In this document: positions 1 through 64,000 of the stretch, piece by piece
How the letters are laid out: each line of letters opens with the position of its first letter
Position numbering within the stretch: position 1 is the first letter of the stretch
DNA from: Eledone cirrhosa
Lineage: Eukaryota
Direction of reading: 5' to 3'
Length of the DNA stretch: 64,000 nucleotides
NCBI GenBank assembly: GCA_964016885.1
Contig: OZ024746.1
Coordinates: 64,232,001 to 64,296,000 of the forward strand
Program-made: the position numbers and the translations under genes
Notes under the pieces: generated by a model
What the model saw: only the letters and a program-made list of their open reading frames with translations
Database searches by the model: none
What the model was told of the DNA's origin: nothing

Positions 1-145
1 TACTTTTTCTCCCAGTTAATGTTTTAAAAATCACTTTCGAAGTCATTGAGCAAATTATCAAACTATTGGTCACACTTTGATAGGTTTGTGGGTGAACCTG
101 TAGCAGTGGAGATTTCCAGTGTTCTTGGCTTTCTGGACCACATCC

Positions 146-374
146 TTACTCACTACTATTGAGGTGGTGTTGGCTACCTGCAGGAACGAGCTCCATGAGT
201 TTGGAACAGGTTTTCCAATGCATCTTCTTCCAATAAGTCTCCCTCACCAACCTCTGGAGCATTCTGTTCGCTGCAACCACAAGGCAGCCGGCACATGAGC
301 TGCCACACACAAGAGAATGGTCCCTTACTCTGCCCAGGTCCATATCATTGGAGCAGCGATGTTGAGTCTGCCAG
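146..374 (-). CDS. Candidate terminal coding exon of an unidentified host gene (..WQTQHRCSNDMDLGRVRDHSLVCGSSCAGCLVVAANRMLQRLVRETYWKKMHWKTCSKLMELVPAGSQHHLNSSE*)
   Basis: Non-repetitive island much richer in GC than its flanks. Minus-strand acceptor tctctgttagttttacAG at 376-375, then an open frame to TAA at 148-146. Protein not recognised. Confidence 0.45.
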
Positions 375-908
375 CTGTAAAACTAACAGAGATATATAAC
401 ATCTAAACACTTTATATAACTATAGTTAATCCCTTTGGAAGACATCTTTAAAGAATTTGAGTGATGTTACATCCCATGTTCTTACCTCACTTACAATATT
501 GATCTTTTTGATTTTAATGTAAAGTTTTATGGATAATATATTCTGACTAGATTTCCAGAATAATTTCTATATAAGTTTAATATATTCCTTGATCAATAAA
601 AACTTCAAGTACACAGCTTGGATTTCAATGTTATAGAAGGTTTTCTTATAATTTTTGAAGCCTAATCCCAACAGTTGTCTATATTCTCAATGTTTCTGAA
701 TGGTATGATTGATGATCTGTAAAAGGGGTAGTTGATGAAAAACTGCTGCTTGTTCTATTGGTTGGTTGATGCAATTTGTAAGCACTTGTAAACACTTCAG
801 GGAATAGTTAGTTAGAAGTTAGACAAGAACCTGATGTATCTGAAGTTTTAAGATCTGTAATATCACCTATTTCCTTTTATAAAACTATGATGATACCATT
901 ATTCTAAC

Positions 909-1089
909 GGTGGATTGGCAGTATCGGTAGAGGGTCGGACGCCATGCTTTCCAGCATAGTTACGTCCCTTTACGATCTGAGTTCAAATCCCGCCGAGGTT
1001 GACTTTGCCTTTCATCCTTACGGGGTCGATAAAATAAAGTACTAGTAATGCACTGGGTAATTGCTGGCCTTGTGCCTAAAGTAGAAACA
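909..1089 (+). mobile_element. tRNA-derived SINE with Meta-type core (MetaSINE-like)
   Basis: A-box-like tggcagtatcgg, B-box gttcaaatccc, core gcctttcatccttacggggtcgataaaataaagtac. 11-bp TSD attattctaac (898-908 / 1090-1100). Confidence 0.85.
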
Positions 1090-1194
1090 ATTATTCTAAC
1101 TGCTGAAGATTTCATATGATTTCATGAATTTTGTAAAGATATCAATTAGTTACCTATAACTGCAATGAATGCTTTTTTTCACCACTTTACAGAG

Positions 1195-1611
1195 TGTGCT
1201 GGGTGTATTTTATTGTCGTACTGACACTACCAATTCAAGAAATGTACGGGGTGTATCTTATTGTGGTACCAACACTACCAATTCAAGAAATGTACTGGGT
1301 GTATTTTATTATGGTACCAACACTACCAATTTAAAAAATGTACTGCGTGTATTTTATTGTGGTACCAACACTACCAATTCAAGAAATGTATTGGGTGTAT
1401 TTTATTATGGTACCAACACTACCAATTTAAAAAATGTACTGGGTGTATTCTATTGTGGTACCAACACTACCAATTCAAGAAATGTACTGGGTGTATTTTA
1501 TTATGGTACCAACACTACCAATTTAAAAAATGTACTGGGTGTATTTTATTATGGTACCAACACTACCAATTTAAAAAATGTACTGGGTGTATTTTATTGT
1601 GGTACTAGTGC
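1195..1611 (+). repeat. 48-bp minisatellite, ~8.5 copies
   Basis: Unit tgtactgggtgtattttattRtggtaccaacactaccaattYaaRaaa. Explains ORFs 1169..1624 and 1261..1608. Confidence 0.95.
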
Positions 1612-2204
1612 TACAACTTTATAGTGTGATACCGACACTCAACAGAGCCACGGTGTCCACTCTACTATGTTGTCTCAGTCTGTTTTCCCACCACATTATA
1701 GGTGGGAGTACTGAGTGTGTTTCATAGTAACATTATATGTAGTTTCAGGTCACATTTTCATTCACTTTCATTGTGCAGATCTTTTGTATTAAAGTTTGTG
1801 TTACCAGTCAACTCAGTCCTGTGTCATCAGCTTCATAAGATTCAGGTGAGGTCATTCTTCACAAATTTGTTCCGTGTCTTCCTTAGTCTCCATCTCCCAC
1901 AGGTTCTTTTTCTTCAACTCTTGCTCTACTTACACATAACATATGATTATACCAGCAGTCACCTCCCTTGCACATTACATTTAATTCCTCTTATATGCAA
2001 TTTCCCTTTCAGTTATGCTATATCATTCATGTACACTCACATTACACATTTATCTAAGCATGCATGTCTTATTTCTTTTTAGCCACCACAGATTTTCAAT
2101 GCTCAAGACCCATACCTTGCTATCATGCAATATAACAGTTTGAAAACAATCATTATATAATATGCTCTTTTCTATAAGAGAGAAGCCCTTTATTGTTAGC
2201 AAAT

Positions 2205-2310
<106 letters not shown>

Positions 2311-2429
2311 CTAGGGAGGGAGATAAACACACACACACACACATACATACCAAAATTCGAAGAAGGCTCAATAAAGGATTGTATACATATAGGTATATAT
2401 AAACCCCTATAGCAAATATTTATTAATAC

Positions 2430-2559
2430 AGATTAAATTTTAAGCAAACAATTTCTGCTTTCACCCTATATGGGTTCATCTGAAACTGACAAAATATTTT
2501 TCTCAATTTCAAACCAGTATAGGGTGAAAGCAAAAACTTTTTCTCTTAAACTTTAATCA
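2430..2559. mobile_element. Small MITE-like foldback
   Basis: Imperfect ~40-bp inverted repeats gattaaattttaag..gctttcaccctata / tatagggtgaaagc..cttaaactttaatc. Confidence 0.5.
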
Positions 2560-2705
2560 CTACTAATTATATATATGTATATATATATCATTATCATCAT
2601 CATCACCGTTTTACATCCATTCTTTCATGCTAGCATGAGTTAGACGGATTGTCCTGTTGTTGGCAGTGCCCAGTCAGGTGACCTTGTCTTGCTCATACAG
2701 GCACT

Positions 2706-2745
<40 letters not shown>

Positions 2746-2974
2746 TATACACACACAATGTAAATATCAATAGAGAGATTTATTGACTTGTTGTCCAATA
2801 ACCTCTTGATGCAATTAAGACGCTAAAATAACTTCAAGCTGAGAGCACTTAAAATAGATATTGCAAAAGATACAACTTTAATATCTTGCTTAAAAAACAT
2901 ATAAAAATATTCTCAATTAGAACAATGAAATATTATATATATATATCTAAAAGTCTAAAGTTTGTCTTAAGTCA

Positions 2975-3232
2975 GAAGGCTCATTTGGCCAGTCCTTTAT
3001 CCCGGATTCATGGCATGAAGCAACTGAGAGTACAAGACTCCCCCCTCAACAGGACACCAGTCCATCGCAGATTTAAACCCCCAGCTATTACTGGTACTCA
3101 TTTTCAGCTGAGTATACTGGAGCAACGTGAAATGAAGTGTTTTGTTCAAGAAAACAACACACAACTCAGGAATCGAACCCATGACATTATGATCGTAAAT
3201 CCAACACCCTTACCACTAAGTCACGTGCCTCC
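2975..3232 (-). mobile_element. tRNA-derived SINE with V-domain-like core
   Basis: Minus strand: ggaggcacgtgacttagtggt..gggttcgattcc tRNA head, then gcgatggactggtgtcctgttgaggg..gcttcatgcc V-SINE-like segment. Confidence 0.6.
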
Positions 3233-3379
3233 ATAGATATGTATATATATATATATACATATATACATATATACTTGTGTATATATATATATATTTTTAT
3301 TTTATTTTTATTTTTATTTTCATTTTTGAAAAAAAAAAAAAAATATATATATATATAGACACATGTCATTCATTTCATC

Positions 3380-3715
3380 ATCATCATTTCATTTTACGTC
3401 CGCTTTTCCCTGCTTGCAAGGGTGGGACGGGAACTGATTCTGGCTTGATTTCTACAGCTGGATGCCCTTCCTAACACCAACCTCATTTACAGTGAGTGCT
3501 GGGTGCTTTTTTGCCGTGGCACCTCCACTACCACTTTGCAGTGGAATGATATGGACCCCAGTCCCTATCATCTCGTTTCTACAGCTGAGTAAACTGGAGC
3601 AATGTGAAATAAAGTGTCTTGCTCAAGGAAACAACACATCACCCGGTCTGAGAATTGAACTCACAACCTTTCGATTGCAAGGCCAATGCTCTAACCACTA
3701 AGCCATGTGCCTCCA
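3380..3715 (-). mobile_element. Composite SINE: tRNA head + core + RTE-LINE 3' tail
   Basis: Near-identical to 58241-58593 in opposite orientation. Ends in ggacgtaaaatga..(gat)n like the RTE 3' end. Confidence 0.8.
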
Positions 3716-3750
<35 letters not shown>

Positions 3751-4493
3751 TATATATATGAGAGAGAGAGAGATACACTCCCACACATATCTATATACTA
3801 CATCGTTTAAAGTTACTTTGAAATTGGTCAATCTTTAGTTCATAAATATCATTGTAGTATTTAGAATTTCCAACAGAGGACAGTATAAGTTGTTCACTTT
3901 CTTACATCCTTCACACAACATTGATATATAAAATCAGTGTTCTGATTTATCTGATTCATAAAAATCATTGTTATTACCATTTTTGAGAAGTTGTGGGTAA
4001 GATAAGTGTTCTGTGAATACAGACTCTCAGAAGGTTTACGATACAATTGTAAGAAAGGCTTTGATGTCACACATTTCTTTACACTTTCTCGCCTAGAACC
4101 TTCTGTGTATATTAGAAATCAATAGTATGCTTCGTTACTTTGGTAAAGATTTTGAATTGAACTCTAGTGGTTGTGTTTTTATATCTTCTATTGGTCGGTA
4201 TTCACCTTTTGTTTAGCTTTGACATTAAATTGTAACATAGCATTCCAGGTAGAACTTTCTACTGTATACAACATAAAAGACCATATGTCGATTCTATTGA
4301 GATATATCAATATAGTTACTGGCAACATATTGACTATAGTGAGTATCAAAAATCTAATTAGAAATGCTTATGGTTTCAGGTTATGTCCCCTCCCATGTAA
4401 CACCTCAGGCAAGTGTCTACTACAGCCTTGAAGTGACCAATGCCTTGCAAGTGAATTTAGTAAATGGAAACTATACAAATCTCATTCTCTCTA

Positions 4494-4556
<63 letters not shown>

Positions 4557-4654
4557 CGAAGGAAGTGTGGTAAGGAACCAGATGGACCATAACGCACCAG
4601 AGTACTCAATACTTAGGGTAGTAGAGTGGGTAATAGGAAAATGTTTAACATTTC

Positions 4655-4696
<42 letters not shown>

Positions 4697-4700
<4 letters not shown>

Positions 4701-5057
4701 GATATTAACAAATGGAAACTATATTTATAAAACCATATTTATTTCATTATACATATTTCAAGGACACCAAGTTAAATTATGGTGTGCTTTCATCAGATAA
4801 AATATAATATAGAGCAGTTTTATAAATAAATATTGACATACCCTTAAAGAATGCAACCATTACTGTTGGAAGCTCCGGGAGCTTCCAACAGTAATGGTTG
4901 CATTCTTTAAGGGTATGTCAATATTTATTTATAAAACTGCTCTATATTATATTTTATCTGATGAAAGCACACCATAATTTAACTTGGTGTCCTTGAAATA
5001 TGTATAATGAAATAAATATGGTTTTATAAATATAGTTTCCATTTGTTAATATCGTAT
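4697..5057. repeat. Perfect palindrome, 180-bp arms, 1-nt spacer (centre 4877)
   Basis: ..ggaagctcc G ggagcttcc.. at the centre. Arms 4697-4876 and 4878-5057 are reverse complements. Confidence 0.95.
4950..5014 (+). ncRNA. Minimal type-I hammerhead ribozyme (Penelope-type); mirror copy on - strand at 4740-4804
   Basis: tattttat-CTGATGA-aag.cacacca(loop)tggtgtc.ctt-GAAA-tatgta-TA-atgaaata. Stem I is 8 bp, core intact, stem III quasi-palindromic. Predicted cleavage after 5006. Confidence 0.75.
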
Positions 5058-5141
5058 TTTTACTCCAATTATTTGTTGAGTGCTTTATATCAGTTATAAA
5101 AATATTTGCTTGTTGTATCCCAACAATTTAAATAGAACTTT

Positions 5142-5173
<32 letters not shown>

Positions 5174-5252
5174 AATAGTAAAAAAGGAAAAACAGTAGAA
5201 AATGCTAATGGAATTTTCTCATAGCAAAATATTTATTTACAAAAAAGGAATT

Positions 5253-5298
5253 TATCGTACCGGTTTAAGCCAAAGGTTGTTGGGCTTCTTCATGCTAT
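5253..5298 (-). ncRNA. Degenerate hammerhead motif in PLE-end fragment
   Basis: Minus strand: ATGAAGA-agcc(loop)ggct-TAAA-ccgg-TA. Two core substitutions, stem III ACCGGT palindrome. Confidence 0.45.
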
Positions 5299-5611
5299 GG
5301 AAGTGTATAATAAAATTTATAATGGAGTTAAGTTGTATATTAATAAGAATATGGCATAAAAGAACATGGTTTACATACATATATATATAGAAGAGTTCAC
5401 ATTTTTGTTTATCACTTTCTCTCTTCTTTCTCTCCTTCTTGGTGGTGTTGACTATAACTGCAGCAGTGGTAGTGAAAGTAGCAGTGTTAGGAGAACCAGC
5501 ATATATCCAACCCTTGCTAGCAGAGAGAGTGGATGTTAAAACAACAATGATGTATATAAAATATACATACATAGATATATAGATATGTAATATAGATACA
5601 TCTATATATAT

Positions 5612-6149
5612 GAGGCGGTTGCGTTGGTATGGACATGTAATGCATATGAAGGATGGCAGCTGCATATAAAGGTGCAGAACACTAGAAGTTGATGGGAACT
5701 GCAGATTGGGGAGACTCAAGAAGACCTGGGATGAGGTGATAAAAGCCGACGTTACCCAATTACACCTCTCAAAGGAGATGACACACGACCATGACCTCGC
5801 AGTAATACAGAAGACCCGAGCCCCCTTGGGTACAAGACGAAGCTGAAGTATATAGATAATATGCCCCCCCACACCCTCCCACGGCAAAGTGGTCGTGGAG
5901 GTGCCATGGCAAAAAAGCACCCAGCCCACACTGTAAAGTGGAGGTGTAGGCGCCACAGAACAAAAGCACACAGCACTCACTGTAAATGAGGTTGGAGTTA
6001 GGAAGGGCATGCAGCTGTAGAAATCAAGCCAGAATCAGTTCCCGTATGAGCAAGGCATGGTCAGCCGACCAAACACTGCCCACCACAGGACAACCCGTCT
6101 AACCCATGCTAGCGTGGAAGAATGGATGTAAAATGGTGATGATGATGAT
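5612..6149 (+). mobile_element. RTE LINE 3' fragment (ORF end + 3' UTR)
   Basis: RRLRWYGHVMHMKDGSCI..KKTWDEVIKAD, followed by the aacccatgctagcgtggaa..(gat)n tail. Confidence 0.85.
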
Positions 6150-6378
6150 ATTATATATATATATATATATATGTAAAAGGAAAAGAAAATGCTGACAAAT
6201 TGTTCCCAGTGAAAAATAGTTTAATTAGGAATAAGTAAAAATTAGTAATAGTATTGGTTAGTATTCAGTTTTGGTTTTAAGTTTTACCGGTTGCGCATTT
6301 CTAATGCTTTTCAAAAATAATTTTGTGATAGAGCGCCTGTGATGTTTGCTCTAATCTGATTAGTTTTGGAAATTCTAC

Positions 6379-6430
<52 letters not shown>

Positions 6431-6936
6431 GAGCACCATTGCTGCCATGAAGGTAATACACTAAGTACATGACATCCCAGATCACTGATCACTCTGTGTG
6501 ATTGGCAAGAAAAACAATAAACTTTTAAGATTTTTTGCTTAGAATTTTTTGCTTTTTTTGCTTTGACTGCATACCCATATATGAACTGTACCCTTTGATT
6601 AGTTCAGCTAGATTCCTGCCATTCTAATACTGGTGGCTCAGTTTCGATCTAGCTGTCGAAACAGCCGCAGCTCAGCTGTCGGGGTCCTTAATCCTTTCAT
6701 ATATATATATGCCCTATACGAGTGAGACATGGTCACCTGACCAATCTTGCCTCAAGTAGGACAATTCCTGTCTAAACCCATGCTAGCATGGAAGATAGAC
6801 GTTAAACAATAATGATGATGATGATGCCTTATCAAACTAATTATAATCATTTTATTTCATTGATGGCAACGTTTACCTCAGTCAACTAAGTAGCATCTTT
6901 ACTGTGTATTCTTCCACTTTAATATCATTATTATCA

Positions 6937-7790
6937 TTGGATTGGCAGTATCGGTAGAGCCTCAGAACACCATGCTTTGCAGCATGGAGTTAATGCCCTT
7001 TACGTTCTGAATTCAAATCGTGCCGAGGTCAGCTTTGCCTTTCATCATTACAGGGTCGCTAAAATAAAGCACCAGTAAGTTCTGGGGGTGGGGGTGGGGG
7101 TGGGGGTGCGATTTAAATGACTTTCTCCTCCCCTTCAAATTGCTGGCCTTGTGCCTAAAGTAGAAACAATTATTATTGGAGGGTGGTGGGTTGGCAGTAT
7201 CGGTAGAGTGTCAGACGCCATGCTTTGCAGCTTAGTTACGGTCCTTTGCGTTCTGAGTTCAAATCCTGCCGAGGTTAACTTTGCCTTTTATCCTTACGGG
7301 GTCAATAAAATAAAGTACCAGTAATGCACTGGGTAATTGCTGGCCTTGTGCCAAAAGTAGAAACAATGATTATTGGATTAGCAGTGTCGGACATTATGCT
7401 ATGCACCATATAGTTATGGCACTTTACATTCTAAGTTTAAATACTGCTGAGGTTAGCTTTGCCTTTCATCCTTACAGGGTCAATAAAATAAAGTACCAGT
7501 AATGCACTGGGGCTGATTTAATCGAAACCCCCCCCCCCCAAGTTGTTGGCCTTGTGCCTAAATCAGAAAACAATATTATTATTATGATCATAAGGGTAGT
7601 GGTTTGGTAGAATTGTTAGAAGTATTTCTTCTCTTCTGGCTCTTTACATTCTGAGTTCAAATTCTGCCAAAGTCAACTTTGCCCATCATCTGGGGTTGAT
7701 TAAATACAGTACCAGTTAAGTACTGGGGTGGGGAGTGGGTGGCGATGTAGTTAACTTTTCCCTTCCTCTAAATTGCTGGCCAAACTATTT
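6937..7790 (+). mobile_element. Tandem stack of ~4 MetaSINE-like copies
   Basis: Repeated head/core/tail units joined at (att)n tails. Confidence 0.85.
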
Positions 7791-8367
7791 ACAACATAAA
7801 CTTCATGAAACCAGCCAGTCACTTGATCACAGAGGTTTAATTCTAAATCCATATTGATTAGTTTAGTTCTTTTCTAACAGGTCCAGTGACTACATAGACG
7901 CTTCCTTCATTAGCTAAAAGTATCGTTGTTTGGTTCAATGTTGATACCATTGCTGTTTAATCTCAGATCAGCCTTGATTGAACAGACTTGTCTAGTTGTT
8001 TCACTCAATGTTGACACTATTGCTGTTTGATCTGAGATCAGCCCTGATTGAACAGTCTATATATATATCCAACATGTCCTTCCTATTTTATGATGATGAG
8101 ATGTGATTTGAGGACGATTAAGCTGCTGTTTCTGATGAGTTATACAGATATATATATACCAAACTTCACTCACATAGTACTGGGCATCTACCCAAAGAAT
8201 ACTGCCTTAAAAGAGTTCTTACAACCTACACTGACATGGAAAACAAGCTTAAAATCAATGATGATGTTGATGATAATATTATATATATATGTGTGTGTAT
8301 GTTCATGCTTGCATGAATGCTGGTGCCTCTCTGTTTCTGTTCAGTGGGTTTATATACCCTATTATTA

Positions 8368-8457
8368 GACTTTTGCCTTTCATCCTTACGGGGTCAATAA
8401 AATAAAGTACCAGTAATGCACTGGTTAATTGCTGGCCTTGTGCCTAAAGTAGAAACA
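8368..8457 (+). mobile_element. 5'-truncated MetaSINE-like copy
   Basis: TSD attattagact at 8361-8371 and 8458-8468. Confidence 0.8.
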
Positions 8458-8566
8458 ATTATTAGACTATTTTATTTAGATCTATGGATGTAGTGAAAAT
8501 GCAGCAAAATCTTTTAATTCAATTTTCAAATCCTGCTACCTATTTTCTATTCATACATTCAATCTA

Positions 8567-8605
<39 letters not shown>

Positions 8606-8786
8606 GTATGTATAATTATATGAATGATGTATGACCAACCCTTGCTAGATAGATAAATATGTAGATGCAGGTGTGTGTGAATAATAAACATCATGGTATT
8701 TTGTTCAGAAAAATGTATTCTTATGAATAAAAATGTGCAATTCAGATCAAATAATTAATGGGTCGATTTCATTTTTCACCATATGA

Positions 8787-8924
8787 ATTACCTTGCTTAG
8801 AATTTCATGGGATTTAATGTTTATACAACTAAGCACTTTATTTTTGGTATCTCCAAATATGTATGCACATCAACACATATAACTCACCGAAATATATATA
8901 TATATATATATAGTTTTAATATAG

Positions 8925-8958
<34 letters not shown>

Positions 8959-9060
8959 CGTTATTCCGGGTTGAATCGGAGGTAACCACAGTAAGTAAGG
9001 TACTCAATACATTGCAGAGTATAAAAGTTTTAATATAGATGAGAATCTCATCTATATTAA

Positions 9061-9104
<44 letters not shown>

Positions 9105-9207
9105 CGGTGAGTTATATGTGTTGATGTGCATACATATTTGGAGATACCAAAAATAAAGTGCTTAGTTGTATAAACATTAAATCCCATGAAATTCTAAGCA
9201 AGGTAAT
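8787..9207. repeat. Inverted duplication (~140-bp arms) around a short insert, with an internal 39-bp perfect palindrome (9026-9064)
   Basis: 8787-8924 is the reverse complement of 9052-9207 apart from (TA)n length. agttttaatatagatgaga-A-tctcatctatattaaaact is centred at 9045. Confidence 0.9.
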
Positions 9208-9221
9208 ATATATATATATCA

Positions 9222-9514
<293 letters not shown>

Positions 9515-10532
9515 TCTATGGGTGTAGTGAAAAGACTATCAATCAATAGTCAAAATGACTGACAATGTAGGAGGAAGTAAGCTACTTTAATGGATAGATG
9601 CACAGAAATTGACCTCTGAATATCAGTCCATTAGATGAATCATCAAAATATGTTAAAAATTTCAAATGTATGATTGTGCTGTGGGAAATTCATCTAAATA
9701 ACCCTTCTTGCTCAGTTAGTGGCCTGTTTATAGATTTTTGCAGAATACTGAAATAACTATATTATATTATATAATGTTATGTTTTATTATGTTATGTTAT
9801 ATAAATATCATATTACAGTATATGTTAGAAAACTGTTTTGCTCTGAGAAATTAGAAGAAAAAATGTTTCATTGTATAAAAGTATGTTTGTGCAGTACCAG
9901 GTAATTTAGTACCAGGAGTAAATAATACAACAAACCAAATCTCTTGTTTGTTGCCTGATTTTCCTTCCTAATCTTCATTCCTGCTAAAAAAGAATTTCCT
10001 TTAGTTTATAAGGTAAACATGATTGTTAAAGTTTTGCATTTATCTTCTAAAACTGGAAGTATTTATGTCTTGTCAAGAAATCTTATAAATTGTTATACAT
10101 ACAAACAAAACCATTGTTTTATAAATTATTACATTTTACAAATTTATATATCCTGTATGTGTGTTGTCTTTCGTTTGTCTGTTTTCTTTTATTGGTTTGC
10201 GTAGGAGGAAGAGGATGTGGCCACCTGCTTCACAGGCTCTTTATGGCTGGTGAGACTGATATTTTTTTATGATATTCTGGGACAGTTGCAAGGCAATGGT
10301 TCAGGAAAAATACATGGGCAGTAGAGGTGTGGGGGTTGGAGAGGTTTTTGAGAGCCAATATTCTCAGGGGGAAGACTTGAGCATAGTAGCTAATATAGAG
10401 CCTGGTGGAGGGTTGGGCACTATATGGCTGATGAGAGGAGAAATGAGTGAGCCAAGAGTGTCTGAGTAGAACTGATATGGAATCAGCCAGCTCTGAGGAG
10501 CAGTGTCAATAGTAGAAACAGTAGAGAAGGCA

Positions 10533-10569
<37 letters not shown>

Positions 10570-10626
10570 AAAAAGTGAAGAATAACATACACACACACAC
10601 ATATATATATATATATATCTATATAT

Positions 10627-10740
10627 AGTAGAATAATCGAGAATCGGAATATCAGCCCACGAAATCATGATAAACAATATCCGATATATGTGGCAGAGGG
10701 CTCAATAATTTGGAAAAATCAGAGCTATAACTATCGTTCT
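10627..10740 (+). mobile_element. Diverged fragment of the same PLE-derived repeat, opposite orientation
   Basis: atcgagaatcg..atgtggca..gctcaat..agagcta aligns by eye to the reverse complement of 55135-55240. Confidence 0.5.
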
Positions 10741-10809
10741 CTCTCTCTCTCTATCTCTCTCTCTATATATATATAGAGAGAGAGAGAGGAGGGGAGACAT
10801 CACATCTGT

Positions 10810-11400
10810 GAATCAGAGGTTGAAGTGTATCTATGAATGGTTTAATGCCAGTCGGTTGAAGAGCCTTTCTCTGAATGTGTTTTCAGATATGTGTGTGTGT
10901 AGCAACAGTAACATTTTAGATGTGGGAGCAGTACTCCATCGTTGGTCTCACCTGAAATTTATTAAGATTTGGCCTCACCTGAAATTTATTAAAGGTTAAA
11001 ACTAAAATAATTTCAGGTTTGGAAGAGGAAAGTCAGTGTTTTAGATGCAGTTTTTATTAAGTTGAAAATGTACATTTGTTTGGAAAGATCCTCAATGAGA
11101 GTGAAGTTTAGTATTTGAAGGGACGGTGAGAATTCTAGTTGCCTGCTAATCACATTTAAAAAGTGGTGAGTGATCTATGATGTGGTCGTTTTTTACATGT
11201 GCAGGGTTTACCTATAGTCATGAATCTTGAGTAATGATCGAAAGAATTTGATTGCAAATACAATCAGCCAAAATTGGGTTCTTCTGAAGGGTCTTTGGAG
11301 TAACGTTATGGGATAAAAACTTGCAAAATAACCTATCCTGCCAACACTAAGTGATTGATAAATTATCTTATGGTGGCGATAAAATACAGTTCAGCCAAAA
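10810..11400 (-). mobile_element. Old CR1/Jockey-like LINE fragment
   Basis: Minus strand encodes QVRPTMEYCSHI (10919-10954), a motif typical of the region C-terminal to RT. The rest is decayed. Confidence 0.5.
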
Positions 11401-11416
11401 TAAGTCATACTATATA

Positions 11417-12703
11417 CAGGGTGTGGACGATATTTGTTCACAAGATTACTGTCTAGGAAAAATTAACACAGTAGTTTTATTTTTTAAGATATATTTATCA
11501 AACTTGGGTCAGTTTGTCTTCATGACTTGTTCCTTCGATCTCACTCGATAAACCCGCCATTGGCTTTGATGATGGCCTCAAGGCGGCCTCAGAACCGGCT
11601 ACAGGCCTTCATCACTGTCCCCCGACTTAGGCCCCTAAAGGCACTTGTGATCCTGGCCTTCAGATCGTCTTTCGTATTGCAGCTAGATCTGCTGGTGTCT
11701 CGTTCCACTGCGCCTCACACAAAGAAGTCGAGGGGGTAGCAGTCAGGCGAGCTGGGAGGCCAGATGTCAGGTGAAGTGTGGTCGACAAAGTTCTCTGACA
11801 GCCAGGCTTGGGTCTTTCGGTTGGTATGGCAGGGTGCTGAGTCTTGCTGCCACACGTACGGCCTACCTGCAGCTACCTGGTCGATCCAGGGCTTTACTCC
11901 CTCACTCAGAATGCGGATGTAGCCATTGGTGTTCAGGTTGAGGCCCTCAGGGAAGAAGTGAGGTAGCATGACGTCACCTTGACTGCTGACGACACCTAAG
12001 ACCAATGTTGTCGTTGGAAACTTTGTCTGCATGACTCTGGGTACGTCTATGGATGAGACAGTGAGCCACCTTCTGGTCTTGGCAGAAGTTTTTCTTGTCG
12101 GAGAAAAACCACAGCATGTCTGGCTCCAGTGGGTGTTTCAACTTGTTGATCAGCTGCTTTGCGTGCTTCAGTCGCTTTTCTTGCATCACCTTTGACAGAA
12201 ATTGTCCTTTCCTCATCTTGTATGAAACGTAGCGAATGTCTTCATGTACCACCAGCCTAATGAGCTTTTCATCCACGCCTTTCTCCCTTGCAATGGCACG
12301 CATCGACTTGCTAGGTTCATTGTTGATGATATCCTGAACTTCAGCGACGAACTTGGGCGTTCTGAAGGCGTCAGATCGTCGATCATGTATTTCCCTCTCT
12401 GATGTTGCTTCGTAGTCGAATTCTGAATCTTCCAATTCCTTTCTGACCTTTTCCACCATTCTCCTGCTGAGGCTGAGAAAGTCTGAAATTTCCTTATTTG
12501 TCCTCCCGGCATGGATTCCAAGAAGAACTCCGTGTCTCTTCCACAAATTTGGAGGTTCAAAATTATTCATAATCAATTATTCTGAAAATAAATAATGGAA
12601 ATATAGTCACTGTTTTTATGAAGACAAGAGTGACAACGGAAGAAAAAAAAAATTGCATAAAATTAGCAGTTGAAAATTGCAAACAAATATCGTCCACACC
12701 CTG
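11417..12703 (-). mobile_element. Full-length Tc1/mariner DNA transposon, DD37D (maT) family
   Basis: 22-bp perfect TIR CAGGGTGTGGACGATATTTGTT at both ends, TA TSD (11415-16, 12704-05), 1287 bp. Confidence 0.95.
11541..12570 (-). pseudogene. Inactivated DD37D transposase
   Basis: HTH-like N-terminus, FSDKKNF, QQDSAPCH and WPPSSPDCYPLD, with 37 residues between the 2nd and 3rd D. Frameshift near 12050, premature TGA stops, C-terminus ..IIKANGGFIE*. Confidence 0.92.
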
Positions 12704-12774
12704 TAGATCCATGTATAAGTCACATAACATGTTCAGCCCATGCCAGTATGGTTTGTATGTATTTATGTATGAAA

Positions 12775-13105
12775 CCATAACTTCTGCTGGAGTTGTAGGG
12801 GCACTGTAATGTCATACAGTGTTCTAGGGCATTTTTTAAGGCCTGGTGGAACCCCTCCTCTCTCCAGGTCTGAACATAACTGATTTCTTCCAGAGAAAGA
12901 GAGAGTGTTAGTGAGAGGAAGTCAGAAAGAGATATAGAGGAAGAATCAACTCCAGTATAGGACTGGTAATTTGTTTTATCGACCTCAAAAGGATGAAAGG
13001 TAAAGTTGACATTGGCATAATTTGAAATCAGAGAGCAGAGAGATGAAACGAATACTGCAAAGCATTCTAGCTAATGCTCTAATGACTCTGCCAATTTGCT
13101 GCCCT
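12775..13105 (-). mobile_element. MetaSINE-like subfamily with long distinct tail
   Basis: Same structure as 20717-21110 and 50313-50615 (cctggagaggg..cttaaaatgcc..gcccctac.actcc). Confidence 0.65.
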
Positions 13106-13485
13106 ACTCAACATGTTTTAGTAGACATAGAATAATGATAGATAGTCCCTATTTCTTTTGTTTAACTGCAGTATTTGCTGATACTTTAGAGATTTAGTAG
13201 AAAGTTCAGCAAAGCAGGCAGTTACAACTTTTCCCGCAGAGCAAGTGGAAATACAATTTTTTTTTCTGTAAGAGACACTATGTAATATTTGAAGTATAGT
13301 ATAAACTTCTAGCATATTTGCTAAGCCTTTTATCCAATTATCCATATATACACTCACATATATCCACCTTCTGTCCTGATATATATATGCATAAATACAA
13401 TCCTGCACATACGTATATGTAATTATACACACACACACACACACACACATATATATGCCCCCCCCCCCCCGACATACATATGCAC

Positions 13486-13700
13486 AGAAATACAACCTTG
13501 CACATACATGTATTTACACACACAAATACAGCCTTGCACACACATGTATTTACACACACAAATACAACCTTGCACACACATGTATTTACACACACAAATA
13601 CAACCTTGCACACACATGTATTTACACACACAAATACAACCTTGCACACACATATATTTACACACACAAATACAACCTTGCACATACATGTATTTACATA
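13486..13700 (+). repeat. 36-bp minisatellite, ~6 copies
   Basis: Unit aaatacaaccttgcacacacatgtatttacacacac. Confidence 0.95.
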
Positions 13701-14080
13701 CATGCACACACACACACACACACATATGCATGCCTGTCCATCACCACACATGAACATAAATTCATCATTGCGCATGTACTTACACACATACACACACACA
13801 TGTATATATATACACATGGATTTTACACAGGGATATAGCCATGTGTATACAGACATGTGTATATAAATAAATAGGTCTGTTTTGATGGAACCAGCCTTGA
13901 GCAACACATGTAAGAGTTTACTTTTATTCTTGAATATGCACATGCCTACATGCCCCCCCCCCCCTACACACACATTTATATACATACCGATACACATATA
14001 TGCATGCACCTGCATGTTTGCAATTACACATACACACACACACAGTTATACACATACCCATACATATACATACACATGCA

Positions 14081-14163
14081 TATTGGGTCGTCAAGTATGA
14101 AATTTGTAGAAATTTGTTTTTTCTCTACAAATTTCTACAAATTTAATACTTGACGACTTAATA
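14081..14163. mobile_element. Ultra-short mariner-type MITE / hairpin
   Basis: tattgggtcgtcaagtatgaaatttgtagaaatttgt / acaaatttctacaaatttaatacttgacgacttaata with a 9-nt loop, TA-flanked. Confidence 0.65.
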
Positions 14164-14617
14164 TATATGCACATACCTACACACACACACACACACACAT
14201 ACACACACCTATACATTTACACACATACCCATATACAGACATATACATGTATGTGTGTGTATTCTGTATCTGACAGGAATGTTATTCTATGTTAAACTTT
14301 GTCTACTTTCTAGTACAATAATCTGTCCATTGTCCACTATAAATTGTTTATTTTCCATAAATCTTGCCTCACTAATCCGAAAAATATGTCCTCCCATTTT
14401 TCTTTCATGCACTATTGTTTTGCTTTAGTCTGTCTGTTTGTTTTTTGCTTTGCATCTTAATATGCTACAACTCAGATAATTGTTTGTGTGCTTTATTAAC
14501 GATAACAGATCTAATTTATTAAACTGTGCTACTAATGAAATCAGATCTAATGAATCAATTATTTAATGAGGCTCTTAAATGTCCTTACTGATATAATTTG
14601 TATTATTTGTTTTTGCT

Positions 14618-14651
<34 letters not shown>

Positions 14652-14911
14652 GCCCTAGGTCAGTCTTGATTAAGCAGATCTTTAATCAAAGGAATTACAA
14701 CTGTAACGATCTAGTCTTTTTGTATATCATGGACAACATTATCCAGTGTGTCCTCTTGTTAGAATGTTAGGCTGTTATGAGAGATTTAGTTTCTATTTCT
14801 AGTCAGGTGAGTGACCATATAGAGGCTTCCCTGTTGGCTCAGTTATGTTTTGTATCAATGCTATCTAAAATATGAGCTCATTCTTTACTTACCATTATTA
14901 CATCTCATCCA

Positions 14912-15093
14912 TACCCAAGGGTGGTGGATGGACAGTATTGGTACCCAAGGGTGGTGGATGGACAGTATTGGTACCCAAGGGTGGTGGATGGACAGTATTG
15001 GTACCCAAGGGTAGTGGATGGACAGTATTGGTACCCAAGGGTGGTGGATGGACAGTATTGGTACCCAAGGGTTGTGGATGGACAGTATTGGTA
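14912..15093 (+). repeat. 30-bp tandem repeat x6 formed from the SINE 5' head
   Basis: Unit tacccaagggtggtggatggacagtattgg. The last unit continues into an intact SINE body. Confidence 0.95.
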
Positions 15094-15780
15094 GAGCATT
15101 GATCAACATGCTTTGTAGCAAATAGATATGGCCTTTCATGTTCTGAATTCAAATCCTGCTGACGTTAGCTTTGCTTTCATCCATATGGGGTCGATAAAAT
15201 AAAGTACCAGTAATGCACTGGGGTTGATTTAATCAACTTTCCTCTCTTCTCAAACTGTTGGCCTTGTGCCTAAATCAGAAACCATTATTATGTCTGTACC
15301 AAGGGCGGTGGATTGGCAGTATCGGTAGAGGGTCGGACGCCATGCTTTCCAGCATAGTTACGTCCCTTTATGATCTGAGTTCAAATCCCGCCGAGGTTGA
15401 CTTTGCCTTTCATCCTTACAGGGTCGATAAAATAAAGTACCAGTAATGCACTGGGTAATTGCTGGCCTTGTGCCTAAAGTAGAAACAATTATTATGTCTG
15501 TACCATTATTATGTCCCGCCGAGGTTAACTTTGCCTTTCATCCTTATGGGGTCGATAAAATAAAGTACCAGTAATGCACTGGGTAATTGCTGGCCTTGTG
15601 CCAAAAGTAGAAACCATTATTATGTCTGTACCTAAGGGCAGTGGGTTGACAGTATTAGTAGAGCATTGGACAATATGCTTTGTGGCATGCAGTCACAGCC
15701 TTTACGTTCTGGGTTCAAATCATGCCAAGGTTAGCTTTGCTTTTCATCCTTATGGGGTCAATAAATAAAGTAATAATTAT
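15066..15780 (+). mobile_element. Stack of ~4 MetaSINE-like copies
   Basis: Copies separated by the reiterated target attattatgtctgtacc. Confidence 0.85.
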
Positions 15781-17475
15781 TACCACAGTGTCCAACCCAT
15801 GACAATGGGAAACAGCATACATAAAGTGATGATGATGATGATTGTGGTAGTGGTGTCTTGTACCTCTTAGCAAGTCACTTAACTCTGCTTATTCCATTTT
15901 TACCTGATTGATAAAATGTATTTCTACTATTCTACTATTCCATGTTTCAATGGTTAATTAGCTTATTTCAACAAAAATAAATGAAGTTCATAGAAATTAC
16001 AGGAAAACCCAGACACAGAAAATAACTGTAAATACAGTTGGTTGTTATAAATAGCTTAGACCCCTTATTGATGTAAAAAATGGGCCAGTGGTCACTATGA
16101 AGAACCAAACTTCATATCTTTCAGATACTGGATGATTACTCTAACCATTGATATTTTTATAGGATAAGCAATACTTAGCTTGCTTCTTAGGAATAGAAAC
16201 CACTGTCCCTAATGCAATTCTCAAATGAAATCAATGTGACACAATATGAAGTTAATAAACCAAGGCATTCATAACAGATTTAACTGAAGTAGCTGTTGAT
16301 TCATTAGTAGTCTGTCTCTCTCCTCAGACCAATCTACAATTTACTGCTTACTTCGAGTACACGCTTGCTTTACACTAAGGGTGGCTTTTGCCTTATCTTC
16401 TTCTTAAGTTGATAAAATAAGTACCATGCATACTACTGAAGATGATATAATCAAGCCAGAATAAAAAAGAGTGCCAAGGGGGCCAAAATGGCCAGTTGTC
16501 TAAGGTGGCATACTTGCCTTAACTTTTTTTATAAGACAAAAAAAAAATAAATAAATAAAAAATAGAAAGGTAGGTAGTTGCACTTAATGAATTAAGTCAT
16601 TTAGTGTAATAAAAAGACAGCGTTCTTATGCCAAACTGTTTTTCAAAACTTTCTTCTAATGATGAAAAATTCTCTGAAGTTTTTTAGCCTGAGGTCATAA
16701 GTTCTGTTTTGTTTCATTATTTTTTAGAATTCATAAAAGCAATTAATGCATCTTATAATAATTGACTTGTCTAAATTATAACACTATGCAAATAAAAGTA
16801 TAATGAAAAATGGAATTAAAAGTAAATAGTATTAAATAAATAAAGTGATACAACTGGAATTTAATGGAAGAAAAATAACAAAACTGTAAACTAAAAGCAA
16901 ATAATAATAATTAAAAATATTTCTTTTAAAGATAATGAAGGAAATTACATAAATATTTAATAAATAATTAAAGTATAAAATATTAAAATAGAATTATTAC
17001 TCATATAAATCTCCAAAATAAATAAATTTCTACTTTTATCAAAGTCGGAGATGCTAGTTGTAGATTTATACTCTTCTTTTTTTCAAATTGAGAAATAGGA
17101 TGAGATAAGATATTTAATATTAAATCACTATTGAAGCTGTGTAAATCTTGAAGTCCACTGTTGGTTTTAATGGAAGTGAGAGTGAGCAATGGAGAGGGAG
17201 AGAGAGAGAGAGTGTGTGTGTGTGTGTGTGTTAGAAAGAGAGAGCAATAGAGGGAGAGAGAGAGAGAGCAAGTGTGTATGTTAGAGAGAGAGAGTGTGTG
17301 TGTTAGAGAGAGAGAGAGTGTGTGTGTGTGAGATAGATAGTGAGAGAGCAAGTGTGTGTGTGTTAGAGAGAGCAAGAATGTGAGATAGAGAGGGAGAGAC
17401 ACCAATGGAGAGAAAGAGTGAGTGCAAAATAGAGAGAGAGAGCAAGAGTGATAGAGAACAAAAGAGAGAGACGGA

Positions 17476-17514
<39 letters not shown>

Positions 17515-18687
17515 TGAGAGACATAGCAGAAGAGAAGGCCATAGAGAAGGGATAGAAATTAATTATGAAATAAATATGAAATAGATTTTAGGAGATAAAA
17601 TGGAAAAAAATAATAGAAAACAACACATAGACTAGTAACAATTCATTAATGAGTGAAAACAAAATCTTAATGAAGAAATAAATAAAATATGATAACAAAA
17701 TTGCAGAAATAATTCAATAAAGAGAAACAGCAATATTAGTTTTAAGAAAAGAGAAGGAAAAATATGTTACAAAGTGAATAGACGACAACAAAAAAATTTA
17801 TTTTCTGAGAAAAATATCTGTGAAATCTTTTTGCTGGATAATAATATTTTATATTTTATATTTGTGTTTCGTCTGATATTGTCTTACACAAACATTTTTA
17901 TCAATATCTTCTGTTATTTTGTAACTGATACGGCTTACTCATTTTTTTACTTCAATTTATCATTTATTTATTTTGTTTTTTTTTGCGATATGTTTCCATA
18001 TGAAACTCACTTTTCTTTGATATTAAATATGGATTACTTTAAACTTAACCTAAATAAGCTATTTTTTTTTCAAATATCAGCTCAGTACATTTTTACATTT
18101 TGAGAAAAATTCTTTTTTTTTAAATTGTTTTCACCATTGCATGGGGATTGAAAGTTCTGTATTTTTTGGTTCTTTGATAAGAAAATTCACTGTATTTACC
18201 ATATCAGTGACATTAATTTTGTTGTTGTCGTTTTTTTCTTTTTTCGTCAAACAGGAATCTAAAATGACAAGATTTTTCAAGAGGAAACAGCAGAAAGCAA
18301 TTTCTTTTGTCAACTAAAACTGATGTGAGTTGCTATTAGTTTCTCTACTGAATTGCTGTCATGTGAGTCCCCTACTTTCAAATAAGGAAGAAAGTAAAAA
18401 GAAAATGATTGAATAGAAAGTGATTAGAAGATTATACAGAAATAGGTTTCCTTTCCATTATAAAAATATCCAATCTGGTTTATTTCATTTTCTTATTATC
18501 TTTAATGTCTTTTAATTACTTACTTTATTTCAATATATACGTATGTCATCATCATAGTAATTATTTTGAGTTTTTCAATCTAGCCAATCACATTACTACA
18601 CTTTAATATCTGGCACACACAAACAGAGATAGCTGCTCGACTTGCTAGAAATAGAAGTCAAACCTCCTTCGAAATAACACCTTACAA

Positions 18688-19153
18688 CAGGGGTCTCAAA
18701 CTACTTTCCTATGGCCTGCAGCAGAACAATTTTCAAAACTAATATTTTCCTAAAACTTGGTAATTTCTCCCTCACCCCTTACATAATGTTGCAGCAGCAG
18801 CAGTATTAAGTATTAAATAAATAGCAACCTATCAACTGTATTACAGAGGCAGTAGAGTCCCAGGAAGACCAAAAAGAACTTGGATGGAGGATGTCCGTTG
18901 GGAGCAAGCTAGGCTTGGCCTGCCTGGCCCAAGTGAGACCAGCGGACAGAAACACATGGAGTGGGACACTAAGGAGCGCTGTCATGCAGGACCCACCTTT
19001 ACTTAGGGATTAATTGTGTCCTGCATAATAAAAAACTGGATGATGACGATAACTGGCGGAAATTACTCCCTCCCCCTCATCTCACTATTGGCCTGCTGTG
19101 CCTCTTTCCCAGGATGCAAAGGCCTTTTTGGGTTCATGAGTGTGAGACGTCTG
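18688..19153. mobile_element. hAT-type MITE containing an RTE 3'-end insert
   Basis: TIR caggggtctcaaact / agtgtgagacgtctg, 8-bp TSD ccttacaa/ccttacag. Internal SRVPGRPKRTWMEDV + gatgatgac tail at ~18850-19050. Confidence 0.75.
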
Positions 19154-19319
19154 CCTTACAGTCTTAGAAAATGCCACAATGGATGATATGTTCATAGATG
19201 CACTGAGCTTAAGAAAATAATCACAGTTGGATTGCTGTTAATTATAGATTTATTTGATGATCAGGAATTAACTGTCTTAGAGCTAAACAACAACAACCAA
19301 ACAACCAGCCATCTTTGTT

Positions 19320-20200
19320 GTAATGCTATTTTCTGTATGTTGTAATTATTTGTAAGTCCTGGTGTTTTGTTTAAGTATCTGTCTGTGTATGTTTTTATCA
19401 TTTCCAGAGCACTTATTATTATAGGGATTGTTTCTATTTTTGTCATCCATATTCGGAGTGGAGTATTTCTATCTCCAGATCTTTATACTTGTATAATTTC
19501 TCTATTTTGAAAGCTATATTGTCATCTGTCGATACTGATGAATCAATTAGAAGGCATTTCTTTTCTCTGTTTTTATTTTTTTTTTAGAATAAATATCTGA
19601 TCAATTAGGATCTCCCAGTGTATGGCTGCTTTGATGCCTGTTGTGGTCTATACCTGTGCCATCTCTTTCTGTTAATAGCTTGTAGTGTAGACATAACTTT
19701 CAGTGTATATAAATCCCAACTCTGTCACGTCTCTGGATATATTCCTTTTTGGCTAAAATTGGACAGCCAGATACAATGTGGTTAATTGTTTCTTCTCCCT
19801 TATCTACCATCACATATTCTGCAGTTACTTAATATGTTCTGCTTTATTATGTTCTTTTGGTGGATTCTTGTGTCTGTTGTGCGTGTGTGTTATAAGTGGG
19901 AGGGAAGTTTCTTGAACTGCAATTAAGAATCCTTAGGGCTTGGCTTTGAGTCCAGCACTTTATAGCCACTGTTGCAAATTTTGCTTGCCTTCTTCATCTT
20001 TATTCAGTTTTTTCAGATAATGGCCACATAGGAGGTTTTCTTGCCACCACTTCAGAATGGTATTCTGGCAATCTGTTTCCTTGCCATCGCTCTAGCATGG
20101 CATTCTAGTGATCCATTTTCAATTTAGATTTTAACACTTGCACCATTTCCATTGTTTTTGTCTTTATTTTCTTCATAACAACTTGATTGAGCTGCAGTCT
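19320..20200 (-). mobile_element. Decayed R4/Dong-like non-LTR retrotransposon C-terminus (CCHC + restriction-like endonuclease)
   Basis: Minus strand: CRIC..ETINHIVSGCPILAKKEY..DRVG, YKDLEIEI, TIPIIISAL..IQKIAL. Confidence 0.75.
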
Positions 20201-20716
20201 TGGATCAAGTAAAGAACTGTCAGTTCAAGACAAATTTTACTGGTATGGAGCACTGTCAGACAGGCTAATCCAAGCTGTATGCAGAACAATTAAACTGTTC
20301 TATATACTCCCACCAAGTGTCTTTACATTGCTGACTAGTGGAGTTTTGTTGTTATGTGTAGGACAGTTACAGCTGTTAGCCAACCCTATCGTGAAGGTCT
20401 CCCCACTGCCTCATTTTGGACAAGAAGGGCAAACAGTTATCCTCTGTCTAGTGTCTATAGTAAAAGAGGTTGTGTAGTAGACAAGGCTGAACAAACTGAC
20501 AGATACATTCCTCTTCAGCCAAGCCCTCATTGACTTCTTCAAGTTACACTTGGAAAGGAATGTGAGCGTGGAAATGGAATTGCTTCCCCCACCCCAGTAT
20601 ATTTGTTAAAAGATGAGTAAATGTAGTGAGAATGGTATTGGTGAATGTATCTATTTTAACCATGTGTCTATAGGCTGGAAAGAATAGAGGATAGAAGGGC
20701 ATTTGCCTTGGTAATT

Positions 20717-21110
20717 AAGGTGGTGAATTGGCAAAGTCATTAAAACATCAGATAGAATGCTTTGTGGTATTCAATCTGAACTCGACAGGATTTGAACTTA
20801 GAGAGCAGGGAACCAGATTGAATACCACAAAGCATTCTATCTGGTACCCTGCTCTCTAAGTTCAAATCCTGTCGAGTTCAACTTTGATTTTCATCCTTTC
20901 AAGGTCAATAAAATAGTATGAGTCTAGTATTGGGATAGATTCTTCCTCGACATCTCTTTCTCACTTTCTCTCACTTCCTCTCCTTCTGTGGAAGACATCT
21001 ACTGTATTCTGACCTGGAGAGGGTTGGGCTTCAACAGGCTTAAAATGCCCAAGAGCCACAGTATACCAATATGGTTCCCCTCACGACTCCATCAGGAGTT
21101 ACAGAATTAT
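20717..21110 (+). mobile_element. MetaSINE-like copy with internal inverted insertion
   Basis: A(20749-20778)-inv[AB](20778-20843)-B(20847-20880). Confidence 0.8.
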
Positions 21111-21407
21111 ACCAAACCACTATACCATTCTTGGTAATTATGGTGATCTCAATTCTATGGGGTTCCTCAATTCACTCTGGGCAGTTCCCTTATAATTAGG
21201 AATTCCGCATTTATTAATTTATAGCTACTTTGATAACAGTTGCTTTTTCTGTTTACTTGTTTTATGTAAATCTCCACAGTCCCTGTTTATTTGTATTGTC
21301 TTTATAGTTTTGACCCTTGTGGCCAATAAAGAAATTATTATTACTCTATTACCCGTTCCAGCTGAGAAGCTAAGGCCATGCTAGGGCACCGGTATTATTA
21401 TTATTAT

Positions 21408-22052
21408 CATGGTGGATTGGCAGTATTGGTAGAGGGTCAGATGACATTCTTTGCAGCATAGAGTTATGGCCCTTTACGTTCTGAGTTCAAATCCCACCGA
21501 TGTTAACTTTGCCTTTCATCCTTATGGGTTGATAAAATAAAGTACCTAGTGTAATTACTGGCTTTGTGCCTAAAGTAGAAACAATTATTATTATCATCAT
21601 CATCAGGAGGGCAGTGGATTGGCAGCATTGGTAGAGAGTCACACGCCATGCTTTGCAGCATAGAGTTACGGCCCTTTACGGTCTGAGTTTAAATCCCGCC
21701 AAGGTTAGCTTTGCCTTTCTTCCTTACGGGATCGATAAAATAAAGCACCAGTAACGTACTGGGGTCGATTTAATCGACTTTCCTCTCCTCCCAAATTACT
21801 GGCCTTGTGCCTATACTAGAAATCATTAGGGTAGATGAATTTGCAGAATCAGTAGAGCATCAAACAACATGTTTTGCGGCATATAGTTACAGCCCTTTAC
21901 ATTCTGAGTTCAAATCCGCTGACATTAGCTTTGACTTTCATCCTTACGGAGGTCGATAAAATAAAGTACCAGTAACATACTGGAGCCAATTTAATCAACT
22001 TTTCCCTCTCCACAAAATTGTTGGTCCTGTGCCTAAACCAGAAACCATTATT
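21408..22052 (+). mobile_element. Stack of 3 MetaSINE-like copies
   Basis: Three head-core-tail units in tandem. Confidence 0.85.
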
Positions 22053-24459
22053 ATTCATCTTCTTATTATTGTTATTATTTTCATGATACAAATGTTTTTA
22101 CCGATGATAGGAATAAGTAAATTAAAGAAAACTACTTTAGAAGTGAAACAAAATGTTTTTGTACAGCATCTCTATTTTCTGTCAAAATGTTGCTCACGAA
22201 TGATATTACCATGTATCTCTTGAAAAAATAAGTACTAACCATATACAGGTATTAACTGAATCACCTACATCACCAACACTAAAATACACTTACTATGCTA
22301 ACAGAATCCTTCTTTATTATCGAGTTCTATTGCTTGAAAAGACAATAGCATATATAATTGCTATCTTTTCTTTCCAAATCTACAATTATTTCTCATAGCT
22401 AACATATCTGCTAAAACAGAAAGCACCGAGAAACATATATTATGCTTGGTATTTTTGAACAAATTATTTTCTTTGTGTAAAGTATAATACCTATTAACTC
22501 TTCTCCTCTCTTCAAAGTTTTTGTCGTCTGTCATATTTTGTCAATATCAAAATACATGAAAACATTCTTTCAATGAAAATATTCGTACATTTTCTGCAAA
22601 TCACAGTTTACTTGGTCATGGAAAGAAAAATAGTGTTTAAGGAAGAACCATTATGTGAACTTGATATTAAGTAAACATTTTAGGCATGCTTTTTTAGTTT
22701 TGTATTGGCTTCAATCATTTGACTGCAGTTAGGTTGAAGAAATTTAGTTGATCATAAAATTGACCCAATTATTTATTTATTCAAATCTGGTACTAATATT
22801 ATTAATCACTTTCTGTTGAACCGCTAAGTTACAGGACATTAACAAACCACAGACATACATGCACAAATGGGTTCAGTACAGCTTCCATCTACCAAACTTT
22901 AATCACACGAAATTGGTCAATCTGAGGTTATAGAAATGAACATTTGTTCAAATTTCCATGCAGTGGAATTGAACCCCAAACCAGATGACTGCAAATCAAA
23001 CTTCTAAAGCCATGCCTGTACTTCATTAATATAAGAATTTCTAGAAAAACTACCTTTACTTTATACTGAAAGGGTTATATATAAAATAAAGTTTACCATA
23101 ATTAGTAAACATGGCATGATAAAAAGAAAAGTAATATTGACAAATATCTCAATAACAATTCCAGGAACTCTTGATTCCATGGAATTACCCATATGGGAAA
23201 TAAACGACCATTGGATAGGATACACGTTTTTAATTATAACATTCTATTACCTGAAGGTTGTTGACCTGAAGTATATAAAACCAAGTATCCTGATAAACAG
23301 ACTCAGTGATAATCACAATGTGGTAATTTTTGCATCACTGGAAAAAAATTTAAATGATCTTCATTATGGCAAGAGATATTGCTATAATGATACGTCGTTA
23401 TAACAACAACAAACTCTGCATATGGGATAACGACACTCCATTAATAGAAACACTATATTTAAAAGAAGAGCAGAACATTTAATATCAACATAGGAATAGG
23501 AAAATAAAAATAAAATAAAAAATCTAGATTTAGGATCAAAGCTTATATATCCTAAATTTCAAAATTAAAAAAAAAATGAAAAACAGGAAAAAGAGATGAT
23601 TAAAATATATTAGAAATTATATTAAAGAATAATAGAGAATTATATTTAGTAATACAGCTTATAGATTATTATATTCGATATAAACATAGCTAATGTGGAA
23701 AAATGTTTAACTTTATTATGTTAATAAAATGTCGACTATTATAAACTCTATTAAAAGTTATGGAGATATCAGACATAATTATAATAAATTGTTGCTAACA
23801 AATTGTTTTTTTGCATTAATATAGTTGAAACAAAGAAAAAAATTTAACTTTATTATGTTAATTGTAGGTATAAATTCTATGGTTAATACTTATTTTATAA
23901 TTATTACTCAGTTAAGAGTGAGTTTCTACATGCAATATCAGAGTATATTATTAAATATTTGTTTACCAAGGATAAAGGAATTTGAGGTATGACAGGTAGG
24001 AAAGTATAGAGAATTTAAATATAATTCCTTAAAATCAGAAAAAATATATTATCTATAATTAAAGAGCGATAATTTTCAAAAAGACTTTACAATACTGCAG
24101 AAAAATACAAAGAAAGACTAAAGATAAAAAATAAATAAATTGGAAATGCATGAGGCAGACTGGTTGTTATAGCGATTTAATGCAAGCATATTTCAGACAT
24201 GTAGTCCATTTAAGGAGTAAAAACACATCAATCGTTCATCTTGCTTTGAATTATTTCAGTCTCACATTTGAAAAGAGGGTTTTGCTCCTGAAATATCATT
24301 TTGAAATACACTGGTTAAGATATTACTTTGTTCTGTTTTATTTGTCATCATTCACCTTTTGTAGTTTTCTACCACATTGTTTCCAGCTTTTTGAAAATTA
24401 TCAGTCTTTTATTTCATATCTCACAATGCTTTGTATTAACTACACTACTTGACATTATC

Positions 24460-25700
24460 TATGTAAGATGATAAACCGGTATTGACAAACTATGAGATAT
24501 TTTGTGCAGACAACAAATTATAATTTCTTGTCTGTGATTTAAAAAAGGTTTATCAGACATTGCTATTTCAAGAGCTCTGATAGAATGAAAAATATCATTT
24601 GCTTCCATTTCCTTTATATGGACTTCCTGAATTAATAATCAACTGACATAAACTAGTAGAGATCAGATAAGTAGTTGAGGGATGTGTTGTATTTTTAATT
24701 TCACTTCTAAAGGAATTTAAATGTGAGTAGTGCCATTTTAAAAATGAATTTGATGTGGCCTCTACAGTATATAAACATTGCAGCTAGTTGCCATAGTAAC
24801 TGTACATTCTCATACACTACATTATCCTCTAGACAACATCTTTAAGATGGTAATTCCTTGGGTTTCTAGACTTATACTCAATACTATCCGATCTGCTATT
24901 TGTAGTTGTTCTAGGCTGTCATTGGTGGGTAGATTTGTTAGCAATGATTATCTTAATATTCACATTATTACTTTTAATAAGCTAGCTGCTTTTTAAAACA
25001 TGGGATAATTTTTTAACTATAACTTTGCCATTGGATTTATAAAATTTATTTAAAAATTTCATTTTCTAATAGTTACTAAAAGATAAATTAGGTATTGTGG
25101 AGTACAAAATTATGACAGTATTTTTATTTATTACCCTATGGTATCTGAGTGAAAGTGGGAAATGTTTTTGGATGATATTGAAAAATAATTTTGGTATATT
25201 AGACAATACTTGGATTGCAAAAGGAGGATTATACCAAACATTTTTTCACCTTGGTGCATGATATTCATTAATGCCATATAGATAATTATTGCCTTTCACA
25301 TAATTATACCTAGGTTAAAATTATTACCTGTTGCAAGATTTATCTCAATAGATTTCAGTATCTAGATTTTGATGCCCTCAACTCCCTCTAGAATTTCCTT
25401 GAAAGAAACCATTCCAACATGAGTTTGAATCAGAATTACTGTCTCTTCTCCTACATACTCTATGTACACGTATAGGGTCCTACATTTTTTATTGGCTCTG
25501 GAGTAAATGTCATTTTATCATAATAGTCTGACCTAACTAATACTCTGCATGCTGGTTAAATATCTCCTTAGTAGCTAAAAGTTTAGGAATTCTATTTGAA
25601 TCCTCTCTAACTATTAAGTTAATAACAGCTCTCAGGTGGTTAGACATTTTATGTACAAAATGTAGATTCTCATTAGGTTTATGATACGGCTTTATAAGTC
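24460..25700 (-). pseudogene. Decayed Penelope-like element ORF (RT thumb to GIY-YIG endonuclease C-terminus)
   Basis: Minus strand across frameshifts: KPYHKPNENLHFVHKMSNH..EIFNQHAEY (25538-25695); CCLEDNVVYE/CTVT..VYI..ATSNSFLKWHYSHLNSFRSE (~24700-24840); LEIAMSDKPFLNHRQEIIICCLHK (~24500-24575). Confidence 0.65.
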
Positions 25701-26248
25701 TAATTTTAGCGTTACATGTGTAGCGTTACATGTGTAGTGAATTCATTGCATTGGTAATAAATTGTCTTTCTTTATGGAAATGCCCGGTCAACAACCAAGA
25801 CTAAAATAGCCTTGACATCACCAAGGGTTATATAAAACCAAACTTTAAGGCTATCTTTCTCTCTTTCTCAAACTGATCTGTGGTAGTCGCGGTCAACAGG
25901 ACTAGCTCCTATGGTCACCAATCATGCCAGTGGAAGTTATTAAATCTACATCTTCAAATTAATGCATTCAATTTATCTCACAATTCCACCACAGTAAAAT
26001 GCTACCTGCTCATGTCATCCTATTGTTTGCCACATAATTTCATTCATTGCATTTCATGGCAGAAAATAAATCAATTAAATTAGCGGTTTGGTTCACATGC
26101 AAATCTATACCAATTTGATGGGGAAATCCCTTGCCTACATCAACTTTCTATCCACTTCATGTCAACATTGCATCAAGTTATATCAAACATATTATTTCTA
26201 TCTTTCCTAGTCTAATAAAAACCACAAATTATATGTCTAGAAGCCAGT

Positions 26249-26309
<61 letters not shown>

Positions 26310-26554
26310 TTTCCCGTATGAGCAAGACAAGGTCAGCCAACCGGACACTGCCCACAACAGGACAACCCGTTTAACCCATGCTAGCGTGGAAAAATGGACG
26401 TAAAACGGTGATGATGATGATGATGATATATATATATATATATATATATATGTCTAGAAGACAGTCATATATATAATCATCATCATCATCATCATCATTT
26501 TACGTACGCTTTTCCTTGCTTACAAGGGTGGGACGGGTCCTATTCAGCACGGCA

Positions 26555-26602
<48 letters not shown>

Positions 26603-27189
26603 GTATGTGTATATATCTGTGTGTATGTGTATATATATATGTATGTGTGTGTGTATGTATATATATATATATGTATGTGTGTGTGTATGTATGTATATAT
26701 CTGTGTGAATGTATATTTATGTATATATCTGTGTGTATGTATGTATATGCATATATATGTATGTGTGTGTATGCATGTATATACATGTGTGTGTGTGAAA
26801 CAGGCTTCTGTTCAGTTTTTATCTGCCAAATGGGCATTGGTCAGCTCATGGCTATAATAGGAGACACCTGCCCAAGGTACTTCACAGTGGGGTAAAACCT
26901 GAAACCATGTTGCAAAACAAATTTCGTAACTACACAGTCTTACTTGGAACTGAGTTGTATAAATTAATATAAATCCTGTTGTAGCTGTTAAACATGTTAG
27001 ATATTTTGCAGATTCATATTAGACAAGATTCATAAATCAGTTAAGTACACAATACATATACATGTGCACATACACACATATGTATATATGAATATATGAA
27101 TATATGTATGCATCTATGTATGTATCTATGTATGTGTATGTGAATGTACATATCTATGTATGTATGTGTGTATGTATATGTATGTATAT

Positions 27190-28308
27190 GTGAGGACAGT
27201 ACAAGCTTTGTACAGAGGTGCTGTCAGTAAAGTGAGGGTAGGAATGGAGTTTAGTGAGGAATTCCAGATACAAGTAGGAGTACATCAGGGTTCGGTCCTC
27301 AGCCCGCTCTTGTTCATTATAGTCCTCCAAGCCATAACAGAGGAGTTTAAGACTGGCTGTCCATGGGAACTTCTCTATGCTGACGATCTGGTTCTTATAG
27401 CAGAATCAGTAGAGGAGCTAGAGAATAAATTCTGGCTATGGAAACAGCAGTTGGAATTAAGAGCACTGAGAGTGAACCTAGCTAAGACAGAAGTGTTGAT
27501 GAGTAGAAAAGAGGACAAAAACTCTGATTCCATCAGGGAAATGGCCATGTTCAATATGCAGAAAAGGAACTGGCATAAATTCTATAAAATGTACACAATG
27601 CAGATCTTGAGTTCACAAGAGATGTAGCGGGATAGCAGGCAAACTAACAGGTAGGGAGAAATATGTATGTAGTAGATGTACAGGGAAATTTGACAGTAGA
27701 AGTTACATTGATAGACACATTTTTCAAATGCAGGTTGGTTCTATAGAAATGGTTGATACCTTCCAGTACCTAGGTGATCAGATTAGCATGTGGTGAGGGG
27801 GGTTTCTGAGGCCATAGTATCTAGAATAAGGACGGGTTGGAAGAAGTTTAGGGAGCTGCTTCCTCTGCTGATGAAGAAGGGTTTCTCCCTGCGAACGAAA
27901 GGCCGGTTATATGATGCCTGTGTGAAGTGCGCGATGCTGCATGGTAGTGAAACATGGGCAGCAACTGCAGAGGATATATGACGGCTGGAGAGAAATGAGG
28001 CAAGCATGCTCTGTTGGATGTGCAATGTCAATGTGCCTGAACGACCGAGCATGGATGAGTTGAGAGAGAAACTGTGTTTAAGAGGGATAAGTTGTAGTGT
28101 GCAAGAGAGAAGACTGTGATGGTATGGACATGTGATGCGCATGGAGGATGACTGCTGGGTAAATAGGTGCCAAGAAATACCAAGAAATGTCAGTAGAGGA
28201 AGATCACGAAAAAACATGGGCAGAGGTGGTGATAGCAGACCTCAGATCGCTGAAGCTTACGGTGGAGATGACAAAGGACCGTGACAAGTGGAGAGATGAT
28301 GATGATGA
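27190..28308 (+). mobile_element. 5'-truncated RTE LINE (RT C-terminal half)
   Basis: VGVHQGSVLSPLLF..LLYADDLVL..RLYDACV..HGSETW, with frameshifts and a (gat)n end. Confidence 0.93.
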
Positions 28309-28337
28309 ATGTGTGTATGTATATGTATGTATATATG

Positions 28338-28370
<33 letters not shown>

Positions 28371-28919
28371 GTATGTATATATATATGTATGTATATATAT
28401 ATATATAAATTTTTAGTATATATTGGTTGTTTACCGACACTTCAGTATGCAGATCGGAGAACTCAACGAAGTACATAGGTTGGTTTGTTTACTCCGGTGT
28501 AATGTAAAATAATTAAGTCAAATATGTAAAATTTGGCTTCGTTTATTATAAATTAAAAATTACTCCCACCTCTTTCTGTTCAAACTGGCTGTAACCTGCC
28601 ACTCATATTGATATTAAATGAATAATATCAAAATGAATAATATCAAAATCTCATAGATTCGATATTATGTGGTATAGTTATGCAAGGTAAAGCACTTACC
28701 ATGAAAATATAATAGTATATATAGAGTAATGTAAATACTAAAGTGTTAAATTGTCGTCAACAGTCCAGATTAAACATTAGTGAACATATAAATTAAGAAA
28801 ATGGAAAGCGTCATTGAGAAACATGGATCAATTATGTTAGATGTTTTTACTCAGTTCTTGAAATGGCATAAACTGGAGAGAAAAAAATACTTGTACAACT
28901 AGAAGAATCTAAAACAAAA

Positions 28920-29114
28920 TATTGTGTATACTCATATAAAATGAAAAATATGTGACAAAAAATTGATGGTAAAATAGGGGTTGGGCAGATTATATTCACC
29001 ATCTAAACAATGTGTTGATTAGCAGTCTCAACTTATAAATGGGGTTTCGGATTTTTGCCCATTTCTCAGACATAAAATAGAAGGGATGGACTTATATTTG
29101 AGTATATGCGGTAA
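28920..29114. mobile_element. pogo/Tigger-like MITE remnant
   Basis: Ends tgtgtatactcatataa / ttatatttgagtatatgcggta. Related ends at ~37938 and ~46337. Confidence 0.5.
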
Positions 29115-31498
29115 GTAGAAATTTTCTTAGTTCTGACAAATCAGTGTTTCAGGTTCTAAGCAGCAAGTTTTCTGGGGTTTTCTATATATTAAAAAAATCC
29201 TTCCACTACCCTTCAAAACCACAAATAATATTAATGTTCAACTTGTGTTGGCCTTTCTTTGTAGGGTAAAAATGAACAGCAGAGAAATTCAAGACAGGTT
29301 GAAGTTCCAGTAAGAAAGTATAAAAGTAATGTGTTTAGTAGGGGGTTGATGTAATGAGATGCAGAAGGAATGAAAGAGTATTTAAGTAGATGTAGCAGAG
29401 GAAGCTATGGTAAATGCAAGATGTGATTCAATACATCAGTGGGTTTGTGATCTAGGGGTTTAGTTTTCCATGTTGCATTTGAAATGTTTAAGGTTAATAG
29501 CCGCTGAAAATATCTGGACAGGAAAAATCCTGGTGTAGTGCCATTTAGTGATAAAAGATAGTACATTTTGCAACACAAAAAGTTCAGAATTGAGATAGTG
29601 AGCATAGCAAAAAGCAAGCAAGTATATATATATATATATATGTGTGTGTGCATGCACATGTTAGTTTGGAATAATAGCTGGGTGAACGTATTCTAATCAG
29701 ATATTTTCTGTGATATATAACATACATCATTCTGACTTTTTGGCTTTTGTTTTGTATGGCTGTGATGCATTGAAAGATTTCAGATATAAGAGAATAGATA
29801 AACATGAAAGCAACACAGCAATTAATGGTGTAACAGACCCTGTAGATCAGTTTGATCAGAAAGGTTTTGTCCAGTTTTGATGTTTAAGCCATAATACATT
29901 TTGTAGTTGGTTCTAACTATGAGAAAAATTCCATTGATGTTTGGGAAAACTTTATGGGGCAATATCTAGCAAAAGAAAAAAAAAAGGAACATTATTTTTT
30001 TTTTTAGTTTCAAGACCACAAAATATAAATGTTTAAGTCTACTGTTTGTTTATTGATTTTTGGATTAAAGTGTTGCAGATGTTATGCTGGCGGAGTAATA
30101 TTTGAAGAAACACTGTTAAAAAGAGCAGCTGCAATAACTTTTAAAAAACCTACAACTGCATAAATTGGCAGCTAGTGTGTTTTCTTGTTGACGTCTACAC
30201 ATAATGCTATTGAAATATCCATTGCTTGAATCAACAGAACCAAAGAAATCTTTATATAGACTGTTATGATTGGTTTCCCTTATAAAAAAATTAGGCTAAC
30301 ATTCTTTACATGAAAGCCAAAAGTTATAATTATTGGTATAATAAATAATTATATGTTGGAGATAGATATCGTTTCACAGATGTTTTGGTAAGATGAGAAA
30401 AGATTCTTTCTTGGATAGGATACTAGTCTATTGCAAGTAACTTCCCCTGCAGATGGACTTGAATTTAAAATTGTAATTGATTTTTAAATCATCAATTTAG
30501 CAAAACCATTACAAGCCTAGAACACAATGCCATATAATATTTATTCTGTATATCTGTACACTGAGTTCAAATTCTGCTGTGATCAAATTTGTCTTTCTTC
30601 CTTTTGGCTTTGGTAAAATTAAATACTAATCTAGGGAAATGTTAGTGTTGGATTAGATGCATAGTGGCATTAGTTCTGGCTTTAGGCATTCTGAGTTCAA
30701 ATCCTTCTATAGCTTACTTGGGTGGTAGACTAAATCTGTCACTCAGTTTTACACCATTACTTGGTCCTTGGGTGCCTTTAGCAGAGTCCACTGTTATAAT
30801 ATTTGGACCAGGTTTCCAGTTTGAGGACACCGTTCTCCCTCCATCCCATCATTCACAGAGACCAAAAAGTGTTTATAGATACTGCCCTTCTTTCCCTGAC
30901 TAAACAAGAAAATATATGCTTCCATTTCACTTATTGCAGTAAAATTTTCCTACAGGTACAATCCATATGACGAACTTCCACACAAGCTCTCATCCCTCCA
31001 AATTTCCCCCACAATCTAAAGCTATGGTAGAAGACACATGCCAACACAGAGTAAGATTGAACCAGGGATCATATGAGAGCAAGACAAATTTCTTAACTAT
31101 TCCGCCATGCCAGCACTCTTCAGACATTTGAAACACTCTATACAGTTGTTCAATCTGTTAGAAATAGCAGCCAAATCTCATGCAATGGATTTAAGTAAAA
31201 TCTAAAATAGAGAAAAATGTATTAGACAATAAAGTTCCCTCTTATTAGTTTATTTTATGATACCTTGTCACCCCAGGCTTCTGTATCAAGAGTAGACAGA
31301 GTGGACGATAAGGTTCTGAACTCTCATTTCATTGGTTGTGACTTCATATATGTCTGTCATCTTCTTGTTTCAGAGTTCTTCAACACTGAAGTTCACCTTG
31401 TCAGTTTACTTAGGTATCAAGATTATGTACCAGAGAATGGGGTTGTTTTAACTGGTATTCTATCCAGAGAGGAACTTTTATCTACCACATGTTTAAAA

Positions 31499-31969
31499 CA
31501 GTGGTTCTCAACCTTTATTTACCTATGGCTCCTTTGATTCCTATTTTACTCAATGTTTAAAATATCCTATTGTATTTTTATAGTTAAATATTAACAGGAA
31601 TTGTATAAAAATTTGTTGAAATATTTTGTATATTGTAGAAGTATAACTTATTTATTATACATAAACTTTAACAACTAAATTCTATGGGAAATGAATGTTC
31701 ACTTGTTAAAATAAGTCATAAATGATGACAATATTCCATTAAATATCTATCTTATATTTTTATTCCATTACCACAGAATGAAGCAAAACAAATAAGTTTC
31801 TTTCTCTAACACTTAAGATAGTTTCTTGCAAATAATATGTCTAAAGCAAAAGATTTATATGAGCATCTAAAATAGTATTGTGGATCCCCAATTTACTATT
31901 TTGCTTGCATGAACTCCAAAATGTTTATATTGACCCCCAAAGATCATGTGGACTACTTGAAAACCACTG
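31499..31969. mobile_element. hAT-type MITE
   Basis: TIR cagtggttctcaa / ttgaaaaccactg; TSD degraded. Confidence 0.65.
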
Positions 31970-32984
31970 GTCAAGACTGAAATAATCAGCAACATTTCAG
32001 AACTATTCAAGGTTCTTGAAGATATTTTTCTACTAGTATCTGTTCTAGAAAATGTAAATTACATTAAAGAGACTTCCTGTCCAGTATTTTATTTGTCTCT
32101 CATTTACTTAACATCACTAAATTCCAAGCTAAAATCCAGTTTTATAATCCTTAGAGATATTTATTAACATCATTGCACTGCTTTGTCTACATATTGTTAG
32201 ATTTGTAGTTAATTTTATGGTTTTTTCACATTTTACTACTCTCTATGATATTGTGTGAGATGGTGAGAAACTGGCTGAATAATAACAAGCCTAACTATAG
32301 TTATTTTCATCTTCATCTTCATGAAACATACTAACCTACCATCAACAGATATTAAATTATATACAAAAGTACACACTTTTAGTTTTGTTGTCTCTTGTCT
32401 ATACAATTATTACATTATGACTAAAACTGGTGTATGTTTTCACAGACAATTTTAGTGTCCTTAAAACAACAATTTTTAATTTAATTATTTTCATGAAAAA
32501 ATTTTTCTCTTTTTTTCTTTGCTTTTCTTTGCTGTCCCTGAACAACAAATGACATTAGATATTATATGTCAGTGTCTGTCAACTAAATGGACATTTTTTT
32601 TTATTACCACTTCATACATGTGTTTTATTGCACAGTAAAAATATACTCTTTGCTATTCCAATTGATCATTTGGTTCTTCAAAAGAACATTTTACAATCTA
32701 ATGAAATCAATATTAGTAAAAAAATAAAAAAATAAAATAATAATAATAATAATAATTTATTTCTTGACCACGAGGAGTTTACAAAAAATACATTAAGGAC
32801 AGCACAGGACGGTACAATGATGGTTCAAAGGATGTAACAAAAAAATAGAAACAAAGGAAAATTCCCCAATGGGGAGACTTTTGAGGGTGGAGAAAGCCCA
32901 CAAGAGCTACAGCCATCGTGACCACCAGGGCAAGTGCCCTCTCATAGGTGCCCACCCTCAATCTACAGGCACACACTCAGAGCA

Positions 32985-33176
32985 GGCTCATACTTTACCG
33001 AGGAGGCTTAACAAGGAGATCCCTCTGTAATTGGAATAATCTCTCTTGTCTCCCTTGTTGAAAATTGGGACTATCACTCCTGATTGCCATTGCTTAGGTG
33101 TCTTTCTAGAGGTCCAGGTCACCCGGCACACACGAGTCAGCCAGAGAATACCTTCTCTATTTAAGGCTTTTAACAT
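32985..33176 (-). mobile_element. RTE-like LINE RT fragment
   Basis: MLKAL..WQSGVIVPIFNKGDKRDYSNYRGISLLSLLGKV. Confidence 0.88.
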
Positions 33177-33560
33177 GTACTAATGTCAGAAATAAATATA
33201 AGTAAACATCAAGTATAAGGAATATAGCAAAAGAAAAAAAGTCTAGTCTTTTGAAACTAGAGGGAATCTGCAAAGTAAAAACCAAGTAAAAGTTTTGTAA
33301 AATAAAACAATTTTGTATGCTGAGGAGAAATGAGTATGAACTTCTGGCACCCAAGCTTATTCTATATTATAAAATTTATTTATTATGAATATAAATGAGT
33401 AATTTGTGTGAGATTTGATTAACCTGTGGAAAAGTTTGACATAGTATGAAGGTTATACCAAATTCTCATTTTCCAAATTTATGGAACAGTTAACAGAGCT
33501 AATAAAAGAAAAACCAGTTGACTACCTTAGCAGTATAATCAACTGCAAGCTGATGAATGT

Positions 33561-33830
33561 CATCTGTGCATGGTGGCCTGACTGACCAGCTGTTTAGTAT
33601 GTTGGTGAATGAAGCACATACATGTAGACGTACATGAATCATCTGTACATGGTGGACTGACCAGCTGCTAGTAGTATGTGGCAGTTGGTGAATGATGTAC
33701 AACTATGTAGACCTACAGACACTACATCTGTGCATGGTAGCTTGGCTGGCGTTTTAGTTATAGGCTATTATCTACAAACAATACTTCTGTAGTATCTGTA
33801 CATGGAAGCTTGATTGGCTGTTTAGAAACA
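33561..33830 (+). repeat. Degenerate 68-85-bp tandem array, 4 units
   Basis: Conserved block atctgtRcatgg..ctg..tag at ~33561, 33640, 33725 and 33793. Confidence 0.7.
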
Positions 33831-34677
33831 TGTCATTACCTACAGTCACTGCAACACAAGTGTGATTTATGCTGTTCAATTAAAAGAAAATAATTTTGTG
33901 TTCTAAATTTGTTGAGAATTTAACCTCGATAAAAAATATCCTGCTCTTCCTATGAGTAGCAGTAGTTTTGTAATGGTGTGGTATGACAAACTGTTCTATA
34001 GCATTGCCAACATGGCAGTCTCACAGATGATTGTTACATGTTATCAACGGGAAAGCACAACCATTCTAGTTAGTGGATTACCATGGACTACAGGTAGCAT
34101 AGCGAGCTCTGATACTAAATAGTAATTGAAACCAAAATAGATGTGAGTGGAAGTTTAGCTCAAATTAAGAAATAAAATTACTGTCGCTGAACTTTGATAT
34201 ATTTGATGTTCATCAGATTAAACTCTTCATGAAAAATTTAGAATTTCTTCATTTGAAAAGAACAGATTAAAGAAAACTGCATGGCTGATATCATTTGAAG
34301 AAATTAGAAAGTTTCTTTGTTGGGTAGATGAAGATTTTGTTATTTTTAACTTCAGAGTTTTTAGGAAATAACTTTTCAACACAAGAGTCAAATTGTATTT
34401 CTTCCAGTCAATTAGAAAATGTTTTTCAAAAGTTTAGGTCAGCAAGTAAAGAGCAACGACATCAAAGCTAGGAAGAAATGATATCAAGGAAGATACAACA
34501 TTGCTACTTAGAAAGAGATTGTGCCAAGAGATCTTAATTCTACAATAAAAATAAAAATGGTAAATTCACTCTCTAGTCCTAGTATGTTAGACGGCATGCT
34601 TTGAGGCATATAATTATGGCCCTTTACATTTGGATTTCAAATCCAGCTGAGGTTAACTTTGCCTTTCATCCGTCTGA

Positions 34678-34952
34678 GGAGGGAGAGAAGGATAGAGACC
34701 ATTGCCCTTTTTAGGACCTTTGTGGGAGGGAGAGAGAGAAGGACAAAGCTCATGACACTTTTAGGACCTCTATGGGGGGAGAGAAGGACAGAGATCATGG
34801 CCATTTTTAGGACCTCTGTTGGGGGAGAGAAGGACAGAACCCATGGTCCTTTTTAGGACTGCTGTGGGAGGGACAGAGTCCATGAAACTTATCAGAACTT
34901 TTGTGGGAGTGAGAAAGAGATTGACAGATCCCATGACCCTTTTCGGGACCTG
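34678..34952 (+). repeat. Degenerate ~43-bp minisatellite
   Basis: Unit gggagagaaggacagagNccatgNcctttttaggacctNtgt, ~6 copies. Confidence 0.85.
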
Positions 34953-36409
34953 TAAGAGGGTCAGAAGTATCATCAAACTGAAAACATGGCTTGGATACTG
35001 GCAATAGAGTTGTTTCCTCTTAAGAACTGGGTGGTGGTGTTAAACTAGATGATGGATGAAGTCTACCACCCAAGTAGGTCATAATAGGATTTGAACTCAG
35101 CACACAAAGGATAATAGGATTTGAATTCTGCACACAAAGAGCCAGAACAAGTACTGCAACTCTGCTCTAATGATTCTGCCCTTTCACTGTCCTATTTAGT
35201 TATTGACCCCAGAAGGATGAAAAGCAGAGTTGACTTTGACAGGATTTGAACTCCGAATAAAAAGAGGCAGATATTTATATCACATTATCATCATATTAAA
35301 AGTCAACATGAGGTTATAATGAAAGACACTTGCCGAAGGTACCATGCTGTGGCATTGAAGCCAAAACAACATGATTGCAAAGGAAACTTCTAAATCATAC
35401 AGCCATGCTTGTACATATATTGTGTTGGAGATGACTAAACAAATTTGACAAATTTCTGAAACAGATTTGCAGCCTTATGACGCCATTACATAAAATCAAT
35501 ATTGTGATAAATATCTTGGAAATATAATTATTGTTTTGTAGAAACAAATTTGATGTGATTCACTAATTTTGACTTCAAATTTGGATTTAGTACCTTCAGA
35601 ATAATAAAGATAAGTCTGATTATGAAATCATCCAATGATAGGATTTTTATATGGCTATTTACTCTGCTAGAAAAGTAGTCTGAAATTCCACCTGACCCTT
35701 TTAAAAGAGAAGACACATTGGATGTTGTAATTTTAGATACCCTTGAAAAGACAGTATAGTCACAGCTGGAGGGTTTTTGACCATATGTAGGCTTGATTAA
35801 ATACTGATCTGAAGCTAAACAACAATAAAAGCAACAGGTTTTATCATTCCCTCATTTTCTTCTGTATTGATTTCACATTTCTTTGACTTGTTTTAAAGAG
35901 AAATGGAGCCAGGTGGCTAACACAGGTGTATATTTAAAATCTGCTTTAAATTATATTTTTTTTTAACGTGTTTATATGTACATATAAGTATTTTATTTTT
36001 ATTTTTCCTTCTGGCACTAAACATGCATTAAAAAAAACACATGTAGCAGATTGACACACTTCAAAAGCCATTATGAACACACCAAGCATGTGTGTATGCA
36101 TGCACGTGTGTGTATGTAAGTAAATATGAAACATCTGTAGGACATATATGTATACAAACAGGTAGTGCCTATAAATAGTCACCTATATACACTACATAAA
36201 AAAAAAACAGACAAAATAATATCTAAATATCTATGTACATAAACAAGATGCTTACATATACATATCTACCACACGTACATACACATATCTACCACACCCT
36301 CAAACATAAATATCTTTTTTAAATTGTTTGATACAATGGATCCAATTAATTATTATATATAAGGAAACTTTCCATATAGCACATATACAAATGGTAATTA
36401 GGTATATAG

Positions 36410-36442
<33 letters not shown>

Positions 36443-36549
36443 GCACACACATACACATGTATGAATATATATATATATTTATATATATATATATGTATGT
36501 ATATATGCATATATATATATGTATGTATATATGCATATATATATATGTA

Positions 36550-36895
36550 TACCTGCAACCCTGATGGTATCCAATGATGTTGACTTGTTCTTCTTTTTGG
36601 TGAATATCATCTTGGTTAAGAGAGTGGGACTGGTTTGTGCAGTGCCTCTGCTCACTATAAAAGCTTCACGGCACAGGCATTGCTTTATATCTGGAGATCT
36701 CTCTGCACTTGTCGTCACATGGTACCATGGGCCCAGCACTATGTGTCAATAATTGTCACAAGTGTAGTGTTTGTACCAGAGTTTTCAAGTCGCTGGATGG
36801 ACTAAAAAGTCACACTCGTTCAGCACATCGGTAGGGATTCTCCTACATGGATATAAAGTAGTGGCCGTACTCGAAAACGAGTTGGCAGCCACCAT
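36550..36895 (+). mobile_element. SINE-like element with Nin-like domain and LINE-derived C2H2 tail
   Basis: Second copy at 49207-49617. Contains aaaagcttcacggcacaggc. The 3' part encodes [23 protein letters not shown]. Confidence 0.6.
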
Positions 36896-37451
36896 ATATG
36901 TATGTATATATGCATATATAAATGTATGTATATATGCATATATATATGTATGTATGTATATATGCATATATATCTATGTATGTATATGTATGTATATATG
37001 CATATATATCTATGTATGTATATGTATGTATATATGCATATATATCTATATATGTATATATGTATATATTTATATATATGTGTATATCTATCTATATATG
37101 TATATATGTATGTATATGTATATATATATATATATATATTCACATACGCTATAATATGCAGATTATGTAAAATTCACCTATTTTTAAAGTTTTGATAATT
37201 AATTGGATATGTGTAATGGTATCCAATTTAAAAATGATATTTGTGTTTGAAGGTGTGTCTATACAAATCTCATCCATTAATATATATCCAGCATAGAACA
37301 ACATTCTTACTAAAAAGGTACGGTATACTAGAAAGTTACATTGAAACCTGAGCAGGCTAATGAGGGAGCCACAATGCCATTAGAAATAGCAGTCAAATCT
37401 TACTCAATTATACACTGTTTTTTTTTTAAAAAAGGACACATTATATAATAC

Positions 37452-37622
37452 AGTGAAATTCCATTAGAACGAAATTCACGGGGTACAAAAATAAATTCGT
37501 TGTAACGAAAAATTATTTACAATGAGATCGACCAAAACAAATCAAGCAGTTGTTTGTTATTACATTGGGGATTGAAAAAAATTTGTTATACCGAAAAATT
37601 CTTTATAATGGAATTTTACCTG
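37452..37622. mobile_element. Tigger-like MITE
   Basis: cagtgaaattccatta..aacgaa / ttataatggaattttacctg inverted ends. Confidence 0.5.
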
Positions 37623-38128
37623 CATATTCATAGGAACTCTTAAAATAATGAGATAGCCATATGTCTCAAAACCAAGAAGAAGGAGAAATCTTCTTAATTA
37701 CATGACTATGTTTGCACTTACTGTTAAAATCAGGATTGACTTGGGTATGAACAACAAAATCAACATCTGAAAGTGTGTGTAAAATTATAGACATTCAGTA
37801 CAGGAAAATTTCAGGAGCTATTTTGATTCATCAAACATGAAGTACTGAGATGGAAGTGGGTGCTGGAAAAATGTGACAGTTGAGGCTTTTACTATAACAT
37901 TAAAATTAATGGCTGATGTACTGATGTCATTAAAATTACCATATATACTCAAGTAATAATTGATCTCATGTAAAAGTTGACCTCCCTATTTTTAGCCAAA
38001 GAATCTGGAATTTTCCATAGACCTAGTATAATAGTTGATCATAGTAGTTCACAAATAACAGGGTTACATTTGTGAGTCAAGGTATCATCCTGTATGTAGA
38101 AATAACAGTTACAAAATTATGAATTTAA

Positions 38129-38339
38129 CCCTTTAGCATTTACATTACTCTATATATACTATTGTATTTTCACAGAAAAGGTTTTATCTTACATAATATC
38201 TCACATAATATTGAATCGATGAGATTTTGATATTATTTATTTTGAGAACAATACCTTAACAGCAGCCAATTCTGGCTAGTTTGAACAGAATGAAATGAGA
38301 GAATTCTGGCTGGATACAACCGGTTTAAATGCTAAAGGG
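38129..38339. mobile_element. piggyBac-like MITE
   Basis: TTAA-ccctttagcattta .. taaatgctaaaggg. Related copies at ~28572-28750 and ~41720-41860. Confidence 0.65.
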
Positions 38340-38834
38340 ATATGGCATACTTACTTTATTGCAAATACATATCTGAAACTACAAATTTACCCAAACATGT
38401 GCCTACCTTATTGCACCCTGCTCTATAGCAGTGGCATACCAGTAGAAATATTACCCAAGGCAATTTACAGTAATTATGAGATATAAATTGATTGCACTAA
38501 GTTAGTCTTGTAAGTTTGATGGATACAAGTAAAAGAACAACTGTAATATTTATAAGAGCTACCCGTTAGTTTAAGCGGCCTTGTTTATGGATTTTGTTAT
38601 TTACTTGGACATTTTTTGATGTATAGAATCAGTAATATTACTGCAATTCATTGCTTTTGTTTTTAATAGTTTAGAGAGCTACTGCTACTGATATGGTACT
38701 TTGGATCCTAGCTTGAATTTCAAGCCTTTCAACAGTAGTATCCAATAGACAAGCCTATATATTTAACCTTAAAAAATTGTCTTAAGAATTCGACTTTTAC
38801 AGAAGTATATACAGTAATCATTATTAATCCTTTG

Positions 38835-39228
38835 GGCGGTGAATTGGCAGTATCAGTGGAGAGTCAGACGCCATGCTTTCCAGCATAGTTACGTCCCTTT
38901 ATGGTCTGAGTTCAAATCCCGCCGAGGTTGACTTTGCCTTTCATCCTTACGGGGTCGATAAAATAAAGTACCAGTAATGCACTGGGTAATTGCTGGCCTT
39001 GTGCCTAAAGTAGAAACAATTATTAATCCTTTCCAAGGGCGGTGGATTGGCAATATCGGTAGAGGGTCTGACGCCATGCTTTGCAGCAAAGAGTTATAGC
39101 CCTTTGTGGTCTGAGTTTAAATCTTGCCAAGGTTAACTTTGCCTTTCATCCTTACGGGGAGGTCGATAAAATAAAGTACCAGTAATGTACTGGGTAATTG
39201 CTAGCCTTGTGCCAAAAGTAGAAACAAT
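38835..39228 (+). mobile_element. Two MetaSINE-like copies at one target
   Basis: Target attattaatccttt present three times (~38820, ~39019, ~39227). Confidence 0.88.
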
Positions 39229-41301
39229 TATTAATCCTTTCATTACCAAACATTTAATGAAAATCACTACCTATGATTTGGGAAATATATAATTTGGATG
39301 GATGTAATAAAACTAACTTTCTCATTATTAAGCTGGTGTTTGGAGTATATTAAAAAAAATTCTTACATAGAATTAGATGTAAGCACTTAAAAATCAATAG
39401 TTTTGCATGTAAGATTTATGGTTAAGTTTTGGTGTCAAAAGGGTTAATTGAAATATTTCACTTTGGGAAATAAAGTAAAAACCTAATGGTAAATGTTACT
39501 AACTCACAAAGTAAAAGGAAGATAATTTCAAAACATTCAGAATTAATCTCTCAAATTCAATTTTCACTCAAGCAATATTCAGCATTCACATTTGTGATAT
39601 TTTATTACTATTGAAGTCCATTCAATACAATATGAAAAAAAAAAAAAACTGTAAAATTGCTGCTGGATTTGATATCAAACAGCAACAGAGAGATCTGACA
39701 AATGAAGATATGATATCTATTCAAATCAAGAAATTTTAAAAAGGTTTATACAGGAATTTTGAAATTTAAATCTTCACAAAAATAAGAAACATTTGAAGTG
39801 TAAATATTTGGACAGTAAGCACAAACAGAGTCATGTGGTTAAGATGGTTGCTTTGCAGTATGTTTCACTATGTGATACTTGAAAAACTATCAGCTCGGCA
39901 TTTATTAGTTTCAGATAATTGTTTCTACTTTTGGCACAAGGCCAGCAATTACCCAGTACATTACTGGTACTTTATTTTATCGACGCCGTAAGGATGAAAG
40001 GCAAAGTTGACCTCTGCTGGATTTGAACTCAGAAGATAATGTTCTGTGGTCATGCTGAAGAAAATATATGTTCTGATTAAATAAAGTACTGTTAACATAT
40101 TTAATAAATGAAATATCATAATTGTTTCCAGTTTTGTAGTTAGGAAAAAATAAGTCAGTGATATTTTAAATATTTCTGTATTGGTTTCTATGGCTGGATG
40201 CCCTTCCTAACATCAACCACATTACAGTGTGGACTGGGTGCTTTTAATCATAGCACCAAAATGACCATCTAACAGGGTGGACTGGGTTCTTTTTATTGCG
40301 GAACCAAAATGAATATCTGAGAGGGTGGACTGGCTGCTTTTTCTCTTGTCTCCAAAATGACTACCTTCAAAGCTTCGGAAATATTGATGGAAAATTAAAA
40401 ATTGGCTTGTAATCAAATAAAAACAGTATACATTTATTCTTTTCAGCTATACATAGATTGTATATTCTTTAGTATAGTAGCAAAATCTTAAAGTAGTGGC
40501 CTATGCAGAAATAACTTTAAAAATTTATAATTACAGTGTAAAGAAAGACCTAATTTTTCTATATTGAGAACAAACACTGACAGACTGTCCTAGATTTTGC
40601 AAAAAACTCTCTTGTACAAAATGGAATATTCTTGAGTTCTACACTCAATGGGTCTGCATATTATTTACCTGTGTTATAGCCCTGCTATTTGTACACATTG
40701 TTCAATGAAGCAAATTTTGAAAGTTTGATATGTAACTGAGTTACAAATCATAATGCTTATTTTGCTTGTCTTTTGACAGATTGAAAAAACTTGACAGAGT
40801 ATGGGATCCCTGTACAATAATTATAGGCCCACAATGCTCTACAACTGATGGGCCCACAGATGAATTTTACCAGAGCCCACACATAAGCAAATCCTGTCCT
40901 AATACTCAACATTTTCTGTACAATAAGATTAACGTACGAAAAATGAGTGAGAAAGGATAACTGCAGTGAAATTTGTGTATATTTTATTGAAACAAGGATC
41001 CCTAGTGATAAATACAAGAAAACAAGAAAAAGGTGTTTTGTTTGAACATTACTACAATGTGCAGTTTTTTATACGTCCTCATATTTTGGCATAAAATCCT
41101 TTCATCACAAATTTAATAGAAGAAACTAGTTCAGAGCTGAATATTTTTGTCACTCTTAAGCTGTCATTTAAAAAAAAAATATAACAATCTATAATAAACT
41201 GCACTGTAACATCCTAACACCATTGTTATATATTTAATATTTACCATCCAATTTACATTGTGGAAGCCTTCAAACAAAACACTATTTACTACATTTTACA
41301 C

Positions 41302-41510
41302 CAGGCATGTCAAACATGCAGCCTACACACAGCCACATGCAACCCATTACAAGTACACCTGCAGCCCCCCCAAAGGTTTTTATAGCGTGGTTATGTTTTA
41401 ATCTTCGTAAAATTAGTTGTAATATGTGCAATTAGTTGTCGTGTGTGGCCCTCAGACAACACATATGTGATCCATGTGGCCCTCGGAGGACCCTCAGTTT
41501 GACATGACTG
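41302..41510. mobile_element. hAT-type MITE
   Basis: TIR caggcatgtcaaac / gtttgacatgactg; 8-bp TSD ttttacac/ctttacac. Confidence 0.85.
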
Positions 41511-42933
41511 CTTTACACAATGCTTCCAACAAACTACAACACTCTCTTAGCAATATAATTCTATTCAAACATGTTAAAACATGTAACAGTGTTTTTTTAA
41601 GGAAAGCAACCCTTTTGAAAATTTGAAGAACATTTTATTCAACCCTTGATAAGATATATAATAATTTTTGTAGTTGTTGTTATTTGGCCCCAGGATAAGC
41701 TTAATTGATCAGACCTCTAAACCAGTTGTATCTGGCCAGAATTCTGTCACCTATTTCTGTTCAAACTGGCCACAAGCATCCACTCATACTGACATTAAGG
41801 TATTGTTCGGAAAATAATACAATAGTAAATATAGAGTAATGTAAATACTGAAGGGTTAAGATTTAAATGAATAATCAATCATGTTTAACTAGATATTGAG
41901 CTGGCTGTTTAATAAATACAGCTTAGCACAAGTAGCCAACATATTAAATTTGATCAGTGAACTACTTGTCAGTCTTGAATATGTCCTTTAAAATATTAGC
42001 TAGCTGGATTTAGTCATTTCTCAATCTTTTCAAAACATTTGCAAAAGTAATTGTTGCTCAAAATTGCATTTTCAAGAATTTGTTATACATATTCGATAAA
42101 TTACATATTCGATATATTTGTAAAGTGAAAATTTTGTGAAAGTAGGATATCTGATATGAATTGGGTCAATTTATGTTCACAATTTCCAAAATACACAGGT
42201 TTATAAACACAAAAACAAAATTAGGAAAAAAAAAAACCCATCTTGCCAAATTGTATTTCATTTCTACCAAATAAAACATGTTGCCAAGATCTTAAAAATA
42301 CAATCAGTTTTTTTCAATAGTGTTAAACCATATTTCAATAGTGTTAAATCATATTTCCCGGCGCTGAAGATGCTTCATCCTTAAGGATGCACCCTAATTT
42401 TGACAACCAAAAATTTGAAAAAAATAATAAACAACCTTTGGCCACCAGAGCGCATGGTAGATTTTTGAGACTTATTTTAGGAAAAAAGTAACATCTTAAC
42501 GCCGGCAAATTCAGTGTATGTGTGTATATATATATGAGAGTGTTAAAGTTTGCTTGAAGCATTGCGGAATATGAAAAATAGTCATTTTGGAAGCCTCAAC
42601 AATGCAGATAGGTAAATCTCCGGGTAACAAAATCAGGTGGTATTGAGCTGAGTGAATAATAATGAAAACTGCAGCCTTCGGCCTCCAGGATGCATGGTAG
42701 ATTTTTGAGACTTATTTTAGGAAAGAGTAACATCTTCAATGCTGGGAAATACAGTATACTGTACAACCAAATCGTTTAACGTCTATCTTCCACGCTAGCA
42801 TGGGTTTAGATGGGTTTATATACATATACATACATACATATATACATGCATACATATATATATGTATACACACATATAGATATATATACATATATATTAT
42901 ATGTATGTATATACATATATATTATATACATGC

Positions 42934-42977
<44 letters not shown>

Positions 42978-42987
42978 TTATATGTAT

Positions 42988-43910
42988 ATCATCATCATCA
43001 CCGTTTAACATCCATTTTTCCACGCTAGCATGGGCTAGACGAGTTGTCCTGTTATGCCAGGTCAGGTGACCATGTCTTTCTCATACAGAACTGATTCTGG
43101 CTTGGTTTCTACAGCTGGATGCCCTTCCTAACACCAATCTTATTTACAGTCAGTACTGGGTGCTTTTTGTTATGACACCTTTACTGTGTGGGCAGAGTGC
43201 TTTTTGCCATGTTGCCATCACGACCACTTTACAGTGTGGGCTAGAGACATCACTAGATGCATGCTTCAGCCTGTTCTCATGGGAGATGTATCAAAGGGTG
43301 GGTCGGTGCATATTACATATAGGCTTCAGCTTCAGCCTGTACCTGTGGGAAGACTGGTTTTCTGTATTACTGTATAATGCCAGTGATTTCAGTCCTGTGT
43401 CATCATCTTTGAGAGGTGCAATTGGGCAAGGTCAGCTTTTATCACTTCATCCCAGATCTTCCTGGGTCTCCCCACTCCAAGGCTTCCATCGACTTTGAGC
43501 ACTCTGCGCCTTTTTATACAGCTGTCATCCTTCATACGCATCACATGTCCATACCAATGCATCTCCTCTCTTGCACACTGCATCTGATTCCTCTTATGCC
43601 CAGTTTCTCTCTCAGTTCATTTATGCTTTGCTTTCGTGTATTACTATTACTATTACGGGGTCGATAAAATAAAGTACCAGTAATGCACTGGGTAATTGCT
43701 GGCCTTGTGCCTAAAGTAGAAACAACTATTACTATTACACATCCATCGGAGCATGCAAGCTTCATTTCTTTCTAATATATGCAAGTCTTCTGCAGAGAGC
43801 GCCCAGGTATCACTACCATGTAACATTCCCGTTTGTATGGACGCATCATACAGTCTACCTTTCATTTTAAGGGAAAAATCTTTTGTAGCTAGCAGTGGTA
43901 GTAGATACTG
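42988..43910 (-). mobile_element. RTE LINE 3' fragment (duplicated at ~47884-48727 on +)
   Basis: LPLLATKDFSLKMKGRLYDA..WYGHVMRMKDD..GRPRKIWDEVIK, plus 3' UTR and (gat)n. Confidence 0.9.
43657..43724 (+). mobile_element. 5'-truncated SINE present only in the left arm
   Basis: 14-bp TSD actattactattac (43643-43656 / 43725-43738); empty site in the right arm at ~48057-48075. Confidence 0.9.
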
Positions 43911-43913
43911 ATT

Positions 43914-44510
43914 ATCCAAGATCCTTGGAGAGAATAATACATTTTCCTGTCATCTCTAAAGCTCAACAGAATGCATGGCTAGAAGAACTTTTCAAAAATT
44001 GTTTTACTCAATGATTTCTGCCAACACTTTGACTCAATTTATGATGCTAAATATGCCTTTTACTATGATAACTCTAGGGATCATCCCATTGAACAGAAGT
44101 TAATCGATCACTTCTCTCATCCAACCAATAACCCATGGATTTTTCCAGAATTTCAAATGTCATTAAAGAAAAAACATTATAAAGCAATTAATCAACAACA
44201 AAGTTTCTATTCTTGATTTCCAATTCCAGTTTAAAATTAAAGATGCATTATTTGTAAATCTGTTAAATCTGCCACTCATTTGAAAGAATGACTAAAATTT
44301 TGGCTTGGTTTAATGTTGGACGGTTTAATTTCTTGTGATGAAGGGCATTTTGACAGTTTTAATGTCAAGCAAAGCAACGTCCATATAAAATCTATCGAAC
44401 ATAAAGATATCAATGAGATTGCACTTGATAACAATATTGAATTAACCCATAGCTTTTCATATCAAGACATTATCAACAGTTGGTTAATCCTGAAAATTGA
44501 TATTCAGTAA
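43914..44510 (+). pseudogene. Decayed ~199-codon ORF of unknown origin (second copy at 47284-47880 on -)
   Basis: A single frame reads protein-like with scattered stops: ..VLLNDFCQHFDSIYDAKYAFYYDNSRDHPIEQKLIDHF..RCIICKSVKSATHLKE*LKFWLGLMLDG..KIDIQ*. Confidence 0.5.
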
Positions 44511-45708
44511 TTCATTCCAACATAGATAATAATGGAAATGAAACAATTATAAAAGTATCTGGGCTTATCTGTTCAGTCATGCATAGATACAAGGACTTAG
44601 TGTTCAGTCATACATAGATACAATTCTTTTTTATTAACATAATCCAGGTATTTCTGTGTGACAAATTATGCAAGCACATATACTTAAAAATGCAATGATC
44701 AGTGCAAAACAGAAGTCAATGAAACAAAACAACATTAGAAAATTCTAACAGAAATCCATTGAATAAACTATATATACAGATCAAATGCTCATGTTAAAGA
44801 ATTTAAATTAGCTTTTGGAATTCGGTTTAATGTAAGAATGTGTTTCTTTTATTTGAAAATGCTCTTTTAACTTTCAAATATTAGACTTGTTTATTTTATT
44901 TCAGTGCAATTACCACATAATAAACATGTATTTATTATCAAATACTTGTGATGTAAGATTTAAACTATTTTTGTATGCATTTTCAAAATGATTTTTTTAA
45001 TATAATTTTAAAAGTACCCCTCCCCCGCTCAAAAATAAAAATTGCTTACTGTGCATTCAAGCAGCTAAGAAAGAGATATTTATTATTATTCTGTATTTTT
45101 ATTTCTTGTGTCCTTTTTATTTACATAATAAATGCATTTAATAAAATTCATAAGAATGTCATCACAAATCTGTGAGGTTGCTTAAATCAAAGTGGAGGCC
45201 TCATCGTGGTTGCTTGATTTTCTAAAAATAGTAGCCAAATAACCCCCCACCCACCACACACATACACACATTATTTTAGAAAACGACCTTGACTAATATG
45301 GTTCTGTGTTCCTTGCACATAGAAAAAAGATGGGATTGTCATGGCTGGAATATGTTTGATTGTAAGTCTACTCTACAAGAGCTTACTTGAAGTTAAACAA
45401 CAACAACAAGAACACCACAAGGCAGATGGTTATTTGAGAAGTTTACGAAACTCTAGATGAATCTTAAGAGGTTTCCTCTCAGTAAGCCAATAAACATTTT
45501 CAGTCTTCATTCATGAAATATTCTCATAGTTAATGAATGACTTGTTTATTTGCCAAATCAACAAGAGTTGTGTGGCATAATTCCGATAAAGAAAGATGAC
45601 ACATTGACACATTTTTGTTTCAAATGTTGTTTCTAAATGTATATCAATTACCAAAGTTTTCTTTTTTTTCTGATTATATTATACGCCACAACAAATTCTA
45701 TAATATTG

Positions 45709-45931
45709 GTTTCTTATATAGGCACAAGGCCAGTGATTTTGGGGGAGGGGAAAGTCGATTAAATCGACCCCAGTGCGTGACTGGTACTTTATTTTATCGA
45801 CCCCATGAGGATGAAAGGCAAAGTTAACTTCAGCGGGATTTGAACTCAGATCATAAAGGTCCGTAACTCTTTGCTGTAAAGTATAGCGTCCGACTCTCTA
45901 CCGATACTGCCAATCCACCGCCCTATAGAAA
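45709..45931 (-). mobile_element. MetaSINE-like copy
   Basis: 16-bp TSD aaattctataatattg (45693-45708 / 45932-45947). Confidence 0.9.
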
Positions 45932-46582
45932 AAATTCTATAATATTGAAAAGATGGGATATCCACGTTTTTCCAAACGGCATTATGAACATAGTGAAAAG
46001 AAAACAAATTCCACTGTCAGCTTACCCTTTGCTCTATAAAATTCATCAGAATACCACTGAATGCTATTTACTTTAAAACGGTGGTGAAATGGCAGAAATG
46101 AAAAATGACACTATACTATTTGCCTCTATTATTTACACACGTTTTTGTTCTGAGTTGAAATCCTGTTGGGAATCAGTTTTTCTACTTTATGGATCTTATA
46201 AAAAGTCCATCATAAAATATATATTAATTGTTGTAGTTGTTTTTATTTGGCCACAGGACAAGCTTGATAGATCAGATCTATGGTTAAACGTGTTCTAGTT
46301 GTGATCTTGGCTTATTTGCATTATGCATGTAGAATTACTGTATATATTCGAATATAAGCCAATTTGAATATAAGCTGACCCCATTTTACCATCGATTTTT
46401 TTTTGTCACATATTTCTCGGAATATACTAATGTATAGAATAGTAAGTGTTGTTTCACTGCTAGCCTACCATGATCAAACAAATGTATGATAAACAGAAAT
46501 TCTGCTGTGACCATCTTATCTTTTTCAGAGTATCTAAGAGGACAATATCAAATGTGTCTTTTTTTGTTTAAGTCCCTGACAA

Positions 46583-48736
46583 TTGACTTAAGCAACCTCA
46601 CAGATTTGTGATGACATTCTTATGGATTTTCAGTTGTCTAAGAAGTTTTATTAAATGCATTTATTATGTAAATAAAAAGGACACAAGAAATAAAAATACA
46701 GAATAATAATAAATATCTCTTTCTTAGCTGCTTGAATGCATAGTAAGCAATTTTTATTTTTGAGCGGGGGAGGGGTACTTTTAAAATTATATTAAAAAAA
46801 TCATTTTGAAAATGCATACAAAAATAGTTTAAATCTTACATCACAAGTATTTGATAATAAATACATGTTTATTATGTGGTAATTGCACTGAAATAAAATA
46901 AACAAGTCTAATATTTGAAAGTTAAAAGAGCATTTTCAAATAAAAGAAACACATTCTTACATTAAACCGAATTCCAAAAGCTAAAAGCTAATTTAAATTC
47001 TTTAACATGAGCATTTGATCTGTATATATAGTTTATTCAATGGATTTGTGTTAGAATTTTCTAATGTTGTTTTGTTTCATTACTTCCGTTTTGCACTGAT
47101 CATTGCATTTTTAAGTATATGTGCTTGCATAATTTGTCGCACAGAAATACCTGGATTATGTTAAAAAAAAAGAATTGTATGTATGACTGAACACTAAGTC
47201 CTTGTATCTATGCATGACTGAACAGATAAGCCCAGATACTTTTATAATTGTTTCATTTCCATTATTATCTATGTTGGAATGAATTACTGAATATCAATTT
47301 TCAAGATTAACCAACTGTTGATAATGTCTTGATATGAAAAACTATGGGTTAATTCAATATTGTTATCAAGTGCAATCTCATTGATATCTTTATGTTCGAT
47401 AGATTTTATATGGACGTTGCTTTGCTTGACATTAAAACTGTCAAAATGCCCTTCATCACAAGAAATTAAACCGTCCAACATTAAACCAAGCCAAAATTTT
47501 AGTCATTCTTTCAAATGAGTGGCAGATTTAACAGATTTACAAATAATGCATCTTTAATTTTAAACTGGAATTGGAAATTAAGAATAGAAACTTTGTTGTT
47601 GATTAATTGTTTTATAATGTTTTTTTCTTTAATGACATTTGAAATTCTGGAAACATCCATGGGTTATTGGTTGTATGAGAGAAGTGATCGATTAACTTCT
47701 GTTCAATGGGATGATCCCTAGAGTTATCATAGTAAAAGGCATATTTAGCATCATAAATTGAGTCAAAGTGTTGGCAGAAATCATTGAGTAAAAAATTTTT
47801 TTGAAAAGTTCATCTAGCCATGCATTCTGTTGAGCTTTAGAGATGACAGGAAAATGTATTATTCTCTCCAAGGATCTTGGATAATCAGTATCTACTACCA
47901 CTGCTAGCTACAAAAGATTTTTCCCTTAAAATGAAAGGTAGACTGTATGATGCGTCCATACAAACGGAATGTTACATGGTAGTGAGACCTGGGTGCTCTC
48001 TGCAGAAGACTTGCATATATTGGAAAAAAAATGAAGCTTGCATGCTCCGATGGATGTGTAATAGTAATAGTAATACATGAAAGCAAAGCATAAATGAACT
48101 GAGAGAGAAACTGGGCATAAGAGGAATCAGATGCAGTGTGCAAGAGAGGAGATGCATTGGTATGGACATGTGATGCGTATGAAGGATGACACCTGTATAA
48201 AAAGGCGCAGAGTGCTCAAAGTCGATGGAAGCCTTGGAGTGGGGAGACCCAGTAAGATCTGGGATGAAGTAATAAAAGCTGACCTTGCCCAATTGCACCT
48301 CTCAAAGATGATGACACAGGACTGAAATCACTGGCATTATACAGTAATACAGAAAACCAGTCTTCCCACAGGTACAGGCTGAAGCTGAAGCCTATATGTA
48401 ATATGCACCGACCCACCCTTTGATACATCTCCCATGAGAACAGGCTGAAGCATGCATCTAGTGATGTCTCTAGCCCACACTGTAAAGTGGTTGTGATGGC
48501 AACATGGCAAAAAGCACTCTGCCCACACAGTAAAGGTGTCATAACAAAAAGCACCCAGTACTGACTGTAAATAAGATTGGTGTTAGGAAGGGCATCCAGC
48601 TGTAGAAACCAAGCCAGAATCAGTTCTGTATGAGAAAGACATGGTCACCTGACCTGGCATAACAGGACAACTCGTCTAGCCCATGCTAGCGTGGAAAAAT
48701 GGATGTTAAACGGTGATGATGATGATATACATATAA

Positions 48737-48767
<31 letters not shown>

Positions 48768-48933
48768 CATGCATGTATATAATATATATGTATATACATA
48801 CATATAATATATATGTATATATATCTATATGTGTGTATACATATATATATGTATGCATGTATATATGTATGTATGTATATGTATATAAACCCATCTAAAC
48901 CCATGCTAGCGTGGAAGATAGACGTTAAACGAT
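46583..48933 (-). repeat. Right arm of 2.4-kb inverted duplication
   Basis: Matches the left arm; spacer 45191-46582. Confidence 0.95.
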
Positions 48934-48977
48934 GATGATGATATATGTATGTATATATGTATGTATATATATATGTG

Positions 48978-49023
<46 letters not shown>

Positions 49024-49206
49024 AGTATGTAGTGTTTGTCCAGTGTTTTCAAGTCGCTGGCTGGACTAAAAGTCACACTTGTTTAGCGCATCGGTAGGGG
49101 TTCTCCTACATGGATATAAAGTAGTGGGCGTACTCGAAAACGAGTTGGCAGCCAGCATGTATATATATATATATGTGTGTGTATGTATGTATGTATATAT
49201 ATATCT

Positions 49207-49617
49207 TGGAGAGATGACCCCTTAGCCTTTGTCAAGGTAGAATTCTAGGAGAAGGAAAACTCTGATATAACACCTGCAACCCTGATGGTATCCAATGATG
49301 TTGACTTGTTCTTCTTTTTGGTAAATATCATCTTGGCTAAGAGACTGGAACTGGCTTTGTGCAGTGCCTTTGCTCACTATAAAAGCTTCACGGCACAGGC
49401 ATTGCTTTGTATCTGGAGATCTCTCTGCACTTGTCATCACATGGTGCCACGGGCCCAGTACTATGTGTCAATAATTGTCACAGGTGTAGTGTTTGTACCA
49501 GAGTTTTCAAGTCGCTGGCTGGACTAAAAAGTCACACTTGTTTAGCGCATCGGTAGGGGTTCTCCTACATTGATATAAAGTAGTGGCCGTACTCGAAAAC
49601 GAGTTGGCAGCCACCAT
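49207..49617 (+). mobile_element. Nin-like SINE copy; an extra 3'-end fragment lies at 49028-49158
   Basis: Matches 36550-36895. 5' extension ggagaaggaaaactctg..acctgc is shared with 57088-57397. Confidence 0.65.
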
Positions 49618-49790
49618 ATAAGTATGTATATGTTTGTATGTATGTATATAAGTATGCATATGTTTGTATGTATATATATATGTATGTATATGTGTGTATC
49701 ATCATCATTTTCGTTTAACGTGTGCATATGTGTGTATATATATATGTATGTATATGTGTGTTTACATATATATATATGGATGTATATGTA

Positions 49791-49848
<58 letters not shown>

Positions 49849-50312
49849 TATACATATATATATATATAAAAAATATAAGTATATATAAGTATATGAAGCC
49901 ACTGTAGTCAGTAATCTAGAAAAAATATTAGCATATTTCTAATGTAGTTCAAAAGAAAGTGTGACACCATTTAATTTGCCAAGATTGAACCATTCCTTTT
50001 CAGCTAAACATTGGATGATAAAAGCATGATCTCTTTTATTATTAGTTAATTAAGATATTTATCTGTTTACAATGTGTATAGTACATTAAGGATATGCAGA
50101 AATATGCCACTGAGTTCGTTCAGAACTTAAAAACAACCAAAGTCTATTTGAATTTGAATCTATGTTTTAAAATCCATGTAGTAAAGAAAGTCCAAGTTCA
50201 ATTTCATAGTGCAGCAATTTGAATGGCTGAAAGCTTGAAACATTTTGAACACAGTTAAAGTCACCTTAGGGCCAGGTGGTGTTGTTAAACTAAGTAATAT
50301 ATTAAGTCTACT

Positions 50313-50615
50313 GGTAGCGAATTGGCAGAGTTGTTAGAACGTCGGATAGAATGCTTTGTTATTCGTTACCAATCTCTGTGCTCTGAGTTCAAATCCCGCC
50401 AACTTTGCCTTTCATTATTTCGAGGTCGATAAAAAAAGTACCAGTTTAGTACTGGGGTTGATTCTTTCTCTATATTTCTTTCTCATTTCTTCTCTCTCAT
50501 TTTCTATCTGCTGTACTTAGGCCTGGAGAGGGATAGGCTCCACCAAGCTTAAAATGCCGAAGAAATGCTGTATGTCAATATGGTGCCCCTACGACTCTAT
50601 CAGGAGTTACAGGAC
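50313..50615 (+). mobile_element. MetaSINE-like subfamily with long tail
   Basis: tRNA head, gcctttcat..ggtcgataaa core, tail shared with 12775-13105. Confidence 0.7.
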
Positions 50616-51155
50616 CATACATACATTAGATCTACCACCAAAGTTGGTCACAGTGGGATTTCAATTCAGAATGCAAAGAAACAGAACAAATACCATAAGG
50701 TACCTTGTTGAATTCTTTAACAATTCTAACAATCTGCTGATTTTCATTTGTACTTTATTTTATCACTCCTGAACAGAAGAAAGGCAAAGTTGACCTTTGT
50801 AGGATTTGAACTCAGAGTGCAAAGAGCCAGAATAAACACTGCAAGGCATTTTTTTTATTTTCAATGGCTCTAACAATTCTGCCAATTTGCTGCTTTGGAG
50901 TTCTATTTAGAGATAGTTACTCATATATAATGTAGCAATATAATCTGGTTTGTGTTGGTGAAAGAAACTGGAACAAGGACAGGGCATTTCTCAATGACAT
51001 GACACTATGACTTAGTTTTGACCTTATGACCATTTGGTAAATTGTCCAATATATATATATGTATGTTCATTAAAAACAACTTATATATATATTTATACGT
51101 CTGTATATATATATATATGTATACACACACACACACAGACACATATATATATATA

Positions 51156-51193
<38 letters not shown>

Positions 51194-51194
<1 letters not shown>

Positions 51195-54075
51195 CCGACA
51201 GTGACTATATAATTATTGCTGGCGACCTAAATGGCCACGTTGGACAACATTGTGACGGCTATGACGGAATCCACGGAGGCTATGGGTTTGGTACTAGAAA
51301 TGAGGAAGGCTCCAGAATCCTGGAATTCTGTGATGCAAATAACCTAACTATCTGTAACACTAACTTCAAAAAACGAGACAATCACTTGATTACCTACAGA
51401 TCAGGAGAACATACCAGCCAGGTAGATTATATCCTTACCAGAAGACATGACAGAGTGTCTGTTGTAAACACTAAATCCCTCCCCCATGAAGAATGCACCT
51501 CCCAACATAGACTGATAATTAGCGACTTCATAGTCAGGACGAGACATACTAGACAGCTGAAGAGGACTATCCTCAGGGGAGAAAAGTATGGAAGCTAAAG
51601 GACCCCACAGTCAGAAATAAATTTAAAAGCATATTACTTGATGCTTTCGACAGTAAGGAAGAGCAATTAGAGTCGTACAATATAGAGGAACAGTGGGAAT
51701 TCCTGAAAGCAAACCTGCTGATGGCGGCAGACGAAGTCTGTGGCTGGAGCAGGCCTGTAGGCAGGAGGAGAGTAACATGGTGGTGGAATAGTAAGGTGGA
51801 GGAGTCAATTAAGGCCAAAAAGCAAGCTTCGAAAGTATGGCGGGATGGGGGAAGTAGAGAAGACTATCAAGTGGCCAGGAGGGAAGCTAGGACACAAGTG
51901 TACTTCGCAAGAAGGGAAGCAGAGGAAAGAAAGTTCAAGCATGTTCTACAACGCGAGGACCAAAAACGTGAGGTGTTCAGGATTGCTAGGCAATGTGTCA
52001 AGGAAAACCGTGATATTGTCGGGGAGAAGTGTGTACTTAATGATAATGGCGTACTTGCCATCACTGACGCTGATAAGAAGGTAGCTTGGAAGTGTCACTA
52101 CGAAAGGCTACTAAATGAGGAGAATAAATGGGAGAAAGACAGTCTCCCCCACATCGACCCAATAGAGGGACCAGCAGTGTTAGTCGAAGGTAGTATAATA
52201 AGTAAGGCAATCAAAGATATGAAGACGGGTAAAGCGGCTGGGCCTTCGGAAATAGTTGCTGAGATGCTGAAAGCCTCTGGCACGTTGGGACACACTATGG
52301 TCACCCGGATAGTAAACCAAGTCATACAGAATGGGGTTGTTCCAAAGGACTGGCGTAACAGCATCATCATTAACTGCTACAAGAGTAAAGGAGACGCCCT
52401 AGATAGGAGTAACTATAGAGGCATTAAATTAATCGACCAGGTCATGAAGGTCACGGAAAAAGTAATAGCGCAACTAATCAGAGAGAGAATTGATCTAGAT
52501 GAAATGCAATTCGGGTTTGTGTCAGGCAAAAGTACCACAGACGCTCTTTTCATTGTACGACAACTACAGGAGAAGTACCTAGCTAAAAGTAAACCCCTAT
52601 ACTTAGCTTTTGTCGACTTGGCGAAAGCCTTCGACAGAGTCCCCATTCCATTATCTGGTGGGCTCTTAGAAAACTAGGTCTTGATGAATGGCTTATGAGA
52701 GCTATACAAGCCATGTATAAAGAAACAGTCAGCAAGGTTAGAATTAACAACGAATATAGTGAAGAGTTTAGCTTAAAAGTTGGTGTTCATCAAGGCTCTG
52801 TTCTTAGCCCCCTACTATTTATTATTGCCCTTCAGGCTATAACAGTGGAGTTCAAGACCGGCTGCTCATGGGAACTCCTATACGCAGATGATCTAATGCT
52901 CATAGCTGAATCAATGGCCGAGCTAGAGAAGAAATTCCAAACATGGAAGCACGGCCTAGAATCAAAAGACCTTAAAATTAACCTGGCTAAGACTAAAGTT
53001 CTAGTTTGTAGGAAAGAAAATAAGGCGCCGGTCCCTTCCGGGAAATGGCCATGCTTAGTGTGTAGGAAAGGCGTAGGTAGAAACTCTATTTTATGTCCCA
53101 AATGCAAAGTATGGGTGCATAAAAGATGTAGTGGGATCACAGGTAGCTAACTAAGAACATAGATTTTACATGTGGCCGGTGCTCTGGTGCAATAAGTAGC
53201 AGCAAGTGCCCACAAAATACTAGCTCTTTCAATTGCGCAGAGGGTTCTATAGAAATAGTGGACAGCTTCCGTTACCTGGGTGACAAAATCAGCAGTGGGG
53301 GAGGGTGCTCTGAAAGTACAGTAGCTAGAGTCAGAACTGGATGGAAAAAGTTCAGAGAGCTTATACCACTATTAGCCGCTAAAGGGTTCTCCCTAAAAAT
53401 GAAAGGCAGGCTGTATGATGCCTGCATACGAACAGCGATGTTACATGGCAGTGAGACATGGGCATTGTGTGCAGAGGATATACGCAGACTAGAGAGGAAC
53501 GAAGCTTGTATGCTCCGCTGGATGTTTAATAGTAATATACGTGAACGGCAAAGCATAAACGAACTAAGGGAAAAATTAGAAATAAGAGGGATCAGATGTT
53601 GTTTACTCGAGAGAAGGCTACGTTGGTATGGTCACGTGATGCGCATGAAAGACGACAGCTGTATAAAAAAGTGCAGGGCAATAAAGATAGATGGTAGCCA
53701 CGGAGTAGGCAGACCCAGAAAAACCTGGGACGACCTGATAAATTCCGACCTCACACACTTACACCTCTCCAAGACAATGTAAAGTTATGTTGGTGCCACA
53801 ACATCCAGGCCGAAACAAATGAGATCGTGTAGGTGTCACGACAAAAAAAACACAGTCCACGCTGTAATGTGGCCGTGTAGGCAACACGGTAAAAACCTCC
53901 CAGCCCCACACTGTAAATGTGGTTGGTGTTAGGAAGGGCATCCAGTCGTAGAAAACCTGCCAGACAGTCCTATGCGAGCAAGACAACCACTCTTGCCTCA
54001 AGTGGGAAAACTCCCGTCCAAACCCATGCAAGCGTGGAACATGGACGTTAAACGATGATGATGATGATGATGATG
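51194..54075 (+). mobile_element. 5'-truncated RTE-clade LINE (APE endonuclease C-terminus, RT, Cys-rich insert, 3' UTR, (GAT)n tail)
   Basis: IIAGDLNGHVG..RNEEGSRILEFC..SQVDYIL; NYRGIKL..QFGF..AFVDLAKAFDRVP; HQGSVLSPLLF..YADD; WYGHVMRM..GRPRKTW. About 3 frameshifts (~51575, ~52650, ~53150). Confidence 0.96.
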
Positions 54076-54368
54076 ATATATATATATATATATATATATC
54101 AGTGTAATAGATTTTAAATTAACTATATAATATATCAATGCATTCTTCAAATCTTAGATATAAATTTGATTATCATGTTTAATCTTCTTGTATACTAAAT
54201 TACATAAGCTATTCAAACATACAATACTCAGCTGTAGCTCTTATAAATTACTAGTATTAGGTTTGGTTGGTCTATAACAATAATTCAGTTCATTAACTAT
54301 TTACTCTGGTTTCCAATAATGTATCTAAGTAGATAACTGTGAACATCACTTGACACTCAGTAGACATA

Positions 54369-54399
<31 letters not shown>

Positions 54400-54458
54400 G
54401 ATATATAGATATAAATATATATGGATATATGTATATATATATATATATATATACATAT

Positions 54459-55251
54459 ATTTTTATTCGTTTGACCCGAATTACTTGATCGTTTTTTTTG
54501 GCTGTGCGGATGATTGTTTGACCATCGTTTCAGTGTGTTTAGCCTTTAACGTATGTTGTAGCTCTGGTTTTTCTGAACCATTGAGCACTTGCCACACATC
54601 CCGGAGGTTGTTTTTCGTTATTTCGTAGGCCGAAGTATGATTCTCGATAATTTATATTTGTATTAATCTCCAGGATCTAGCTATTGACCAGTTAATTTTC
54701 TTGATTTGTTGGTTGATTCTATTGACGGATGAATAGCTTATGTTAATTTTAACCCTTCTGTTGAGAACTCTATTCGATTTGTGATTTTTTGCATTCTTGC
54801 AATAATATACACAACTGAATTTATTCGCCTGATATAGGGGTTGCCTCCCTTGCCGATCCCCACGTGGGGTCAGTAATAGTCAGTCCTTGTATCAGCATTG
54901 AACAAAAACATGTTGAAAAAGTGGCTTCCTTGTTCAATCATCTTACCAGAAGCCTAACATTTTTTATGTAAGCGGACAGTACTTGATTTAGGAGTTGCAG
55001 ATTTTACCAACCTTCCAGGGGTCCGGGTAAATTTTCAATCACATATATTTTTATTTGTTTGACTCGAATTACTTGATCGTTTTTTGGGGGCTGTGCGGAT
55101 GATTGTTTGACCATCGTCTCAGTGTGTTTGGCCTTTAACGTATGTTGTAGCTCTAGTTTTTCTGAACCATTGAGCACTTGCCACACATCTCGGAGGTTGT
55201 TTTTCGTTATTTCATAGGCTGAAATACGATTCTCGATAATTTATATTTGTA
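54459..55251 (-). mobile_element. Penelope-like fragment with ~205-bp direct terminal repeats
   Basis: 54459-54662 is repeated at 55042-55251. Minus strand encodes KNHKSNRVLNRRVKINISYSSVNRINQQIKKIN, resembling the PLE post-RT 'KIFNRNTVKISYS' region. Flanked by (TA)n. Confidence 0.65.
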
Positions 55252-55257
55252 TATATG

Positions 55258-55318
<61 letters not shown>

Positions 55319-55352
55319 ATATATATATACACACACACATATATATATCTAT

Positions 55353-56078
55353 CTAAGGCGGGTAAAATTCCCGAGATCCATGGACGAGTTCTCTCCAGCG
55401 GTCTCTGTCCCTCATTATCGCTGCCATATCCTGCATCTCCAACAGACCAGTGTCTGTCCTTAGGGCATCAACATATGTTAACCTTGGTCTTCCTCTTCTA
55501 GTGTGTCCATGTAGGGGCTCCCAAAGGAGCACTGAGTGCAATGTCAACTCTGGATGTCGGTGAGCATGTCCAGCCAACCTCAGTCTCCTCTGTGTCACTT
55601 TTGATCTGACTTTTGGGATGCTCCCATACAGCTCTGAGTTTTTCATCCTCAGTGTATACTGATTAATGTTCAGAGCCATCCTCAGCATTCTCGTGTAGCA
55701 CCCATCCACCATCTGAGTGAGTCTCTTGGTCAGTGTCCAAGTCTCAGACCCATACAGCAGCACAGACTCCACTACAGCAATGAAGAGGCGGATTTTCAGG
55801 TCTCTACGAAGGTCCGACTTCCACACCGATCTCAAGCTGTGACACGCCGCCCAGGCCTTGCTCTTCCTCTCAACTACATCATCTTCCGTATTCCCAATCT
55901 TTGCTCCCAAATACAGGAAGTCCTCAACCAATTCCAGCGGCTTCCCGCCTACATTAGTGATCCCTTCTGGCTTCTCAACATTCTCTACCAGATATTTTGT
56001 TTTAGTCTCATTCATTCTCAGCGCCACACTCATCGACACAGTCTCAACCTCCCGCATCAAATCCTCTGCCTCCTTCAT
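55353..56078 (-). mobile_element. LINE (RTE-like) ORF C-terminal fragment, uninterrupted
   Basis: LRMNETKTKY..VEDFLYLG..KIRLFIAVVESVLLYGSETW..RRLRLAGH..GRPRLTYVD, with (TA)n on both sides. Confidence 0.9.
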
Positions 56079-56094
56079 ATATATATATACATAT

Positions 56095-56152
<58 letters not shown>

Positions 56153-56268
56153 TAATAAAAGGAATTCCAATTTTGTCTGATTTACTCATTTTATTTACAA
56201 TCCTTTAAAATTTATAATGGTATTAGAATGAAATAGTATGGTAGAATATTAAATGTTAAGTGTTAATT

Positions 56269-56305
56269 GAACAAGTACTGTCATGCTTTCGCAATCTTCA
56301 GGTTC
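56269..56305 (-). ncRNA. Minimal hammerhead motif with one core substitution
   Basis: Minus strand: gaac-CTGAAGA-ttgc(gaaa)gcat-GACA-gtac-TT-gttc; stem III AGTACT palindrome. Confidence 0.6.
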
Positions 56306-56515
56306 ATATTCTGTGGTGACAGTCAAGTTTGCAATTTTCAACTTATAATAAATGGCTCAACTTATAATAAAAAAGAAATAGCTTTATACAATATGTATAA
56401 ATATTTCGTATCTCCAAGGAAATACGGTTTTAGGAAGCCGTAGCTATGCAAACGCCAGGGGGGGGGGGGTCTAACGCCCTCTGGTGATAAGTTGAGCCAA
56501 CTTATGCAGCTTCAT

Positions 56516-56592
56516 ATGCAAATGAGATTAATCACCTCATTTACACAGACGAGAAAAGTATATATTCTCAGCTGTCTTCTAGTCCAGCAGTC
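56516..56592 (+). promoter_or_regulatory. Candidate internal promoter (octamer ATGCAAAT, TATA, initiator-like CAGTC)
   Basis: ATGCAAAT at 56516-56523, TATATA at 56559, and the A of cAgtc at 56589, 30 nt after the TATA start. Confidence 0.4.
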
Positions 56593-56605
56593 GCAAGCAG
56601 TGGGA

Positions 56606-56658
56606 GGGACGGTCCTGACGAAGGCCAGTTAAGCCTGAAATGCATAGAAAGTTGTCCC
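56606..56658 (+). ncRNA. Minimal type-I hammerhead ribozyme
   Basis: gggacggtc-CTGACGA-aggc(cagttaa)gcct-GAAA-tgca-TA-ga(aag)ttgtccc. Core intact, stem III ATGCAT palindrome, predicted cleavage after 56646. Confidence 0.85.
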
Positions 56659-56853
56659 CCTTGTTTCTGCTGGACATCACCAGAGGGCGTTAGCCCCCCC
56701 CCCCCCCCCCCCCGTGTTTGCATAGCTACGGCTTCCTAAAACCGTATTTCCTTGGAGATACGAAATATTTATACATATTTATATACATATATATATATAT
56801 ACATATATAAATATATACACATATAAATATATACACATATATATTTATATACA

Positions 56854-56893
<40 letters not shown>

Positions 56894-57045
56894 GAGGGGC
56901 GTTTTTATGAATGCTTGTATCTATTTGTGAATATAGTTTTATGATATATATGTATGTGTGTTTTGTATCCAGTGTCCATTAAAGATAAACTTCACTCTAA
57001 TGGTATTTGTTATTACATACACACATGCATCTATGTGTATGTCTG

Positions 57046-57076
<31 letters not shown>

Positions 57077-57087
57077 GTTTTTTTTTA

Positions 57088-57397
57088 TCTGGGAGTGAAA
57101 GGCCCCCAGTTGTTGTCACTACACCGTTCTTGGAGAGGGAAACTCTGAAAAAAAACCTGCGGCTTCAGAAGCACCCGATGATGTTGACCAATTCCCCTTT
57201 TCGGGTAGTGTTTTCGATGCTCAGAGAGTGGGATTGGGCGAGTGCAAGGCCTTTCCCCGCTTAAAAAGCCTTCAAAGCACAGGCATTGCTTGTTCAGGAT
57301 ATGTTACAGTTTCAGGTGGTTGGCCGTAGCCTAAAACTGCACCAAACTCTATAAACTGACAAGCAATTGCAATACTCTTAGCAGAGTTTGCAGCCAT
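57088..57397 (+). mobile_element. Nin-domain-like SINE fragment
   Basis: ggagagggaaactctgaaaa..acctgc..gcaaggcctttccccgcttaaaaagcc..gcacaggc. Confidence 0.5.
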
Positions 57398-57419
57398 TAT
57401 ATATGTGTGTGTGTGTGCC

Positions 57420-57450
<31 letters not shown>

Positions 57451-57699
57451 ACAGTGATGGACTAGCCAGATTGTCAGCTTACCTGATGGCAAGTGGGCCC
57501 CTCGGGGACCTATGGTAATATTTTAGGGGCAATGCAAAACCTTTTCTTTCTCAGAAAATATCATAAGTCCTAGAGAATGAATAATAAACTACAGAATAAT
57601 AAACTACAGTTGACCAGTTGATCATGTATTGCTCATACAGGTCTATATTTTGGTTTTGTTTCTATTGCAGGATGGTCTTCCCAACACCATCTATATTAC

Positions 57700-57910
57700 A
57701 GTGTGGACTGCTTGCTTTTTATTGTGGAACCAAATCAATCATCTAACAGGGTGAATTGGGTGCTTTTTGTCATGTCACCAACACAACCACCTTATAGGGA
57801 AGACTGGGTGCTTTTTCTGTGTCACAAAGACGACTGCTTGATAGGCATGATAGACTGGGTGCTTTGTTGTTGTATCATCAGATTACCAGACAGGGTGGAC
57901 TTTGTCCTTT
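57700..57910 (+). repeat. Degenerate ~42-bp repeats of the RTE-UTR module (also 40225-40370)
   Basis: Recurring (g)tggactgggtgctttt motif. Confidence 0.6.
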
Positions 57911-58044
57911 TTTTTAATATATATATAATAAATAACCACTAGTTATCGCTATACATGGCTGAATATAAATCAGGCCAATCGGTCACTGTATATTTCAGAA
58001 AATATATATTTTCACTAGCTCTGACAGTCAGCAGGTAAGCAGTA

Positions 58045-58093
58045 AACTGCACTGATGAAGGGTAATCCCTCAGAAACATTAGTGTCTACAGTT
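58045..58093 (+). ncRNA. Minimal hammerhead motif
   Basis: aactgca-CTGATGA-aggg(taat)ccct-ca-GAAA-cattagtg-TC-tacagtt. GUC cleavage triplet; 2 extra nt before GAAA. Confidence 0.65.
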
Positions 58094-58240
58094 CTGTTTG
58101 CATGCCAACACAAGAGCAAGAATGAGGGGCTCATTCTACTGATATGGCTTATAAAAGAGGCTGTTTGCATAATTGCAAACAAATCAAATATTATTATTAA
58201 TATTCGAAAAACTCAGATTACATTTATATATATAAATATA

Positions 58241-58593
58241 TGGAGGCACATAGCTTAGTGGTTAGAGTATTGGCCTTGCATTCAAAAGGTTGTGAGTTCA
58301 ATTCTCAGACTGGGTGATGTGTTGTTTCCTTGAGCAAGACACTTTATTTCACATTGCTCCAGTTTACTCAGCTGTAGAAATGAGATGATAAGGACTGGTG
58401 TCCATATCATTCCACTGCAAAGTGGTCGTGCAGGTGCCACGGCAAAAAAGCACCCAGCACTCACTGTAAATGAGGTTGGTGTTAGGAAGGGCATCCAGCT
58501 GTAGAAATCAAGCCAGAATCAGTTCCCGTCCCACCCTTGCAAGCAGGGAAAAGCAGACGTAAAATGAAATGATGATGATGATGATGATGATGA
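58241..58593 (+). mobile_element. Composite tRNA/RTE-tail SINE
   Basis: Near-identical to 3380-3715. Confidence 0.8.
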
Positions 58594-58677
58594 TATATAT
58601 ATATGTCCATTTTTTTTTTTCTAACTCATGCTGGCATGGAAAAATGGACGTAAAATGGTGATGATGATGATGATGAT

Positions 58678-58729
<52 letters not shown>

Positions 58730-59574
58730 AACTGTATAGTGCTACTTATCCAATATCTGCATTGCTTTATTGTACTACAATAAAACTCACCTCCTAAATA
58801 TATATATATTTAAATAAATATTTTTCAAACTTGGACAATACTGTAATGCCCTAGAGTATCAAAGACTGTGTGATTATGGCCACTCCCTTGTTGTTTAATG
58901 GTGTTAGGAATATTTTCCTGAATCAAAGTGAACTCCTGAGATATAGCAGGGACATGGTGATATATGGACAAACATCATGGGATGAAAGCAGAAATTGTTT
59001 GCTTAAACTTTTAATCTGTCCTAATAATTAACACACACACACACACACACAAGTTTGTTCTGTTTTCATTTTATTCTATCTCCATTCTATATGATTTTCT
59101 CAAATATTGGGATAGACTATTATTTGGGTCAATTGTATTAGTATGCACACATTACACACTCTCACACTCACACCCATATCATCATCATCATCAGCAGCAG
59201 CTTTTAATGTCCATTTTCTATGCTAGTATGGGTTAGATGAGCTGTCCTTTTGTGAAACAAGCCAGGTTGGATGACTGTGTTTTGCTCATACACAACCGAT
59301 TTTGACTTGGTTTCTATGGCTGGATGCCCTTCCTAACACCAACTACATTTACAGTGTGTACTGGGGACTTGAATGGGGGAAGTACATGGGAATTGGAGAG
59401 GTAAGATCTAGGGTCATGGGTGAGGGGTGAGGTGTTAGAACGTGGGTGGTGTGTTACGATGAGGGGGTGTATGGGAGGGGTTATGGAGGGGTATGTAGCA
59501 CATACTAGATGTATGCCTCAGCCCATGGGATATATATACTTATATATATGTGTGTGTGTGTATATCATCATAAT

Positions 59575-59880
59575 CATCATCATCATCTTCGTTTAACGTC
59601 CATTTTCCACGCTAGCATGGGTTAGGCGGGAGTTGTCCCACTTGAGGCAAGGTTGGTCAGGTGACCGTGTCTTGCTCATATAGGACTATCTGGCAGGTTT
59701 TCTACGGCTGGATGCCCTTCTTAACACCAACCACATTTACAGTGTAGAACTGGGAACTTTTTACCGTGTTACCTACACGGCCACATTACAGCGTGGACTG
59801 TGTGTTTTTTTCTCGTGACACTTACATGATCTCGATCACATTATCTCATTTATTTGGACTGGATGTTGTGGTACCAACTT
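59575..59880 (-). mobile_element. RTE LINE 3' UTR copy
   Basis: Matches 53788-54060 in reverse complement. Confidence 0.85.
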
Positions 59881-61157
59881 TACAGAGAGAGAGTGGTGTT
59901 GGTGGGAGTGGAAGGATAGGGTAGGGGTAGCGGATTGTGGTGTATATTTGGTTAAGAGGTCCCTACTGACTGTATATGTGTGTAGATATGTATATATTCT
60001 GTGCAATTTTCCTTTTGTGTTATTCCTGATGAAGGGAAAATGTCTGATTCGTTGACTATGTAACTCATTCTTCTTCCGCCAAGCGTGAAACTAATAGACT
60101 TCATGTAATTGCATCCTCTTGTTTGTTCGTTTCATGTTCCCTTGACTTATATGCATATATGTATGTATGCATGTATGTTTGTATATATGTACGTGTGTGT
60201 GTGTGGGGGGGTGTACAAAAAAACCACACTCACATATACACATGATCATTATAAAGTTCTTAGGGTATTTTAAAATTATAAATTTTATAACTTTGGTTTT
60301 GTAACTTTAGTTTTATATGTAATAGAATTAATCTGCTAAGAACATTTAGATGCCTGATGCATATAATTTAACATCGTCAAAAAAATATAGTTATAATTAT
60401 TTTATTGTCCTCATCATTATAAATTTATGTCTGGTTTCCATAACGGAAGGCAATATTTCTCAAATGTTAAACAAATTAAGAAAGAATATCACTGACATGT
60501 TTATAACTTTTTATTATATTTATTAACAGAGCTACAGCTAACTTCCATGTTGCTACAATTGTTTCAACAACTAGCTTATATGTAAAGGAAAGGTAAAGAG
60601 TAGACATCAAATTAGACTAAGGAAACAATGTTTCCATTGGTTAGCCCTTCCATGGGTGATATCATCTGTTAGTCACAACTCCTGGCAGAACAGGGATGAG
60701 ATTTGTACTCAGAATGTTCAGAGACAGAGAAATACTTTAAAGCAAGGATTTCCCAAACTTTTTCCAATGCGGAACCCTTTTTGGTTCAGAAACTTTTAGG
60801 GGAACCCTAAAGTCTAATACTGTTATATGGTCGTAATATAAATACTCCTCTACCTTTTTTCACAGTTGGGAAAATTAGTCTACAGTATACCTGGAGATGG
60901 AAAAACTGGACAGATGTACCCTGTGTGGAATCAAACCCAGCATCTCTTGAATATTGGATGAATACATTAACCGTTACAATAAAGAGACACTGGATACCAG
61001 TGCAATCTTTTAAAAAGATTTAAAACCTGTAGCTAGAAGAGTAAACATAGCTGTTGACTTAAGAATCATTTGAAAAAATTGAAATGTGTGCACCCTAATG
61101 CAAATGACCTTAAAATCTTCTAAAAAGACGGAATTAGGAGCTAGCATACTTTAAAGC

Positions 61158-61339
61158 AATTTCCCAAACTTTTTCAAATGCGGAACCCTTTTTCCTTCAG
61201 AAACGTTTTCGGGGAACCACAAAGTCTAATACTGTTATATGGACATAATATAAATATACTCCATTACTTTTTTCATGGAACTCCAGACACTCCTTTGCAG
61301 AAACTTTGGGTTCCACAGAACCCACTGTGGGAACCACTG
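61158..61339. mobile_element. hAT-type MITE; its 5' half plus flank is duplicated at 60732-60862
   Basis: caatttcccaaac / gtgggaaccactg ends; TSD ctttaaag/ctttaatg. Confidence 0.65.
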
Positions 61340-61667
61340 CTTTAATGTATCCCACCAGATTCTTTAATAATTCCACCAATCTACCAGACCAGGGCTGGTA
61401 TTTCATTTTATCAATGCTAGAAAGATGAAACGCAAAATTGATTTTCATGGAATTTGAATTCAGATATCATTGAGCTAGAATATATCTCGAGGCATTTGAC
61501 ATGTCTAATTCCTCTCGTTTAATCCTTGTCTTTCCACGATTTGCTTTCAAACAGTGACAATCCATCCTTTTTTTATGTCACTCCAACTGTGACCAAGATT
61601 ATCATTCAACAAAATGGCCACCAATTCAGTGCATTTTTTCCTAGGCAATGCCAGGGAGGCTTCAAGT

Positions 61668-61699
<32 letters not shown>

Positions 61700-62929
61700 G
61701 TGTGTGTGTGTGGTGTAATAATAACTAGCTAATAAACATGTGTATGTAAATGTATTTACAATATTATATGAAACCTATATGATTGGATACATATTTAAAT
61801 TGTTTATCTGTATGCATGTGTGTGTGACAGCATTTATTGACAGATATATATATATACATACACACACAACAGCAGGGAAAAGTGGACGTAAAATGATGAT
61901 GATGATGATGATGATGATGATATATATATATATATATCCATGAGGGCAGATATGTCTGTGATTATTTGTAAATATGTGTGTGGATCATCATCATTATTTG
62001 TGAATGTAGATGTATATGTTAGAATGTACATATGTATGTATCTATGTTTATGTGAGATTGGTAAATGTACATGTCTGTACATGCTGAAAAACATGCATTA
62101 TGATGGTGGTGGGGAATAGAAAAGAGATTATCATTGAAATGATATTTCCATTCAACCATTCACTTATTAGTATTGAGCTGCTCACAACAGATCTTATGAC
62201 TTTCTTTCAGAATTCAATACATGAATAAATTCTTTTACAAAACGTTTACTACAAATTGTATCGCTTGAGTTAAAAAAAAATAATAATAATAATAATAGTA
62301 ATAATAATAGTAATGATAATAGTAATAATAATAGTAATGATAATAATAATGATAATGATAATAATAAGCAAAAACCATAACTTAACAAAGGATCAGAGGG
62401 ATAACCTATACACAGATAATGTATGTAGACATAACCTTTGGTCTGACATTGTTTGGAGTGTAAGTTCCATAAAGCTTTATAAACTGTGTAAATGGTTTTG
62501 GAAAACTTGATAAAGCAATTTTAACCTTTCATATTTTGGGACTGAACACAAAGGTTTTTGTTTATGCATTCATTCATAAATTCATTCTTGTTTTGTTTCT
62601 GATAAAATAGGTTTGTGGGGTGGTGTTTAAGTTATTTATTTATCTAATTATTTATTTATTGCCAAATGTGGATATGTGTGTGAGAAGGTTTTTAATGGGT
62701 TGTTGTTGTCTTGCCTTGAGGCACAACCAAACTGTTGTCATAGTAACTGTAATCATTTTGAGTCACACCTTGTAAGCTTAGACAGCTTCTTTTGAGGTTG
62801 TATCTATTTTAATGTGTTAGTACGTCAACAAAAGCCCCCAGTTCATCCTGTAAGGTGATAGTGCTGGTGCCACAACAAAAGCACCCAGTCCACCCTATAA
62901 GGTGGTAGTGCCAGAGTCTCAATAAAATG

Positions 62930-63105
62930 TTCCCAGTACATGCTGTAGAGTGGTTGGTGTTAAGAAAAGCATCCAACCATAGAAACCATGCTCCCAGTGC
63001 ATGCTGTAAAGTGGTTGGAATTAGGAAGGGCATCTGGCCATAGAAATTATGCTCCCAGTTCATGCTGTAAAGTGGTTGGTTTTAGGAAGGGCCTCCAGCC
63101 ATGGA
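62930..63105 (+). repeat. ~60-bp tandem triplication within an RTE-tail element
   Basis: tcccagtNcatgctgtaaagtggttggNNttaggaagggcatcNagccat x3. Confidence 0.85.
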
Positions 63106-64000
63106 AAAAAAAAGCTTAAACAAAGCCTACAAGCAGGACCTAGTCACCTGACCAGTCTGGCCACAGCACATGATAGCCATGTAACCCATGCAAGCATGAC
63201 AATTACATGTTAAAAGGTGGTGATGATGATGATGATGGTGATTCATATGAAGTTTTTTGGTTGGTTTTACATTAAGATCCCTGGCCCTATCAAGTCAGTA
63301 TTTTAATCATCATCATCATCTCATCCTTCTTCTAAAAGCTGGGCCAACGTGTGGTAAAATTCCATTTTTGAATTGCCATTCTAGTTACAACTAGTCTTCC
63401 TGCTCTAAGTTTCACTTCTAAGATATAGTTTCTCCATTTTAGATAAAGTAAAAAGCTATTTATTGAAGATTAGTTACACAGTTGAATAATAAATTAGGCA
63501 ATAATCCAGCTAGCTTATTAATACTCTTTATAACAGTGGCATTTCATGGGTTTTAGATTTGAATGCTGGAAAAGAGAATGTATTCTTCAGTTATAGTTAC
63601 TGATTTGATGTGTTCTACTACCATTATTCTTCCACTATCTAATATATCCATCTAGCAAAGGATTAGGTGCTCTTCCTTTGTCTTGTTAGGATTGTTTGAC
63701 TATCTACTCTAATATCTCCGAAACTTCTGGAACTCAGAAGCTCCAATTCTTTCTTTTATTATTTTTTTATTTATCAATTATGAATCAAGATTAATAAAAA
63801 TAGATGTTGTTTTAAGATTATAATTTTCCAAACTATTAACCTCATCTTTAGAATATATGTTTACAATATTTATTTCTACACTATGCTTTGATGCTTTGCC
63901 TATACATACAGTGTTGGCTAAAAATCTATAGATATATTATGTATTAAAATTTAGCATTGAAACAAAACAGTTAAATGCATCAGTAATTTATTAATCAAAC

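What the first reader, a model, noticed from the sequence alone, without database searches (positions are those of the whole stretch)
56390..56779. 390-bp non-coding element: inverted repeats enclosing promoter-like motifs and an intact hammerhead ribozyme
Seen: ~100-bp inverted arms. The interior is a chain of hairpins (aagttg/caactt, aaatgag/ctcattt, gagaa/ttctc, gtccagcag/ctgctggac), with an octamer ATGCAAAT, a TCACC motif, a TATA box and an intact minimal HHR. A 13-mer from the left flank (tggctcaacttat, 56353-56365) reappears inverted at the inner junction (56487-56499). Established: minimal HHRs occur in Penelope-like elements and non-LTR retrozymes, and newt satellite 2 couples snRNA-type promoter elements to an HHR. 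Inference: a young, self-transcribed, self-cleaving non-autonomous retroelement mobilised by a PLE reverse transcriptase, possibly an undescribed cephalopod retrozyme family.
Basis: partly seen in the sequence, partly recalled or inferred. Interest (0 to 1): 0.85.

Follow-up and report, generated by a model that had tools for sequence, protein, structure and literature searches.

The report
Penelope-inserted retrozyme with U6-type promoter
This is one damaged copy of a small non-coding jumping repeat found in well over a thousand places in this animal genome; it carries a predicted self-cutting RNA and the same promoter box as the host's own U6 and MRP RNA genes, and it was most likely pasted in by a Penelope-type retrotransposon enzyme, which makes testable how such repeats are switched on and copied.

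Summary
All motifs are present, but this is not a 390-bp unit with terminal inverted repeats. It is a two-armed insertion of a ~325-bp circularly permuted non-LTR retrozyme monomer (468 exact hits to the ribozyme core, 1,671 to the promoter 20-mer, controls 0), joined on the left to the 3' end of a Neptune-type Penelope-like element (PLE). Arms vary between copies; in 37 of 41 classifiable two-armed insertions one outer end lies at a 'short' and one at a 'long' site ~45 nt apart, the PLE tail footprint. The hammerhead is canonical type I with weak helix III, not a PLE minimal one; four pairs change on both sides between two subfamilies. This copy has lost 2 of 5 stem I pairs, so it is likely crippled. 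The 13-nt box ATATGCAAATGAG equals that at -77 of the host MRP gene (U6, U6atac similar), with a TATA 43 nt on (host 46-48). Expression, cleavage, circles and polymerase are untested. The scan found U6-like promoters and two-armed PLE ends before in other families of this genome; this family was not indexed. Verdict: new variant of a known kind, interest 0.5.

The parts
56077..56152 (.). (TA)n target microsatellite, left
56148..56343 (-). 3'-terminal pLTR piece of a Neptune-type PLE (196 nt, 97% to L178), from its apparent RNA start to its tail-less 'short' end; holds its own degenerate hammerhead (CTGAAGA 56301-56295; GAAA read as GACA at 56282-56279)
56338..56352 (-). 15-nt duplicate of unit positions u164-178 forming the junction; shares AGTTGA with the PLE piece
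   Evidence: (D12)
56353..56488 (-). left arm: monomer positions u30-182 with a ~17-nt deletion; no ribozyme, no promoter
56487..56783 (+). right arm: monomer u170-329 then u1-131 (reads through the cleavage site), ending at the family's 'short' site
56514..56526 (+). promoter box ATATGCAAATGAG, identical to the 13-mer at -77 of the host RNase MRP gene and like those of U6 and U6atac
56559..56566 (+). TATA-like box, 43 nt after the octamer start; predicted start site about 56589-56593 (inferred from host spacing)
56582..56675 (+). predicted long stem closing the ribozyme domain (GTCCAGCAG/CTGCTGGAC); conserved, no compensatory change
56606..56658 (+). type I hammerhead, canonical type with palindromic helix III; predicted cut after 56646; stem I damaged in this copy (56611, 56649, 56650)
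56765..56890 (.). (TA)n-rich target microsatellite, right (overlaps the AT-rich end of the arm)

Best explanation
The stretch is a two-armed, partly decayed insertion of a ~325-base non-coding hammerhead repeat (a non-LTR retrozyme) that carries the host's U6/MRP-type promoter box and was most likely written into a (TA)n tract by a Penelope-like reverse transcriptase-endonuclease. Steps: (1, shown) the monomer is circularly permuted across copies, holds one type I hammerhead and an upstream octamer+TATA. (2, inferred, ~0.6) in source loci with promoter plus two ribozymes, that promoter drives transcription ~25 nt ahead of the ribozyme. (3, inferred, ~0.6) two ribozymes pair through the palindromic AUGCAU helix III and cut out a monomer that contains the next promoter; it is probably circularised. 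(4, inferred from ends, ~0.85) a PLE enzyme cuts both strands of (TA)n and starts reverse transcription at two internal sites of the RNA (u~125 and u~172), one for each DNA end; the two cDNAs meet head to head, which gives the apparent inverted arms. (5, inferred, ~0.6) in this window the left cDNA began on a Neptune PLE RNA, ran to that RNA's 5' end and jumped to the retrozyme RNA at the shared AGTTGA. (6, predicted) this copy is dead or weak: one ribozyme only, stem I damaged.
For: Copy number: 468 exact 32-mer core hits, 1,671 exact promoter 20-mer hits, controls 0. Circular permutation: 111 of 133 arms cross the cleavage site, 9 of them twice. Ends: 115 of 131 outer ends fall in the two sites, 93 of these 115 run into a microsatellite; 37 of 41 classifiable two-armed insertions are short+long (binomial p = 5e-8; 36 of 40 without the duplicated L097). 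The Neptune PLE beside the element obeys the same rule in 13 of 13 two-armed copies in which both ends were read, tail ~40 nt; tails, 5' inverted copies and (TA)n preference are PLE hallmarks (PMC8557442 passages) and a purified PLE cuts and extends both strands from two internal start sites (PMC11167929 parts 1-2). Both arms of an insertion share subfamily alleles (42 of 48 vs 0.47 expected; 46 of 49 vs 0.66; 23 of 25 vs 0.51) and private variants (0.51% vs 0.06% of sites). Ribozyme selection: against an older subfamily (63 exact hits) 3 stem II pairs and 1 stem I pair change on both sides; core changes are only at N7 and H17. Promoter: 5 of 5 independent host U6/U6atac/MRP promoters with the box have it at -76 to -78 and TATA at -30; box+TATA in 0 of 3,000 shuffles of the unit, box alone in 5, none in the other 63.5 kb of the window; the 44 nt from the box on show no fixed difference between the subfamilies; box + ribozyme-core patterns give 6,902 and 545 hits (controls 0) in six sequence clusters. 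Same-strand direct junctions of unit and PLE pieces also in L023 and L141.
Against: Octamer-TATA spacing is 43, not the host's 46-48. The T6 run that could be a Pol III terminator lies inside the monomer and is absent from the older subfamily, whose long end sits at the same place, so the polymerase is unsettled. 5' ends show no peak at the predicted start (8 of 82, p = 0.15) or at the cleavage site (2 of 82, p = 0.65): no genomic trace of cleavage or of the start site. No A-to-G strand skew (74 vs 94, p = 0.28). The young subfamily has A-U in place of the conserved G10.1-C11.1 pair. Arms are at most 635 nt (<2 units) and no array of three or more units was seen, so a circle is not required. 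12 of 53 two-armed insertions have one end outside both sites. In the window both outer ends are of the short type if it was one event. No sequence likeness between the unit and the Neptune pLTR, so the partner PLE family is not identified. The four compensatory pairs are four events between two subfamilies, and copies were chosen by exact stem II patterns.
Confidence: 0.78

Rival explanations
1. The unit is the pLTR of an autonomous PLE not sampled here, and the copies are solo, truncated pLTRs.
For: PLE-type ends, inversions and targets; most PLE insertions are 5'-truncated; retrozymes match pLTRs in Xenopus (bioRxiv 10.64898/2026.07.22.740005, parts 1-3).
Against: Upstream of the ribozyme the copies run on into the unit itself, not into an ORF end; among 170 3' flanks only L023 had a same-strand PLE ORF piece by tblastn with seven local PLE proteins and only the window a contiguous pLTR, L141 seen by eye, each at a different unit position and with different PLE families; the Neptune pLTR has a CCAAT/TATA-like promoter and no homology; the ribozyme is canonical, not min-HHR.
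Confidence: 0.08
2. Retrozyme and PLE mobilisation are right, but the box is not a working promoter; RNA comes from read-through, and the box is an ancestral relic or a protein-binding site.
For: Spacing 3-5 nt short of the host's; T-runs inside monomers; no start-site peak; PMC7761336 states that retrozymes seem to lack promoters (passage).
Against: Exact 13-mer identity with the MRP promoter; fixed position before the ribozyme in six sequence clusters; no fixed change between subfamilies.
Confidence: 0.3
3. The PLE piece at 56148-56343 is an older, separate insertion and the retrozyme landed at its edge, rather than one template-jump event.
For: Same PLE pieces occur alone with (TA)n directly upstream (L166, L167, L174); PLEs insert beside one another; read this way the left arm starts near the long site (u182) and the short+long rule holds.
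Against: No (TA)n between the two; the junction lies exactly at the PLE's common 5' end (pLTR position 310-314) with AGTTGA shared and a 15-nt stutter; same polarity as L023 and L141.
Confidence: 0.4
4. A MITE or fold-back DNA transposon with ~100-bp terminal inverted repeats that captured a ribozyme.
For: The near-perfect inverted arms in this one copy.
Against: Arms differ in length, content and break point in every copy; 12 of 26 pattern-chosen insertions have no inversion; ends follow RNA-sense sites.
Confidence: 0.02

Closest known systems
Metazoan non-LTR retrozymes (Cervera and de la Pena 2020, PMC7229834, parts 2-4 of 6 and passages read; review PMC7761336, passages; Li, Clavereau and Pollet 2026, 10.64898/2026.07.22.740005, parts 1-3 of 5 read)
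   Same: Non-coding 170-400-nt monomer, type I hammerhead, GC below 50%, tandem/permuted copies, PLE proposed as partner.
   Different: Those papers report no promoter and no motif pointing to the partner; here there is a host U6/MRP-type box and a PLE short/long end footprint. This family is mostly under two units per arm, two-armed, without long arrays in the sample. Circles shown there, untested here.
Newt satellite 2 and axolotl HHR_Amex1 (axolotl: PMC7229834 part 3; newt promoter: cited in PMC2220036 and PMC6765202 passages; Coats et al. 1994 itself not available)
   Same: ~330-nt monomer, 1-bp helix III with palindromic tetraloop that needs dimers, internal snRNA-type promoter.
   Different: The newt promoter is reported to drive Pol II; here the box matches the host's Pol III-class genes (U6, U6atac, MRP) and not the U2 loci examined. 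No sequence comparison was made.
Penelope-like elements, Neptune and Penelope/Poseidon clades (PMC8557442 passages; PMC11167929 parts 1-2 of 4; PMC4209133 passages)
   Same: (TA)n targets, 5' inverted copy, tail at one end only, internal reverse-transcription starts, hammerhead upstream of the start sites.
   Different: No ORF; canonical rather than minimal ribozyme; no homology with the one local pLTR tested; other promoter type.
Schistosoma Sm-alpha hammerhead SINE-like repeats (PMC6765202 and PMC2220036 passages)
   Same: Pol III promoter followed by a hammerhead; needs tandem copies to pass the promoter on.
   Different: No tRNA-, 5S- or 7SL-like head was found here (Rfam); the promoter here is the upstream type-3 kind.

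Membership tests
non-LTR retrozyme | type I hammerhead in the monomer | tested here: met
   core, stems and four two-sided changes; 29 of 41 copies in L001-L030 have an intact core, 15 of 41 all helices; no Rfam hit
non-LTR retrozyme | short non-coding monomer (150-450 bp), GC below 50% | tested here: met
   329 bp in L025 with a long C run, ~325 typical; about 42% GC; no ORF of 130 aa or more over it
non-LTR retrozyme | head-to-tail copies with two consecutive ribozymes | tested here: met
   family: 9 of 133 arms cross two cleavage sites; the window's own copy has only one ribozyme and would count as a monomer
non-LTR retrozyme | no LTR, PBS or PPT | tested here: inconclusive
   no LTR architecture in 72 loci; PBS not searched
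non-LTR retrozyme | self-cleavage and circular RNA in vivo | not testable with these tools
   needs bench work or raw small-RNA reads
PLE pLTR | forms the regular terminus of an RT + GIY-YIG ORF | tested here: not met
   no shared ORF end next to the unit; only three irregular same-strand junctions; sample is about 100 loci of more than 1,000 copies
PLE pLTR | minimal hammerhead without helix III/loop contacts | tested here: not met
   canonical architecture (definition)
works like a PLE-mobilised element | two start sites 30-50 nt apart, tail at one end, 5' inversion, (TA)n target | tested here: met
   37 of 41; 93 of 115 ends at microsatellite; same rule in the neighbouring PLE
host type-3 (U6/MRP) promoter | TATG(C/G)(A/T)AAT(G/T)AG box | tested here: met
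   0 of 3,000 shuffles with box+TATA
host type-3 (U6/MRP) promoter | TATA 46-48 nt after the octamer start | tested here: inconclusive
   TATA present at 43 (45 if read one repeat later); clusters fall at 41-43 or 47-49
host type-3 (U6/MRP) promoter | conserved oligo(T) terminator | tested here: not met
   T6 at u161-166 in the young subfamily, absent in the older one
host type-3 (U6/MRP) promoter | SNAPc/Pol III-dependent transcription | not testable with these tools
   needs reporter or run-on assays
MITE / fold-back DNA transposon | constant terminal inverted repeats | tested here: not met

The most novel reading that the evidence does not exclude
This animal harbours a whole group of retrozymes (at least six sequence clusters, thousands of copies) in which each monomer carries a captured host U6/MRP-type promoter. 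Ribozyme cleavage of a dimer turns that normally external promoter into part of the mobile RNA, so a type-3 promoter becomes self-propagating; the monomer circularises and is copied by Neptune-type PLE enzymes from both ends of a (TA)n break, and this window preserves a single cDNA that switched from the PLE RNA to the retrozyme RNA.
Probability: 0.4. Interest if true: 0.72.

Novelty: new variant of a known kind. Interest (0 to 1): 0.5.

Why it matters
Two points are left open in the retrozyme papers read here: what transcribes animal retrozymes (PMC7761336 says they seem to lack promoters) and which enzyme copies them (PLEs proposed on co-occurrence and pLTR similarity). This family offers a named promoter box that can be mutated, and two fixed internal start sites that can be tested with a purified PLE enzyme. 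As a by-product it defines this animal's type-3 promoter box (useful for sgRNA/shRNA expression). The class itself, its dimer-type ribozyme and an snRNA-type promoter in one member (newt satellite 2) are known, and the copy in the window is probably inactive, which caps the score.

Tried and rejected
Rfam: no hammerhead hit. Sequencing runs: no RNA holder listed; contigs of two runs of unknown kind from one study cover the unit and show subfamily variants and say nothing on expression. T6 run as Pol III terminator defining the long end: rejected, since the older subfamily lacks it yet ends at the same place. RNA-editing scars: none (A>G 74 vs T>C 94). Peak of 5' ends at the predicted start or at the cleavage site: none. 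Lower substitution rate in the ribozyme core (0.7-1.0% vs 2.6%): not used, because over half of the loci were chosen by an exact core match; the octamer's 1.4% is only weakly lower. A distal TTACCTCCCTT-like box seen near -260 to -290 in host U6, U2 and RNase P loci resembles u7-18 of the unit, but that stretch is also ribozyme stem; not pursued. Promoter-region hairpins: no covariation. Homology of unit and Neptune pLTR: none above a 12-mer on the opposite strand. Pfam gave GIY-YIG for 2 of 5 PLE pieces, one below its cut-off; the Neptune label rests on the CX4CxxC linker read by eye against PMC8557442. One tally of PLE ribozyme cores printed nothing; the state of that core in other copies is read from five loci. 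Literature searches that found no description of this family or of U6-type promoters in retrozymes: (open-access library only; Repbase/Dfam not searchable; the supplement of PMC7229834, which lists further invertebrate retrozymes, could not be read; Coats 1994 and Lunse 2017 not held). The giant squid genome paper counts 235 Rfam hammerhead-1 loci without describing them (PMC6962438 passage).

Full report
Observation. The arms 56385-56488 and about 56676-56783 match at 99 of 109 aligned columns. The hammerhead has core CTGACGA (56615), a 4-bp stem II, GAAA-TGCA-TA and a predicted cut after 56646. Rfam does not score it.

What the element is. A search of the own genome (3.0 Gb, 1,796 contigs; taxon not determined here) gave 2,082 candidates, 40 scored. 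Exact patterns give 468 hits for a 32-mer of the ribozyme core and 1,671 for a promoter 20-mer shared with an older subfamily, controls 0. A head-to-tail copy (L025) defines a 329-bp unit (~325 with a usual C run); positions u1-u329 count from the cleavage site. The window holds (-)u30-182 with a ~17-nt deletion, then (+)u170-329 and u1-131. So the 'inverted arms' are the overlap of two opposed pieces of one monomer, and the 13-mer in the 'flank' is the left arm going on. Among 26 insertions chosen only by the core pattern (L031-L060 without four overlapping loci), 14 hold both orientations and 12 one, with different break points. Mean divergence from the family majority is 2.8% (264 pieces, 72 loci).

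PLE footprint. Of 131 outer ends, 58 lie at u115-136 (short), 57 at u155-178 (long) and 16 elsewhere; 93 of the 115 run into a microsatellite. Of 53 two-armed insertions 41 have both ends classifiable: 37 short+long, 2 long+long, 2 short+short (p = 5e-8; one of the 37 is a duplicated copy in L097) (18 of the 72 loci were picked by me, mostly for close opposed hits, so 53 of 78 overstates the two-armed share). The two arms of an insertion share subfamily alleles and private variants far more than arms of different insertions, so both came from one source RNA or locus. PMC8557442 (passages) describes for PLEs an inverted 5'-truncated copy, a 30-40-bp tail often at one end only and (TA)n bias; PMC11167929 (parts 1-2 of 4) shows a purified PLE cutting and extending both strands from two internal start sites that bound the tail, and finds ribozyme cleavage dispensable for insertion in vitro. 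111 of 133 arms read through the cleavage site, 9 twice; the longest is 635 nt. The template was therefore uncleaved multimer or circle; the data do not choose between them.

The left neighbour. 56148-56343 (-) is 97% identical to the 3' end of an element whose longer copies end a GIY-YIG ORF (L178, Pfam E 1.6e-7) with a CX4CxxC linker, i.e. a Neptune-type PLE. It has its own hammerhead, a CCAAT/TATA-like region, no homology to the unit, and the same short/tail rule in 13 of 13 two-armed copies with both ends read, among 30 loci. Its short pieces commonly begin at pLTR position 310-314, 33 nt after a TATA (the query began there, but partner arms in eight loci do so too), which I read as its RNA start. 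In the window it joins the retrozyme exactly there, through shared AGTTGA and a 15-nt stutter, without (TA)n. A template jump fits (0.6); nesting at the edge of an older piece also fits (0.4). Two more same-strand junctions join the unit upstream of other PLE ORF pieces (L023; L141).

The ribozyme. An older subfamily (63 exact hits) differs by two-sided changes at three stem II pairs and one stem I pair, and at the free positions N7 and H17 (alignment of 8 + 14 chosen copies). These are four events, and stem II is fully paired by the way copies were chosen. The fold is the canonical metazoan type I (PMC4209133 passages): helix I 5 bp + bulge + 4 bp, 7-nt loop II, 1-bp helix III closed by palindromic UGCA; two copies pair through it in a co-fold, as for amphibian ribozymes that cleave as dimers (PMC7229834 part 3). 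The young subfamily has A-U at 10.1-11.1 instead of the conserved G-C. The window copy keeps 3 of 5 stem I pairs (ribozyme fold -7.2 vs -15.6 kcal/mol in L035); 15 of 41 copies in L001-L030 are fully intact. With one ribozyme and a damaged stem it is likely inactive.

The promoter. Two single U6 genes, the U6 array, the best U6atac locus and the single MRP gene carry TATG(C/G)(A/T)AAT(G/T)AG at -76 to -78 and a TATA at -30. Two further U6-like and three U6atac-like loci lack it there (probable retrocopies), as do five array copies interrupted by an insertion, the RNase P locus (start not well defined) and all 12 U2 loci. The unit's ATATGCAAATGAG equals the MRP 13-mer; TATA follows at 43 nt instead of 46-48. 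Box plus TATA arose in 0 of 3,000 shuffles. Patterns of box + ribozyme core give 6,902 and 545 hits with controls 0 (overlapping sets), and 33 examined hits fall into six sequence clusters, with TATA spacing near 41-43 or 47-49 where present; one is a 466-469-bp family in long arrays. Against function: the spacing, the non-conserved T run, and no peak of 5' ends at the predicted start. The polymerase is open; newt satellite 2 uses an snRNA-type promoter with Pol II (cited in PMC2220036 and PMC6765202).

Mechanism, as committed: source loci with promoter and two ribozymes are transcribed from the box; dimer cleavage frees a monomer that carries the next promoter and probably circularises; a PLE enzyme primes at two internal sites from both ends of a (TA)n break and yields one- or two-armed insertions. 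Shown: anatomy, copy number, end rule, covariation, identity of the box with host promoters. Inferred: transcription, cleavage, circle, identity of the enzyme.

Relation to what is known. It meets the sequence-level features of non-LTR retrozymes and works like a PLE passenger; it fails as a pLTR and as a MITE. Seven literature searches found no account of this family or of type-3 promoters in retrozymes, but the library is open-access only and one relevant supplement was unreadable. Earlier notes of this scan report two-armed PLE ends and U6-like promoters in 310-, 420- and 467-nt families of the same genome; the sequence look-up found nothing for this family. My promoter comparison came before those look-ups; the short+long and editing tests came after and were prompted by them. 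They are not independent support. Verdict: new variant of a known kind, interest 0.5.

Noticed in passing
window 55353-56075 (-): Fragment of an RTE-type LINE (C-terminal RT region by eye from the translation); a related fragment joins an older-subfamily copy in L145/L190.
   Followed up: no
L114-L138; G000:C1:5738332-5751969 and C1:14044541-14050763: Second retrozyme family, 466-469-bp unit in long tandem arrays, with box, TATA at 41-43 and hammerhead with palindromic ACUAGU helix III.
   Followed up: partly
L219-L248: Four more, older clusters with box + TATA + hammerhead core and palindromic helix III loops; two of them have the host's exact 47-49 spacing.
   Followed up: partly
L061, L062, L063, L076, L078, L093 upstream -260 to -290: Shared distal TTACCTCCCTT-like element in host U6, U2 and RNase P promoters.
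   Followed up: no
L067, L068, L070-L073 (U6 array on C19): Part of the U6 array copies carry a ~170-bp insertion at the TATA box that displaces the upstream box.
   Followed up: no
L178:1190-1745 and L160-L188: Neptune-type PLE pLTR with CCAAT/TATA-like promoter; many solo pieces run exactly from its apparent start site to the short or tailed end.
   Followed up: partly
L027, L028, L059: Pieces of the unit lie right after a hairpin + CTAG end that looks like a Helitron 3' terminus (recalled motif).
   Followed up: no
window 43070-43498 and 48216-48644: Near-identical duplicated stretch about 5.1 kb apart (same ORF translation).
   Followed up: no
window 51074-53782 (+); 11715-12576 (-): A broken LINE endonuclease-RT ORF and a Tc1/mariner-like transposase fragment, labelled by eye from translations.
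   Followed up: no

Follow-up and report, generated by a model that had tools for sequence, protein, structure and literature searches.

Metazoan non-LTR retrozymes are described by Cervera and de la Pena (2020; PMC7229834) as sources of circular RNAs that are abundant in animal tissues, with RtcB as the host ligase for their circularisation. Two lines of thought exist on how such animal elements are transcribed. A 2020 review (PMC7761336) proposes promoter-less read-through and says that retrozymes seem to lack promoters; newt satellite 2 points to a snRNA-type promoter, since an internal promoter of that type was reported for this repeat (Coats, Zhang and Epstein 1994, as cited in PMC2220036) and its transcription has been assigned to RNA polymerase II (Pol II; as cited in PMC6765202). 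At snRNA genes the PSE recruits SNAPc (PMC1761439). Word searches of PMC7229834 and of Li et al. 2026 (10.64898/2026.07.22.740005) returned no description of an internal promoter, the word 'promoter' being absent from the latter preprint, and the literature searched, which left most subscription papers outside its reach, yielded no report of snRNA-type promoters in invertebrate retrozymes. The promoter idea has a precedent in the newt work of 1994; what is added here is a multi-family pattern in an invertebrate.

The element at issue occupies 57925..58230 of the 64,000-nt stretch of Eledone cirrhosa DNA that was analysed (the window; positions 64,232,001 to 64,296,000 of contig OZ024746.1). 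It is a 5'-truncated, mutated, single partial copy of a hammerhead (HHR) repeat family with a unit of ~450 nt, here called family 2; the locus itself is an ordinary dead repeat, and the valuable result is the promoter pattern across multiple families. An earlier note on this DNA had recognised two hammerheads, and both are real: their cores, at 58052 in the family-2 copy and at 56615 in a copy of a further family, family 1, are the only type I HHR cores that a permissive scan returned from the window, both strands included. An Rfam scan of the window gave no HHR match at the gathering cut-off, and ARAGORN found no tRNA gene in it. A run presumed to be RNA gave four short AT-rich contigs, none of them in either HHR, a result that tells neither way. 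The copy opens with a 5' inversion, an inverted copy of the family-2 3' tail lying on the minus strand at 57927..57968 (86% over 43 nt to monomer positions 281-323). The inversion joint falls within an octamer and has broken it, leaving at 57963..57970 a remnant with two mismatches to ATGCAAAT. The features that follow are all on the plus strand: a PSE-like element that matches host U1/U2/U5 promoters (57977..57990; 12.4 bits, p per site 3e-5), AGAAAA plus a TATA-like box comparable to those of host U2 promoters (57997..58010), and a predicted transcription start at 58033, placed at TATA+30 by the geometry of 13 host Pol II snRNA promoters. The 5' arm of an extended stem I (58029..58051), which contains a splice-donor-like word, leads into the type I core with stems II and III (58052..58086). 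The predicted cut follows the GUC that ends at 58086, so a 5'-OH product would start at 58087, in agreement with the cleavage position 58086/58087 given earlier. The 3' arm of stem I (58087..58106) has one mismatch in the window copy, common to 4 of 30 family-2 copies, and the remaining family-2 body (58107..58227) stops at the first of two tail sites and enters a short (TA)n tract. The extended stem I fold has a z score of -4.1 in the window copy and -5.1 in another family-2 copy (L017). Family-2 stem II reads GGGT-AATC-ACCC, that is 4 bp with an A.A mismatch at its base, and the window copy has two private changes in it; with one weakened hammerhead and a broken octamer this copy is probably inert. 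Directly upstream, at 57690-57915, lies a 48-nt minisatellite-like repeat family that recurs at 1195-1605 and 40224-40360. Further decayed mobile elements of the window, at 25081-25698 (minus), 51074-53780 (plus), 55360-56204 (minus) and 11720-12576 (minus), comprise one fragment of a Penelope-like element (PLE), two LINE RT fragments and a Tc1/mariner-like transposase fragment, labels that were given partly by eye.

The second hammerhead, in what had been called the 56.5-kb element, belongs to family 1, an HHR family with units of ~324 nt. The direct copy runs from 56487 to 56783 on the plus strand, with its octamer at 56516-56523, TCAC at 56532, TATA at 56559 and a predicted start at 56589; its hammerhead (56615-56646, plus) has a palindromic helix III and a predicted cut after AUA at 56646. 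Upstream lies an inverted family-1 tail, again a 5' inversion (56378..56488, minus), then additional short family-1 pieces read by eye at 56344-56377, and then, joined directly to the family-1 insertion, the inverted 3' pseudo-LTR of a PLE (56151..56343, minus), which has a mutated HHR of its own. This pseudo-LTR is 91.5% identical to locus L259, which has a GIY-YIG frame (Pfam E 2.9e-7) and RT-like frames upstream. The stretch 56151-56783 can be read as a whole as a chimera flanked by two (TA)n tracts, consisting of the inverted PLE pseudo-LTR, the inverted family-1 tail and the direct family-1 copy. A MITE, suggested by the 80-nt inverted arms that flank the element, was considered and rejected: the inversions have no constant length and consist of sequence copied from the tail of the unit itself.

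Both families are dispersed over the 3.0-Gb assembly, with per-family counts taken from 30 loci each. First-look candidates numbered 2690 for family 2 (40 of them scored) and 2020 for family 1, and exact 35-nt family-2 cores were found 159 times, with none in the control. Mean pairwise identity is 91% in family 2 (30 best loci) and 97% in family 1; the HHR core is intact in 21/30 and 28/30 copies, and stems I-III are present. Many copies are preceded by the tail of their own family, so the units are to be read as circularly permuted monomers of ~450 and 324 nt. More than one monomer is present, as partial head-to-tail tandems, at 8 of the 30 family-2 and 15 of the 30 family-1 loci, with a head-to-tail spacing of 441 nt in family-2 locus L008. 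Inverted 5' ends occur at 10/30 family-2 and 19/30 family-1 loci, and (TA)n follows the 3' end at 19/30 in either family. The 3' ends form two clusters, ~40 nt from each other, that hold 17+8 of the 30 family-1 loci and 14+8 of the 30 family-2 loci and bracket a tail common to the two families (p 0.001). Folded as circles, all five monomers examined gave z scores between -3.4 and -11 (30 shuffles each), the family-2 monomer -8.7. In family 2 none of 42 loci has two intact cores, the first core being broken in both head-to-tail pairs, and the first 100 of the 159 exact-core matches contain no head-to-tail arrangement. The family thus looks extinct and is filed as decayed rather than active; it lacks the two consecutive units with complete HHRs that Li et al. 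2026 take to define an active retrozyme, an arrangement that is present in families 4, 7 and 8.

Families 1 and 2 fit non-LTR retrozymes, likely moved by PLEs, to judge from the structure of their copies, and the window element is not itself an autonomous PLE. Direct joints to inverted PLE pieces were seen at 2 of 30 family-1 loci and involve two different PLE families: at L047 the retrozyme is joined to an RT/GIY-YIG fragment (the GIY-YIG match just above the cut-off, the RT match below it), and the second joint is the window's own 56.5-kb element with the pseudo-LTR of the second PLE. Such chimeras amount to sequence evidence for the proposed PLE helper. From the PLE side, one locus in 30 adjoins family 1, namely the seed locus. 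Among the 30 family-2 loci there is no direct PLE joint and no PLE frame joined to a copy, and the monomers gave no alignment with the pseudo-LTR of the one PLE family compared. A further candidate joint, 'PLE_C', was dropped as a self-match. At L157:1264-1620 (C19 near 7531500) a U6atac-like retrocopy has an inverted family-2 piece attached to its 5' end and (CA)n/(TA)n behind it, and this joint suggests that one RT inserted both RNAs.

What the two window elements share upstream of their hammerheads had been described as a common TATA-initiator leader. TATATATT indeed starts at 56559 and 58003, with the A 30 nt later at 56589 and 58033, and a 50-nt alignment of the leaders beats 1000 of 1000 dinucleotide shuffles (p 0.001, for a stretch chosen post hoc); but beyond the TATA the likeness weakens to p 0.037, and for another pair of family-1 and family-2 copies that part is not significant (p 0.50). 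Part of the shared lettering is private to the window: the AGTCAGCAG form occurs in 1/30 family-2 copies against AGTTGGCA in 24, and the shared family-1 form AAGCAGT in 4/30 against AAGCGGT in 24; both changes are also present in DNA contigs. The upstream TCAC exists in both elements, but at unequal distances of 27 and 20 nt before the TATA, and the equivalent sites 16 nt after the octamer read TCAC at 56532 and TCGG at 57979. GGTAAGCAG and TGTTTGCAT (the latter also given as CTGTTTGCATGCC), both noted earlier, turn out to be the paired arms of the extended HHR stem I, and the 'extra CA' singled out for a cleavage assay is private to the window copy (1/30 family-2 copies). That account had neither the octamer nor the 5' inversions, and did not recognise the elements as repeats.

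The leaders were compared with host profiles built from 13 distinct U1/U2/U5 upstream regions and 4 U6/U6atac regions, near-duplicates and retroposed- or rearranged-looking copies being left out. In the host Pol II set YCAGT stands at -55 to -57 in 13/13 regions and a TATA-like box near -30 in most; in the Pol III set all four U6/U6atac promoters have the octamer at -76 to -78 and TATA at -30. A proximal octamer occurs in none of the 13 Pol II promoters. Set against the U1/U2/U5 PSE+TATA profile, the window family-2 copy reaches p 2e-4; in family 2 the profile score ranks 1 of 450 positions, and an exact octamer lies 16 nt before the PSE core in 20/30 copies. Family 1 has the octamer in 29/30 copies and TCAC 16 nt after it in 30/30, but reaches only p 0.05 on the Pol II profile. 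Across families the Pol II profile is clear in 2 and 8, where a host-type PSE sits about 55-60 nt ahead of the predicted start, borderline in 1, 6 and 7 (p 0.05-0.19), and gave no match in families 4 (p 0.59) and 5 (p 0.16). A purine occupies TATA+30 in 7 of 8 families, and the predicted start near TATA+30 with its ~54-nt leader fits host U1/U2/U5 geometry. A U6-type profile drawn from four promoters proved too weak to classify families. At the other end of the unit, a AAAAACTCAGA word in family 2 was tried as a snRNA 3' box and rejected, as it is not the top site; no family has a consistent 3' box; against this, a 3'-box-like match in a single family-2 stretch of the L030 type scores 11 bits. 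In the host U1, U2 and U5 genes (L088-L152) a AATTAAAT word is often found near -90, and their 3' box reads AAAAWCAGA; many of the host snRNA genes stand in tandem arrays, and in some U6 copies of a C19 array (L037, L038, L040-L043) other sequence replaces the octamer region directly upstream of the TATA.

The generality of this architecture was approached with patterns and with an unselected census. The pattern octamer-TATA-CUGANGA has 8656 matches against 33 when reversed, and its matches revealed family 4, with 466-469-nt arrays and a real HHR. A second pattern, designed to avoid the known families, has 682 matches against 67, both pairs of counts reflecting amplification and not independent events; the first 30 of its loci, sorted by eye, hold 7 copies of family 5, 8 of family 6, 9 of families 1, 2 and 4, one further single HHR, one PLE-type HHR and 4 loci without an HHR. 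Families 4-6 do not count as independent cases, since the search pattern behind them required an octamer and the families may have a common origin. HHR stems are unalignable between families, and if the families do share ancestry the leader motifs have outlasted the ribozyme stems. The census scanned 100 evenly spaced 10-kb stretches (1.0 Mb) de novo and returned 63 HHR matches, with none in the reversed control. Family 7 is the most widespread (19 matches, in 12 of the 100 stretches) and has the octamer in 9; family 8 contributes 24 matches from two arrays, lacks the octamer and has a U5-like PSE+TATA (p 0.007); families 2 and 4 have one match each, both with the octamer. The octamer thus accompanies 11 matches, in families 2, 4 and 7, at an octamer-window background of 1.6%, and none of the 18 other census HHRs; these are taken as PLE-type, although only one type is tied to a reading frame. 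Two census scores of p 0.03 fall within (TA)n tracts and were set aside as artefacts. All four unselected tandem families carry a snRNA-like motif 70-100 nt before the core: the octamer in three of them (family 2 also the PSE) and a PSE match alone in one. A search with RF00163 returned, at 30/30 loci, a third HHR family (L108-L137) that passes Rfam Hammerhead_1 and is without the leader; the octamer is seen in 0/30 family-3 copies, and in 1/29 copies of one PLE family. Family 3 shows inversions and (TA)n ends and is probably a PLE pseudo-LTR. Young retrozyme arrays (L294, L333, L334, L335, L194-L223) belong to families 4, 7 and 8, with units of 466-469, 430-493 and 310 nt, and at L248:1500-1760 a single HHR with octamer and TATA 48 nt apart possibly represents a further family.

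We consider it likely that the window element is a decayed ~450-nt retrozyme-type copy whose leader matches host snRNA-gene promoters and works, or worked, as an internal promoter. The earlier conception of a conserved promoter-then-ribozyme order survives in a broader form than was claimed, as a promoter-like leader at a fixed distance before the HHR, but the leader is of snRNA type and not a generic TATA-initiator. In tandem source copies the leader would recruit SNAPc, and the polymerase, most likely Pol II, would initiate near TATA+30, ~54 nt ahead of the first hammerhead, and continue across the following unit. Two cleavages would free a monomer that carries the promoter of that following unit; once closed into a circle by a host ligase, the monomer would be copied into (TA)n sites by a Penelope-like RT/GIY-YIG protein, a step expected to yield permuted, more-than-monomer copies with 5' inversions. 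Removal of the capped leader, earlier proposed as the purpose of the ribozyme, is then likely a by-product, because two cuts in the circularly permuted tandem units of these families would set a monomer free. A solo TATA-initiator gene whose ribozyme serves to strip off the capped leader, perhaps combined with a 5' splice site, strikes us as highly improbable. The window copy does have a single HHR, the A at TATA+30 is real, and CAGGTAAG occurs in 19/30 family-2 copies; but the element is a single member of a large set of dispersed copies of tandem, permuted units, stem I pairs up the donor-like word, which families 1 and 8 lack, and this very copy bears private damage in its octamer and in stems I and II.

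As to the polymerase, Pol II is favoured because the PSE-TATA spacing is that of U1/U2/U5, T4-T8 runs lie in every monomer, a consistent 3' box is lacking and the newt offers a precedent; against it stand the U6-type proximal octamer, the U6 spacing of family 5 and the failure of families 4 and 5 to match the profile. The same retrozyme might instead use a U6-type Pol III promoter, most transcripts ending at internal T-runs and monomers arising only by read-through, in which case there would be no m7G cap to remove. We regard this as improbable. In its favour, the octamer lies 73 nt before the predicted start, much as in U6/U6atac (-76 to -78) and at odds with the 13 Pol II promoters that lack it, family 5 copies the U6 spacing and TATA context, and in vertebrates it is Pol III that a PSE combined with a TATA box selects (PMC1761439). 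Yet a TATA-like box is also found at host U1/U2/U5 genes, and octamer and TATA lie 40-45 nt apart in families 1, 2, 4, 6 and 7 against 46-48 at host U6, with U6-type spacing restricted to family 5 (47 nt) and the L248 element (48 nt); moreover, it is the Pol II PSE that families 2 and 8 match and U6 promoters do not, and every monomer contains T-runs (T4 in family 2, T6 in family 1, T5-T8 in the others). Still less probable is that the leader motifs persist for the sake of RNA structure or of recognition by the RT, with transcription only by read-through from flanking promoters. In favour of that reading, the octamer falls within a predicted hairpin in families 1, 4 and 7, with a strand further downstream as its partner; the Pol II profile is not matched by three families, and the review PMC7761336 holds that retrozymes seem promoter-less. 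The octamer letters, however, are constant and the partner strand differs among families, the same octamer stands upstream of U6 outside the transcribed part, family 8 has a PSE match with neither octamer nor hairpin, and the spacing to TATA and to HHR is conserved. The internal snRNA-type promoter, if true, would explain constitutive expression and the survival of the promoter through retrotransposition, and the defined 90-nt leader in several young, near-identical arrays makes retrozyme transcription directly testable. More speculatively, and with a little less than even confidence, animal retrozymes may be self-driven snRNA-gene mimics, many unalignable families of one genome keeping a host-matched octamer/PSE/TATA promoter in the circle, with U1/U2-type as well as U6-type designs in use, and a PLE RT dimer may co-insert two different RNAs (a retrozyme and a PLE mRNA or U6atac) back to back at a single site.

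Set beside the known systems, the families share traits with several. EN+ PLE clades (10.1101/2021.04.23.441226; PMC11167929) have the same 5' inversions, partial tandems, (TA)n targets and HHRs, and a 30-40 bp tail from two RT start sites; the retrozyme families, in contrast, are without a reading frame, and the host's PLE HHRs are without the octamer leader. The HHR-bearing SINE-like repeats of Schistosoma (PMC6765202) likewise place a promoter before the HHR, with the promoter at the 3' end of the cleaved monomer, so that tandem copies are needed; they are reported as Pol III transcripts, however, and the window is without a tRNA gene. Newt satellite 2, as described in citing papers, is the system that the element would resemble in its working, an HHR tandem repeat with a reported internal snRNA-type promoter; our case differs in its invertebrate host, its many unalignable families, its TATA-like box resembling that of host snRNA genes and its U6-like proximal octamer. 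The element itself counts as a decayed member of the non-LTR retrozymes of metazoa (PMC7229834; Li et al. 2026, 10.64898/2026.07.22.740005), which have a type I HHR in short, non-coding tandem units, a helix III that is palindromic or a stem II with a mismatch at its base, solo derivatives, a self-paired circular fold and coexisting PLEs; what sets the present families apart from them is that at least seven carry the octamer and/or the PSE together with TATA, and that chimeric joints with PLE pieces are seen.
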